From contig NC_085844.1 in the NCBI RefSeq assembly GCF_035594765.1, forward strand, positions 209,886,107-209,950,106: 64,000 nucleotides of DNA, in the 5' to 3' direction. Shown one piece after another: positions 1-64,000 of this stretch (within the stretch, counting starts at the first letter, position 1; every line of letters starts with the position of its first letter). The translations under genes and the position numbers were made by a program. The notes beneath the pieces were generated by a model that saw only the letters and a program-made list of their open reading frames with translations, had not been told where the DNA came from and did not search any database. This DNA comes from Anolis carolinensis (Eukaryota).

Positions 1-284
1 TTTTACTTTCAGAGGGGTCTTGTGCCCCTAATCCCAGCAAATATGGAAGGCTGACTGCATAAACATAGTTTAGAGGAAAAGTCATTCAGTTGCTTTGAAT
101 GCAAGAGCAATTTCTCTGATGTAAAGCAGCTGTAACTTATTAACTGGGGAAAGAACTTTTATTAACCTCCTAGTTTTCAAAGATGTTCAGTACACATTCA
201 TCTTTTAATTTTAAATATGATTGGCTAACTGTTAAGATAGGGCTGTTAGGGATATTTTAACTGTTGGTGTGCTAAACTAAGTCG

Positions 285-948
285 ACTACTGATTCCAAGT
301 GTAGACTCTCCAAGGAAGCAGACGAAACGATGGTTCACATACTCAGCTGCTGAAAGAAGATGACACAGACAGACTACAAGCAGAGACATAATACCGTTGC
401 TCAGGTGATCCACTGGAACTGCTGCTACAAATACCATCTGCCTGTGACAAAGAACTAGTGGGATCACAAGCCTAAGAAAGTTACAGAAAATGAACAACTA
501 AAACTACTCCGGGATTTCCAAATTCAGACTGACAGGGTTTTGGAACACAATACTCCTGACCTTATGATTGTGAGGGAAAAAAACAAAGTATGGATCGTCA
601 ATGTTGCAGTCCCAGGTGACAGCAGAATTGACAAGAAGTAACTGGAAAAGCTGACACGATAAGAGGATTTAAAGATCAAACTGCAAAAATTCTGGCACAA
701 GCCAGTCAAGGTGGTTGCAGTTGTAATCGGCACATTGGGTGCAATGCCTAAAGACCTTGGCCAGCACTTGAAAACAATAAGCGCTGACAAAATTACTATC
801 TGTCAGCTGCAAAAGGCCACACTACGTGGATCTCCATGGATTAATCACCGATACATCACATATGGGAAGTGTCCAACATGGATCCAATACAAAAGCCAAC
901 ATAGTGATCTTGTCTGCTGTGTACTAATCTTGTTGTGTATCAAATAAT
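285..948 (+). mobile_element. Degraded 3' fragment of an R4/Dong-clade (RLE) non-LTR retrotransposon
   Basis: Translates with stops/frameshifts to a zinc-knuckle remnant (KCRLSKEADETMVHILSC), HNTPD and a restriction-like endonuclease region ([20 protein letters not shown]...ICQLQKATL). Homologous to the copy at 4570-5240. Confidence 0.8.
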
Positions 949-959
949 AGGAGCAACCC

Positions 960-1041
960 AGGGGCCATCCAGTCCAACCTACTTCTGCCTTGCAGGTAAA
1001 GCACAGTCAAAGCACCCCCAACAGATGGCCACACAACCTTT
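960..1041 (-). mobile_element. CR1-like LINE 3' end fragment, cut by assembly gap
   Basis: ggccatccagtccaacc...acagatggcc resembles the reverse complement of the CR1 3' end seen at 48020-48100. Confidence 0.45.
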
Positions 1042-1186
1042 NNNNNNNNNNNNNNNNNNNNNNNNNNNNNNNNNNNNNNNNNNNNNNNNNNNNNNNNNNN
1101 NNNNNNNNNNNNNNNNNNNNNNNNNNNNNNNNNNNNNNNNNNNNNNNNNNNNNNNNNNNNNNNNNNNNNNNNNNNNNNNNNNNNNN
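1042..1186. other. Assembly gap (N run)
   Basis: Run of N bases. Confidence 0.99.
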
Positions 1187-2935
1187 TCAACCTGTTTCTG
1201 CCAAGCAGGAAAAGCACAGTCAAAGTGGCAGTGAGGAGACCTCGCAGGTCACACCAGCAGCAGCAGGGCTCCACAGGCCACGTACCTCCTAGGTTGGGGT
1301 GGGGACAGAGTCCCTGACTGTGCTTCACGATATCCTAAGGACACCACAGAACACAGTTTGAGAACAGCTGAGAATAACTTTCTTTTAGGTATTATGCTTT
1401 TGTCAGTCTGTTTCTATTATCTCTCTCTGTCTGTCAAGGCACACCCACCTGAGGTCAGGCCTCATTTCAAAGTGTGAGAACAGAGATTCACATTGAATCT
1501 GAGAGAATTGTCTTGCAATCCAAGACAGGTATGGTTCAAAAGGCAGCACTGAAGGTCAAAAGGAAAAGAGATGTGTCCTTGGCAAAAATAGGGAAGATGT
1601 CGCGTTCCAAAGGCAACAGTCAAAGGTCAAAGGAGGAAACAAAAGCATAATGAAAAACAATAAGTAAGGCTGTAGATTTCTAAAGGCAGCAGCACTGAGG
1701 CAAAGTCATCAGATGGGTCTTTGTAAACCCAGCTTGATCAGAACATGAAGCCAAGGCAAAACTGTTTAATAAACTCTGGTGGGAGAAGATTGCCCTCTGA
1801 GGATCAACCAACAAGAGTACCTACTAAAACCTACTAAAGCAGCAGGGTTAGTACTAGATCCTAAATAATATTCTTGCAGCCACTACAGAGAAACCAGGCT
1901 AACCTCTAAAGGCAGATGTGCCATTCCACCAGCAGGTTTTCCATTTCAGGAAAGGACTGTATTTCTTGCATCAACCCTGGGACATAATAAGAAATAAAGT
2001 CAATTTATATCTAAACTATGGGAAGATTTCTAATTTCCAATTTAAGCAGATCTGACAACCTAAAATGCTATTTTGTATTTTATTGAGAGAGAGAAATTGT
2101 TTCTAAGCAAAGCAATTATAAATATTGACAAGATAACTTTTAAGAACTATAGCCAAAAAGCATCCAAAATTTCTAATGGCACATTAGATTAAATATTCTT
2201 GTAAACACTGGGTAGATGGTCAAAACAAAGACACCAAGCTTGTGGAGAAGGAGATAGACCCATGAACTCAATATATCAGCATGTATAGGTGCGATTCAGA
2301 AAAACTATTGTGGAAGTCATGAACACAACCAGTGATCCCGTACTCCACTGGTTCCAGTCCCGTACTCCACAGACTGAAGGTCTGCACAGGGTTATTACCA
2401 AAAGAATATCAGAGTGGCATAATAATTATTGTGAAATTAAGACTTCGGAAATCCAAATTCCCTACTGATCCACAGATTTTGAGAGAAAGTTTGAGATACC
2501 CCCCACAGAGCTGCTGTGAGGGTACTGCAGGAGAGACTGTACAAAGCCTTCAGATTATTAGAGGAAAAGTTAAATATAAATGTAATGAACCAGAAAATAT
2601 TTAGAGGGCTCTGAAATATGTACAAAAATTGTAGGGTTTATTTTGAAAGGAAGTCAAAGACCTCTGAATATAATTAGCCAAGACAACCCTATAATAGAAT
2701 TGCCATAAATCAGAAATGTCTGGAAGGCATATAACCAGATGAAATCAAGCTACTTAATTATTGTTATGGATACTACTTTAAAGGGCTTCATCACACTTGA
2801 GCATTTATCCACTTTAAATCTGGTTTCTGCCTCCTGCGGAATTCTGGGTTTTGTAGTTTGGTGAGGCCCAGGACCTGTCTGGCTGAGCTGTTTAAAGGCC
2901 CCTCCCTAAAGTGGATTTAAAGTGGATCCAAACTC

Positions 2936-3290
2936 TAGCCCCGGTTATTAACCTGGCTGCCCCCCGTTGGACTAGTTGAAGATTCCAAACAGTCTTCAAA
3001 GGCAGCCGCACGTAGAGCGCGTTGCAGTAATCTAATCGGGATGTAACAAGAGCATGGACCACCGTGGCCAAGTCTGGCTTCCCAAGGTACGGTCGCAGCT
3101 GGCGCACAAGTTTTAACTGTGTGAAGGCTCCTCTAGCCACCACCGAGACCTGGGGCTCCAGGCTCAACGACGAGTCTAGGATCATCCCCAGCTTGCAAAC
3201 CTGTGCCTGCAGGGGGAGTGTGGCCCTGTCCAGCACAGGCTGTAACCCTATACCCTGTTTGGCCTTCCGACTGTTGGCCCTCATCCAGAT
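2936..3290 (-). mobile_element. L2-clade LINE RT fragment
   Basis: Translation LRPYLGKPDLATVVHALVTSRLDYCNALY is nearly identical to the L2 ORF at 5450-6238. Confidence 0.85.
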
Positions 3291-4394
3291 TGACACAGTG
3301 GCCAGGTTCAGGACCTGGACAGCCTCCTTAGTGACAGGTCCCAGTATTCACACCACTACACCAAAATGGCTGTCAGATTTCATCCTCTTGATAAAACTAG
3401 CCATTGGATTAACTCATACCACATTATTGAGCCTGATGAAAGGATCAAAGTTCTTTCTTAAATTGTTTCAGACTTTAAAGATGTATCAACGAAAATGTAT
3501 ATGCCCAAGATAATAGAATTGCAGTATGCAAATATAATGATAAGAATTTTAGCATTGTGTATTGTTTTGATTTTGTATAATGAAGTTATGCTATTGACCT
3601 TGTTGACTCTTCTTCCTGATAGCTTTAGATGTGAGCCTGTGTTGTCTATTTCAAATTGTCAGGAAGAATTATTTGTGGTTAAATGGTTTCTTATTACATG
3701 ATATCTGCCATGATTTCACTGTCACACAATATCCCACACAATTGCCAGATGTTCCCTGAGTGATTAGTAGAGAATTCTGGTCACCGCAGTAGGAAGCTGG
3801 TTGAAAGTCTCCATTGTTTACATTCCTCTTGGTTCTGCCATATTGTTTTATTTTTCTATTGTGCCTGAACCACCACATTCATTGGAGGTCATAGATACTT
3901 AGACAAGTAAAATAAGCATAGCAGGTTCAGTGGAAAAATAATATGTTAAAAAGCTTTAACACTTTGCAAAGGAAAAGGACTTCCTTACAGAAAATCTGCT
4001 ATATGCTAACCACCTGTACTGTATCTGTACTACTGACATAGCAGTACAATAAGAGTCGGGATTTTAAATCACTCTCAGTATTGAAAGAGGGGAAAAATGA
4101 AATGACCAATGTCCTGTGGCCAATAATGCAAACACAAGTTTTCCAAATGCAAACTCACATAAAGGTGGGTTTGTCCAGGGGACATGTGGCTGCTTAAGAC
4201 AAACTCACATAAATGTGGGTACAGCAAATAAGGATTTTTTTCAGGTGTAGCCAGCCTCCATGACTAAAAAAAAGATTTCATCCTAGGCTTCCTTTGCTAA
4301 AGTGTTGTTCAAAACAAGAATGCTGTTCTCCAAATATGAATTTTTGTCCCCAGGGTGATATACTGAAAGTAATTAGAACCTAGGATACTTATAT

Positions 4395-4514
4395 TAATAA
4401 TAGTAATTATCTTGATGTTTTATTATGGTTGTGTTGTATGTTTTTGTGTTGGTAATTGAATGTTTTGTCTGTATTGGAAACCGCCCTGAGTCCCTTCGGG
4501 TATACAAATTAAGG

Positions 4515-4568
<54 letters not shown>

Positions 4569-4569
4569 G
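4395..4569 (+). mobile_element. L2/SINE-type 3' tail ending in a (TTA)n microsatellite
   Basis: ccgccctgagtcccttcggg terminal motif followed by (TTA)n at about 4515-4569. Confidence 0.65.
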
Positions 4570-5240
4570 ACACAACGACGTTGTATGACACAGCAAACAA
4601 GATAGATATGCTGGATTTCGTTTCACAAAATCACAAGTCGAACACTTCCCAAGTGTCTAGGACTGTGTGATGTATTTTCGGATAATGCGTGCAGATCCCA
4701 GTAAGGTGGCCTTTTGCAGTTGGCAGATCGTAATTTTGTCAATGTCTATTGTTTCCAAGTGCCGGCTGAGATCTTTTGGCACGGCACCCAGTGTGCTCAT
4801 CACCACCGGGACCACCTGCACTGGTTTCTGCCAGAGTCTTTGAAGTTCAATCTTGAGGTCCTGATAGCGGCTGAGTTTTTCCTGTTGTTTTTCTTCAATG
4901 CGACTGTCACCTGGGATGGCAACATCAATGATCCAAATCTTGTTCTTTTCCACAACTGTGATGTCTGGTGTGTTGTGTTCCAGAACTTTGTCAGTCTGGA
5001 TTCGGAAGTCCCACAGTATCTTTGCGTGTTCATTTTCCACAACCTTTGCAGGTTTGTGATCCCACCAGTTCTTAACTGCAGGGAGGTGATATTTGAGGCA
5101 TAGGTTCCAATGAATCATTTGGGCCACATAGTTGTGCCTCTGTTTGTAGTCTGTCTGTGCAATTTTCTTACAGCAGCTGAGGATATGATCAATGGTTTCA
5201 TCGGTTTCCTTGCACAGTCTGCACTTTGGGTCATCAGCTG
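4570..5240 (-). mobile_element. R4/Dong-clade non-LTR retrotransposon, 5'-truncated, intact C-terminal ORF and 3' UTR
   Basis: ORF 4657-5127 ([41 protein letters not shown]) is a PD-(D/E)xK restriction-like endonuclease. Upstream CRLC...H...C zinc knuckle. The 3' end abuts (TAA)n. Confidence 0.88.
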
Positions 5241-5382
5241 ATTTTTCTGCCAGAGTCTTTGAAGTTCAATCTTGAGGTTCTGATAGCGGCTGAGTTTTTC
5301 CTGTTGTTTTTCGTCAATGCAACTGTCACTTGGGATGGCAACATCAATGATCCAAACCTTTTTCTTTTCCACAACTGTGATG
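5241..5382 (-). mobile_element. Second R4/Dong segment (duplicate of about 4825-4962), interrupted by an L2
   Basis: Near-identical to 4825-4962. The sequence resumes at 6615-6663 after the L2. Confidence 0.85.
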
Positions 5383-6562
5383 CCATCTCTACGCAGATGA
5401 CACGCAAATCCACTACTCGTTCCCATCTGACTCCAAGGAAGCCCCTCGGATGCTGAACCAGTGCCTGGCCGCTGTGGCTGACTGGATGAGGAGGAACAAG
5501 CTGAGGATCAATCCTGACAAGACAGAGGCCCTCCTGGTCAGTCGCTTGTCTGATCGGGGTATTGGGTGGCAGCCTGTGCTGGACGGGGTTGCACTCCCCC
5601 TGAAATCACAGGTCCGCAGTTTGGGGGTCCTCCTGGATTCAGCGTTGACACTTGAGGCGCAGGTGTCGGCGGTGGCCGGGAGGGCTTTCGCACAACTAAA
5701 ACTCGTGCGCCAACTGCGACCATACCTCGTGAAGTCTGACTTGACCACGGTGGTTCATGCCTTAGTTACCTCTAGACTGGACTACTGTAATGCGCTCTAC
5801 ATGGGGCTTCCCTTGAAGACGGCCCAGAAGTTACAATTGGTCCAGCGGTCGGTGGCCAGACTAATAACTGGGGCGAGTTACAGGGAGAGATCCATTCCCT
5901 TGTTCAAGGAGCTCCACTGGCTGCCGTTTATTTTCCGGTCCCAATTCAAGGTGCAGACCATCACCTATAAAGCCCTAAACGGTTTGGGACCCACCTACCT
6001 TCGTGACCGTATCTCCTATCATAAACCTGCCCGATCCCTTCGATCGTCAGGGGAGGCTCTCCTGTCACCACTGCCAATATCTCAGGCCCGCCTTGTGGGA
6101 ACAAGGGAGAGGGCCTTCTCTGCTGTGGCCCCCCGATTGTGGAACTCATTGCCCGGTGAGATTAGGCAAGCCCCCACACTAGCAGCCTTTAAGAAAGACC
6201 TGAAGACATGGCTCTTCCGTTGTGCCTTTGGAGAGTAATCACTACATACATCCCTTTTGCTGCTCTCCTTCAATATTTGTCCTCCAGATCGCACCACCAC
6301 TTTATGACTCTGTCCTCTGTGGTTTTTACTCCTACTTCCTTTCTCACCTCGAGTTTTAATCTAGTGTTCATGTGGCCCGCCCATGGTTTTATTGTTCTTT
6401 TGATCTTGTTTAATGTAGTGTATATTTTCTTTTATTGTGTTGTTTAATGTGCTATGATTTGTTGTTCTATTATATTTTGTTATATTGTATTGTTCTGGGC
6501 ATGGCCCCATGTAAGCTGCCCCGAGTCCCCGTTGGGGAGATGGTGGCGGGGTATAAATAAAG
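5383..6562 (+). mobile_element. L2-clade LINE, 5'-truncated, open RT C-terminal frame and 3' UTR
   Basis: Begins at LYADDTQ (RT catalytic motif). The frame stays open to 6238 ([30 protein letters not shown]). The 3' UTR ends ccgagtccccgttggggag...aataaa then (TTA)n. Confidence 0.92.
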
Positions 6563-6616
<54 letters not shown>

Positions 6617-6666
6617 GCGTTCCAGAACTTTGTCAGTCTGGATTCGGAAGTCCCACAGTATCTATC

Positions 6667-6728
<62 letters not shown>

Positions 6729-6730
6729 AT
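6563..6730. repeat. (TTA)n microsatellites flanking a 49-bp R4/Dong remnant (6615-6663)
   Basis: Two perfect TTA arrays separated by gttccagaactttgtcagtctggattcggaagtcccacagtatct, which matches 4977-5021. Confidence 0.9.
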
Positions 6731-7320
6731 ATGTGATAATTTTGTCAGAATTCTATAATTTCTAAATGCTTACCCGAGGTTTTATGTTACAGCAAAACTA
6801 GAAATCCAAGGAGTGAAAGAAAATATCATTTGGGAGGGCTATGCCCTTTTCTCCCCCAAACACATCCTCATGCACCAGAAGAGGAAATCTTGATTGCTTC
6901 TTCCTCTTTATCTGGTAGTGACAATGCAATTAAAAATAGATTTAAGAATCTGCTGCCTGACACAGATTTCTTCCAATGCACAAGTCCTGAATAAAGGATT
7001 TGTTCACTATATCATCCCCCTGAATCTGACTGAAACATTTTGGGATCATTTTATTTTGTACACTCGTAGCAGTTTGTACCATTTTCTGTTTGCTTATCCG
7101 TTGACCTTATCTAATTCCATTAACGTATGAGTATCCTATTGCATTTTGCTTGAAAATCTATTATCAACTACACCCGATAACTCTTCAAATATTCTCAGCA
7201 TAAACAATATAATAGCTTTGCTGGGTGAGACTATCCAATTTATCATTGTTTGTACAATGGCCAAGCAGTTGCCTGGATAAACCCAACCATAGGGTCTGAG
7301 GGTGCCACTGTATTCATGTA

Positions 7321-7809
7321 TAGGCAGTTCCCAAGTTACAAACAAGATAGGTTCTGTAGGGTTGTTCGTAAGTTGCATTTGTTTGTAAGTTGGAACAGGT
7401 ACATTTTAAGTGCAACTCCAGCCAAAATTATGTATTTTTTAGGTTTGGATAGCATAAAGGTTAACCCCCCTGTAGTGGGTTTTTTGTGCAGTCTGTGGCC
7501 CTGTTCTGAAGATTTCACCTCACTTTCTGTCCTCCTCAGTATTTAACTAAGTGGGAATATTAAATTAATTAGCAGTAATGCGATCTAAAAATATTTAATT
7601 TAAAGGATTGGATTTTGAAAAAATTGGCTTGCTTTGGAAGCAAGGATTGGTGATAAATCTTCAGTTGAGACACCATTCCCCTGTGATAACTCTTTCAGGA
7701 GTGAATTTCCCTTTCTAGGGAAAGATTCCCCTCATTTCCTGTTGTCTCACCCCTGTTCTTAACTATGAGTAATTTGTAAGTCAGATGTTTGTAACTTCGA
7801 GAGTGTCTG
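7321..7809. mobile_element. Tc1/mariner (Tigger/pogo-like) MITE, old
   Basis: TA-flanked imperfect TIRs (taggcagttcccaagttacaaac / gtttgtaacttcgagagtgtctg). Related copies at 35269-35518 and about 50819-51412. Confidence 0.65.
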
Positions 7810-10287
7810 TATATTGTTATTTTGAAATTGATTGCATCAGGGATTCTTAGTTTTTTAAAATTTCATTATCTAGAGAAACAATCGAGTAGCTATAGCTATT
7901 CCTCCTGTTAGTGATTTTTGAAAATATATGCTAAGTGGCTCAAAATGTTCTAATATTTCAATAAGTTGAACCTGAAGAAGCTGCCACATAGGAGATTTAG
8001 CCCATGATTTGTTTTGCCCATTATATGACACTCTCAAATATTTCTATTTCTTTATTGGACCCATTGTGCTTGGTAATTAATGATTTGGCTCCTGTATAGT
8101 TTACCAGTATTTCCTTCTCAGTTGCATTATTTGCGACAACAGCTAAGAAAATTCAAGAAATGGGAAGTCAATTGCAAATATCAACATTTAATTTGAAAAT
8201 AAGTTTTAAAAAGTTTACTGTGAGTTAATACTTTTGTACAATGAAAACTGGGAAATTCAGCCAATTTTTAACGAGTATTTGTTAAAAATGTATTTATTAA
8301 CAAAATATTTATTAACAATGTATACATGCAGAATCAAAACAAAAGTCATGAAATGCTGGTGACAATGCGTCCATTGACAGGTCCTGACTGGGTTTAGGGA
8401 CAAATTGTTTCTCTTAGAAGTTCCGTCAAGCTTGTTTTGCAACAGAGTTGTAGAACCTAAAATTGGATTTATGTATGACTAGGTTTCTCACTGCAGAACA
8501 TCCATACCAGTCTCCCCCCCCCCCTTCCGCCCCAATATATGTCATAAAAATGGAATAAAAAGCTTGTTTCTATTTACTGAGATATTCTAGACTGTTTCTC
8601 AGTTATCAAATGTTACTAGTGTGCTTTTGGAAAGTAATGGCTAGATGTTTTTCCAAATCTTGCAAGGGTGGCATGTGCAAAGACATCTGTAACACTTTCT
8701 CCTATGTACACAAGTGTGGTTGGAGGCTTGGACAGCGGAAGCATTAACCTTAAGAGGGCTAAATCCAGATCTCCTCTTGACGTAGGCAGCGCAGATGGAG
8801 AATTAAAATTCCTCAAGCCCTTAAGCAAGCTCTGGAAAAGGAACTGTGAAAAGATGGCTTGTCACTGATTAGGTGATAAGCTGCTAATAGAGGTAAGTGG
8901 ATTTTAATGGATGAAATAGATAGGTCACCACCTTGTAGGTGTAACATCAGTAACTTCTAGAACAAGGGCAAACAAGCAATCCAAAGTGAACATTTCAAAT
9001 CATCTCCTTTTATTCCACTACATTTTTGGTCCTCAGGATAGTTTTTTTCTCCCATTACCCATGTATTTATTCTACTTCTTAGCCTCCTACCTTGTGCAAC
9101 AACCTATGTTTGCAATATTTCCTTCCTGTTTGTCATGGTCTTCCTTTTAACATATCCATTCCTTGCCAAGGTCTTAAGGAATGAAACCTTCCACAAAGCT
9201 GACCTATTAGATGCTTTCAGACTTCTTTCTTTTATACCCCCCCCCCACCCCAGAAAAAGAAATACTCCCACATGAATATTGAAGATAAATGATGCGGATT
9301 CAAAACTGTGATACAATATAGAAAATATCAAATTAACACAATTAGAGAAGTTGAGCTTTGATTAAAATATTCTTCACTGGCTGTCATATCTTTTGATAAG
9401 AAGTGTGTACAGGTTTGTTTATAGTAGTTCATATAAAAACCAGAACACTTGTAGTGACAGTAGAATAACAAAATTACTGCATTTCCTGTCCATGATTCCC
9501 AACTAACTAGCAATGTAAAGAAGAAGAAAAAAAAATTACTGTGATATACACATCTTGGCAACTTCTTCCATTGGTAGATCACCAGCTGAGGAGTTAGATG
9601 CATGAGCTCTTGACCCACCAAAAATCTATTTTATCACATTACACAATATGTTGAATAAGTAGTAGTAGTTGACCGTTTCACAAGGCCAGATATGTCATGG
9701 TTACTGTTCCAATGTAACTTGAGAATTCCCCAAAGCATGATATGTAGAGTACTATAGCATGCCATCAGAAATGTTCACAATTGCAATATTTGAAGATCAA
9801 GCACACAAAATTTTACACACTACCAGTCTCCACACTCTGCTGCAAGTATCACTGCCCTGTTATCAGTGTATGCAGCAGTTATCATGTCAAGATGGTATGA
9901 AAGCAAACTCCCAAACTATCCCACATTCTAGGAACCAAACAGATATTCCTCATATTTTAGGTAAAGACGCATGAAGTAGACCATCACATTATGCCATTTT
10001 AACTCTGTGTTGATATATTAACTGCTTTGTATATGATCTGGAACAAACCTTTTTGCTCTTTCCATGCGTAAGTGTATAAAATAGACACGTGTGTTTGATT
10101 TAAGTTTCCAGACCAAAAAGCCAACATAAAACACAAATGTATTCATCTTTTGAATATCACTTTGTCATTGTCCTGTGTCAGGTTGCATTCTGTTAGCTAA
10201 AATGGCAGTATAATCTTCATCGCTAACTACTTTAAGTTTATAACAATAATTCTTTTCCATTGTAACATAGTATATTTACTCATAAAT

Positions 10288-11461
10288 TGTTATGGTTGAG
10301 CCTTCTGGCTCCGATACTAGGAGACGTGGTCGTAAGACTCCTCGAGAGTCAGACTCTTTTGAGGAGCGTGAAAGGAAACGGCTCCGGGACTTATTTGCAG
10401 AACCAACAGATGAAGACTCATTTGAGGGTTTTACCGAGGGAATGGAGGAAGAGATGGTTAGCTCAGAGGAGGATGACATGGAGTGGACCCGTGTGAGGGA
10501 GGATTTGGGTGTCACCGGCAATGATAGCATGGGAGGCAATTGGCGGGTTGCAGGATCAGACCCATGGACGGGCTGGAGGGATGGAGCGGGATCCACAGCT
10601 GGGGATGCTGTGGGGCGTAGTCAAAGGTGTTTTAGCTCTGATGAGGATGATGATGATGAGGCACCTGGAATTAGGATAGCAGCTGACAGCGATGAGGAGT
10701 TATGAACTGGGATAAAATGGGGTTTAGGATCAATGGCTAATTGCGTTGGGCAAGGTAATCTGGACGAACGCTTGGGCTCTTGTTGGGGAACTTCCTGAAG
10801 ACGGGTGTGATTCGTTGCTGGATACGTAAGTTACCAAGGACACTGGGCATAGACGGCGGGAGGAACTGTGTGGGGTTTTTCTGTGCAACTTGTGTTTAAT
10901 CTTGATAGCTTGGACCTCCGTCGTCTTTTTGACGGACATTAATTACCTACTCTGGATTGACGCTGGACTGACTGACTGACTACGACCCTGGACTATCCCT
11001 TCTGTGGCTATCGGTGGAACTTGTGGACGTCTGCACTTGGCTTTCGACCTTGGACCGGATTGGGACCCATGCTGACCGTCGTTACCCTGATTGATGTGCC
11101 TGGACCCGGATTTCGCTCGTTGCACGGAGGAGTAAACAGCCTGAGTTACTCAACTGTAGCTTTTGAGTAGCAGAGAGGAATCTGCTGCCAGTTTTTTGTG
11201 TTAATTTTGACCTCTGTTTTCCAACTTTTGTTTGTTTAAATTGTCAGGCTGAAGTAAGCACTTTTGCTTTAATCCGGATTAAACTCCTGTTTAATCCGGT
11301 TTATCCTTTCGAACCGTTTTAATTCAAACGGAGCTGTTTCTGTTACTTTTCACACTGAAGACAAGTGTTTGCCTAGTCCTTTGCTTCCTACGGGCATTTC
11401 TTAGTTCTGTAACTTTAATAAACTGTGTTGTACTCTATTTGGTGGCATTCTGTCTATGACA
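10288..11461 (+). mobile_element. Solo LTR of an LTR retrotransposon (Gypsy/BEL-like), 1174 bp
   Basis: TG...CA ends (TGTTAT...ATGACA). Perfect 5-bp TSD TAAAT (10283-10287 / 11462-11466). TATA-like GATAAAA at about 10711 and AATAAA at 11417-11422. GC/CpG-richer than the flanks. Confidence 0.88.
10292..10705 (+). CDS. LTR-embedded ORF, 137-aa basic/acidic disordered protein with TIM/IBM-like motif (DLFAEPTDEDSFEGF)
   Basis: Uninterrupted ATG-to-TGA ORF starting at base 5 of the LTR and ending just before the TATA-like box. Basic N-terminus (RRRGRK), acidic tracts and an FxGF motif. Expression is not demonstrated. Confidence 0.5.
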   Translation: MVEPSGSDTRRRGRKTPRESDSFEERERKRLRDLFAEPTDEDSFEGFTEGMEEEMVSSEEDDMEWTRVREDLGVTGNDSMGGNWRVAGSDPWTGWRDGAGSTAGDAVGRSQRCFSSDEDDDDEAPGIRIAADSDEEL

Positions 11462-11480
11462 TAAATATCATTGAAAAGTG

Positions 11481-11486
11481 TTTATT
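11481..11486 (-). terminator. Putative BCAS2 polyadenylation signal AATAAA
   Basis: TTTATT on the + strand about 245 nt downstream of the BCAS2 stop codon. Confidence 0.65.
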
Positions 11487-11728
11487 TTCAAATATCTCAA
11501 AAAAACATACAGACAATCCTGATAAAAAAATCACAACCCCCACCCCAAAGTTCATGCCATAAATCTGGGAACTACGTAAGAACCAACTCTCATCCTTGTA
11601 ATCAGTTTGTTCTGCAGCGAAGGCAGCATCTAACACAGACTGATAGTTTCTGATTCACTATACACACGCAGCCGTGCATAGGCTTTAGACAGCTTTCTGG
11701 GTTTGGCAACACAAGGTCAAGGCGAGTC

Positions 11729-11855
11729 TCAGAAGTCCTGTTGGATGTTTTCTTTGTTGGCTTCCCCATGTTGCTGCTTAATTTGAGAAATTTCATTTTC
11801 CAGCTGCACAATAGTTCGTTCAATCTCATAGTTTTTACTGACAAGAGACACCCAA
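11729..11855 (-). CDS. BCAS2: BCAS2 exon 7 (coding part)
   Basis: [41 protein letters not shown]-stop, with tccag acceptor. Confidence 0.95.
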
Positions 11856-12855
11856 CTGGAGGAAAAAAAGAAAAATACACTTAAATCACTGTTTCCTTAA
11901 AGGTATGGCATTAACAAGAACATCAAATGGGAATAAGTGGGATACTAAAGAGATTCTGAATAGGGAGGGAAATGCATAGGATTGAAAAGAGAGCAACAAC
12001 TAGAGGGGAACAAAACCAAGACAGATATTTAACATGAATATATATATGTGTGTGTGTACACAGAAAGGAAGATGAGAAAAGACACGAGGAGATGGTTTCA
12101 AAATTATTACAGAACCAGTGATGAGCAGAAGTGGAAACCTATGCAGAGCAGGTGAATCAACTCTCTGCAAAAATCAGTACCTCATCACTGTTTTTCAATC
12201 AATGTTTTTCGTTCTCATGCTAAAGACCCATTTATCTTTGTCTGATCTTTGTTGCAGATGTCTATCCGTTTTCACTAAATTTGTTTTTAATGTAAACATA
12301 GTTGCTTATGTTTTAAACCAGAAAAAAGGTTTATCACTAGAGTATAAAGGACAAAGCAGACCAGTGTAGAAATCAGTATTTCTCATTATTTTGTATTTAT
12401 TTACTTCATTTATATCCCTCCCATCTCACCCCGAAGGGGACTCAGAGCGGCCTTACAAAATAGGCAGCAATTCGATGCCATAAATAAACATACAATAAAA
12501 TAGTTACATTAAAACCAAAGACATTAAAACAACACAATTTAAAACCAATTATTAAAATCACGCCATCCAGGCCACTTGTACATATTTTGACACATGTATG
12601 ATGTCTGCAATTGCAGCTATTTGGTGTAAGAGCACAAGATGTAATTCTGGTACACTCCAATGTGGTACACTATATGTGTTAGCTCAAGCTAACTTAAGTC
12701 TGCTTGGTTATTATAGGAAGAATGATATAGGAGGTATTTTAAAGAAATCTTTTCTGAAGAACTCGCAAACTTTCACCTATGATATATTTTGTAAAAATTA
12801 TTCATTGAACTTTATTTTTGCAGTCTGTAGAAACAGTGCTGCTTTTCTAAATACA

Positions 12856-12908
<53 letters not shown>

Positions 12909-15900
12909 ATATATATACAGTAGAGTCTCACTAATCCAAGCTAAACGGGCCAGCAGAAGCTTGGATAAACGAATATCTTGGATTATAAGGACTGATCAAG
13001 GAAAAGCCTATTAAACATCAAATTAGGTTATGATTTTACAAATTAAGCACCAAAACTTCATGTTATACAACAAATTTGACAGAAAAAGTAGTTCAATACA
13101 CAGTAATGTCATGTTGTAATTACTGTATTTATGAATTTAGCACCAAAATATCATGATATATTGGAAACATTGACTACAAAAATGGCTTGGATTATCCAAA
13201 GGCTTGGATAAGCGAGGCTTGGATTAGTGAGACTCTACTGTATATATATATTTTCTATGACCACACACATAAGGATCAGTTCTGCAATGACACTGTCTTC
13301 AATCACTGAACAAAGCATACATGTCAAAGAATGTGTCTTGCTGCTTCTCAACTGAGTAACACAGATACACTTATTGAGCAGCTTCTAGAGACAGAAAAAA
13401 ATGCAGTGTTAAGTTCTATATACTTACGTTGATTCCATCTCCCGAAGTTTAGCACCTGCTGTGAGCTGCATGTTCTTCCGTTGCCAGTTAAGGTCCTGAA
13501 TGTGTTTTCTACAAGAAAAATACAACAAGGAAAATCACTTCTAGAAAATGTACGGAGTCAGAAGCCTTCTGGTTTACCATCATGACCAATCCACATACCC
13601 AGAGCCATGCTGAAAACAAGTATACTTTGAGAACTACTGAGCAAGTTAGAACAATCAGATCTAAATGAATAACTAAGTTTGATAAGTAGAATATAAGTTA
13701 GGGTTAATGAAATTCTAGCCAGCAGAAATCCAGAATCTGACCTGCACCTACTAACAGGTTTAGTACACGTTGCAATAAACCAATACATTCAGCAACTTTT
13801 GGAAAGCTGCAAAATTCCTGCAATAAACCCACACCTCCTATGATCCAAAATGAAAGCAAATTTGTGAATACCAAAATGCTTATTTTATCTGCACAAACCC
13901 ACGTATATATCCATATAGAATTCCAGATATAGACTTTACTAGAACGCAAATTCTAGTCAACAAAACTCACATATATTGAGATCCCAATTCTTCTAATTCA
14001 GAGAGAAAAGGCTGAACTTACCTCAAACTCTGTAACTCTTTCTGTGCCTGTTCAATCATATGAACTAAATGCCTGCAAAAAAATTACATAAAATAAATAT
14101 TTAACGATAACAAAGTAAAGTGGGCCACTGATATACATTTGCCAGCATACATATAGGGCCTTGCTAGTTAACCAAAATCAGACTTTGAACTCAATTTTCC
14201 TGTTTATCTTTAAGTGAATTGTACTTTTCTTCATACACAGAATAAATGAAAAAATCCCATTAAATGTAATAGAAATACATATGACATGTGGCAGTCATAT
14301 TTCATTTTTATTTAGTTCTTCCATTATAGTGTTCCTTTAACATGTCAAATAAACAAACCATTTTATATAGGTGAAAGACAGCAATCACAAAACTATTATT
14401 TCAATGTGAAATAACTAGCACTTATTAAATTTCTTTCTTCTCCCCCTCCAGATTTGTGTTCTCACAAATGTTTGTTTAATCTTCCCAGTTCAAACATGTT
14501 AGAATGACTTTAATGTTAAACATCAGCTTTTAAAATGAAGTGCCAACAAGCAACAAGATACTTATCCTTGACTTGCAATATGGGTCTCTAAACAAACAAG
14601 TTCCGGTCTCAGTAACTAAAATGTGCCACACCCTCCACACTATAGCCAAGATAGTATTGCATATAAAATGATCTCTTAGAGTGGTTTATTATTTGTCACA
14701 TTGGTAACTCATACTGGGATGTAGAAAAGGCAACTACGACCACACAGAGAACTGGAAACAATTATAAATCTGGTGTGGGAGTCATGTAACCCGCCAAATG
14801 CCTCCAAAAACTTCAGAATATCACACCTTCTGACTATCAATTTGGAACGCAAATGTACCACAGGCAGCTTTTCAAGCAACTCCTGGATACTATGAAAAAC
14901 TTACTCATTATATACTTTCCAAGCATTGCAGCCATACTGAGACATCAACTCCAAATTCTCAATTCGAACTGCCTGGTGTTCCAGCTGAGCCATTGAGTTA
15001 TTAACACATTCTTGCCATGCTGTGATGTCATTCTTCTGCCCAGAAGAGGGTGCAGGCAGCTCATACCTGAAGTCAGAGCAAGAGAAAGATCGCCGCCATC
15101 AAACAAAAATGCAGGTCTTGGATGTTTTAATTTGCCACACGAATTCTGATCATGACTCATTTGTATTACCAAAAATATTCATATTCTCAGCTTTGAGCAA
15201 CAATGTTTTAAGAGCTAAATATTATTTAAAACTGAAGATTACAGTAACAGACATATGCATTCTGAATTGCACAAGAATCACTCAAAGTCTGCTGTCTTCA
15301 ACATAATTATACTTAAGGAACAAAACCTTAGATCTTATTTTATTAGAGTAGACTGACACCATGGGGCCAGAACCGGAATAGCAATTTTTAAATATTTTTT
15401 TCTCAAAGCCTTGGATTTTTCAACATTTTGCCTTAGCATGGGTGGTGCACTTTACTTCAGAATTTGATACTTACCTCTTCATACTCAGCAGTTCTATGGG
15501 TTGTCGGGCTGCAAGACGCTCAAACTCATTCCGCATTATTTCAGTCTATGAATCAAATTTACAGGGAATAGCTGAGGCCAGGAAGACATTGCATGGAAGA
15601 CTGTAATCATGATTACTTGTGAAAAACTTTTGACATCCCTAATTTAAATGCATACATGGACATGAACAATGGCAAACACTATTTTACCAACTGTAGCTAC
15701 TACTTACAGTAGGATAAATCCCTGTTGTACCTTCCTATAGATTCCTGACATAGTTTCAAATGACCCAAAGAATGAAATGTATATACACGTGTACAATTTT
15801 TAAAGCACGAATACTGTATTACTACTATATTCTTATGGTTCTTGTGATAGGTTTCTGTTGAAACACTTCACCACTCTTTCTTTGTATGCCCTAAATATGA

Positions 15901-18900
15901 TAGTATACAGAGGAAATATAGGAATTCCAATTTTTTTCAGTGTTCTCAATGGCAAGGGTGTTATAAAATTCCGTACCTTTTAAATAACCCAGATGCATTC
16001 TTTTGTAAGACTGTTGCAATACTAACTCCTATTAATGCTTTTTATCTGTACCTTCTTCTTGTTGTATATGCCTGTGTTGTGATTTTGTTGTGCATACCAA
16101 TAAAGGCTGTATTGCATATATTCTTTATGTACTTTTGCCTCCCCATTCAGATTATATATCCCTCCCCAAAATTATGAGCATAATTTTAAAATCTAAGTAG
16201 AATTACTCTAGTACACTTACCTTGGTAATTTTTCAGATTTTCACTCTATAGAAAAGGCCTGATTAGCATTATTCCTTGTAGTTCTTAAATTTAATACAAA
16301 CAACCTCAGCATTATTAAACTTTCAAAACAAGTTTCCAGAAAAATAATTGGCTTTACTTTTGTGTTGCACTTCAAATGAGTAATTTTCAGTTGACAAATG
16401 ATTTGAAACACTGGGAACAGATAGTACTGTACATATATTATGTGATATCCTTTCTATTAGAGGTTATCACTTGACATTATTGTTTTTCACAAGGCAGTTG
16501 TTTTATATTAGTTAATTCATGTAGTTCATTATCCTGAAATTGCCCATTTAAATCTTGCCTTTGTTCTACGATTTTATTCTATTTATTAAAAATATGTCAC
16601 AAAAATCCTATTCTGTCTGAGCTGATAGTTCCTCCAAAGACTTATGCATTTAATTCCATTGCACAATGTACAATGATAATAAAGTTATTCTATTCTAAAT
16701 ACACTTGTTTTTAAATTGTATTTGTTTAGGAGAGGAAAGTGGGATATAAATAAATACTATAATAACGTGCCAGGAGAAATTGGGATTTGTTTCATTATCC
16801 AAGCGGAGGGCAAAAGGGGGCGCTAGACAGAGGACAGTCTATTTAGGGGGGCGTTTGAAGAAGTGAAACCATCCCCCCCCCCCGGTTTCCTGTTATTCCC
16901 CCCACTCCTGTCGTCTTTGTGGAAACAACCCTCCTTTATTAAATGGGAAGTGGGGAGGAGGAATAATCAGTTATCCTTCAACTCCCCCCCCCCCCAATAA
17001 AATAGACAATCCTTCTCTGTCTAGCATCTCCCTTTGGACTCTGTCCAGATAATGGAGCAGTACCCAGATGTTTTTGGGGAGAAGGTGTTTGTTGCATCTC
17101 CATACATACACTATGGATACCCCTTCTATTAAAAGACATCATTTGACATTGGTGGCTTTTATATTAGTAAATTCATGTAGTTTATTACCCTGAAAGTGCC
17201 CATTTACACCTCTTTTTTGGCTCTAAATTCTTTTACTCTATTATTATAAGAGATTTAAATGTTTCATTGAAATAAAATATTACATCACAAATTAAATCCT
17301 TCTCTGTCTCAGCAGATAGTTTATACCACAATACACTTGTTTCCTTCCTGGAAGACCGTTCCTATAGGGTGATGATGGGGGACACCAGCTCGGATCTGCC
17401 AGGGAGGCTCTTCTCTCAGTCCTGCCTCCGTCTCAAGCGTGGTTGGTGGGGACAAGAGGGCCTTCCCAGTGGTGGCCCCCAGCTTTGGAACGTCCTCCCA
17501 ATGGAATTTAGGCAAGCCCCCACACTACAGCATTTTAGAAAAGAATTAAAAATGTGGCTGTTTCAAGCAGGTTTTTCACACTGTTTAAACAATAGCACCA
17601 CACACCATTTAAGGCAGTGGTTCTCAACCTGTGAGTGTTTTGGCCTACAACTCCCAGAAATCCCAGCCAGTTTACAAGCTGTTAGGATTTCTGGGAGTTG
17701 AAGGCCAAAACATCTGGGGACCTACACGTTGAGAACCACTAGTTAAGGTAATACAGTTGAGATGCTGAACTGTTGTATGGATCTTTTAATTATGGCTACG
17801 ACTATATTTTACTCTGTCTATTTAATTGAGTTCGCTTTTATTAATTGTATATCTTCATTTTTTATCCATTGTGTTTTGAGTGATATATTGTCATATTGTA
17901 TATGTTCTGGCACTAAGCAAAGACCACTAACATTGAAGCGATGCTCTTATGCCATGAACTCCGATGGACTGGCCACGTTGTCTAAATGTCCGATCACCGC
18001 CTCCCAAAGCAGTTACTATACTTCCAACCCATGAACAGAAAATGGAATGCTGGTGAACAGGAAAAGAGATTTGAAGATGGCCTTAAAGCTAACCTTAAAA
18101 ACTGTGGCATAGACACCGAGAACTGGTAAGACCTGGCCCTTGAGCGCTCTAGCTAGAGGTCAGCTGTGATCAGTGGTGCTGTGAAATTCAAAGAGGCATG
18201 AATGGAGGGCGAAAGGGAGAAACATGCCAAGAAGAAGGCACATCAAGCCAACCCTGATCAGGACCACCTTCCACCTGGAAACCAATGTCTTCACTGTGGA
18301 AGAACATGCAGGTCAAGAATAGGGCTCCACAGTCACCTACGCATCCACTGCGAGGACACTAGAACTGGAAAATACTCAGACAATGAGGGATCGCCTAAGT
18401 AGTGTCATCGTGTAAGTCCCTATAGGAGATGGAGACAGGGTACAAGGCTTATTATTATTATTATTATGAAATTATGTTTAATATATTTATAAATTATTAT
18501 TAAATTGTGTTTAGGAAAAGAAAGTGGGGTAAAAATAAATGGAACAACAACAAGGAGCAGAAAGAACCTGCTGGGGAAGATGGTGTTTGTTTTTGGAGTC
18601 TCATTTGTCAAGAGAAAAAGTGGGGTGTAAACATTATAATAATATCACACCAATGCATCCACAATGTCTATGCTTTGCATAGGAGCGGGAATCCTACGGC
18701 ACCTCCAAAGCAGTGCCTCCCAAACTCTAGTCTTATTTTGGACTTCAACTCCCAGAAGCCTCTGCTGCCTTGCGATTTGATATGGGATTTTGGGAGTCGA
18801 AATCCAAAACTGCAGGTATCCACAACAGGCATGGGCAAACTTGGGCCTTTTGGACTCCAACTCCCACCATTTCTAACAACCTCAGGCCCTTTCCTTTCCC

Positions 18901-19300
18901 CCCTCAGCCGCTTAAGCCTAAGGCTGTTAGGAATGGTGGGAGTTGGGAGTCCAAAACACCGGGAGGGAAGGCCCATGTCTGCCCTACAACAATTAAAGAG
19001 GCCCTCATACTCCTAGACCAGGCCTTGCTCACCTCGAAAGCGCCGTAGTCCGGCGCCGGTAGGTAGCTGAGGTAGTTCTTGGTGGGCCTGTACCGCCGCG
19101 TCTCCTCCTCGACCAGCGCCCCGGCCTGGAGAGACAGCAGATAGGGGCTCAGCTCTCCAACCCTAACCCTTACCCCTCGCCCGCCCACCCGCTGGCGCCC
19201 CACTCACCGCCTCCCGTACGCCGGCCGCCTCGTAGCCTTGGTCGAAGTAAGGCAGCGCATCGACGGCCACCTCGCCTGCCACCAGGCCCGGCCCCGACAT
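11729..19300 (-). CDS. BCAS2: BCAS2 / SPF27 pre-mRNA splicing factor (PRP19-CDC5L complex), 7 coding exons, 225 aa
   Basis: Exons 19208-19300, 19033-19125, 15475-15545, 14905-15066, 14022-14072, 13428-13508 and 11729-11855 sum to 678 nt with GT-AG introns. Protein [24 protein letters not shown]...[10 protein letters not shown] matches recalled BCAS2. Confidence 0.97.
12392..12575 (-). mobile_element. L2/SINE 3' tail fragment
   Basis: Reverse complement of gccgctctgagtccccttcggggtgagatggg...ataaat, the tail shared with the SINEs at 46000 and 61315. Confidence 0.65.
12856..12917. repeat. (CT)n / (CTAT)n / (TA)n microsatellite
   Basis: Seen directly. Confidence 0.9.
12918..13240. mobile_element. 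Tc1/mariner-superfamily MITE
   Basis: TIRs cagtagagtctcactaatccaagc / gcttggattagtgagactctactg with TA TSD. Second copy at 50839-51145. Confidence 0.9.
13428..13508 (-). CDS. BCAS2: BCAS2 exon 6
   Basis: [26 protein letters not shown], 81 nt, ag/gt boundaries. Confidence 0.95.
14022..14072 (-). CDS. BCAS2: BCAS2 exon 5
   Basis: [16 protein letters not shown], 51 nt, ag/gt boundaries. Confidence 0.95.
14905..15066 (-). CDS. BCAS2: BCAS2 exon 4
   Basis: [53 protein letters not shown], 162 nt. Confidence 0.95.
15475..15545 (-). CDS. BCAS2: BCAS2 exon 3
   Basis: [23 protein letters not shown], 71 nt. Confidence 0.95.
16792..17056. mobile_element. Degenerate palindromic MITE-like element
   Basis: Imperfect inverted ends (cattatc...gctagacagagg...gtctattt vs aaatagac...ctctgtctagc...gataatg). 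Confidence 0.4.
17340..17585 (+). mobile_element. L2 3' coding fragment (degraded)
   Basis: [31 protein letters not shown] is homologous to the L2 C-terminus at about 6140-6235. Confidence 0.75.
17615..17740. mobile_element. Short hAT MITE
   Basis: TIR cagtggttctcaacc / gttgagaaccact. Near-perfect 8-bp TSD ATTTAAGG/AGTTAAGG. Same family as 41668-41802. Confidence 0.8.
17915..18402 (+). mobile_element. RTE-clade LINE 3' fragment (degraded)
   Basis: [19 protein letters not shown] motif and C-terminal [21 protein letters not shown], typical of RTE ORF ends. Confidence 0.8.
18826..18981. mobile_element. hAT-type MITE (degraded)
   Basis: caggcatgggcaaact ... gcccatgtctg ends with an internal inverted repeat. 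Related copy at about 20128-20231. Confidence 0.6.
19033..19125 (-). CDS. BCAS2: BCAS2 exon 2
   Basis: [31 protein letters not shown], 93 nt. Confidence 0.96.
19208..19300 (-). CDS. BCAS2: BCAS2 exon 1 (coding part)
   Basis: ATG at 19300. [31 protein letters not shown], with gtgagt donor. Confidence 0.96.
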
Positions 19301-19440
19301 ACTGCTCCTGCTCCTCCTCACGCCGGCGGCCGAAATCTCAACGCGCCTGCGCTGGAGCCGGTCCCGCGACTGCGCCTGCGCAAACGCTGCGACCCAGCGC
19401 ATGCGCAAAACGTGACGGCCAATTATTGGGAGGTGCGAGT
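19301..19440 (-). promoter_or_regulatory. BCAS2 CpG-island promoter with NRF1, CRE-half and CCAAT motifs
   Basis: GCGCCTGCGC 19343-19352, TGCGCCTGCGCA 19371-19382, GCGCATGCGCA 19397-19407, TGACG at about 19413, CCAAT/ATTGG 19419-19429. CpG-rich from about 19030. Confidence 0.75.
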
Positions 19441-19493
19441 TTCCTGGGCTCACTCCTTCCACTAGAGGCTTCTTTTATTTTTTACCAACCTGT

Positions 19494-20090
19494 AAATGAA
19501 AGGCACTGCAGACTCACTCAGCCAGAGAAGTCAGCCATAGCAGAGCACTTGATGAACAAACCTGGACACAGCATATTATTTGGGAACGCAGGAATGCTGG
19601 ACCATTAACACCATGTCAGACGACACAGAGAAGCCATTGAAATCCTCAAGCATGTAGACCATTTCAACAGAAAGGAGAAAACTGACTACTGGTATTTTTT
19701 TTTTAAAAAAAACCCCTCTAAAATCAGGACAGTAAACAACACTCTGAAAATGGGAATTCCAGACAAGAAACAATCAGGGCCAGCTAACACCTCCCAACAA
19801 AGGATTCCCCCAGGCAGGAAGAAGCCAAATGTTGAAGGTGCAAGGCCATTCAGTGCTAATCATGGTGATTAGCATTGAACATTCACACTTACCTCCAACA
19901 GACAAGAGTTCTTTCCTCCAACCTGGACTTTCCAGATATATAAACCCCACTTGCCTCGTTTCCAACATACCTCAGAACCTCGGAGGATGCTTGCCATAGA
20001 TGCAGGTGATACGTCAGGAGAGAATGCTTCTGGAACATGACCATATAGCTTGGAAAACTCACAGCAACCCAGTGATTCTGGCCATGAAAG
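19494..20090 (+). mobile_element. Penelope-like element 3' fragment (degraded)
   Basis: [28 protein letters not shown] is homologous to the GIY-YIG C-terminus at 37820-38050. The pLTR has a mutated hammerhead core. Confidence 0.85.
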
Positions 20091-20127
20091 ACAACACAAC
20101 CTGTAAATGGTCAAATAATGTCTAGAC

Positions 20128-20231
20128 CTGCATTAAGTGGCTGGGGGGGGGGAGGGGCCTGAGACTGTTAGGAATTGTGGGAGTCAAAGTCCAAAACACC
20201 AGGAGGGAAGGCCAAAGTTTGCCCATGCCTG
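20128..20231. mobile_element. hAT MITE, internally deleted
   Basis: 3' TIR agtttgcccatgcctg. Flanking GTCTAGAC/GTTTAGAC TSD-like 8-mers. Confidence 0.55.
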
Positions 20232-20444
20232 GTTTAGACATTCTTTGATTCCATTATGAAATTAGTATGTTGAAGGTTTATGTATCGTCACTTGTACTAT
20301 TTTTAGTGTTGTGAGCCGCACTGACTCTTGTTAAGAGAAGAAAGCAAAATATAAATAAAAATAATCATCACAATCAACAGCCAAAAGGAATGTCATTGAG
20401 CAAGAAGGAGGACTATGTGACAACTGGAGCATTATTGTTATTAA

Positions 20445-22363
20445 CAGGGCCGGCCCCACTCATGCGGCAGCTGACGCCGCCGCCTCGGGCGCAGGCCCGG
20501 GGGGGCGCCGTCAGGCTGGGCGGGAGGCGGGGCACCGCCCTGACGGTGCCCCGCCTCCCGCCCAGTGCGCCCTGGCCCGTCTGGCCTGCTAGAAAAGGCC
20601 AGACGGGCGAGCGGGGGTAACGTGGGAGGCGGGGCCAGCTCTGACGCCGCCCCCCCCGCCCAGCGTGCCCTGGCCCCGCCTCCCACGTTGCGTGGGGCAG
20701 GGCCAAGGCACGCTGGGCGGGGGGGGGGGGGGAGCGGCGTCAGAGCTGGCCCCGCCTCCCACGTTACCCCCGCTCGCCCGTCTGGCCTGCTACACAAGGC
20801 CAGACGGGCGAGCGGGGGTAACGTGGGAGGCGGGGCCAGCTCTGACGCCGCCCCCCCCGCCCAGCGTGCCCTGGCCCCGCCTCCCACGTTGCGTGGGGCA
20901 GGGCCAAGGCACGCTGGGCGGGGGGGGGGGAGCGGCGTCAGAGCTGGCCCCGCCTCCCACGTTACCCCCGCTCGCCCGTCTGGCCTGCTACACAAGGCCA
21001 GACGGGCGAGCGGGGGTAACGTGGGAGGCGGGGCCAGCTCTGACGCCGCCCCCCCGCCCAGCGTGCCCTGGCCCCGCCTCCCACGTTGCGTGGGGCAGGG
21101 CCAAGGCACGCTGGGCGGGGGGGGGGGGGAGCGGCGTCAGAGCTGGCCCCGCCTCCCACGTTACCCCCGCTCGCCCGTCTGGCCTGCTACACAAGGCCAG
21201 ACGGGCGAGCGGGGGTAACGTGGGAGGCGGGGCCAGCTCTGACGCCGCCCCCCCCGCCCAGCGTGCCCTGGCCCCGCCTCCCACGTTGCGTGGGGCAGGG
21301 CCAAGGCACGCTGGGCGGGGGGGGGGGGGAGCGGCGTCAGAGCTGGCCCCGCCTCCCACGTTACCCCCGCTCGCCCGTCTGGCCTGCTACACAAGGCCAG
21401 ACGGGCGAGCGGGGGTAACGTGGGAGGCGGGGCCAGCTCTGACGCCGCCCCCCCGCCCAGCGTGCCCTGGCCCCGCCTCCCACGTTGCGTGGGGCAGGGC
21501 CAAGGCACGCTGGGCGGGGGGGGGGGGAGCGGCGTCAGAGCTGGCCCCGCCTCCCACGTTACCCCCGCTCGCCCGTCTGGCCTGCTACACAAGGCCAGAC
21601 GGGCGAGCGGGGGTAACGTGGGAGGCGGGGCCAGCTCTGACGCCGCCCCCCCCGCCCAGCGTGCCCTGGCCCCGCCTCCCACGTTGCGTGGGAGGCAGGG
21701 CCAAGGCACGCTGGGCGGGGGGGGGGGGGAGCGGCGTCAGAGCTCGCCCCGCCTCCCACGTTACCCCCGCTCGCCCGTCTGGCCTGCTACACAAGGCCAG
21801 ACGGGCGAGCGGGGGTAACGTGGGAGGCGGGGCCAGCTCTGACGCCGCCCCCCCCGCCCAGCGTGCCCTGGCCCCGCCTCCCACGTTGCGTGGGAGGCAG
21901 GGCCAAGGCACGCTGGGCGGGGGGGGGGGGGGGGAGCGGCGTCAGAGCTGGCCCCGCCTCCCACGTTACCCCCGCTCACCCGTCTGGCCTTTTGTAGCAG
22001 GCCAGACTCAGCGGAGGTTCCTCCAGGCCGCAATCGCGGCCTGGAGAAACCTCCGCTGAGTCTGGCCTGCTACACAAGGCCAGACGGGCGAGCGGGGGTA
22101 ACGTGGGAGGCGGGGCCAGCTCTGACGCCGCCCCCCCGCCCAGCGTGCCCTGGCCCCGCCTCCCACGCTGCGTGGGAGGCGGGGCCAGGGCACGGGGGGC
22201 GGGGCCAACTCTGGCCCCGCCCCCTCACTATTCGCCCTGGCCCCGCCTCCCACGCAGCGTGGGAGGCGGGGCCAGGGCACGCTGGGCGGGGCCAGGGCGC
22301 CGGTGGCGGGGGCGCTTTTCAGCGCCCCCGCTTTACATCAAAAAATATCTCCGGCCGGCCCTG
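20445..22363. mobile_element. Non-autonomous hAT transposon (Tip100-like termini) containing a GC-rich palindromic minisatellite
   Basis: TIRs CAGGGCCGGCC / GGCCGGCCCTG. Perfect 8-bp TSD GTTATTAA (20437-20444, 22364-22371). Confidence 0.9.
20575..22010. repeat. About 200-bp tandem repeat, about 7 units, each built of two inverted arms of about 100 bp
   Basis: The centre motif recurs at 20590, 20791, 20989, 21188, 21388, 21586 and 21788. Arms are reverse complements across the centres tggcctgctacacaaggcca and cccacgttgcgtggg. Confidence 0.92.
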
Positions 22364-22758
22364 GTTATTAACAATTGACAGATCGGGGCTGCTGGACAGC
22401 AATGTACAACGGGTGGACCCGCACTGTAGAATTAATTCAGATTGCCACCACTTTGACTGCCACAGTGCAATGTTGTGGAATCATGAGAGTTGCAGTTTTT
22501 GACAGAGAAAGCTAAAGACCCTGGGAGAGAAGATTAAGGACTTTGTAAAACTACAGCCCCCACAATTCTGCACAAACTACAGCTCTCGGATATTAACCGA
22601 TCACCACCCTTTTAAACACTTACATTATATTTCCAATGAAGCAATGAAGGACAGCCCCCACTCCTACTCTGATGGGCCTTTTCGGGAGACCAAAGGTGTG
22701 AAGAGCACTGATTTTCAGGACCAAGAGATTCAATGCCATACACAAAATTCCAGTACAT

Positions 22759-22764
22759 TTTATT
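22759..22764 (-). terminator. Putative DENND2C polyadenylation signal AATAAA (about 2.3-kb 3' UTR)
   Basis: TTTATT on the + strand at the end of an apparently repeat-free stretch (22740-25053) that follows the DENND2C stop. Confidence 0.55.
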
Positions 22765-25053
22765 TGAACCAGTTTCAAAAGGGAACACAATTTATTACAA
22801 TTCTGATACTGTATGTTAAAGTTTTGGTTTCATCTGCACACCACAGAATATGGCTTTATCCAGAATGCAGAAAACAGGCTGTATAAAAGACAAAGGAAGT
22901 ACAGAGGAAAAGGACAAAACACTGACCAGAAGGAACATGTATTTTTACCAGAAGTGAAGGAAAGATAAGGGAGTGAGAAACAGTATGGCTGGAATTATAA
23001 AAATTAGGTTATACATTTTAGGGGCTGAACTAACCCAAGGGAGGACCTGAATAACAGAACCAATAAGGTGCTTCTTCCTGCTCTTCTGATCAAGTGCAAT
23101 TGTTCAAGTGCTAATACATACTTTAAAATCATTGACTCAAGTCTTGCTTTCTCAGTAATATGCCTGTCTATGGAAGAGCAGCAGGAAAACACATTCGAAA
23201 CAAAATTGTAGTAGCAAGCTAGGCCGGCCCAAGATTCTGAAACAGAAAATTATTTCCATTTGTGTTTAGGTCTCACACGCAACAGCATGATTTACTCAGC
23301 ACGTTTACTCAGAAGATCATTCAGATTGTGGTATTTACTCTTAGCTTAAGGCTGAACTCTTAGAAGCACTTGTTTGGGTACAAATCCCACTGGATTTAGA
23401 GAGCCTTAGCACTGAGTAAATCTACACAAGAGTCAGTGGTTTGTTTTGTACAACTATACCAAGAAAGAAAACATTTCCTAAATCTGAAACACCTTCTGTC
23501 CCAAGGTTTTAGCAATTCATTCTGGTGAAATACTATAAACACAGGGGGAAGTTCAGATTATATGCATTAATTCCAATTCATGGTGAAATTTCTCTCATGT
23601 CTTCATATCATGAAAAAAAAAATTCTCCTTATGTTCTGCCAGGATTATTCCTAATCTCTATGCAGCACCTTTCAGATACAGGCAGTCTACCTGTACATCA
23701 ATTCATCACCCAAACTGAGAGGCCAATTTGGCTGCACTGCAGAGAAAGGATAATCCAATATATCAGCATATCAAAGTGTCAAAACAATTCCTCTTCTAGG
23801 GACATTTTTTTTACTCACTCCATGGCTGAACAACAGAACTGTGCATTACATTTGAGTCTATTTGCTACATGTAAACATACAATGAAGATCCACTGGAAAA
23901 CAAATCCACAGAAGCAACTGGAGTAAGTCCACCAAGAACAATGATGCCATGCACTGTATTTGACTAAATGCATGGCATGGGTATTTGCCATTTTAAAACA
24001 GTTATTTCAGATGGTGTACAAACCATGAGAACAACTGAAGGGGGCTACGCTGGTTTCTTTCCTATAATAGTGACTACAAAAGCAGGTAATGTTCAGCTAT
24101 GATAAATCAGTGGTACAATGCACCCAGAAAGTTTTTCTAACCCATTGAGGTTTCACAGCAAAATGCAACTATAAGAAACTCAATTTTTTACAAACTTTCT
24201 GCATTAAACAATAAGCTCATTTACGTTCTGCATTTTTAAAAGAACTTATTGATGTTCCCCACTGGGATCAAATTACATTCTCCTGACAGTTTAACACCAG
24301 TTTTGTGTGAGGTATGTCCTTTGATGTAGTAGAGATGATCTTGTAAAAAGGTCAAAGAACATGTATATTCAAAACAGATAACACAGGCTAAGTCTTATAG
24401 TATAAAAAAGGACAAATAAAGGATGTTATAGTTTTGCTTTCCCTATCTACAAAATATACAGCTTTGCAACACATCACTAAAAGTAATGATGAAACAGATA
24501 ATGGCACAAACTAGGCCAATAGCGGAGTGAACTTTACAGGGCTACTTTTGCAGATGAGGACGGAGAAACATCTTCAAGAGGTTTGCCTTTCCAGTTTTAA
24601 GGAACATTTTCTTGTGAAAAAAATATCCATAGTGCTATGTGATAGCTGTGGAAAAATATCTTCTTTCTGGGCACATTCTTCTTTTTTAATTGTATCAACT
24701 TAGTCCTTGAACTACAAGGAACCCTCTCAAGCAATGAGTGACACGAGAAATTCTTTAGGCCAAGCAGCATAAACAAAGACATAGTTCACAGAGTTAACCA
24801 AGTTCCCCATTATGGACCAGTTCTATAACTGGAAGCCTAGTTTCTCCTGGTAATACTTCAGTAGGACCAGGCAAAGCAAAGATCCATAATTCCACTCAGA
24901 TCTGGTGCACTTTTTTCCAGTTGCTTGAAGCTCATCTTGAGCTGCATCCCATAAATCCGATCTGACACCATAATGACAGGCAATGGAATGCCCCTTGTCA
25001 CGACAGATTAGGAACTGTAATCCATGCTTAGCAGCAATTCTGCAGTGGACTTC

Positions 25054-25085
25054 TTACTTCTTTTGCAGAAACTTCATTTTGCTAC
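25054..25085 (-). CDS. DENND2C: DENND2C last coding exon (18)
   Basis: (G)[12 protein letters not shown], with ttag acceptor. Confidence 0.92.
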
Positions 25086-25268
25086 CTAAATATATATATA
25101 AAAGATAGATTTACAAGTTGATTATATGTTTAATCTTTCCCTTGTTGCCACTTGCACATTACAGAAATACATTTTAGTATATGTATTTATAGAATCTTTA
25201 CAATGATTATGTGTTTGAACTATGTTGTAACTCGCCTTGAGCCATAAGAAGAGGTGGGTAAGAAATAA

Positions 25269-25317
<49 letters not shown>

Positions 25318-25431
25318 TTGTCGAAGGCTTTCATTTCAATCTCTGAGGATGCCTGCCACAGATGTGGGCGAAACGTTAGGAGAGAAAGCTTCTGGAACAT
25401 GATCATACAGCCTGGAAAACTCACAGCAACC

Positions 25432-25478
<47 letters not shown>

Positions 25479-28400
25479 GATAAATCAAATGCAGCTTTTT
25501 AGGTTAAGGTCCAACAAATTTCACAACTAGTTCTGCACATCCAAGATAAACTTAGGCTTAATTTTCTCTCAAAACTAATAGTGGCAACACTGGTTTTGAG
25601 AACATATATTGTTCTGTGAGCACTGGCTGCACTGCTCCGGAATAATATTTTGTTTCAGGCCCTACTTACTTCCTTGAACAGCAAACCCAAATAGTTGCTT
25701 ACTATGCCATAAGGAGCCAAAACTGGACTCCCAAGAAAGAAAATACCAATATGAGGGCATGTTGGTGAAGCATGGTGTATTCAAAGTACAAACAACCTCC
25801 AAATGCCCTCAAAGCTCAATAAAGATTGAGTATTCTTAGTAGGACCCAGGAGCGACACAATGCTAGGTATCAGCTGAAAAAGAAAAATTGGGTAGGGCAA
25901 CATTCTAACATGCTGTGCCATGCTATGCATGCTTACTAGAAGAAAGTCTCATAGTGTTCAAAGAGGATTATTTTAATATTAAATTTATCATACCATGGAC
26001 CTTGTTATTTGCTATTAAAAGGGGGAGGGTATCAAATACTCTATTTTTTTAAACTTTCAGAATCAAGAAAGAAGAACTTGAAAGGGGAAAGAGGTGCGTC
26101 CTGAAAAAAATACTGATGAATCTTGTTTGTGAAGGTATAGCTGAGAATTGAATAGTAGCTATTTCTAAGACATGACTTTCCTTTCACTTCCCTATTGAAA
26201 ATGGCCTTTTCCAAAGCTAAAAAGGTGGAGGTGCAGGGAAAATGCATCAAAATTGCCTCTCAAGATACTCTCAGGGGCTGCAGGAGGGCATTTTGAGTAA
26301 GAAGAATCAAAAATTAAAAATTCATGGGGAGTAGTGTGGAGCAGAAGGGTGTGTGTGCCCTTCTCTTTGTGGTTTCTGAACCTTTTATTAATTCTCACCC
26401 TCATGCTAGGAGAACAAACAGTGGTGTTAAGGAGACAAATTTGCAAAGAATGGTCACTAAACTTTTCAGTTCATTATATGAAGGAGATTTTTTGACTAAA
26501 CATTACAAAGAGCTTCCTGAGAGAAAAAGCCCTTCAGAGGTGGACAAGTCTCAGGTATCATTTTGCTATGGGACCTCTGAACTGCCAGGGGCCTTGGTGG
26601 TGAGTTCCAATTCTATGATTTTAAAACAGGTTGTTCAATTTCCTGTCATAGCACAGCCTGGCAATGCTTCTTGAGCTGGTTGCTATACAGATCACAGGCA
26701 AGTCAACCTTAGCCTGACTTACCCAGACTACGAAGGATTTTATTCATCCCACTCGGCTCAGACTCTGGAATGGTTTGCAAATATTCAAAGGCACGGACCT
26801 CAAACAATCCTGAAGAAAGAAAAGCATCACTTAGAAACATACTTATTTCAGGAACTGCATATTTCTTCTTTTTAAATACAGTATGAATTATGTTCATACA
26901 CATACACTACACAGAAAGGTCTTCTGAAAAACAACAGCATGAAACTCTGAATGATGCCACATACATTGTGCCAATTATACACAGGCTTCAAGATGCAAAT
27001 ACCAGTTTTGTACATATATATCTATATGTTTGATAACGGATATCTGTACATTTTGTAACATACATTTGTGTGATGCTGAATTTAATGTTTGTTATCTCCA
27101 CATCAAGAGGGAAAAGAAAGGACTTCTTTCCATCATTCTGATATGTTTACTTAGCTGAGCTTTTAAAAACTAAAATAAAGCCAATCTTATTTTTTGAAAT
27201 CATGTTAATGTATATATATATATTTAAAATGTTACACAGATTATCTACAATGAATCTTTGCAACAACATCTGTTGACATTTGCTGTGTGGCTAAAGACAT
27301 GTTAAAAGAAAATAAGGCAACTGGGGCACCTTTAAGAAGTTAATAAACTACTCTGTAATTTCATTTTTTCCCAAGACAAGTTTATCAAAAATGCTTTTGG
27401 TTGTGCTGGCAATGAACTACCAACATTGTCAGGAGTGTATAAAACTTTCCAAGAAAATGGAATGAAGGCAGAAATACCTTCCAGAGGACATTCTATAAGC
27501 ATAATGGCATTTGGCAATTCAAATCCGGGGAGTGGGGTGAGCTCCCGCTGTTAGCACCAACTTCTGCCAACCTAGCAGTTCGAAAACATGCAAATGTGAG
27601 TAGATGAATAGGTATTGCTTCGGCAGGAAGGTAATGGTGCCCCATGCTGTTATGCTGGCCACATGACCTTGGAGGTGTCTACGGCTTAGAAATGGAGATG
27701 AGCACCAACCCCCAGGGTCCGACACGACTAGACTTAATGTCAGAGGAATACCTTTACCTTTACTTAAAAGCACTTGGGTTTTATCCAATTTTTTATTTGC
27801 CATGAAGAGAAATGTAAAGCTGAGTTTGGTAGATCTCACCTTTAACGGCACTTTTCCGGAGCTCTCTGTCCTGTATGAAACCAGCAAACATTTGTGTTTC
27901 CATGAAAATTTCAAGGAAATGGCGCACATTGCGAGAGGTGTGGGATTTCCGGAAGGGTTCCCGCTGGAATACCCGCTCCCCTTTCTCAGTGACATGCATG
28001 TGCAAGGAGTAGTGCCCCACAATCTCCACGAAGAAGCGAACAAAGGCCTCAGATACAAGAGAGTCCAGAGTCACTTCACCTATTAGAAAACAATAGAAAG
28101 GAATCACATCTCTCTTCTAGATGGACAACAGCCTCTACTCCTTCACAAAACCTACAGAACCTGATCTTTGAATGCGATTTCCTGCTTCTTAGCAGGGGGT
28201 TGGACTAGATGGCCCATGTGGTCTCTTCCAACTCTACTATTCTATGATTCTATGATTCTATGATCTACCAAAATAACAGTCATAGCTGATAAAATAATTG
28301 CATCCAAAAAGTAAATAAAATACAGACACATAACCAACATAAAGACTGCATGTAGAGCAGGAGAACGGATGTCTAGGAGGACAGGAAACTACTTCTCTTT

Positions 28401-29883
28401 TGTAAAGCACCACAGTGGGCCTCACTGTACCCATGGGGATCTGATTCCAGACACCAAGTCTTTACAACTATCTAGTGTGGCGGAGAGGGAGAGGGAGGGG
28501 ATCGGAAAAAGGAGGGTATTGTACAAAGTTAAAATTGAGACCTCTGTTTCTAAATATCAGTTAAAATTACGCACATTCTTCAAAATATTAAAAATTCTAC
28601 ATATTCTTTATAACAAAGAGAGGATAAATATTGCCCTCTAACTTTAAGTCCAGTCTTCGTATCTTCTTGAGTTGTCCTATGTTCTTCTTGTCTTATCTCC
28701 CAGCTCTTCACCATTAAAAGTCTGACTTTATTATTCTTATCAGATTGTTTTGAATATTTTATCTAATTTTAGTTATTACTTAATAAAACTAACAGTTTTA
28801 TTGGATTTGTAAGTTACTGTTGTATAGGCAAACATTTACTATATTTCACTATCATCCCCTCTTCCCCTTTTAAACATTACACAAAATTTATATATTTCTA
28901 TATAGACAATCCAAATCTAACTGGGAGGTACTAATATATCAATCATCTAAATCATCTCTTAAATGTATTTTAAGAATTCTTGAATTTACACAGGAACTTT
29001 CAAGTCAGAATTAAGTTATCCAGGCATAATTCTCTAATGCAGTCACCTTGTGTAAAAGTCCGCTCCTGAGACAAGATATCACTCCTTTCTTCCAAAATTT
29101 GTATGAGTGCAGCTTGTAGTTTGTGAGGTAGAATTTCGTCCTCATCTGAAACCTTTAAAATACAAAAGCAGGAAGAAAAGTGAACAATGATGATTACACT
29201 GCTGTGTTTAAAAGTGGAATAAAATGTTACAGTAATTCATTTCATTAGCTACCATGCAGAAAAAATTCCAACATGTAATGTGTGCCTTGCGACCATATAA
29301 AATGAAAAGAATGAAACAAATTAAAACCAACATACTGCTCCATAAAGACATTATCAGAATTTTTAAAAATTGCAGAAATAGACAAAACTACAACAGAAAC
29401 TCACTTCTAGTTGTGAAAATACAAAAACTAAACCAAGTTAAAAATATCTCAGAGCTGGTGAAGATCCGGTTTTTAAGGCATTGAATGTTTGCCTTTGTGG
29501 TTGTGATTGCTGGAATCTGCCCTGAGTCTCCTCGGGGAGATAGGGCAGAATAAAAACAAATTATTATTATTATATTGTATGACACAGCAAACAAGATAGA
29601 TATGCTGGATTTCGTATCACAAAATCACAAGTCGAACACTTCCCAAGTGTCTAGGACTGTGTGATGTATTTTCGGATGATGCGTGCAGATCCCAGTAGGG
29701 TGGCCTTTTGCAGTTGGCAGATTGTGATTTTGTCAATGTCTATTGTTTCCAAATGCTGGCTGAGATCTTTTGGCACAGCACCCAATGTGCCAATCACCAC
29801 CGGGACCACCTGCTGCTGAGTTTTTCCTGTTGTTTTTTGTCAATGCAACTGTCACCTGGTATGGCGACATCAATGATCCAAAC

Positions 29884-29937
<54 letters not shown>

Positions 29938-30501
29938 CCTAGATCTATATACTATTATCAATTTTTCTAATTTTCAAGAGCAGGTCAGAACAATGAGAAG
30001 AGAGAGGGGAGATTTTGCTTGATCATACTGATAGATGATAGCAAGATAGCAAAGACACTAGAGCAGAGGTGGGAATCATATGACTTTGCAGATGTTGCTA
30101 AACTGTAATTCTCAGAATTCCTCATCACATTGTGTTGGCTACGCTGCTGGCAGTTGTAGTCCACAACATCTGGAGGATTACATGATTCAAGTCCCTCTTG
30201 AGGCCTTTTATAGCTTTCATGAGATTGCTTAAGATGGAAGAACACAACTCTATCAGCCACACAGACATGCTGTAGACCAGCAAACTGCTTCCAGTTCTGT
30301 TTTGTGAGTTCCTGTTTCCGTAACATTCTCCTTATTGTGTATAATTTTCATATTATACACATCTCTTTATGTTGCCAACATTTATATCCCTGCCCAAAAG
30401 TTAGTTCCTCCAAGAAATCTTTGGCCTAATCCCTTCATATTTATTTTTAAAGAAAGCATAAAATCAGAGCACCAGTTTTTGCTCCTGTGCAATCCATATT
30501 C

Positions 30502-30567
<66 letters not shown>

Positions 30568-33500
30568 TTCCCCTCTCTTCACACTTCAGTCGCTGTCTAT
30601 ATTTGGAATGTGAAATTCCTCAAGGCACAGGTCTGATTTTGGCTTATGTTGCTATGTAAAATGCTATGTATACTGAAGGAGATCTAAACATTTTCATTTT
30701 CTGAAGGTATTGCATTTTCACCTTATTGGAATCCAAAATACATTGCTTTTTATTCTTTTCCTAACACTCTCAGCAGCTTTTCAAAATGAAACTGAAAAAC
30801 ATAATGGCCCAGTATGAGAGCCCGCAGACCCATTACATCTTATGACAACATGCACACTATGACATTGCAAGTCACAGTCCACTTCTTCTCTTCCTTTTCT
30901 CTTGCTTTTTAAAATGTCTTGGCAGGACTTCAGAGGTTTTGAAAACTTACCTTGATTTTATGCTTGGCCAAACAAAAATTATACCACAATATGGAATCTG
31001 ATACATTCACTGATGGCTATATAAAAACAACAACAATATGGAGATAGTTTTCTCTTTAACACATGAAGGATCCGTGCTAGATCATATGTTTGGCATGCAG
31101 AAAGCTCTAGGTTCAATCCTTTAAATCTGCAAGTACAATAGGGGAGGTAAAATCTCTGAGAAAGCCAATGCCAGTCAGAGATGATAGTAAAGGGCTAGAC
31201 AGACCAAGTGTCTCACTCAGTACAAGGCTGCTTCCTATATCCCTGTTCTGAAACACTACAATAGTAGTTACTGTAATAGGAAAGGAATGTCCAAGTATCT
31301 CCAAGGCTAAAGGTAATTCTGAATTTGAAGCATATGTTAGAACCACAAAGGGGAACAACAACATTTACTTCTGCTTTTGTGGAATGTTACACAAAAAAGT
31401 TTGTCAATCTCTGCTTGCTTTGCCTGTGAGTGCAGCAGCTTTAGTTAGTAAGTAACACCAGAGATTGACATCATGAGGGCATTATTTTAAGAATAGTTGT
31501 CCACAGGAAGCTCTGGCTGTCTAGACAATGAAAGAGGAAAAGTATTGTGTGAAGGAAATGCAGAAAATAAGGAAGAGAGACAAAAGAGAGAGCTTTCTAA
31601 GAGCCAAACTACATGTTACACTGCATGTGTCCTGAACATGTTTATGTTTTTTGTTTGTAATTAGAAGAAGTCTTTGGAAGCTTTTGTTTCTGGACAAAAT
31701 GTGACCTAATCTGAGCAATAGTTGGTAGGAACAAGTAAACTTCAAGCCTTAATCCATGAAGCTGTTTTGGTCCAGCTGACCACAGTTAAACGTAACTACA
31801 ACTTTTGGTTTGAACAACACACTAAATTGTGGTTGATCAAAAACATGAGAAGTTTTTGTTCATGACTCTATGGCCATATTGGAGGAGACAACAGAGGGAG
31901 TGTGCAAGTTGTATGACTTGTTTTTGAACACTAAGCTATGAATGAGTGCAATGTCTTAATGAAAGCAATGAGTAATTTGACCCCAGTAATTTCATTAGTA
32001 ATGAGAAATAGAAGAGTTAAAAGAAATACAGACCATATCTGGGATAAGATTAGGAGAAAAGAAGTTAAAATATTTAGGCGTTTATATTCCCCAAAATTTA
32101 AACAATATAATTCAATTAAATTATAACCATTTATGGAAAAAAGTAAACAATAAAATTCGTAATTGGAATAATCGGAACTGGGATATATCAAACAAAATTA
32201 AGATAGTTAAAATGATGATTCTCCCCAAATTTCTATTCCTATTTCAAGCCCTTCCATATAGTATCCCCAGTAAAATAATTAAGAAATGGGACAACTCAAT
32301 AAAAACCTGGATAACAGGTAGAAATAAAAATTGAATTCCCAATTCAGTATTCTATTCCTCAGAACAGCACGGAGGATGGGGGGCACCCAATCTACAAGAC
32401 TATTATGAAGCCTGTCAACTAACAAGATTGTTTGAATTAGATTTTGATGACTCAAGAAGATGGGTCAGAATCGAAAAAACAATAAACGGATGGCACAATT
32501 GCCTATGTTTAAAAGGATGGGTAGATAATAAAATTCTAAAAGAAATTAAAGGAGGGCCATGGAGTGTTGGAAAAAATGGCAAGGTAAACTGCCAATAAAT
32601 AAAGTAGATATACTCCCAATAGAGTTTTTAAATAATAAAAAGGAACAGATATTTGGTAAAGCGATAACAAATTTTAAACAAAATGGAATGAAATTGATAA
32701 AAGACCTCTTAAACCCAGATGGGACAATCAAGGATTGGGAAATGATAAAAGACATTTGTGGGCAAAGTAACTGGCTTCTTTGGAGTGGACTGAAACAAAG
32801 GATTATGAATTGGAAGAAAAAGGAAGGTCCAGAAACAGATTTTGACCAAATTTTAAAATGGAAATTAGAAAAGGAAAAAGGCCTGATGGGTTTTATTTAT
32901 AAGATATTAATTGAAAAACAATATAAATTGAAACAAACATTGGCTGAGATATGGAAAGAAGACATGAATATTAACGACTCTGATATCGAATACTGGATCA
33001 ACTCAATTAAAAAAATCAAGCAGATAAGGATAAGAGAAACCCAAAGGAAAATACTGACTAAATGGTATAGAACCCCAATCCAATTGGCTTATATAACTAA
33101 AACAACCACAAAATTGTGTTGGCACGGATGTGGGATAACTGGCTCATATATTCATATGTGGTGGGAATGGGATAAAGTGCAAAAAATTTATAACAAGGTA
33201 AAGAAGGAAATGGAAGATTTAACAGGACATAAATTGATTTTGAAAAATAAAGAATTCTTCATCCAGAAATTAGATAAGAATAAAATTACTAAGGACTGGG
33301 GGGAAATCATAAAATACATGTTAGTTGCCGCTCAAGCAACAGTTGCCTTGGGTTGGAAAGAACAAACAAAATGGGAAGTTAAAAAATGGTATGAATACCT
33401 AGCTGATTTTATGCTTCAAGATTATATCCTTGAAAGGAGAACTAAATATATATCAGGCCGAATCAAAAAGAATTGGGATCTGAAATGGGGAAGATTGATA

Positions 33501-36500
33501 GATAGAGTCAAAGGACAAAGAAAATATAAAGAATTGAATCATTCTCTACTTACGATTGATCAATTAAAATAATATCTGAATGGAAGAAAGTACTGTTCCC
33601 AGAGGGAGGGGGAGGGGGGAGGGGTGAAAAACTACTGGACATAAGTGGGAGATAAAAGTGGAACTAACAAGTGTAATGTTACCGAGAATATGTAATTGGT
33701 GTGTATGTTGATGGATTTTGTTGTTGTTTCGCTGATATCTACAATAAAAACATATTTTAAAAAAAAAGTAATGAGAAATAGTCCTTTCTCACACAAAACA
33801 CTATTTGGGGGGGGGGCACTTAAATCAGGGAAACAGCACAACAGAATTAAACCCAACATCACAGCTCCATCTAGCTTACTTCCTCTTCCTATATTTAAAT
33901 CTAGACTATCATGTCTCCTCTCAGCCTTTTCTTCTGCAGGCTAAACATGCCTATTTCTTTAAGACGCTCCTCAGAGGGCTTGTTCTCCAGACCCTTGATC
34001 ATTTTAGTTGCCCTCATCTATATTTAAATCTAGACAACAGTTCTAGTTATGGTTGTATTATGTCCAAGTGCGGCCATTAGTTTTCTTTCGTATATTTATC
34101 ACCATGACTGAATGGCACCATTCAGGAAAAAAAAAGGTCAACTTGTCTACAAAATAATCAGTAGATATCATTTTATTTACCTGTTGCAAAAATCGATCAC
34201 CACAGAGATCAACAATCAGTACCTAAGGAAAAAGGAAAAGATACATTATTATTGTATGCAGGATCAAATGCCTAAATTCCTCAAGTCCTTCAAACACTCC
34301 CAACCACTATACTGATTCTTATGGCCAGCTTCTTCTGCATGGTTAAGTTGAATAGTGGTTTGACTGCATACAACAGTTAATCGGAGCTGAGAATACTTGC
34401 TTTTATTGGATAACAAACAGGTCTAGAATCCCCCCACTCAACAAAGTTTATGAAAGTAACTTCTCTAGGCTGACACAGAAGAGGTCACCCAACGCAACAC
34501 TTCCTATTACTACAGTTTTCATTGATGGTTGGCCATCAGAAATGTGGCAAACTGTATTGTTTTATAGCTTTCACTTCAGTTGCAGTCTCTTGGGAAGGGA
34601 AGGAAGGATATATGAGAAAATCAGTATGTTCCAAATGAAAAAAAAAAGGTTAGGGAAAGGTCATCAAATCAGCATTTAGGCATTTCAGATGTTTAACAAG
34701 TCCTGCTTGGTTACATGAATGGGACCTTGGAAAAACAGCTCTATCAGTGAAAGAAAAAGAAATATTCAACTAGTATATTATACCAATGTATAAATGACAA
34801 TTCAGTGATAGAATAAAAAAGTTTGCTAAATTGAATAGGTCATATACACATTGCCATAAATCCTCAGTCTCCACCTCAATGTTTTGATGTCAATATCTCT
34901 TGCATTCCATTTCAAAGTCTTTTCAGGACTCACCTCTTCTATAGGTAAATCCTGGAGCTGGGGTAAGGAGCAGGAGAGAATCCCAATCAGGAATGGGGTG
35001 GGTGAGCAGACAATGTCTATCATGGAAGTTGGAAGAACAGGAATATAGGTGTGTTGCCAAGTGAATGGGTAAAGCGTTGCAACCACAGCATGGCCACATT
35101 TGGACAAGGTGCTGTAAGCAGAAAATATAACACAATTATATATTTATTAGTGTATGGTGTAATGGAAAAAAATCTTTAGACTAATGAATACAATTCATCA
35201 CACAGAACTATACAGTGGGACACGATTATTCGGATTTTTGGTTAAAAACTGCTAATACATCGCAGTTACAGGGCAGTCCCCGAGGTACAAACATCCGACT
35301 TACAAAAAAACCCTCATAGTTAAGAATGGGGCTAAGACAACAGAAAGCAAGAGAAATTAACCTTAGTATGCCCATAGTTACTTCCCTTTCCTTGTTATCC
35401 CTTTCCTTTTTTATAAGATTCGTATCCTGCCCCTTTTATGTAACCTACTTGAAAACTTCAATAAAAATTATTTTAAAAAGATACAAATTTAATTGTTCGT
35501 ACCTTGGGGACTGCCTGTATAAAGGTTTCTGAAATTCATAGTACCGCCTTAATATTCCAGAATTTGTATTATCTGAAGGTTGTGTTTTCTGATGTCTGCA
35601 TATGCACCAACAAGAAAAAGTACAAGCTTTTTGCAAGACAAATGGTTCAAAACCAGGAAACAGAACCTTAACTTATTGTCGAAGGCTTTCATGGCCGGGA
35701 TCACAGGGTTGTTGTATGTCTTTCGGGCTGTGTGGCCATGTTCCAGAAGCATTCTCTCCTGACGTTTCGCCCACATCTATGGCAGGCATCCTCAGAGGTT
35801 GTGAGGTATGGAGAAAACTAAGCAAAGAGGTTAATATATATCTGTGGAAAGTCTAGGGTGAGAGAGGTCAGTGTGAATGTTGTGTAGTTAATCACTTTAA
35901 TTAGCATTGAAAAGCTTATCTGCTGTCTTCTTCCTGCCTCTGGGGCATCCTTTGTTTAGAGTCGTTAACTGCCCTTGGTTGATTCATGTCTGGAAATCCT
36001 CTGTTTTCAGAGTATTGCTTTTTATTTACTGTTCTGATTTTTGACTTTTTTAATACTGGTAGCCAGATTTTGTTCATTTTCATGGTTTCTTCCTTTCTGT
36101 TGAAGTTGTCCACATGCTTGTGGATTTCAATGGCTTCTCTGTGTAGTCTGACATGATAGTTGTTAGAATGGTCCAGCATTTTTGTGTTCTCAAATAGTAT
36201 TCTGTGTCCAGGCTGGTTCATCAAATGCTCTGCTATGGCTGATTTCTCTGGTTGAATAAGTCTGCAGTGCCTTTCATGTTCTTTGACTCTTGTTTGGGCG
36301 CTGCGTTTGGTGGTCCCTATGTAGACTTGTCCACAGCTGCATGGTATCCGGTAGACTCCTGCAGAAGAGAGAGGATCCCTCTTGTCCTTCGCTGACCGTA
36401 GCATTTGTTGGATTTTCTTCGTGGGTCTGTAGATAGTTTGTAGGTTGTGCTTCTTCATCAGCTTCCCTATGCGGTCAGTAGTTCCCTTGATGTGTGGTAA

Positions 36501-39500
36501 GAACACCTTTCCTCTGGGTGGATCTTTGTCTTGACTTTCATGGCTTGTTCTTGGCCTTGCAGCTCTTCTGATGTCTGTGGTGGAGTATCCATTGGCCTGT
36601 AGAGCCCAGTTTAGGTGGTTGAGTTCACCTTGGAGGAGGTGAGGTTCAAATCAGAGGTCAAATCAGAAGCCCTCCCACCCAGGCTTTACGGACTCCCCAA
36701 AATCCACAAGGACTCCATCGCACTCAGACCCATTGTAAGTGCCATTGGATCGCCGACTTACAACCTGGCAAAATTTCTGGCTACACAGCTACAAACCCAC
36801 ATTGGGCTCACTGCACATTATATCAAGGACTCTACACACTTTATAGAAAAGATCAGCAACCTCAATCTAAGCACCAAGGACATCCTGATCAGCTTTGATG
36901 TGGTGTCCCTTTTTACCAAAGTCCCAGTAGCTGACACCCTCACACTAATCAAACAAAACTTCCCAGAAGACATCACAGCCCTGTTTCACCATTGCCTCAC
37001 CACTAGCTACTTTCAGTGGGACACTGGATTCTATGAACAGAAGGATGGAGTGGCCATGGGGAGCCCTCTCAGCCCAGTAGTAGCAAATTTCTATATGGAA
37101 TACTTTGAAAAACAGGCCCTAGAAACAGCACCAAAAAAGCCAACTGTTTGGTTCAGATACGTAGATGACACCTTCACAATTTGGAGCCATGGAGAGGAAG
37201 AACTCAGCAAGTTCCTGGACCATCTTAACAGCATCCACCCAAACATCCAATTCACCATGGAAAAAGAAAAGGAAGGAAAACTGCCATTTCTAGATGTTCT
37301 GGTCATCCGCAAACCCAATCAACAATTGGGCCACACAGTTTACAGAAAACCTACACACACAGATAGATACCTTCATAAAAACTCCAACCATCACCCAAGT
37401 CAAAAAAGGAGCACAATCAAAGCCCTGACAGACCGTGCACAAAGAATCTGCGAACCTCACCTCCTCCAAGGTGAACTCAACCACCTAAACTGGGCTCTAC
37501 AGGCCAATGGATACTCCACCACAGACATCAGAAGAGCTGCAAGGCCAAGAACAAGCCATGAAAGTCAAGACAAAGATCCACCCAGAGGAAAGGTGTTCTT
37601 ACCATACATCAAGGGAACTACTGACCGCATAGGGAAGCTGATGAAGAAGCACAACCTACAAACTATCTACAGACCCACGAAGAAAATCCAACAAATGCTA
37701 CGGTCAGCGAAGGACAAGAGGGATCCTCTCTCTTCTGCAGGAGTCTACCGGATACCATGCAGCTGTGGACAAGTCTACATAGGGACCACCAAACGCAGCG
37801 CCCAAACAAGAGTCAAAGAACATGAAAGGCACTGCAGACTTATTCAACCAGAGAAATCAGCCATAGCAGAGCATTTGATGAACCAGCCTGGACACAGAAT
37901 ACTATTTGAGAACACAAAAATGCTGGACCATTCTAACAACTATCATGTCAGACTACACAGAGAAGCCATTGAAATCCACAAGCATGTGGACAACTTCAAC
38001 AGAAAGGAAGAAACCATGAAAATGAACAAAATCTGGCTACCAGTATTAAAAAACTCAAAAATCAGAACAGTAAATAAAAAGCAATACTCTGAAAACAGAG
38101 GATTTCCAGACATGAATCAACCAAGGGCAGTTAATGACTCTAAACAAAGGATGCCCCAGAGGCAGGAAGAAGACAGCAGATAAGCTTTTCAATGCTAATT
38201 AAAGTGATTAACTACACAACATTCACACTGACCTCTCTCACCCTAGACTTTCCACAGATATATATTAACCTCTTTGCTTAGTTTTCTCCATACCTCACAA
38301 CCTCTGAGGATGCCTGCCATAGATGTGGGCGAAACGTCAGGAGAGAATGCTTCTGGAACATGGCCACACAGCCCGAAAGACATACAACAACCCTGAGAAC
38401 CTTAACTTATTTCTCACCTTAAACTGTCAGCAACAAAGATGACTCTCCTTTCCAGCAGGAGAGAAGCACAGACTTGGATCAAGTGAGAGACACTGAGACA
38501 CTTAAACAAATATTCAAAATCAACATGCTCCAACCGGGAGTCTAATGGGCGGCAAAGCTCGATCACCTGAAAACAAAGAGAAGTAAAGGAGTCACAAGGA
38601 ATTGCTGAGTTATTTTGTTCTGGTTGCTTTACAAAGGAACCCTAAGTGTTCGATGGCAGCTCAGTTGAGAGGCCGGGACACAGTCCAGAGCTTGTCCCAA
38701 AGAGGAGAGATAAAGGATGTCAATTCAGTACATTGTATGTGAATTGATTCCATTATTGCTTAGGTAAAAGGTAAAGGTTTTCCGCTGATATGAAGTCCAG
38801 TCGTGTCCGACTCCGGGGATTGGTGCTCATCTCCATTTCTAAGCCGAAGAGACGGCATTGTCCGTAGACATCTCCAAGGTCATGTGGCCGGCATGATTGC
38901 ATGGAGCACCTTCCCTTCCCTCTGGAGCAGTACCTATTGATCTACTCACATTTGCATGTTTTCAAACTGCTAGGTTGGCAGAAGCTGGGGCTAAGCTGCT
39001 AGGTTGGCAGAAGCTGGGCGCTCACTCCGCTCCCCGGATTTGAACCTGCGACCTTTTGGTCCACAAGTTCAGTAGCTCAGCGCTTTAACACGCTGCGCCA
39101 TCAGGGGCTCCCCATTATTGCTTACACTACAGGAAAACCAAACCCAAGACATTTTACTGCCTGAAACAGTAACAAATGGCACTCTTCCTGCAATACCAAA
39201 ACTCAAAGTATTACCCTCAGCCACCCACTTACTTTAATACTTGAAGTAAAAGAATCTTACAACAGCTTGTCCCTCTCTTTGTAACAATTACATTAATATA
39301 CATAAGTAACAACGTCCTGCCTTCTCACAAAGCCCAAGATTTTCTCACTTTGGGTAATACTGCTAAAAGATGGGGAGGATTGCAAGTGTAAGACATCATA
39401 TGGACACTTGTAAGACTCTGAGAACACAGCAAGGAGTTCACACGATCAAAGCCTGCCTGGAAGCACACATTGTTTTTGCTTCATTTACCTCATTTCCAGC

Positions 39501-42500
39501 TCCTGGCAGGAAGCTCTTTACAGTGATGGTGCGCCCGGGAGCAGGGAAGGGTGCCTCCATGACGCTGCGCATGAAAGGGTGCACAAGGGCTGGGGACATC
39601 TCACGCCTCTTCTCTACCTCATCTAATATCTGTGTACAAAGGGCTTATTGTCACTGTATTGTTTCAGCCATAGCACAAATGAGAAACAGCTTAAAGGGTT
39701 GACGTTGGCCATGGTGGCACTTCTACACACTTTGAACATGAGATATGCAGAAAGCAGTTTGGTAATAAAACTAACAGGTTTTACAAAAAGAAGTACTACC
39801 TGTTTGAAATTTGCCCATTGAATTTGTGGGATTTAAAGACCAGTTGAGCTGATTCTAGAGAGCAACTGAAGAAAAGAAAATGCTGCCTATGACTACAATG
39901 GTGGTGCTTGGCGACTTTCAGTGGGGCAGTGGGTCTACTTATGGTTTTTGCCTGAACTTTAAATAAGATATCCAAGTGCTGAACTGATTTTGTATATAGG
40001 GTTCTTCACACTCAACAACTGTTTTAAAGAATGGACTGAAGTCCAAACAGGATTCACCACCATACTTAACACAAAAACCACCAGTCATCATCATACTATA
40101 TTCTCCATATCACACAAAACAAAGTCTCCTTTTCAGAACAGAAACAGAATGAGAAAAAACAATCCCACATAGACCCTATTTAGGAACCAATGGAAAGCCC
40201 TGCACAATCTGTACAGCATCTGCAACAGCCTTCAACCTGGATCTTTCTGGACATATGGAAGCAATCAAGAAGAATGAAGGAGATCAATCCACCCATGGCT
40301 CAGAGTCTATGTATGACTGGAGGTATGAAGCAGAACAGGCATTTCCTAGAGTAACAAAGATAACTAGGCTCCCAGGGAGCAGACAGCTGTGGTATGATGA
40401 AATCTCTTCCAAATAGGATACAAACAGGATTTGCAATCCTTATCTGCCAAACACAAGACTTTGTTCTTTATTCTTCCTGAAGTGCCCCCCCCCTCTTTTA
40501 GTAGGGCATGAATTGAAAACATGTTTTAAATACACTTCACTAAATCAAGGAAATCACTCTCTCTGTCTATTTCTTTCCAATCATGGTTCTTGAGACGTAG
40601 AAAGTGGAAATGACTTCTGATGAACTTTTATTGATACAAAAGTATGGTTTTGCTTCCACATTACTGGAAGTGATTTGATAGTTGTTTATTTATTATGTTT
40701 ATACCCCACCCTGTCTCAAGGCATCATATATGTGCTTTATGTGTATAGTCCATCTTTATCCTTTATAACACACTAGTGAGGTAGATGAGGCTGAAAGCCA
40801 GTGATTGGCCCAAGGTCACTCAGTAAGCTTCATGGCCAAGTAGGGATTTGAAGCAAGGTCTCTCCAGTCCAACACTATAACCACAACAAAATACAGGCTT
40901 ACTGTCCTTTAGATTTAGATTTAAGCCCTCTAGATTAAGTTCTACATCTCCTCAAATCCTAGAATTGCATGTAGCCACTGCTCTGATTTCAAAAGCCTTC
41001 CTCGAGCAGTAGAATGTTTGGCAAGAGTGATTTGTTCTTCCCAGTAGGGTAGGGAGGAGTGAAGACGGAATGACAGAAAACGTGGGGATGGCTCTACCAA
41101 TTTTGGGCTCTGGCCACAGCCACTGCTGTGCCAAGTAGATGATTCCAAGGGGGGGGGGGGGGGTCGCAGTTCTTTGAGGAATAAAGGTTCCCCCACTCAT
41201 GCTTTAAATAGCCATCATGGTGTTGTAGATTTTGGGGGCAGAAGTTTGTAATGTTTTTAAAGAGAAATTAAGAGAAAATATAGTTATGTAAGTGGGATTT
41301 ATTATATGTTGGGAAGAGGTGAGTACATTGATTGCTAGAAGTGAAGGAAAATTGAATGTTTAGTAGGAATTTTTTAAAGGTTGAAATATGACAGTTAGAA
41401 TGAGAGAAGGAATTTGTGGAATTTAGGAATATGAGGGAAATATGAGTAAGAGCTAGTCAAGATTTGGATTTATTAATCATCAACTGTATGTGGAATTTCT
41501 ATATAATATATTACTTTTGTACTGTACACCTCTGCCTCTGGAGATACTGCAATAGTGCAGTTCAGACAAACATATTTGTGGGGGCAGCAGCGGTTCAAGG
41601 GAGGTGGTGCCCAGTGGTGAGATTATAGGAAGAAAGAGTCATACCAGAACCACAGAAACATCTAGAACAGTGGTTCACAACCTTTGTGCCTCCAGGTGTT
41701 TTGGACTTTAACTCCCAGAAATCCCAGCCAGTTTACCAGCTGTTAGGAACTGTGGGAGATGAAGTCCAAAACACCTGGTGGCCCAAAGGTTGGGAACCAC
41801 TGATCTAGAAGATTCTCACAAGTGCTGTTGGCAGGACAATTGGGGTCCTCATATCTCACGTCATGATGGTGATATCAGTAAAAAAAAAAAACATTGATGG
41901 AAAAGTGGCACTGGCGAGGTCGATAAACAACCATCATAGTAATAAGGAACAATAAAATATGTCATACCAGAAGAAAGGTAATTTTACTATTTAAAGAGCT
42001 GTATTTTCTATGAATGCAAAAGTTGTTCAGTCACCTTGGAGAAAAGGTTGAAGCAGCCTAAGCGGCTAACCATGCAGTATACTTCAGGCAATCGCTTTCC
42101 CTTTCCTTCTGGCTAAAAAGAAACAACAACAAAAGTTACATCTAAAACAACAGAATATGAAGGATGATGTGATCACCCTTATTTCTCCACCCACCCACCC
42201 ACCTTCCCCATCAAATATTAGGTCTCTTTTTTCCTTCGTTTTTGATATGCCAGTCAGAAGAATTGCTTGAAGCAACATTTGGCTTGTGTACTTTGATAGC
42301 CAATCACTGTTATGCCATTCAAAGCTATCCAGTTCATGAGACTTCTGAGAAGCAGTCACTCTTCCCCTGAAATGGCACAGTTTCCAAATTGGCCCCAAAG
42401 ATATGGAGTTACGTACCAAGAGCTTCTTGCAATATCCGAACCAGCGGCTGCCATCTTCACCAGTCAGTACAAAGGAAAAGGTTTCGCTGGAAAAGAAATA

Positions 42501-45363
42501 TATATTTTCCAGATTGATTAAGCAATCAAGGCAGGAGTAAACCTAGCCTGCAGAGGGCCCTGTCTTCACAGTTTCTGACTTAGCTGTGGACATAAAACAA
42601 CACTGTTTTCCTCCAATTTCCACATACAAGAATTGTCCAGGGGCTTCTAAATGTTTAGAGCAGATATTTTGCAGCCGCACTGCCTCCCAGCAACCCTGCC
42701 ACAGATAGATCCCAACTGCCCGCCAATAAATGACCTTCTCACCACACCCTTTGAGGAGAGACTATGGGGGGAGAGTAAGCATGAGGTGGAATTTTGAGCA
42801 GGAAAATATCTAGGACACTGTGACAAAGCAGTAAACAAAGAACAGAGAGGGCATAAAATAACAAGAAAGCAACTAGTTCACAATCAGGTTGATGTATATG
42901 TATATACATTTAAGTTTCTAAAATGTTGTTTTCTTAATTCAAACCTAATTCATATTCTGCCACACATCCTAAATTTGGAAGTAATACAATTATATGAAAT
43001 GGGGGACATGAAATTATTGCTGAAGGTGGATAAATTTCTCCATATTTACGTGATAATCTCTTCTACTCCTACCATCAAAGTTTGTGATGTACTGCTTGCC
43101 CAGATCTCCAGATCGCAACTCAGATTCTCAGAAAATAATATTCTCTGTTTTAAAGTGTCTCACCTTTTTAACTCTGATGTTGGGAACCAATCTTTGGGGT
43201 CAGGGAAACAGAATTTAGGGATGACCTTCAACCTCTCTTCAGTATCCTTAGGCTGCCGAAAGGGATGGTCAGGCTGCAGAAGGGAAAATAAGTCATGTTG
43301 TTGAACAAATTTGTATGTACGTACATGCTTTCAAATCACCCACTGACTTATGGTAACCCCATGAATTTCATAGGGATTTCTTAAGGAATATTCATAAATG
43401 GTTCTGCCAGTTCCTTTATCTGAAATACAGCCAACAGCACCTACTATTCCTTAGTAGTCTCGCATCCAAGTACTAATCAGAGTTGAACCTGCTTAGCTCC
43501 AATATGAGACAAAGTCTGGCAACTGGAAGGTATTTAGGCCCTATAATAAACAGACAGGGAAACACTTCTTTTTATGCACAATTAGCCAGGGTAGATGGAG
43601 CACAAACTTGGAAGGCCAAACATAGCCATGGCAAACCTCACCTCCATATCAATTTCCATCCAGTTTTTTCTCTACAACTTGCTTGGATTGTTTTATTTTT
43701 TCCGAACCCTGCATAATATTTTCCAGATTTGATAATATTAATGTCACTGCAAGAGTATGCAGGTTAGCTCCAACTCCGTTTTGTGGTTTATTTCTAACAC
43801 TGCTTTTAGTGCAGAACAAATTACCATCCCGATGTGTCCTGACTACTACAGAGACCTGTTAAGTCTTCCCCAGATCCTGGGTTCACTGGAGAGTCCATGC
43901 AAGACTGGCAGATTGTTTGGAAACAACTATTTTCAGAGTTGTAATCACTGGCTCACATTATAATCACTACACCATAATTACGGGGGCAATGCTTCCTGCT
44001 CAATGCCAGCCTAACAGACCCTTCTGTGCAGCTCTTGTTAACATCCTACCAAACATCTCCCAGGCTGAGAGAAAACAAGCAAACTGGCACGGTGCCAGCC
44101 TCTTTGTCAGCACTGCTACAAAGAGCGCAACAGTCAAGGGAGGCAGTGGGCCATTGCTCATTGTGTCTTCTGAGCAATGTAGGCCAACTCATTCCCTCCC
44201 CTCCCTGTTTTTGTTATCAACACAGCAGTGTGGATGAAGTCAGTACAGCTCTTGGGATTATGGTTAACTCAGCTGCACTTCCTTCCTTATATCCACCCCC
44301 AACTATGCGGTACTAGAAACAAGAGTATGTTTTCTCGAAACAAACCAAAGTGCTTCCCTGGCTTTCCGGCAAACTGCTCTGTCCTCATCCAACATGTGGG
44401 ACTGAGCCAGAGTGGTGAACTATGATTCTGGAGACCAGAGGTCGGATTCCTATCTAGCTATGGAAACCCACTGGTCACACTTCCTCAGCCTCAGAGGAAG
44501 GCAAAGACAAACTCCCTCTGAACAAATCATGTCAAGAAAATCTTTAGTGTCGCTGCAAATCTGAAACTTGAAGGCACAATAAGGGAAACAACAACACAAC
44601 TAGGGACAAAATCAGCTCTTGGCAGTTCCTGTCACTTCCAGAGCACAGCTGCCCAAGGGCAGCCCTTATGACTTTGAAATTATTGTAAGTAATACGTAAT
44701 ACATCAGCAGTAGACCAGCACCTCAGACAGTCTGCAGTCACCCCTATTTGTTTCAGGGGTGAGCTCAGTGTGGCTGCCGATCAACTGCCGGGCCCAATTC
44801 AAGGTGCAGGTTTTGACCTATAAAGCCCTATATGGCTCAGGCCCTACCTATCTCTGTGATTGCATCTCCTCCTATGAGCCAGTGTGGACCTTGAGATCTT
44901 CCGAGGAGGCTATACTCGCGCTCCCACCACCGTCTCAAGTGCGGCTGGTGGGGACGAGGGAACGAGCCTTCTCGGCAGTGGCCCCCCGGCTCTGGAATGC
45001 ACTGCCAAAAGAGATCAGGCAATCTCCTACATTATCCAATTTCCATAAGGAACTGAAGACCTGGTGGTGTCAGCAGGTTTTTGAGTAATTATATTGGACT
45101 ACCGCCGATTTCTGAGCCTGAATATATTGCACAAGATTTCCCTAGCCTAAAATGATACTTTTTAATATATTGGGTTTATGGTTCCCGTCCCCTTGATCTG
45201 GTCATGTAAGTGTGATTTATTGTTATAATTGTATTATTTTACTTTGTTTAATAATGTGTATTATGTTGTTATGTAATGTTTGTGTTGCTTTTATGACTGT
45301 AAACCACCCTGAGTCCCATCCGGGAGATAGAGCGGTATATAAATAAAGTTGTTGTTGTTGTTG

Positions 45364-45422
<59 letters not shown>

Positions 45423-46000
45423 GTGTGCCCCCTATTGTTATGAATGCTTTTGCTCCAAGTTCATTCACAACTATTTAGTTGTTGTTTTTTAAAAAAAATG
45501 TATTTGCCTTATTTTAAATATGTATTAAATTATAACATACTAGCTGTGCCCGGCCACACGTTGCTGTGGCTAGGACTTTATTTTTCTTTTCTTTTTTTTG
45601 TTGTATGAACGTAGAGGCATGGATGAGAGGTTGTGCTGTCAATTTTCGAGGTTGTGGGGTGTTTAGTTTAATTGTTTTGTTCGGTGCTGTGATTCCATTA
45701 CCCTTTTATATATATAGATGATTGTTAGCCACCATGAATCCCTATGGGGAGAAAGGGGGGACAGAAATAAAATTAATTAACAATTATAATGATGGATTCT
45801 TCCAGATTCATTAAATTGCCCTCCTGAAAAAGAAGACAAACTGAAGGATAATCTCTCTTTTTTGGAAGTATTCAGGGAAGAATATTCATCTTTTAAACAT
45901 GATGGGGATGGAGAGGGTTATGTTTTTTTACTGTATATCGGGGAAAAATTAAGGTGATTTCTGGCTACCTTTGATTTTATTTTGGTTTTGTTTTGGCATT

Positions 46001-46031
<31 letters not shown>

Positions 46032-49000
46032 CAGTATTTATATTCTGCCCTTCTCACCCCGAAGGGGACTCAGGGCGGATCACATTATAACACACATAGG
46101 GCAAACATTCAATGCCCATAAACACATCAAACAGAGACTGAGAGACACACGCAGAGGCAAGTTAACCTTCTTCTGAGGGGATGTTCGATTCTGGCCACAG
46201 GGGGGAGCAGCTACTTCATCGTCCACACTGATGGCACTTCCTCATTCCAGGTCGTAAATTAGTTAATCTTGCCTCCCCACTTTATAAGTGGTACCTTATC
46301 TCCTACTTGATAGATGCAACTATCTTTCGGGTTGCTAGGTCAGCAACGAGCAGGGGCTATTTTTTATTTTTAATTGACGGGTGCTCACCCCGCCACGGGC
46401 TGGCCTCGAACTCATGACCTCATGGTCAGAGTGATTTAAGGCAGCTGCTCAACAGCTGCGCCACAGCCTGTGTAAGTCTGTGTAACTGAGGGACCAAGTG
46501 ACGGAAAATCATCCAGTTGTCTATGTACTTCTATTAATCTCAGGATGTATGTGTGTGCATATGTATATGTAGTAGGCAAGAAACCAATTCTTCTGGTCTT
46601 TCTCACTACCTAACTGTAGCACTGTGCTTACACCTTAACTACCATGGCAACAACTGATGGATTTCTAGGTCTGTAGTTGCAATTCTTGCTCCCTGGCTAA
46701 GAATTCTAAATACTCACTAGAATTAAAGTAAAGGTAAAGGTTTCCCCTGACATGAAGTCCAGTTGTGTCTGACTCTGGGGGTTGGTGCTCATCTCCATTT
46801 ATAAGCCAAAGAGCCGGCGTTGTCCATAGACACCTCCAGGTCATGTGGCCGGCATAACTGCATGGAGCGCCGTTACCTTCCCACTGGAGTGGTACCTATT
46901 GATCTACTCACATTTGCATGTTTTCGAACTACTAGTTTGGCAGAAGCTGGAGCTAACAGCGGGCGCTCACTCCGCTCCTCCTTTCGGTCTGCAGATTCAG
47001 CAGCTCAGCGCTTTAACACACTGAGCCACTGGAGGCTTTACGAGTCATTATTTCCATTAAAATGCACCATGTGCATTACGAGTCATTATTTCCATTAAAA
47101 TATGAGCAAGGACACCTTTCTCTTGGCCAAACTGCCATATAGCAAGCACATGCATGTTTACCTTTGCAGAGTGAAGATAGAGGCAAATTGTGCAACCCAC
47201 CTTGCTAGGAAATTGCTGTATAATCAGAGGGGTATAGGTTGCTTCTGTTGGCTTCTTCTGTAGGGACACCACCACAAAGAGCTCAAAAAGCTGCTGCTCT
47301 TGCAATTCAATCAAGTCCCGTTCCAGCGTCTGATAGTGTGGGTTCCTCTTTGATTGAGCCTGTACCTGCAGGAGACGTTTATGCCGACCTACAAATGGAG
47401 AAGCAATTCCTTATTTGCTACAGCAAAGGAGCAAGCGTGGCTTCTATTGAAGCAGAGCTGGTAAGAGGGTAACACTGCACTTTTATGCACACCAAAAGCT
47501 CAAGAGGTTGTTGGTGGAAGCTAACCAAACAAAACCAAACAAAAATGGAACCACTTAATACAAGATGTACCTATGTTGCCCAATCTGAGATAAAGCATAC
47601 AAACAGCAGCAACGTTCTGCATCAGGGCAGAACCAGTGTTTTTCCCATCATCAGAAAGGAAACCTCAATTGAAGGGAGATGTTGGCAAGCTGGAAAGTGT
47701 CCAGAGGGCAACTGAAATGATTAAGGATCTGGAGAACAAGCTCTATGAGGAGCGGCTTAAAGAGCTGGGCATGTTTAGCCTGCAAAAAAGAAGGCTGAGA
47801 CATGATAGCCATGTATAAATATGTGGGGAGAGGTCATAGGGAGGAGGGAACAAGCTTGTTTTCGGCTGCCCTGGAGACTAGGACGCGGAACAATTGCTTT
47901 AAACTGAGATTCCACCTGAACATTAGGAAGAACTTCCTCACTGTGCAAGCTGTTCGGCAGTGGAACTCTCTCCCCTGGAGTGTGGTGGAGGCTCCTTCTT
48001 TGGAGACTTTTAAGCAGAGGCTGGATGGCCATCTGTCTGGGGTGCTTTGAATGTGATTTTCTTGCTTCTTGGCAAGGGGTTGGACTGGATGGCCCATGAG
48101 GTCTCTTCCAACTCTAGGATTCTATGATTCTATGAAACTATTATAGAATTGTGGAATTGGAAAGGATCTCAATGGTCACCTAGTCTAACAGCCTCCAATG
48201 CAGGAATCCACAGCTAAAGCATCCCCGAGTGATTGCAAAGTCTCCCATTTTGTAAAGCACGGAGCTTACAAAAATGGCCCCTATGTAATACAACTCTCAA
48301 AATCCCCTAGTCAACATGGCCATATTGGATGGGGGGATTACAAGAGCTCTAGTCCTAAAAAGCAACAAGGTGGGATAAAGGATACTGTTCATAAAATAAG
48401 TATCATACTTTAGAAATTGCAGTGACACAAACTAAGAGGGATGCAAACAAATGAAGCTTGGGATTTTATTTAAAACTAGGCTCCTCTCTAACATCTAGAA
48501 TTCTAGGTGTGTGTTCAGCTTACTGCCTTTGCAACTTCGTTTGCAAGAAGAAAGCAAGGGAAATACCATAACTGACTTTCTGATGGTGGATCCTAGTAAT
48601 GTGTTGCTTGGCTAGGCCAGAGGCAGAGCTTTGCTCCTGACAGTTTCCAGGCACAAAGATCAGGAAATGCTGGTGCGTTCAGGGCCATTGGTGCCAACTA
48701 GTGCAGATGAGTCATGATGCAGAGCCAGTTTGGAGCCTGTTGCTCGAGTTGTTCTTCCTCCAGTGTTTACATGCAAACCCTGGATGAAGGGCCCAGCCAT
48801 TATGTATAATTTCACTCCAGTTGCTCCTTCTTTCCCAGCAAAGGGCGTTTCACAATCTTGCAGGAGCAAATACAGTACAGGAATAACTGGGCTGTAGCTC
48901 CAGCAGAAGAGTTCTCAAGAGGCAGTCCTGGAGAGGCCCTGAGAAGGGATGTACAACCAGACAAAAGAAAACAGCCCCATAATTGGTTTCACTGTGAAAA

Positions 49001-52000
49001 GCTTGCTAATCCTTTCACAGAGTCCTGGAGCTGGAGAGAACTTCAAAGATCATGTAGTCCAGTCTCCAAAGCAGCAAAAAGCCCTACATGTAACCTCCTG
49101 TCACCATTTTGGGAGGGACTGCAGAGGAAGTCAGATATTTGTGTGTAATACCATATCTTAATTGTTTTCATACATTTGAGAGAGTTCCACATGGGTTTTT
49201 CAATGGGGGGGAGTAAATTCACAAAAGCTATGCTGATTTTTCTCCTTTAAATTGGGGAATTGGTGGGAAGTTCAGAAAAACCATTCCTGCTCTGAACCCA
49301 ATTCCTTCAGCCTTTTCTCTTGCCAGTCAGCCCAAAATTTTATTTGCCTCACTGCGATGCTAGGAATGCAATCCTCATGCCAAGGTTTTTGTACGCTGGG
49401 CTGGCAAACAAATTATAATATCCCTCCAGGTGCAGGAAGAAATATACTCCAAAGCCTCTCAAGCAGCCATTCAACATTCATTGTGAGTAAATGAAATAGT
49501 CAACATATTATTATTACTTAAAGGGCTCACGTCCCGCAAATCATCCTAAAACGAACAGGCCAGAAGCTGTATGCAGCACAGTCATTCCCAACAAGCATGC
49601 CCAAAAATGCTCTGGCAGCAATAATTTTGCCCATGAGCTGGCTCTGCCCTAATGACTCACTCATTCACTTACTTTTCGGCAGATTCTCTGGTTCGCTGTC
49701 ATACCCGTTGGTTTCACCTGAAACGATATAAAGTTTCCATCAAATTTTGCTAGATGGGTGGGAATAAAAACCGCTGGAAGGCAACTGACAGGCAGATGAT
49801 CCATCATGGGACCATGGAAATGAAAACTGGGCACAGCCAGAAAAAGGCATCTGTTAACAACACATTCACTAGTTGTTGAATAAACCAACTAAAGCTCATT
49901 ACATGGTTCTGTAGAGTCGTCTTTTATGTTGTGCAGGACAAAGCACCAAGGGAGGATGCTCCACATTATACATTGTTTAATACTGCTTCACAAATTTGCA
50001 ATGCTGATTTGCAGGATGCAAATTACATAAGAAACGCACCGCTATTACAGGGTATATTAACCAATAGGGGAAGGAGAGCAAGGCCAAAACTGAAAGATGT
50101 AGCTGGTAATTCATATATTTTAAAAACAAAACAAAACATGATACTGTGGTTACTTCTTCCTTCTGTAATTTTAGTATAGTGACCTCAACACCATCCTAAG
50201 CTCCTTGAAGAAAGGGTGGCATCAAAAAGTAGTAAATATTAAGCATAGTTTTATGGTATTTTTAGGTAATTCCCAGCATTTTAGGGGGCCTGTCTATTAT
50301 TACAGTAATTTATTCCTAATATTAGGTATCCTGTGAGGAGAAATATACACATCTCAATCTTTTTACCTTTGGTAAGACAAACTTCTTTTCCTGTTTGTGA
50401 CACCAACTTCACCCGCTTCTTCCCTCGTTTGGAGTCAAATATCTCTTGTATCTTCAATACAAGCTGAAATCCAAATATAAGAGTGGAAATTAAAAGGGGG
50501 GTTGCATGCAATACAAGTGTCCAAGTGTCACCCATAGATTTCTCTTATGCAAAACTGTGGTAGGAAACTTTTCAAGGATGGTAGTCAAATACACACTAAT
50601 ACTAAAATGATTGATTTAAAGAGCAATCTGAATAACATATCTTGGAATCAAAGATCAACATAATACACAGTAATCTGCAATGTGCAGAACAAGTGTTGCA
50701 TGTGTACACTGTGAACATACAATGTCTACTTTTTTGGGCATACACTTAGCCTTTTTACCCATCTCACAATTGTTAAGATCAAGCCAAAAATATTCTAATT
50801 TATGCTGATACCGAAATACAGCTTACAAACAACTTATACAGTAGAGTCTCACTTATCCAACGTTCTGGATTATCCAATGCATTTTTGTAGTCAATGTTTT
50901 CAATATATCGTGATATTTTGGTGCTAAATTCGTAAATACAGTAATTACTACATAGTATTAATGTGTAATGAACTAGTTTTTCTGTCAAATTTGTTGTCTA
51001 ACATGATGTTTTGGTGCTTAATTTGTAAAATCATAACCTATTTTGATGTTTAATAGGATTTTTTAAATCTCTCCTTATTATCCAACATATTTGCTTATCC
51101 AACGTTCTGCCGGCCCGTTTATGTTGGATAAGTGAGACTCTACTGTAGTTACAAATGGGTATGAGACAGAAAGTAAGGTGAAATCTTCTGAACAGTGGCA
51201 CAGACAGCAAAATAAACACCACAGGGGTGTTAATCTTTTTGTATGCTATCCAAAGCTTATATGTCTCTATCTCTATCTCTCTATCTATGTATCTATCTCT
51301 TTATCTATCTATACATACATCAATACATTCATATATGGGTGGAGTTACACTTAAAATTCAACTAAAGAACAACCTAAAGAACCTATCTTGTTTGTAACTT
51401 AGAGATTGCTTGTATTCCAAGGTTTTTAGGAAAATCAATTCTCATTTGTGTTTCAAAGAGAATGTAATTCCTGCGTGATGGGATCCAGGAAGAACCACTT
51501 CCTTGACAGGAATGAGAAAAAAAAAAACAAATCCTTCAGATTACAATGAGCGCGAGAGATGGGAAGGTGGTTCCCAGTTCCTAGGCAGTCAAGGTAGGAG
51601 ATACACATCACTTTGAGTGACTGGTTTCTCCTCTCCCTCACAGAGGCATCCATGGGCTAAAAGAGAGGGTTAGTAGGAGCCCAACCTATCTAATACTATG
51701 TGAGGTGTCAGGTATCTCAAACCAAAAGCAGAGAGCTCTTTGCCTCAACATGCCAAGTCAAAGCCTGCTGACGTTCTTGCCTCAACTGCCTTCCTTATTC
51801 TTTTGAATGCAGCATCCAGGCTAGTCTTCTCTTGCTGATCTTTAAGAATGTATTCAGCATTCCAAGCAAAGGCAATAGGGTGGAGTTCAGATCACCACAA
51901 ATAGCACATAAATACAAAAACGCCAGGTAAATCTACTCATAGTTCCAGCCCTTTCCTTGACCGAAGGAACCTTAGCGAGGTCAGGAGCAGAGAGGCAAAA

Positions 52001-55000
52001 AGGAACTGCGGAGATCCAGTCTGCTGCCCTAGGGCCAGGGCGGCACACATGGAGTGTGACTTGACCTTAGGACACAACTGCCCTTACGCAGGAAGCACTG
52101 TGTTTCCGCCATGAGCTTTCTTCTGACTCTTTTCCGCTCCTCCAAAGTTTTCCCAGGTTTGATCTTAATTCTGCTATAGCCATTGCACAATTTACCCAAC
52201 AGTTTAGTGTTTGTAGAGGTAAAACATAAAAAGCATGGCAGAAGGGGATACAAGTGTCTAGGTCACAAGGAAACACACACTAGGAAACTGCAACCATCTG
52301 CAACACAGCTGTGTTTATGAAAATGCTCATCTCCTCCAAACACAGTGACAGCAGAGAACCACCACAGCTATGAAGCCTGCAGGGGTTTCAAGAATCCACA
52401 AGTAGTCAGTCATTCAAATATGGTGTCAGAATTAGAACTTGGGAAAGTCATCTATTTGGACTGTTGCTTTCAGGTGCCTCCAGCTTTTATGGTCTAATCA
52501 GAAAGGTGGAAATAGCAGCACATGCTTTTCAATCTGGGTTGACCCAGATGCTTTCCTGGCTTATTTGGGCATCCCTCCAGCAACGGCAGCCAAGTCCTAC
52601 AAGTTCAGGGTGAGAAAATAACATGCACTTCCTCACTGAGCAAATCACTCCCATATTTTTGGAGGCAATCTGGGGGTCTTTAGGCAAGGTCACTTTGTCT
52701 GAAGAAGGTTGCTTATGTGGGATATTTCATCATTCCTCCTGGCTGAATGTTTCTAATAAGCTTTGCATGCTGAAAGAAATACTAAAGTGTATTTACACAG
52801 CAAGCTTGGCTCAGGCTCCACTTCCCTAAACCTATTATTTTCTCAATCGTAGCAGAAATGCATTCCCACTAGGCTATATTGCTCAAATAGATGCCAGGGT
52901 TGTGAATTCTTACTGTTCAAATTGCTAGCTAGACAACAATGTCTCAACTGTGGCTGCTTCTCTACAGTGTTTCCTTACTGGAATTTAGTTAATAGAACTA
53001 GGGTGTATTTGTCCTTCTGAGCTTTGTTAGGAATGACTACTAGCATCTGGAAGATGATCTAAAAAGCACAAAGTAGACAGGAGTCCAATTTCTTCAATGC
53101 GTAGGCAGCCTAAAATTCAATCATGTCATGATTCTCTGACTCCACCATGCATGCATCTCTGTTACACACTCACTCGCAGGAAGGAGTGGCAGGAAGCATG
53201 TCAGGAAAATTATATTCAGGTTTTATGAAACAGTCTCATTCTTAACAAGCTATTCACCAGCTTTAAGCCACAAAATGGTTTGGAGGTCAAACGTTAAGTC
53301 GGGAATAAGCAGCCTCAAAGAAAGCCCAGGCAGAACAAAATGAACTTGGGGTCACTTTGAACCTTGGTGCAAAAACCACTGACCAAATGCAAATAACTTG
53401 TGTACGAATCGCACACTGCCCCATATTGTTTGCCTGATACATACAACAGGACAGCAGCACCCAGAGCAACAAAGGGGTGAATTTAATCCCTGCCAAACTC
53501 AGTTCCAGATGTTCTCCTGATTCACGGCTCTGAAGGAACATTTTCCTTGCCAAAATTCCAAGAGCATGATCTTGACCTCAATAGACAACAAACAAAAACA
53601 TTTTTAAGCCTTTACATGGATCAGATAACTTGGAATTAGTTTACACTTTTTGAATACTGTGGAATTAAAGTTCTAATTCATTTTATGGGCAAGTTCCAGC
53701 ACACATCACACTCCTTCAAAAATACATCAGTGCAGTGTATAGGTGAAAAAGAAGCATGTCTTTCAAAGAAGAAAACGAGAACTTCCACAGTGTGCCAGAT
53801 TCAGCCCAAACAAAGCCAAGGTCAAATCCCTACTCAGATATGAAGCTAGCTGGACCAACAGAACTAACCAAACTAACCCATCAAACAGTAAAAGCAAGAA
53901 GAAAAAATACAACATACTTAGATATTTAGTACAGGTTGAGTATCCCTTATCCGAAATGCTTGGGACCAGAAGTATTTTGGATTTCAGGATTTTGCATTTA
54001 CATAATGAGATGTCTTGGAGAGGGGACCCAAGTTTAAACACCAAATTCATTTATATTCATTCATAAACCTTATATGCACAGTCTGAAGGTAATTTTAGAC
54101 AATATTTGTTGTGAATCAAATGAAGTTTGTGTACCTTGAACCATCAGAAGACAAAGGTGCTACTATTCCAGCCATCTGTGTGGGCAATTTCGAATTTTCA
54201 CAATTTCAGATTTGGAATTCTGGATAAGCAATGCTCAACCTATACTGTTAATTAGGAAGTGTACCAGAGAAGAGAGGGTTCAGATGCTTTCTAAGCTTAA
54301 CTAGTAGATACATCTTACAAGTGTGATAAATGAAATCAAAAGGATTATGAAACAGAAAGGTACTGTGCAGATGTGCTGGATCAGAGCTTCTGGGACAGTA
54401 TGTGAGTTTTTGGACTACAAATCCTAGAATCGCGATTCTATAAGCTGTAGTTCAGAAGAGGGGAGATTTTTCCCACACACTACTACCATGTTTCCCCGAA
54501 AATAAGACAGTGTGTCTTATATTAATTTTTCCTCCCAAAGATGTGCTAGGTCTTATTTTCAGGGGATGTCTTATTTTTCCATGAAGAAGAATTCACATTT
54601 ATTGTTGAACAAAAAAATGAACATTTATTATATACTGTACAGTAGTTGTCATCACAAACCAGCATAACCAGACAAACTGTGAATCCTATCAAGAATTTCT
54701 TGTTACTACCAATATTTCCATGTACAACACTCTATGGTACATGCATTTACTGATCCTGCATGCTCTGGTGTTCTGTTTGTTGGGCATGCTTCCAAACGAA
54801 AACTTTGCTAGGTCTTACTTTTGGGGGAGGCATTATATTTAGCAATGCAGCAAAACCTCTACTAGGTCTTATTTTCTGAGGATGTCTTATTTTAGGGGAA
54901 ACAGGGTACCTGGGAATTTATTGGGAATTAATCATCCTAAAAAGAAACTTTTCCACGCACTGGAGTAGGAAAGTGAGCAACAGGAACTACCTCAAAGGTG

Positions 55001-58000
55001 CTTGTGACATTCGGAGAAGGATAGGGAAGAGGAGAGAGGATTGCATCTGCCCAGCAACAAAAATATTAATATGTTGTTTTACCCGGGGAAGATTCTTCCT
55101 CTTCCTGCTTCCAGCCTCGCCTGCTTTGAAGAACTTCCATTCGGTCAGCGTAACGGGAAGAGTTGTGTCTTTCGCCAGCTTCCCACGCAGGCAGATCCGG
55201 GTGGTTTTGAGCTCCAAGGTTTTGCGATGAAAAAAGTGTGGTTTTGGGGGAAGCTGAAGAGAGGAGGGAGAAATGGACAGAGAGAGTGAAGAAAAGCGAG
55301 AATGAGCAAATGCTTCCCTAGGAAACTGAATGAAAATATGTACCCACAATTTGTAAAACAGAGTTTTTGCCAATACTGTAGACTGCTTGGTTTTTCTAGC
55401 AGAAACAATATGGGGGAACAAAAAGAATGGAAATAATTCATGGGGAAACAGCATAAGCAGGGAGATCTCCTTGTCTGTTTTCCTCTATTTTACAATATAT
55501 TTATTTATTATGAAGGCTAAACTCTACAAAATGCCAAGCAAGTCAGTACAAGTGGTTCTCATTAAAAAAAATTCTCTCTCTTAGGGGTGTATCCTGTAGG
55601 CCCCATGCATCATATTAATCATCATTCTCATCATCTGCACTACCATTTGACAATCCACCAAATATTTAAATAACTGGGTGCTTTGGATAACCTGGTTCCT
55701 GCTGTAACCACCAGCTAACCCAACCCACCGAGAAAACAAAATATCTAAGGATTTCATGATTCTCAATTTCAAAGCTATTGGTGGATGGCAGATCATTTTG
55801 TATCTAAATACACCTTTCCCCCTAAAACCAGAAATGAACTTTTCATCACTTTTGAAACAAAATTAGCAGGTGTATGCATGTGCCTTCAGGTCGCCTGTCA
55901 GTTTAGGGCAACCTCATGAGTTTCAATGGCTTTTCTTAGGCAAGGAATACTCAACAAGTAGTTTTGTTAGTTCCTGCCTCTAAAATTAATAATCTCTGTA
56001 AGAAGTGCTAACCAGAGCTGCCTCTCCTTAGTTTCAGGTCAAATATAATCTGGTGCTTTTAGGGTATTTAGGCCCTGAAAAAGTGAGTAGGTATGGCTGT
56101 TCGACCCTATCCAACTGCCTACCTTTAAACAAAAAAAACATGGTTCTTATGTACCATATAGAGGCGATGATGCAGTACACTGTAGGTCAGAAATATGGAG
56201 GTGGAAAATCAGCCTGTAGACCCTTGAACATTTCCCATTTCCCATTTAAAGACGAACTACCAGATATAAAAAAAATGAAAGGGAAAAGTTCAAGAAAAAG
56301 GAATAAAAGGGACAGAGCATTTTTGTCATGGAAATGGACTCAAGAGATTTAAATGAAAGGAAGAAGAACAGAAGTCAAATTTTTTCTTTTATACTTTTTC
56401 TTTTTTTTTTCCTTTTTGCCCGTTTCCGCTCCTCTGTACCCCCCCTTTTCTCTCTCCCATAGTTTTTCCCTCTTTTTTTATCTGTGGTGTGTTATTATTA
56501 TTTTTTTTAGCTTTATGGTAATATTTTAAAATTTTTCAATAAAAATATTTTTTAAAAACATTTCCCATTTCAAATATAATTCAAACACTACAAAAGTCCC
56601 GTATTCACAAGAAGTTTTGGAATGGGCAACACAGAAACCCATGAATCTTCAAGGAGAAAAACAATCTTGGGTGGCCTGAAGAAATAAAGCTTTTATCAAA
56701 ATTGAACAACAAGAAATCTCACTACTCCTTCTTCTACTTCCATGTACAAAAAGCATTCACCCGAAGCTCTTTCTCCTTTTCAACAAACAAGCTTCATTCA
56801 CTAGATATGCATTTAATCTCTGGAAAAATACTGAAACTGGACAATGCTGGCAGCTAATGTACCTACTAGCATTGTGATGGTCAATTTATTCCATCAAATA
56901 ATTTATCACCTGAAAATCAGAAAGGGAATTTTTGGGGCAGGGAGAGAATTTTGAATCAAAACTGTTAGGCACAATGTGTAGAAATGCCATGGAAAAGGCC
57001 TTAGCCTGAGTAAAGTGACCATCTAATTGTGAAGGAATTTCAGGCTGATGGACCCCAATGGGAATGCAGGGAACTACCATATGCAGAATCAGACAATTTG
57101 ACTGAACCTTTTTTAAAAACAAAGTATAATCGAGTACTCGATTTCATCCTAATCTTCAGTTTTGAATTGCTACAAAAATAAAACAGCTTTTATGACCAAC
57201 TGCGTAGTACTTGGTGCAGTTAATACTAATGGTTAGCCTAGAGTTTCCAGAAGGAGTTTTTTCAACCATTATCTGAAAATTCTGCAGATTCAACTTAGGA
57301 AGTTTTGTAAGCAGACTATGAGCTTTTTCACTGAGCTAATGATCTTCTTCCCTCTTTCATCTGTAGGCAAGAGTGCTATGCAGATAAGTTGCTAAACGGT
57401 GTCTTTACCTTGGGTGGCTTGATGGTGTTACGGGGTGGAGGCAGCTTCCAAGCAGAAGGGATCCTCCAAAGAGGCTTCACTTTGATATCCTCATACAGGT
57501 TCTCCTTCACAGGATCTAGGGAAAAGAAGTGTCTTGAAAGTGAGAGGTGGAGGGAGAGAGCACCAACTCTATCACACTTGCTGGCAAAAAAAAGAGGGAG
57601 GGGGGGGGGGAAGAGGAGGGAAAAAGAGGAAATGAACGGAACCTACATCTTACATCAACTATTGCCAGCAAGAATGAAAGAAAAGGGATATTAGGAGAGG
57701 GGATCCTTACACATAACAATAAACAGAATTTTATCTTATCCTGGTTTATTAAAATGGGCTTCATGTTAGTATAAGTCACTATGTTCATTCTGCTCTGATC
57801 CAGCTCTTCCTGCTACATGAGCAGATAAACAAACCGGATATTGAGATTTTTGTGTCACATCTGAACAGGGCATCATGATTTTTTTATTCCAAAAACAACA
57901 ATGTTTGCGAACCAACAACAAAGTTTGCAGGAGCAAACAGCTTTTTGACAGTAATCCAGGATAAACCAGGAATCCTGGTTTACTGTTATGTGCAAACCGG

Positions 58001-60144
58001 AGCAAGAGAAAGCAAAGAGGCAGCATACACAAACTTTTGCCCTTTCTCCTCCATCTACTGCTTTCCAGAAGAAAAAAAGCATTTAATGACTAGATACATA
58101 TCAATAATAATCTATACCTTAATTCCGGAAACCCAAAGAGCCAGTGAAGTGACAAATAATTTAGAAACTTACCAATAATGTCCTCATAGAGGTTGTCCTC
58201 TGACTGTGTGCAATAGAGGCGGATATTTGTGGTGCCATTCAATTCCTCATGGAGTTTTTGGTACTCCATGGCTGCTAGTCGGTTTCGGTAACCTTGAATG
58301 TCCTCAAACTCAAATGACTTTCTGCAAACAAATCAATCTCGTAAGCCTCACGTGCAACAACGCAGCACAGCCTATCTATCTCCTATCTTCTGTTAAGGCT
58401 TTACTGCACTAAATAGAACTAATTGAAAGGTTAAATTTATGTCTGTGCACAAAAATGTTTTTTATACATTTTAACAAAGGTAATATTTATTATACACCAT
58501 TTCAGAAAGTTCAACTTTCATTGACCAGGTGTATAATAACAAAACAAAGCAGGAGGGGCTATTTTTATTTAGAATCTCTCAGAGCCATTCACGTTCACTA
58601 AAGGAATGAATAAACAGCAGTTATTGGTTCTATATCATCATTTTCAATCCTGGAGTTCTCCATATGACCAGGCTGTCTGAGTATGATAGAAGTTACTGTC
58701 CAACACATCTGGAAAGAACCAGATTAAAAAAGACTGTTCTACACCATGAATAGATACATGTGGAGGAAAGATATGAAAATCTCAATTTCCAAAAGCCATA
58801 ATCCAATGGAGAAGTAGACACACTTATGGTAAGTACCTCTGCTCAGAATTAGCTCTAGCTACTCACATCATGTGTTTTGTATTAGGAACAGCTGGAAAAC
58901 AACGTCTGTGGCTTAAACTTTTTTTTTGCTTTCCCTTTCATTGCAAATACAATAAAAACATTCATGCTACCCAGTTATATGTTTATGTAAGATTAAATGT
59001 GGTTTCCAACTAAAAATTTATAAATCTCCATACAAGAAAGTCAAAGACGATAACAGTCTTTGGTAAATATTGGCTCTGCACCTGGAAGTTGGCCCAAAAT
59101 ATTCACTTGCTGCATAACCTACCCCTTGCCAATATGGGAAATATATGTCTCAAGAGGGGAACATCTTTTAATATTGGTGAGGTTTTTTTTTGTCATAACT
59201 GCATTTTGACTGCTCTTAATGAAACAACAAAACCAATGACATTTGAAAAAAAGGCTATGTTCTTGCACTGTTTCTGCCATTTGGATATTTATAGAAGAGA
59301 TAAAATTAGTGCTTGATCAGTATTGGTGAAAAAGGTCTATATCATCAATTTAATAAATAAACGTAAATGAAAATAAACGGATAACTCACCTCTTGGATCT
59401 GCCTCGGATTCCTCGGCTGGCCACTTTCTGCTCTGGGTCATGGGAAGTTGCTCGAGAGCAACTGCCATTACAATGAGGTTCAGGGGGTTTCCTCTCAATG
59501 TGGCCTACATTAGAGCAGTTCAGATGGTCCTTCTCAGAATGATAACGGAAAGTCCTTCGTGGTTTGGGTACCGGATTGATGCCTGGAGGGTGCTCCTCGT
59601 GGCCCTCAACATCACAGTAGATGTTCTCCGAGCTCTTTGTTGGAGGTACCGTCAGGACCTTCTCTGTTGAGCCACAGCTTTCCCAACTCCCTTTCAAATC
59701 CAAAGCTACAGATGGAAAAGTTTCTAAGTGTTTCCAAAGGTCCCGTGAGGTATAGAAGTTTCCTGGTGGCAACGTTTCCCCTTGCCAGTTCGGACTGGCC
59801 TCTTCTTCACACAAAATGCCATTGAGGAGCTGCCCAACCCTGGGGTTCTCTGAAGCCTCTTGGAGTCTCTCATCGTCTTCCTCTGTCACAGAGCAGAGCA
59901 AAGAATTTTCCCGGAAATCTAAGCCGAGACTCTGAACATTTGCTCGTCCTATTGGCTTCCTTCTGCTGTCCTGGCCATACTTGACCCCAAAGTCCTTGGG
60001 TTTCTGCCTCTCCTCCTGGCAGTCCCCTGTTGTCCGCCCCTCCCACTGAGAGATCTTTTGCTTTATGTTCCGACAGTGGCTGCGAGAGAGAGTTTGCACA
60101 GCAGAACGTGAAAAAGTGGTGTCTATACTCCCCATGGGGTGCAT
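25054..60144 (-). CDS. DENND2C: DENN domain-containing protein 2C (Rab GEF), 18 coding exons, about 914 aa
   Basis: The exons listed individually sum to 2745 nt with GT-AG introns and consistent phases. N-terminus [18 protein letters not shown], uDENN-DENN-dDENN region ([53 protein letters not shown]) and C-terminus [10 protein letters not shown] match recalled DENND2C. Confidence 0.95.
25225..25478 (+). mobile_element. L2/SINE-type tail with (TAA)n interrupted by a mini Penelope pLTR fragment (about 25318-25431)
   Basis: (TAA)n at about 25269-25317 and 25432-25478 flank an inverted ttgtcgaaggctttcat plus a direct hammerhead-bearing pLTR end. Confidence 0.8.
26723..26809 (-). CDS. DENND2C: DENND2C coding exon 17
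   Basis: [28 protein letters not shown], 87 nt. Confidence 0.93.
27518..27765 (+). mobile_element. Sauria-type SINE, 5'-truncated
   Basis: cttctgccaacctagcagttcgaaaacatgcaaatgtgagtag body with (ACCTTT)n tail. Confidence 0.85.
27840..28079 (-). CDS. DENND2C: DENND2C coding exon 16
   Basis: [25 protein letters not shown]...[20 protein letters not shown], 240 nt. Confidence 0.95.
28165..28264 (+). mobile_element. CR1 LINE 3' end
   Basis: ggggttggactagatggccc...ccaactct followed by the (ATTCTATG)n tail. Confidence 0.8.
29047..29152 (-). CDS. DENND2C: DENND2C coding exon 15
   Basis: [35 protein letters not shown], 106 nt. Confidence 0.93.
29574..29884 (-). mobile_element. R4/Dong-clade 3' fragment inserted in the (TAA)n tail of a SINE
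   Basis: Near-identical to 4580-4938 with an internal deletion of about 45-50 bp. Flanked by (TTA)n at 29561-29573 and 29885-29937. SINE/L2-type tail at about 29475-29560. Confidence 0.88.
30505..30562. repeat. (CT)n microsatellite
   Basis: Seen directly. Confidence 0.9.
32012..33766 (+). mobile_element. L1-clade LINE, 5'-truncated ORF2 C-terminus, 3' UTR and poly(A)
   Basis: 15-bp TSD AGTAATGAGAAATAG (31997-32011 / 33767-33781). [16 protein letters not shown] and GGWGAPNL motifs, plus the CWHGC...H.WW zinc knuckle in ORF 32559-33572. G-rich 3' UTR, AATAAA and A-tail. Confidence 0.9.
33900..34015 (-). mobile_element. CR1 fragment (degraded)
   Basis: tcagccttttcttctgcaggctaaacatgc...tccagacccttgatcattttagttgccct is the reverse complement of the CR1 segment at about 47700-47810. 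Confidence 0.6.
34181..34222 (-). CDS. DENND2C: DENND2C coding exon 14
   Basis: [14 protein letters not shown], 42 nt. Confidence 0.92.
34934..35111 (-). CDS. DENND2C: DENND2C coding exon 13
   Basis: [59 protein letters not shown], 178 nt. Confidence 0.95.
35269..35518. mobile_element. Tigger/pogo-like MITE
   Basis: TA-flanked TIRs cagggcagtccccgaggtac / gtaccttggggactgcctg. Confidence 0.65.
35758..35798 (-). ncRNA. Minimal type I hammerhead ribozyme motif (Penelope pLTR), sense to DENND2C
   Basis: The minus strand reads cct-CTGAGGA-tgcctgc(catagat)gtgggc-GAAAC-GTC-agg. Confidence 0.7.
36658..38183 (+). CDS. Penelope RT/GIY-YIG endonuclease ORF (N-terminally truncated, frame intact)
   Basis: About 508 uninterrupted codons with RT and GIY-YIG motifs. 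It lacks a native start. Confidence 0.75.
38301..38341 (+). ncRNA. Minimal type I hammerhead ribozyme motif (Penelope pLTR)
   Basis: cct-CTGAGGA-tgcctgc(catagat)gtgggc-GAAAC-GTC-agg: CUGANGA/GAAA core, stem II, palindromic ACGT minimal stem III and GUC cleavage triplet. Confidence 0.7.
38418..38566 (-). CDS. DENND2C: DENND2C coding exon 12
   Basis: [49 protein letters not shown], 149 nt. Confidence 0.95.
38763..39111 (-). mobile_element. Sauria-type SINE, full length
   Basis: tRNA-like head and (ACCTTT)n tail. 13-bp TSD CCATTATTGCTTA (38750-38762 / 39112-39124). Confidence 0.9.
39489..39629 (-). CDS. DENND2C: DENND2C coding exon 11
   Basis: [47 protein letters not shown], 141 nt. Confidence 0.95.
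40684..40885 (-). mobile_element. Old tRNA/CORE-type (MIR-like) SINE
   Basis: gtgaggtag...ggctga...ggcccaaggtcac...gggatttgaa core pattern. Confidence 0.6.
41668..41802. mobile_element. Short hAT MITE
   Basis: TIRs cagtggttcacaacctt / aaggttgggaaccactg. Perfect 8-bp TSD ATCTAGAA. Confidence 0.9.
42035..42112 (-). CDS. DENND2C: DENND2C coding exon 10
   Basis: [26 protein letters not shown], 78 nt. Confidence 0.95.
42417..42486 (-). CDS. DENND2C: DENND2C coding exon 9
   Basis: [23 protein letters not shown], 70 nt. Confidence 0.95.
43164..43273 (-). CDS. DENND2C: DENND2C coding exon 8
   Basis: [36 protein letters not shown], 110 nt. Confidence 0.95.
43320..43540 (-). mobile_element. 5S rRNA-derived SINE (SINE3-type), degraded
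   Basis: gtctcgcatccaagtactaatcag...cctgcttagctcc is the reverse complement of the 5S internal control region. Second copy at about 55872-56073. Confidence 0.7.
44395..44580 (+). mobile_element. Old tRNA-derived SINE with RTE-type tail
   Basis: ctggagaccagaggtcggattcc B-box-like motif, ctcagcctcagaggaaggcaa core and cttgaaggcacaa tail. Confidence 0.55.
44755..45421 (+). mobile_element. L2 LINE 3' fragment with (GTT)n(TTA)n tail
   Basis: [20 protein letters not shown]...[15 protein letters not shown], then ccctgagtccc tail and microsatellite. Confidence 0.88.
45540..45718 (-). mobile_element. Non-autonomous Helitron (179 bp)
   Basis: On the minus strand: host A | TC...GCCACAGCAACGTGTGGC hairpin...CTAG | host T, with no TSD. 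Confidence 0.8.
45998..46468 (-). mobile_element. tRNA-derived SINE with L2-type tail (long form)
   Basis: Head ggctgtggcgcag...gagttcgaggccagc. Tail gatccgccctgagtccccttcggggtgagaagg + (TAAA)n. Confidence 0.85.
46726..47037 (-). mobile_element. Sauria-type SINE
   Basis: Same family as 38763-39111. Confidence 0.85.
47201..47388 (-). CDS. DENND2C: DENND2C coding exon 7
   Basis: [62 protein letters not shown], 188 nt. Confidence 0.95.
47655..48134 (+). mobile_element. CR1 LINE 3' fragment
   Basis: [45 protein letters not shown], and (ATTCTATG)n tail. Confidence 0.9.
49673..49717 (-). CDS. DENND2C: DENND2C coding exon 6
   Basis: [14 protein letters not shown], 45 nt, with cag/gtaagt boundaries. 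Confidence 0.88.
50367..50463 (-). CDS. DENND2C: DENND2C coding exon 5
   Basis: [32 protein letters not shown], 97 nt. Confidence 0.93.
50839..51145. mobile_element. Tc1/mariner MITE nested in an older Tigger-like MITE (about 50819-51412)
   Basis: TIR cagtagagtctcacttatccaac with TA TSD. The flanks continue the family seen at 7321-7809. Confidence 0.85.
53932..54242. mobile_element. Tigger4/Zombi-like (pogo) MITE
   Basis: TIR caggttgagtatcccttatcc / ggataagcaatgctcaacct with TA TSD. The sequence resembles recalled mammalian Tigger4/MER46. Confidence 0.8.
54486..54906. mobile_element. Tc1/mariner (Tc2/pogo-like) MITE
   Basis: TIRs ccatgtttccccgaaaataagaca / tgtcttattttaggggaaacaggg with TA TSD. 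Internal ctaggtcttatttt repeats. Confidence 0.85.
55083..55253 (-). CDS. DENND2C: DENND2C coding exon 4
   Basis: [57 protein letters not shown], 171 nt. Confidence 0.93.
55872..56073 (-). mobile_element. 5S-derived SINE, degraded
   Basis: Homologous to 43320-43540. Confidence 0.6.
56242..56556 (+). mobile_element. Short 5'-truncated L1-type retrotransposon 3' end
   Basis: 15-bp TSD AACATTTCCCATTTC (56227-56241 / 56557-56571). Pyrimidine-rich 3' UTR, AATAAA and A-tail. Confidence 0.7.
57409..57515 (-). CDS. DENND2C: DENND2C coding exon 3
   Basis: [35 protein letters not shown], 107 nt. Confidence 0.92.
58173..58321 (-). CDS. DENND2C: DENND2C coding exon 2
   Basis: [15 protein letters not shown]...[11 protein letters not shown], 149 nt. 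Confidence 0.92.
59390..60144 (-). CDS. DENND2C: DENND2C first coding exon (the exon extends to an acceptor at about 60285, including 5' UTR)
   Basis: [40 protein letters not shown]...[11 protein letters not shown]. gtgagt donor at 59389 and tttcctgcag acceptor at 60286. Confidence 0.9.
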
Positions 60145-60744
60145 GGCAGGCAGTTCAGCTACATTTACTCCAGCATGCTGCCTCCCAACTGGCTATCAGA
60201 GATTTGTAATCCCAAGAATCAAGGCTTCATTGATCTGAGTAATCCAAACTTTCTACTGGAAGGTGAAGCATAACCAGATGCCACTCTGCAGGAAAAGCCA
60301 AAGACAGAAAGAACATCCATCAGAAGGGAGGAAGAAAACAGTTATGTTCAGCACCAACATTTGCAAAATCTGTTAACCTTTAAGAAGTCACAAGTCTCAT
60401 TCTACCCTCACTCCCTAAAGTTAATTTAAGTGCATTTCCACATGTTATATAGCATTAACGACAGTTTACAACTCAAAATTCATCTTACAGACAACTGCGG
60501 CCAACTTCAGTGTCTGATAAGTAAATCAGTATACTACATGCAAACATCCTTCTCCCACATTTTATTTTTGGCTAACACACAAAAAATGCCAAAAATGTGA
60601 ATGGTCCCTAAAGACACCTTTCTTCTCTCAAAGCTAGGAAACAAAAAGGAGTCTAAAACTTTCCAACTTGTGCAGAAGATTGGCATTTTATGATTCATGT
60701 ACTTCTGTTTCCCTAAATCCTGATGAAACTTGGTGTAGAAGCAC

Positions 60745-60975
60745 AGAATCGTAAGGTTGGAGGAGACCACATGGACCATTCAGTCCAATCCCCTACAATG
60801 CAGGAATACACAACCAGAGCATTCCTGACAGATGCCCATTCAACCCCTGCTTTAAAATCTTCCAGCAAAGGACACTCCACTATAGTTCAAAGCAACATAT
60901 GGTATCCCACTGTCAAACAGCTCTTACTGTCAGGATGTTTTTCTTAATGTTCAAGAGGAATATCTTTTCCTGTTC
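60745..60975 (-). mobile_element. CR1 3' fragment (degraded)
   Basis: ggttggaggagacc...cagtccaatccc...cagatgccc...cagctcttactgtcaggatgtttttcttaatgttc is the reverse complement of a CR1 end. Confidence 0.65.
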
Positions 60976-61314
60976 AAGATGGGCAGCCCCTACTTAGCTA
61001 TACCTAAAGAAATAGTGTACCCACTCTATCTTTTATAGGTAAGTGGATTTGCTGTGGGAAGAAAAAAGGTGATTGAAAACATAGGAAGGTAACAAATGGG
61101 GAAGGACCATATCTAGACCTCACATAAAATTCTGCAAATGAGGCAGGGTAACCTCATCATAAAAGATATGCCTGAATTCAGTCCTATCCATTTTACTTAA
61201 GCACCAAGCACCCATCTTTTGTCACTTTTTAACACAAACAATGTTTAATACTGCAACACAAGGAAAGTAGCAAAGCGATTCTTATAGGGAATCAGTACAT
61301 AAAGCCCATTATGT

Positions 61315-61540
61315 GCCGGGCTGTGGCGCAGGCTGGTGAGTAGCCAGCTGCAACAAATCACTCTGACGAAGAGGTCATGAGTTCGAGGCCAGCTCAGAGC
61401 CTGCATTTGTCTCTGTCTCTGTTCTATGTTATGGCATTGAATGTTTGCCTTATATGTGTGCAATGTGATCCGCCCTGAGTCCCCTTCGGGGTGAGAAGGG
61501 TGGAATATAAATACTGTAAATAAATAAATAAATAAATAAT
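61315..61540 (+). mobile_element. tRNA-derived SINE with L2-type tail (short form)
   Basis: A-box tggcgcaggctgg, B-box gagttcgaggcc, and tail gatccgccctgagtccccttcggggtgagaagg + (TAAA)n. Confidence 0.85.
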
Positions 61541-64000
61541 TCTCTTCACTGGACCTTGTTGTCTCTTTTAATATAAGCCAGGGGGGAAAATCATCATGCA
61601 AGGAAATTTTCATTGGCACAAAAACTACTTTAATAAGTGACAGCCCATATCAAAGGGGTCTTAAACCTAAGGATAACAGAAAAGCAAGTCAAGAGAAGCC
61701 TGAGTGTAATTTCAACAGATACTTTTCAATATATCACATGCTCCCACAAAGAAAGCTACACAGATTCATAATGCTGACCAACTATTCTCAACCTGGCATC
61801 ATCCACATGAGTTAACCCAGAAATCCAAAGGGGATGATAGATAACATAATTCAAAACATTGTGAGGCTGTTAAGTCAGGTTGCCCATTGATCACTCTAAC
61901 ACTACAAATATCCATGGAAGAATCTTTTACTTTTCATTTGTAAGGATTTTCTGAAATACAGAAACTTTTGAGTATCAACATTCAGCCTTCCCACCCTTCT
62001 TATTTCTAGAAGAAGATGTAAATGGGATGATGAACACAAGGTAAAGAAATCCAGAGATATCAGGAGCACAGGATTAACAGAAAGCATGACAAGAGAGAGC
62101 TGGCTGATAGTGAGTGTGCACAGTGTAAACAACTGGTGAGCTTGAACCGCAAAACCCAACTGATTAGAAAGTGGATTAGAATGTTAGATTGTGTGAGACA
62201 CACCACCACTCTCATGGTCTCCTCAACCTCTTAAAGAAAGGATTAGCACAGAAGCACTGGTTGCCAATGTTGCCTTCCTTTCACAAACAGGAAACAGGGT
62301 GAGACCATGATGCAACCCACCACCCACAGAGACAGCAGGCAGAGGTGGCAGTGGTGAGGCTTGAACCCAACAGGTTGGTTTGCAGATTTCTGTTCACCCC
62401 ACACCCTGCATGATGACAGAGCAGTGTAATATTTTCCCACCCTCTGCACAGCTGGACATAAGTGTCTTTCCAGGTCTAGAGTTGCTTCAACATTCAATAC
62501 TGCGCAACAACATATTCCGAAGTTGGTGGAATTTGTTACAGGACACCCACCAACACCAACGCCTTTGCTGTTGCCCCTGAGGGCGGCCTCAGAGTCAGTA
62601 CTAGGAACAGCTGCTAATGCCAAAAAACCCACAACAGGGAGATTTTCCTGTCACCATAAAGTAAGACAGGTGCATTTGGGAGTCACCCTCTTCCACAACA
62701 CTTCTGCACAGCCTAGATTAGCAAAAGCAAAAGCATGGACACTCCTCACAGTAACTGGCTGGCATCAAGTGATTATGGAGCAGCTGTTAAGATCACTGGA
62801 AGAGAAGGAGGGGAAGGCTACTTAGGGCAGTGGGGGGGGGGGGGGAGAGAACTATGAATAAAACAGTCATCAAGTGGGAGCACAGCTGAATATCCCCAAG
62901 GCTCATCACTCCACATAGCAGCAATTTTGACTTTCTGCTCCAGACTTTACGTAGAGTTCCTGGCCATTTTCTTACAACTGCGTCATTTATCTTGTCCATC
63001 ACCTCATCCCCTTTCAGAATCAGACTCTGCCTCAGACTCACGTGGCTTATCAGTCAAATTTCCACATCAAGGAAAGTGGGAGTAGACATTGTAAAAGCCT
63101 ATTGTTTCCCTCTAATAAAATACTCCCTGCAAGCTGTCATCAAGGAGAGGTTTAGCATATAACCTTTCCCCTGATGAAACAGATTTGTTATCTTGAAAGT
63201 TTTTAGTTCTATGTCCTTGAGTTTAAAGTGGCCATAGAAAAAGGAGGAAGAAACTATCATGCAAGTTAACTGCTATGTTTCATCTATTAGTAACACCCTT
63301 CATCTTTTCTCCTTTCCAAAGGATGGACTTCCAAGATGACATCAGAAATCTAGAGCAATTTCTTACATCAACTTGCAAAACGTTCTGCCATGCCACTGTC
63401 AGATAGAACTAGAACTTATAAAAAAATTTGGTGATACATCCCCAGAATCCCAATTGTCATGTTACTTAGGACATTCTACAATTTTCTTAAAATTTTCTGG
63501 ATAGAACAAAAGATGGAGAGTCATAACTTGGATGACACTGAAAACAAAACTCCAGTATCTAAGAAGTATAGAACTAAACTCACTTGAAAAATGGGAAATA
63601 TTTAAGTATCAAATGTGACTGCTGAATTATAATCAGAACCACAGAACCAAGTAAGAAAATGATGATTCAGTACTAAAATGCTTCATTAAAGAAGTATGTA
63701 GCCTACGCGAGTTGGCCAACAAGCAGTTATGAGCTGTCTCTTCTCCATTTCAGTTGTCGAAATAAAGAAGTTATTTTTGTAACAAAACCATTACCCTCCC
63801 CGCCCCCCGCCTTGATTTCTTTTAATTTTGGTGGCCAATTTTCAGGAAAAAGATTGGATCCCAAATGGTCATTAAGACCTCAAAACTGCCAAAATGCCTT
63901 AATCCCAGAGTGTACCCCAAATAACTACCCCCCCCCCCAAAGAGGCTCACTGATGCAGCTTGACGGATCAGTATGGCAGGCAAAATGCAAACCAATGCTA

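What the first reader, a model, noticed from the sequence alone, without database searches (positions are those of the whole stretch)
10292..10705. LTR-encoded small acidic protein with a close mimic of the TND-interacting / LEDGF-binding motif
Seen: a solo LTR (TG..CA, TSD TAAAT) contains an intact 137-aa ORF from LTR base 5 to just before a TATA-like box, so it fills the U3-like region. Residues 29-47 read KRLRDLFAEPTDEDSFEGF (D33-F47 = 10388-10432), preceded by a basic NLS-like patch (RRRGRK) and followed by acidic tracts with CK2-type sites (TDED, SSEED, SSDEDD, SDEE). Established: TND-interacting motifs (TIMs, also called IBD-binding motifs) are a short helix with D-I/L-F, an acidic phosphorylatable linker, then FxGF. 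They bind the TFIIS N-terminal domain fold of LEDGF/PSIP1, HDGFL2, IWS1, TFIIS, ELOA, PPP1R10 and MED26. The CDCA7L/JPO2 motif as I recall it (KEVADIFNAPSDDEEFVGF) aligns gap-free, with D, F, P, S/T-D and FxGF in the same positions. U3-overlapping accessory genes have retroviral precedent (MMTV sag, HIV nef), and HIV integrase uses the LEDGF IBD for targeting. Inference: this reptile LTR retrotransposon may encode an accessory protein, or a C-terminal extension of an internal ORF, that hijacks TND elongation/chromatin factors. Possible roles are steering integration into transcribed genes or evading silencing. I know of no description of such a system.
Basis: partly seen in the sequence, partly recalled or inferred. 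Interest (0 to 1): 0.88.

Follow-up and report, generated by a model that had tools for sequence, protein, structure and literature searches.

The report
Lizard retrotransposon integrase mimics LEDGF partners
This stretch is the tail end of a lizard jumping gene's integration enzyme, and it carries a conserved look-alike of a short host motif that likely lets the enzyme hold on to LEDGF, the chromatin protein HIV uses, which would guide where new copies land.

Summary
The LTR, target duplication, 137-codon ORF and motif are all real. The ORF is not a separate gene. In full-length parent elements (Tf1/Sushi-type Gypsy, self-priming inferred; host Anolis carolinensis by named records) pol reads in frame through the polypurine tract into the 3' LTR. 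The ORF is therefore the integrase C-terminal tail, lying where relatives carry a chromodomain. The solo copy here lies upstream of the inferred transcription start and is probably silent. The motif aligns gap-free with the lizard's own CDCA7L-like motif (score 48, against at most 38 in 20,000 shuffles). It is under purifying selection (shared variants: 18 synonymous, 7 replacement; no shared change at D33, F35, F44, G46 or F47). It survives in divergent subfamilies, some carrying two or three tandem copies. Similar motifs occur in a separate Podarcis lineage. A predicted complex with lizard LEDGF gave weak support only (0.42, best control 0.01; like complexes are solved). A weak proxy test for gene-body insertion found no bias. 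Best reading: a LEDGF/HRP2-binding tether on a retrotransposon integrase, with binding and targeting untested. My searches found no description of it.

The parts
10283..10287 (.). 5-bp target site duplication, left
10288..11461 (+). solo LTR (1174 bp, TG..CA) of a Tf1/Sushi-type Gypsy family
10292..10705 (+). 137-codon frame in U3; in parent elements it is the last part of the integrase C-terminal tail; probably not expressed from this solo copy (inferred)
10319..10336 (+). basic patch, residues 10-15, NLS-like (untested)
10358..10396 (+). predicted helix, residues 23-35, ending on F35; the only secondary structure in the model
   Evidence: single-sequence model, mean pLDDT 57
10388..10432 (+). 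TIM/IBM-like motif D33-F47: helix end, 8-residue acidic linker with T39 CK2-type site, FxGF
10712..10718 (+). TATA-like box about 30 nt before the inferred start
   Evidence: function inferred
10743..10753 (+). 11 nt complementary to the parent element's primer-binding site; inferred 5' end of the RNA (self-primer)
   Evidence: self-priming in Tf1/Sushi from PMC6317226 passages
11417..11422 (+). AATAAA polyadenylation-type signal
11462..11466 (.). 5-bp target site duplication, right

Best explanation
The ORF is the LTR-encoded end of the integrase of a young, abundant lizard Gypsy retrotransposon, and its conserved helix-acidic-FxGF motif likely binds the host LEDGF/HRP2 integrase-binding (TND) domain, which would tether the integration complex to chromatin in place of the missing chromodomain. 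Shown: in-frame fusion to integrase; no chromodomain in this family; a close match to the host CDCA7L-like motif; purifying selection strongest on the motif; tandem duplication in old subfamilies; similar motifs in another lizard lineage. Inferred: Gag-Pol is made by frameshift and processed so that integrase keeps the tail; CK2 phosphorylates T39; the tail binds LEDGF or HRP2; insertions are drawn to H3K36me2/3 chromatin. The solo LTR in the window is likely a silent recombination remnant.
For: Architecture: gag, PR, RT, RNase H, IN and SH3 by Pfam, with the tail following SH3 and no chromo hit. In frame in 48 of 48 junction copies, tail 137 aa in 43 of 48, motif intact in 44 of 48. Selection on variants shared by 3 or more of 48 copies: integrase w=0.05, tail w=0.37 (56 syn/56 non, p=3e-7 against neutral), motif w=0.15 (18/7; against the rest of the tail 38/49, Fisher p=0.022); rare variants in the tail w=0.75. 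D33, F44, G46 and F47 have shared synonymous codons, and none of D33, F35, F44, G46, F47 has a shared replacement. Shared frameshifting indels: 34 in 712 nt of non-coding LTR, 1 in the tail (at its stop codon). A motif-blind search gave 8 old junctions: 6 of 8 keep at least one full FxGF motif, one has G-to-D, one is cut short; two or three tandem motifs in 4 of 8; identity to the window copy 13/20 and 15/20 in the motif against 38/98 and 53/117 outside. Podarcis muralis pol proteins carry one or two such motifs after a chromodomain-like unit. The review PMC9987994 states that all known LEDGF/HRP2 TND partners need FxGF. Complex prediction with Anolis PSIP1 402-490: 0.42, best control 0.01, contacts agreeing at least 92%, partner pLDDT at least 59. 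That mark was reached by 51 of 78 solved and 2 of 108 mismatched pairs, but scores of 0.60 or under include all 4 false passes, and like complexes are solved (6EMO, 6EMP, 6EMQ, 6EMR, 5YI9), so it may show likeness only.
Against: A test fixed beforehand compared strand asymmetry in 10-kb flanks of 30 motif-family and 30 chromodomain-family insertions and found no difference (|TA| medians 2.21 and 2.23, p=0.56; |TA+GC| p=0.75; GC, CpG and repeat fraction also not different). It is a noisy proxy (known genic stretches gave 0.5 to 11%), but it gives no sign of gene-body targeting. The window copy has D where the published consensus D/ExExFxGF has the second E (E in 25 of 47 copies). Many divergent motif copies have L or C in place of F35. 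The tail overlaps U3, so some constraint could be regulatory. The 48 copies are not independent (three belong to one tandem array), and variants were counted as distinct codons, not events on a tree. Whether integrase keeps the tail after processing is unknown.
Confidence: 0.55

Rival explanations
1. The motif binds LEDGF/HRP2 or another TND protein, but not to choose sites: it would stimulate integrase, hold the complex in the nucleus, or (as a cleaved tail or a short SH3-plus-tail product) recruit elongation factors or counter silencing.
For: All sequence and selection evidence above fits equally. There was no flank bias. Podarcis elements keep a chromodomain-like unit beside the motifs. RefSeq holds automated 261-aa SH3-plus-tail models.
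Against: The motif sits where targeting domains sit in relatives (chromodomain; CR motif of plant CRM group A; MLV tail). The 261-aa models are automated. No subgenomic RNA was shown.
Confidence: 0.25
2. The conserved acidic-aromatic motif binds a different partner, for example histone H2A-H2B (acidic-aromatic chaperone motifs, recalled, not checked), and the likeness to CDCA7L is convergence in form.
For: Acidic tails with aromatic anchors serve many partners (general knowledge). The complex score is in the weak range and unrelated acidic binders were not among the controls.
Against: Both parts of the two-part TIM pattern (helix anchor plus FxGF, 8-residue linker) are conserved and were duplicated as a unit. 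The score against the host motif is far above shuffles.
Confidence: 0.13
3. A separate small accessory protein is made from the LTR, solo copies included.
For: An ATG at LTR base 5, and an open frame in 26 of 30 close LTR copies.
Against: The frame is continuous with pol. The inferred start site lies after the ORF. None of the 8 old junctions has ATG at that place. The copies are 97-100% identical, so open frames are expected without selection.
Confidence: 0.04
4. Neutral read-through into U3, with the motif a chance product of purine-rich promoter DNA.
For: Another Anolis family also reads into its 3' LTR without a full motif.
Against: Excess of synonymous shared variants, frame kept against 34 non-coding frameshifts, and 0 of 20,000 shuffles.
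Confidence: 0.03

Closest known systems
Host TIM/IBM proteins (CDCA7L/JPO2, IWS1, KMT2A, POGZ, MED1, DPF3a)
   Same: Helix, acidic phosphorylatable linker and FxGF; gap-free match to the lizard CDCA7L-like motif 1; tandem copies, as in JPO2 and IWS1 (PMC9987994, parts 1-2 read).
   Different: Carried by an actively spreading retrotransposon's integrase. POGZ is a domesticated DNA transposase, a host gene (PMC4176367 passage).
Lentiviral integrase-LEDGF tethering
   Same: Same predicted host domain and, if true, the same outcome.
   Different: Lentiviral IN binds through the catalytic-core dimer pocket, and binding is described as lentivirus-specific among retroviruses (PMC4176367 passages). 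Here it is a linear copy of the host motif in a disordered tail.
MoMLV integrase C-terminal tail binding BET ET domains; Ty5 integrase-Sir4
   Same: Short motif in a disordered integrase tail that tethers to a chromatin protein (PMC4176367 passages).
   Different: Different motif and different predicted partner; encoded inside the LTR.
Plant CRM group A chromoviruses (CR motif)
   Same: Chromodomain replaced by another putative targeting motif, with the coding region extending into the 3' LTR (PMC3059260 passages).
   Different: The CR motif is linked to centromeres and its partner is unknown. No relation between the two motifs was tested.
Tf1/Sushi (V-clade) chromoviral Ty3/Gypsy elements
   Same: gag then pol in a shifted frame, order PR-RT-RH-IN-SH3, self-complementary PBS, 5-bp TSD, relatives with a chromodomain.
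   Different: This family lacks the chromodomain and has a 168-aa acidic tail after SH3.

Membership tests
Ty3/Gypsy, Tf1/Sushi group | pol order PR-RT-RNaseH-IN with Tf2-type SH3 (GPY/F) | tested here: met
Ty3/Gypsy, Tf1/Sushi group | self-priming PBS complementary to the element's own LTR instead of a tRNA | tested here: met
   complement at LTR nt 452-456 in 16 of 20 elements (3 missed by an exact 10-mer search, 1 with no PBS found); mechanism itself inferred
Ty3/Gypsy, Tf1/Sushi group | RT-RH-IN phylogeny among chromoviruses | tested here: inconclusive
   nested among chromodomain-bearing relatives in a 10-row clade holding all rows named as lizard, SH-aLRT 99; no named Sushi/Amn reference sequence was in the tree
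chromovirus (structural definition) | chromodomain at the integrase C-terminus | tested here: not met
   no PF00385; the tail follows SH3 directly in young and old subfamilies
TND-interacting motif (LEDGF/HRP2 type) | short helix with hydrophobic anchor | tested here: met
   predicted helix 23-35 ending L34-F35 (low-confidence single-sequence model)
TND-interacting motif (LEDGF/HRP2 type) | acidic linker of 8-16 residues with S/T | tested here: met
   8 residues, 4 acidic, plus T39 and S43 (definition)
TND-interacting motif (LEDGF/HRP2 type) | D/ExExFxGF consensus | tested here: inconclusive
   FxGF met; window copy has D for the second E; E in 25 of 47 copies
TND-interacting motif (LEDGF/HRP2 type) | located in a disordered region | tested here: met
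   no other secondary structure in the model; no Pfam family
TND-interacting motif (LEDGF/HRP2 type) | measured binding to a TND, raised by phosphorylation | not testable with these tools
   only a weak predicted complex
integrase targeting domain | biases insertion sites | tested here: inconclusive
   no difference in a low-power flank proxy, 30 against 30; no gene annotation available
U3-overlapping accessory gene (sag/nef-like) | own reading frame and transcript separate from pol | tested here: not met
   in frame with pol; a subgenomic RNA is not excluded

The most novel reading that the evidence does not exclude
Lizard Gypsy retrotransposons have at least twice put host-type LEDGF-binding linear motifs, sometimes as tandem arrays, on the integrase tail, replacing or supplementing the chromodomain. 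They would thus reach the lentiviral strategy of LEDGF/HRP2-tethered integration into transcribed chromatin by direct mimicry (or capture) of the CDCA7L-type motif, switchable by CK2.
Probability: 0.4. Interest if true: 0.88.

Novelty: new variant of a known kind. Interest (0 to 1): 0.75.

Why it matters
LEDGF-tethered integration is described as a lentiviral feature achieved through a folded pocket. A retrotransposon integrase carrying a selected, duplicated look-alike of the host's own LEDGF-binding motif would be an independent route to the same host factor and a natural case of TIM mimicry by a mobile element. It would also show an exchange of targeting modules (chromodomain for TIM) within one clade. 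The genome holds at least 5,468 motif-coding LTR copies beside a chromodomain-bearing sister family, so the targeting question can be tested with existing annotation.

Tried and rejected
Expression: no RNA holder listed; the 4 runs laid were contigs with RNA only guessed, no listed piece bridged the tract-LTR junction, and no shared splice joint stood out, so this is uninformative. PDB sequence search with residues 23-70 found no TIM entry (2 chance hits). Pfam on the 137 aa: none. The Atlas search gave only SH3 look-alikes under 0.9. A genome pattern with a 9-residue linker gave 12 matches against 26 in the control, so background. Searches of the Anolis genome with Podarcis tails returned a chromodomain family whose LTR-encoded tail has an acidic LGF/MGF stretch but no FxGF; rejected as a TIM. 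Metagenome integrase tails: 0 of 50 with the motif. Among 174 integrase homologs a loose regex flagged 8; P0047 was dropped as its tail is fused membrane-protein sequence; the printout was cut in the middle. Capture from CDCA7L against convergence: 30 of 54 nt identical over the motif, flanks not scored; undecided. Flank strand-asymmetry test null. Earlier-findings look-ups returned nothing. Primary TIM papers (Tesina 2015, Sharma 2018, Cermakova 2021) were not held, so their alignments and supplements were not seen.

Full report
Observation. The window holds a 1174-bp solo LTR at 10288-11461 with TG..CA ends and a 5-bp target duplication, and a 137-codon ORF from LTR base 5. The genome search scored 40 of 2379 candidates, all 95-100% identical. 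Of the 30 fetched (the window copy included), 26 have an exact 5-bp duplication and 26 an open frame of 137 or 140 codons; 4 are broken. One copy was preceded by a purine tract, which led to the parent element.

Parent element. Full-length copies are about 6.3 kb: two LTRs around about 4.04 kb of internal sequence. They have gag with a zinc knuckle, then PR, RT, RNase H, integrase and a Tf2-type SH3 domain. Two tract-plus-LTR patterns match 205 and 1139 places, and a codon pattern for the motif core matches 5468 (controls 0). LTR pairs are 99.2-99.7% identical in the 13 of 20 elements measured, so the family is young. Named UniRef and RefSeq records 98% identical to a natural copy are from Anolis carolinensis. 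The primer-binding site is complementary to the element's own LTR at nt 452-456 in 16 of 20 elements. This is the self-priming described for Tf1/Sushi elements (PMC6317226, passages). It places the inferred RNA start at window 10743, about 30 nt after the TATA-like box and after the ORF's stop. The ORF is therefore wholly in U3: carried on the RNA from the 3' LTR of full elements, but not transcribed from a solo LTR's own promoter (inference).

The ORF is the integrase tail. In 20 of 21 junctions the frame runs from SH3 through the tract into the ORF without a stop; one has a stop 8 codons upstream. In 48 junction copies (of 49 loci given; one did not match the pattern) the SH3 signature is in the tail's frame in all 48. 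Relatives have a chromodomain at this place, and this family has none.

The motif. The review PMC9987994 (parts 1-2 of 6 and passages read) defines TIMs as a helix, an 8-16-residue acidic linker and an optional FxGF, which all known LEDGF/HRP2 partners carry. I fetched the lizard's CDCA7L-like gene (identified by position upstream of zf-4CXXC_R1 exons; the name is inferred) and found two such motifs. The element's residues 30-47 align to the first without gaps, scoring 48 (61 for a sister subfamily) against at most 38 in 20,000 shuffles. A single-sequence model gives one helix, 23-35, and coil elsewhere. The published core D/ExExFxGF (PMC8022399, passage) is met exactly in 25 of 47 copies; the window copy has D for the second E.

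Selection. Among 48 copies, variants shared by three or more give w=0.05 in integrase, 0.09 in SH3, 0.59 in the linker, 0.37 in the tail and 0.15 in residues 28-48 (18 synonymous, 7 replacements). Rare variants in the tail give 0.75. The motif differs from the rest of the tail at p=0.022. Non-coding LTR carries 34 shared frameshifting indels and the tail one, at its stop codon. Caveats: copies are related, three are from one tandem array, and U3 has regulatory roles too. Divergent subfamilies found by the motif pattern keep the upstream helix, which was not in the pattern, and some carry extra motif copies. A motif-blind search on tract plus LTR start gave 8 old, decayed junctions: 6 keep at least one full FxGF motif and 4 have two or three in tandem.

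Elsewhere. Podarcis muralis pol proteins (P0012, P0184, P0185, P0040) and the unnamed P0042 have a chromodomain-like unit followed by one or two helix-acidic-F/L/MxGF motifs. Most homologs lack it: 7 real hits among 174 integrases and 0 of 50 metagenome tails. In an RT-RH-IN tree of 29 rows (2 partial rows left out) the Anolis and Podarcis motif-bearers lie in one clade with motif-less lizard families but not together; holding them together is rejected at p-AU 0.014 on a quick tree. This means either two gains, a tail exchange, or one gain with losses.

Binding and targeting. The predicted complex of Anolis PSIP1 402-490 with tail residues 21-56 scored 0.42 against a best control of 0.01 (contacts agreeing at least 92%, partner pLDDT at least 59). 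The tool rates this weak, and similar complexes are solved, so it may reflect memory. A test set down beforehand compared strand asymmetry in 10-kb flanks of 30 motif-family and 30 chromodomain-family insertions as a proxy for gene bodies and found no difference. The proxy is noisy, so it neither supports nor firmly excludes targeting. RNA evidence was uninformative.

Mechanism. Most likely the integrase carries a disordered tail whose TIM docks on the LEDGF or HRP2 IBD, strengthened by CK2 phosphorylation of T39, and tethers the pre-integration complex to chromatin read by the PWWP domain. The fusion, the motif likeness and the selection are shown. Tail retention, binding, phosphorylation and site choice are inferred. 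I put about 0.75-0.8 on the motif binding a TND protein and about 0.55 on the integrase-tether reading; a clear gene-body bias is less sure.

Known and new. Each ingredient has precedent. A targeting motif replaces the chromodomain and is encoded in the 3' LTR in plant CRM group A (PMC3059260, passages). Integrase tails bind chromatin readers in MoMLV and Ty5, and lentiviruses tether to LEDGF through the catalytic core (PMC4176367, passages). The TND review names only lentiviral integrases under viral mimicry and has no occurrence of 'transpos'. Nine paper searches (listings and abstract starts seen) showed no report of a TIM in a retrotransposon integrase. Subscription journals, Repbase notes and the primary TIM papers with their supplements were not available and could bear on this. 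Verdict: a real and probably undescribed variant of integrase-tail tethering; interest 0.75.

Noticed in passing
L077-L096, L106-L111, L149-L158 (G000): A second abundant Anolis Gypsy family keeps a canonical chromodomain and also reads into its 3' LTR through a very similar tract junction. Its tail has an acidic LGF/MGF stretch and ends in a conserved RRS(A/L)RI-type basic motif, which recalls nucleosome acidic-patch anchors (from memory, untested).
   Followed up: partly
L239-L266 compared with window 10484-10550: Old subfamilies carry 2-3 tandem motifs; the young subfamilies keep one, and a stretch near tail residues 65-85 looks like a decayed second copy.
   Followed up: partly
P0010-P0017 (UniRef, Anolis): A third Anolis Gypsy family ends about 10 residues after SH3, with neither chromodomain nor tail, like plant CRM group B.
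   Followed up: no
L073 (G000:C2:143718346-143718648): Intronless PSIP1 (LEDGF) copy with a stop inside the IBD: a processed pseudogene; the intron-bearing gene is at C2:235.4 Mb.
   Followed up: no
L053-L054 (G000:C1:26.75-26.77 Mb): Tandem array of the element with shared LTRs, period about 5.2 kb.
   Followed up: no
P0144 (XP_062830654.1), P0191, P0192, P0204: RefSeq has automated gene models that fuse a LINE-like ORF end to this LTR frame, and 261-aa SH3-plus-tail models; expression not checked.
   Followed up: no
window 34931-35122 and 38420-38572 (-), 59389-60192 (-): Exons of a DENN-domain gene (DENND2-like by recall). Whether the solo LTR lies inside a gene was not determined.
   Followed up: partly
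window 35698-38401: RT-like ORF with a GIY-YIG-like end and a 950-nt 99% inverted duplication, Penelope-like by recall.
   Followed up: no
window 20500-22300: GC-rich tandem repeat of about 200 bp with internal inverted symmetry.
   Followed up: no
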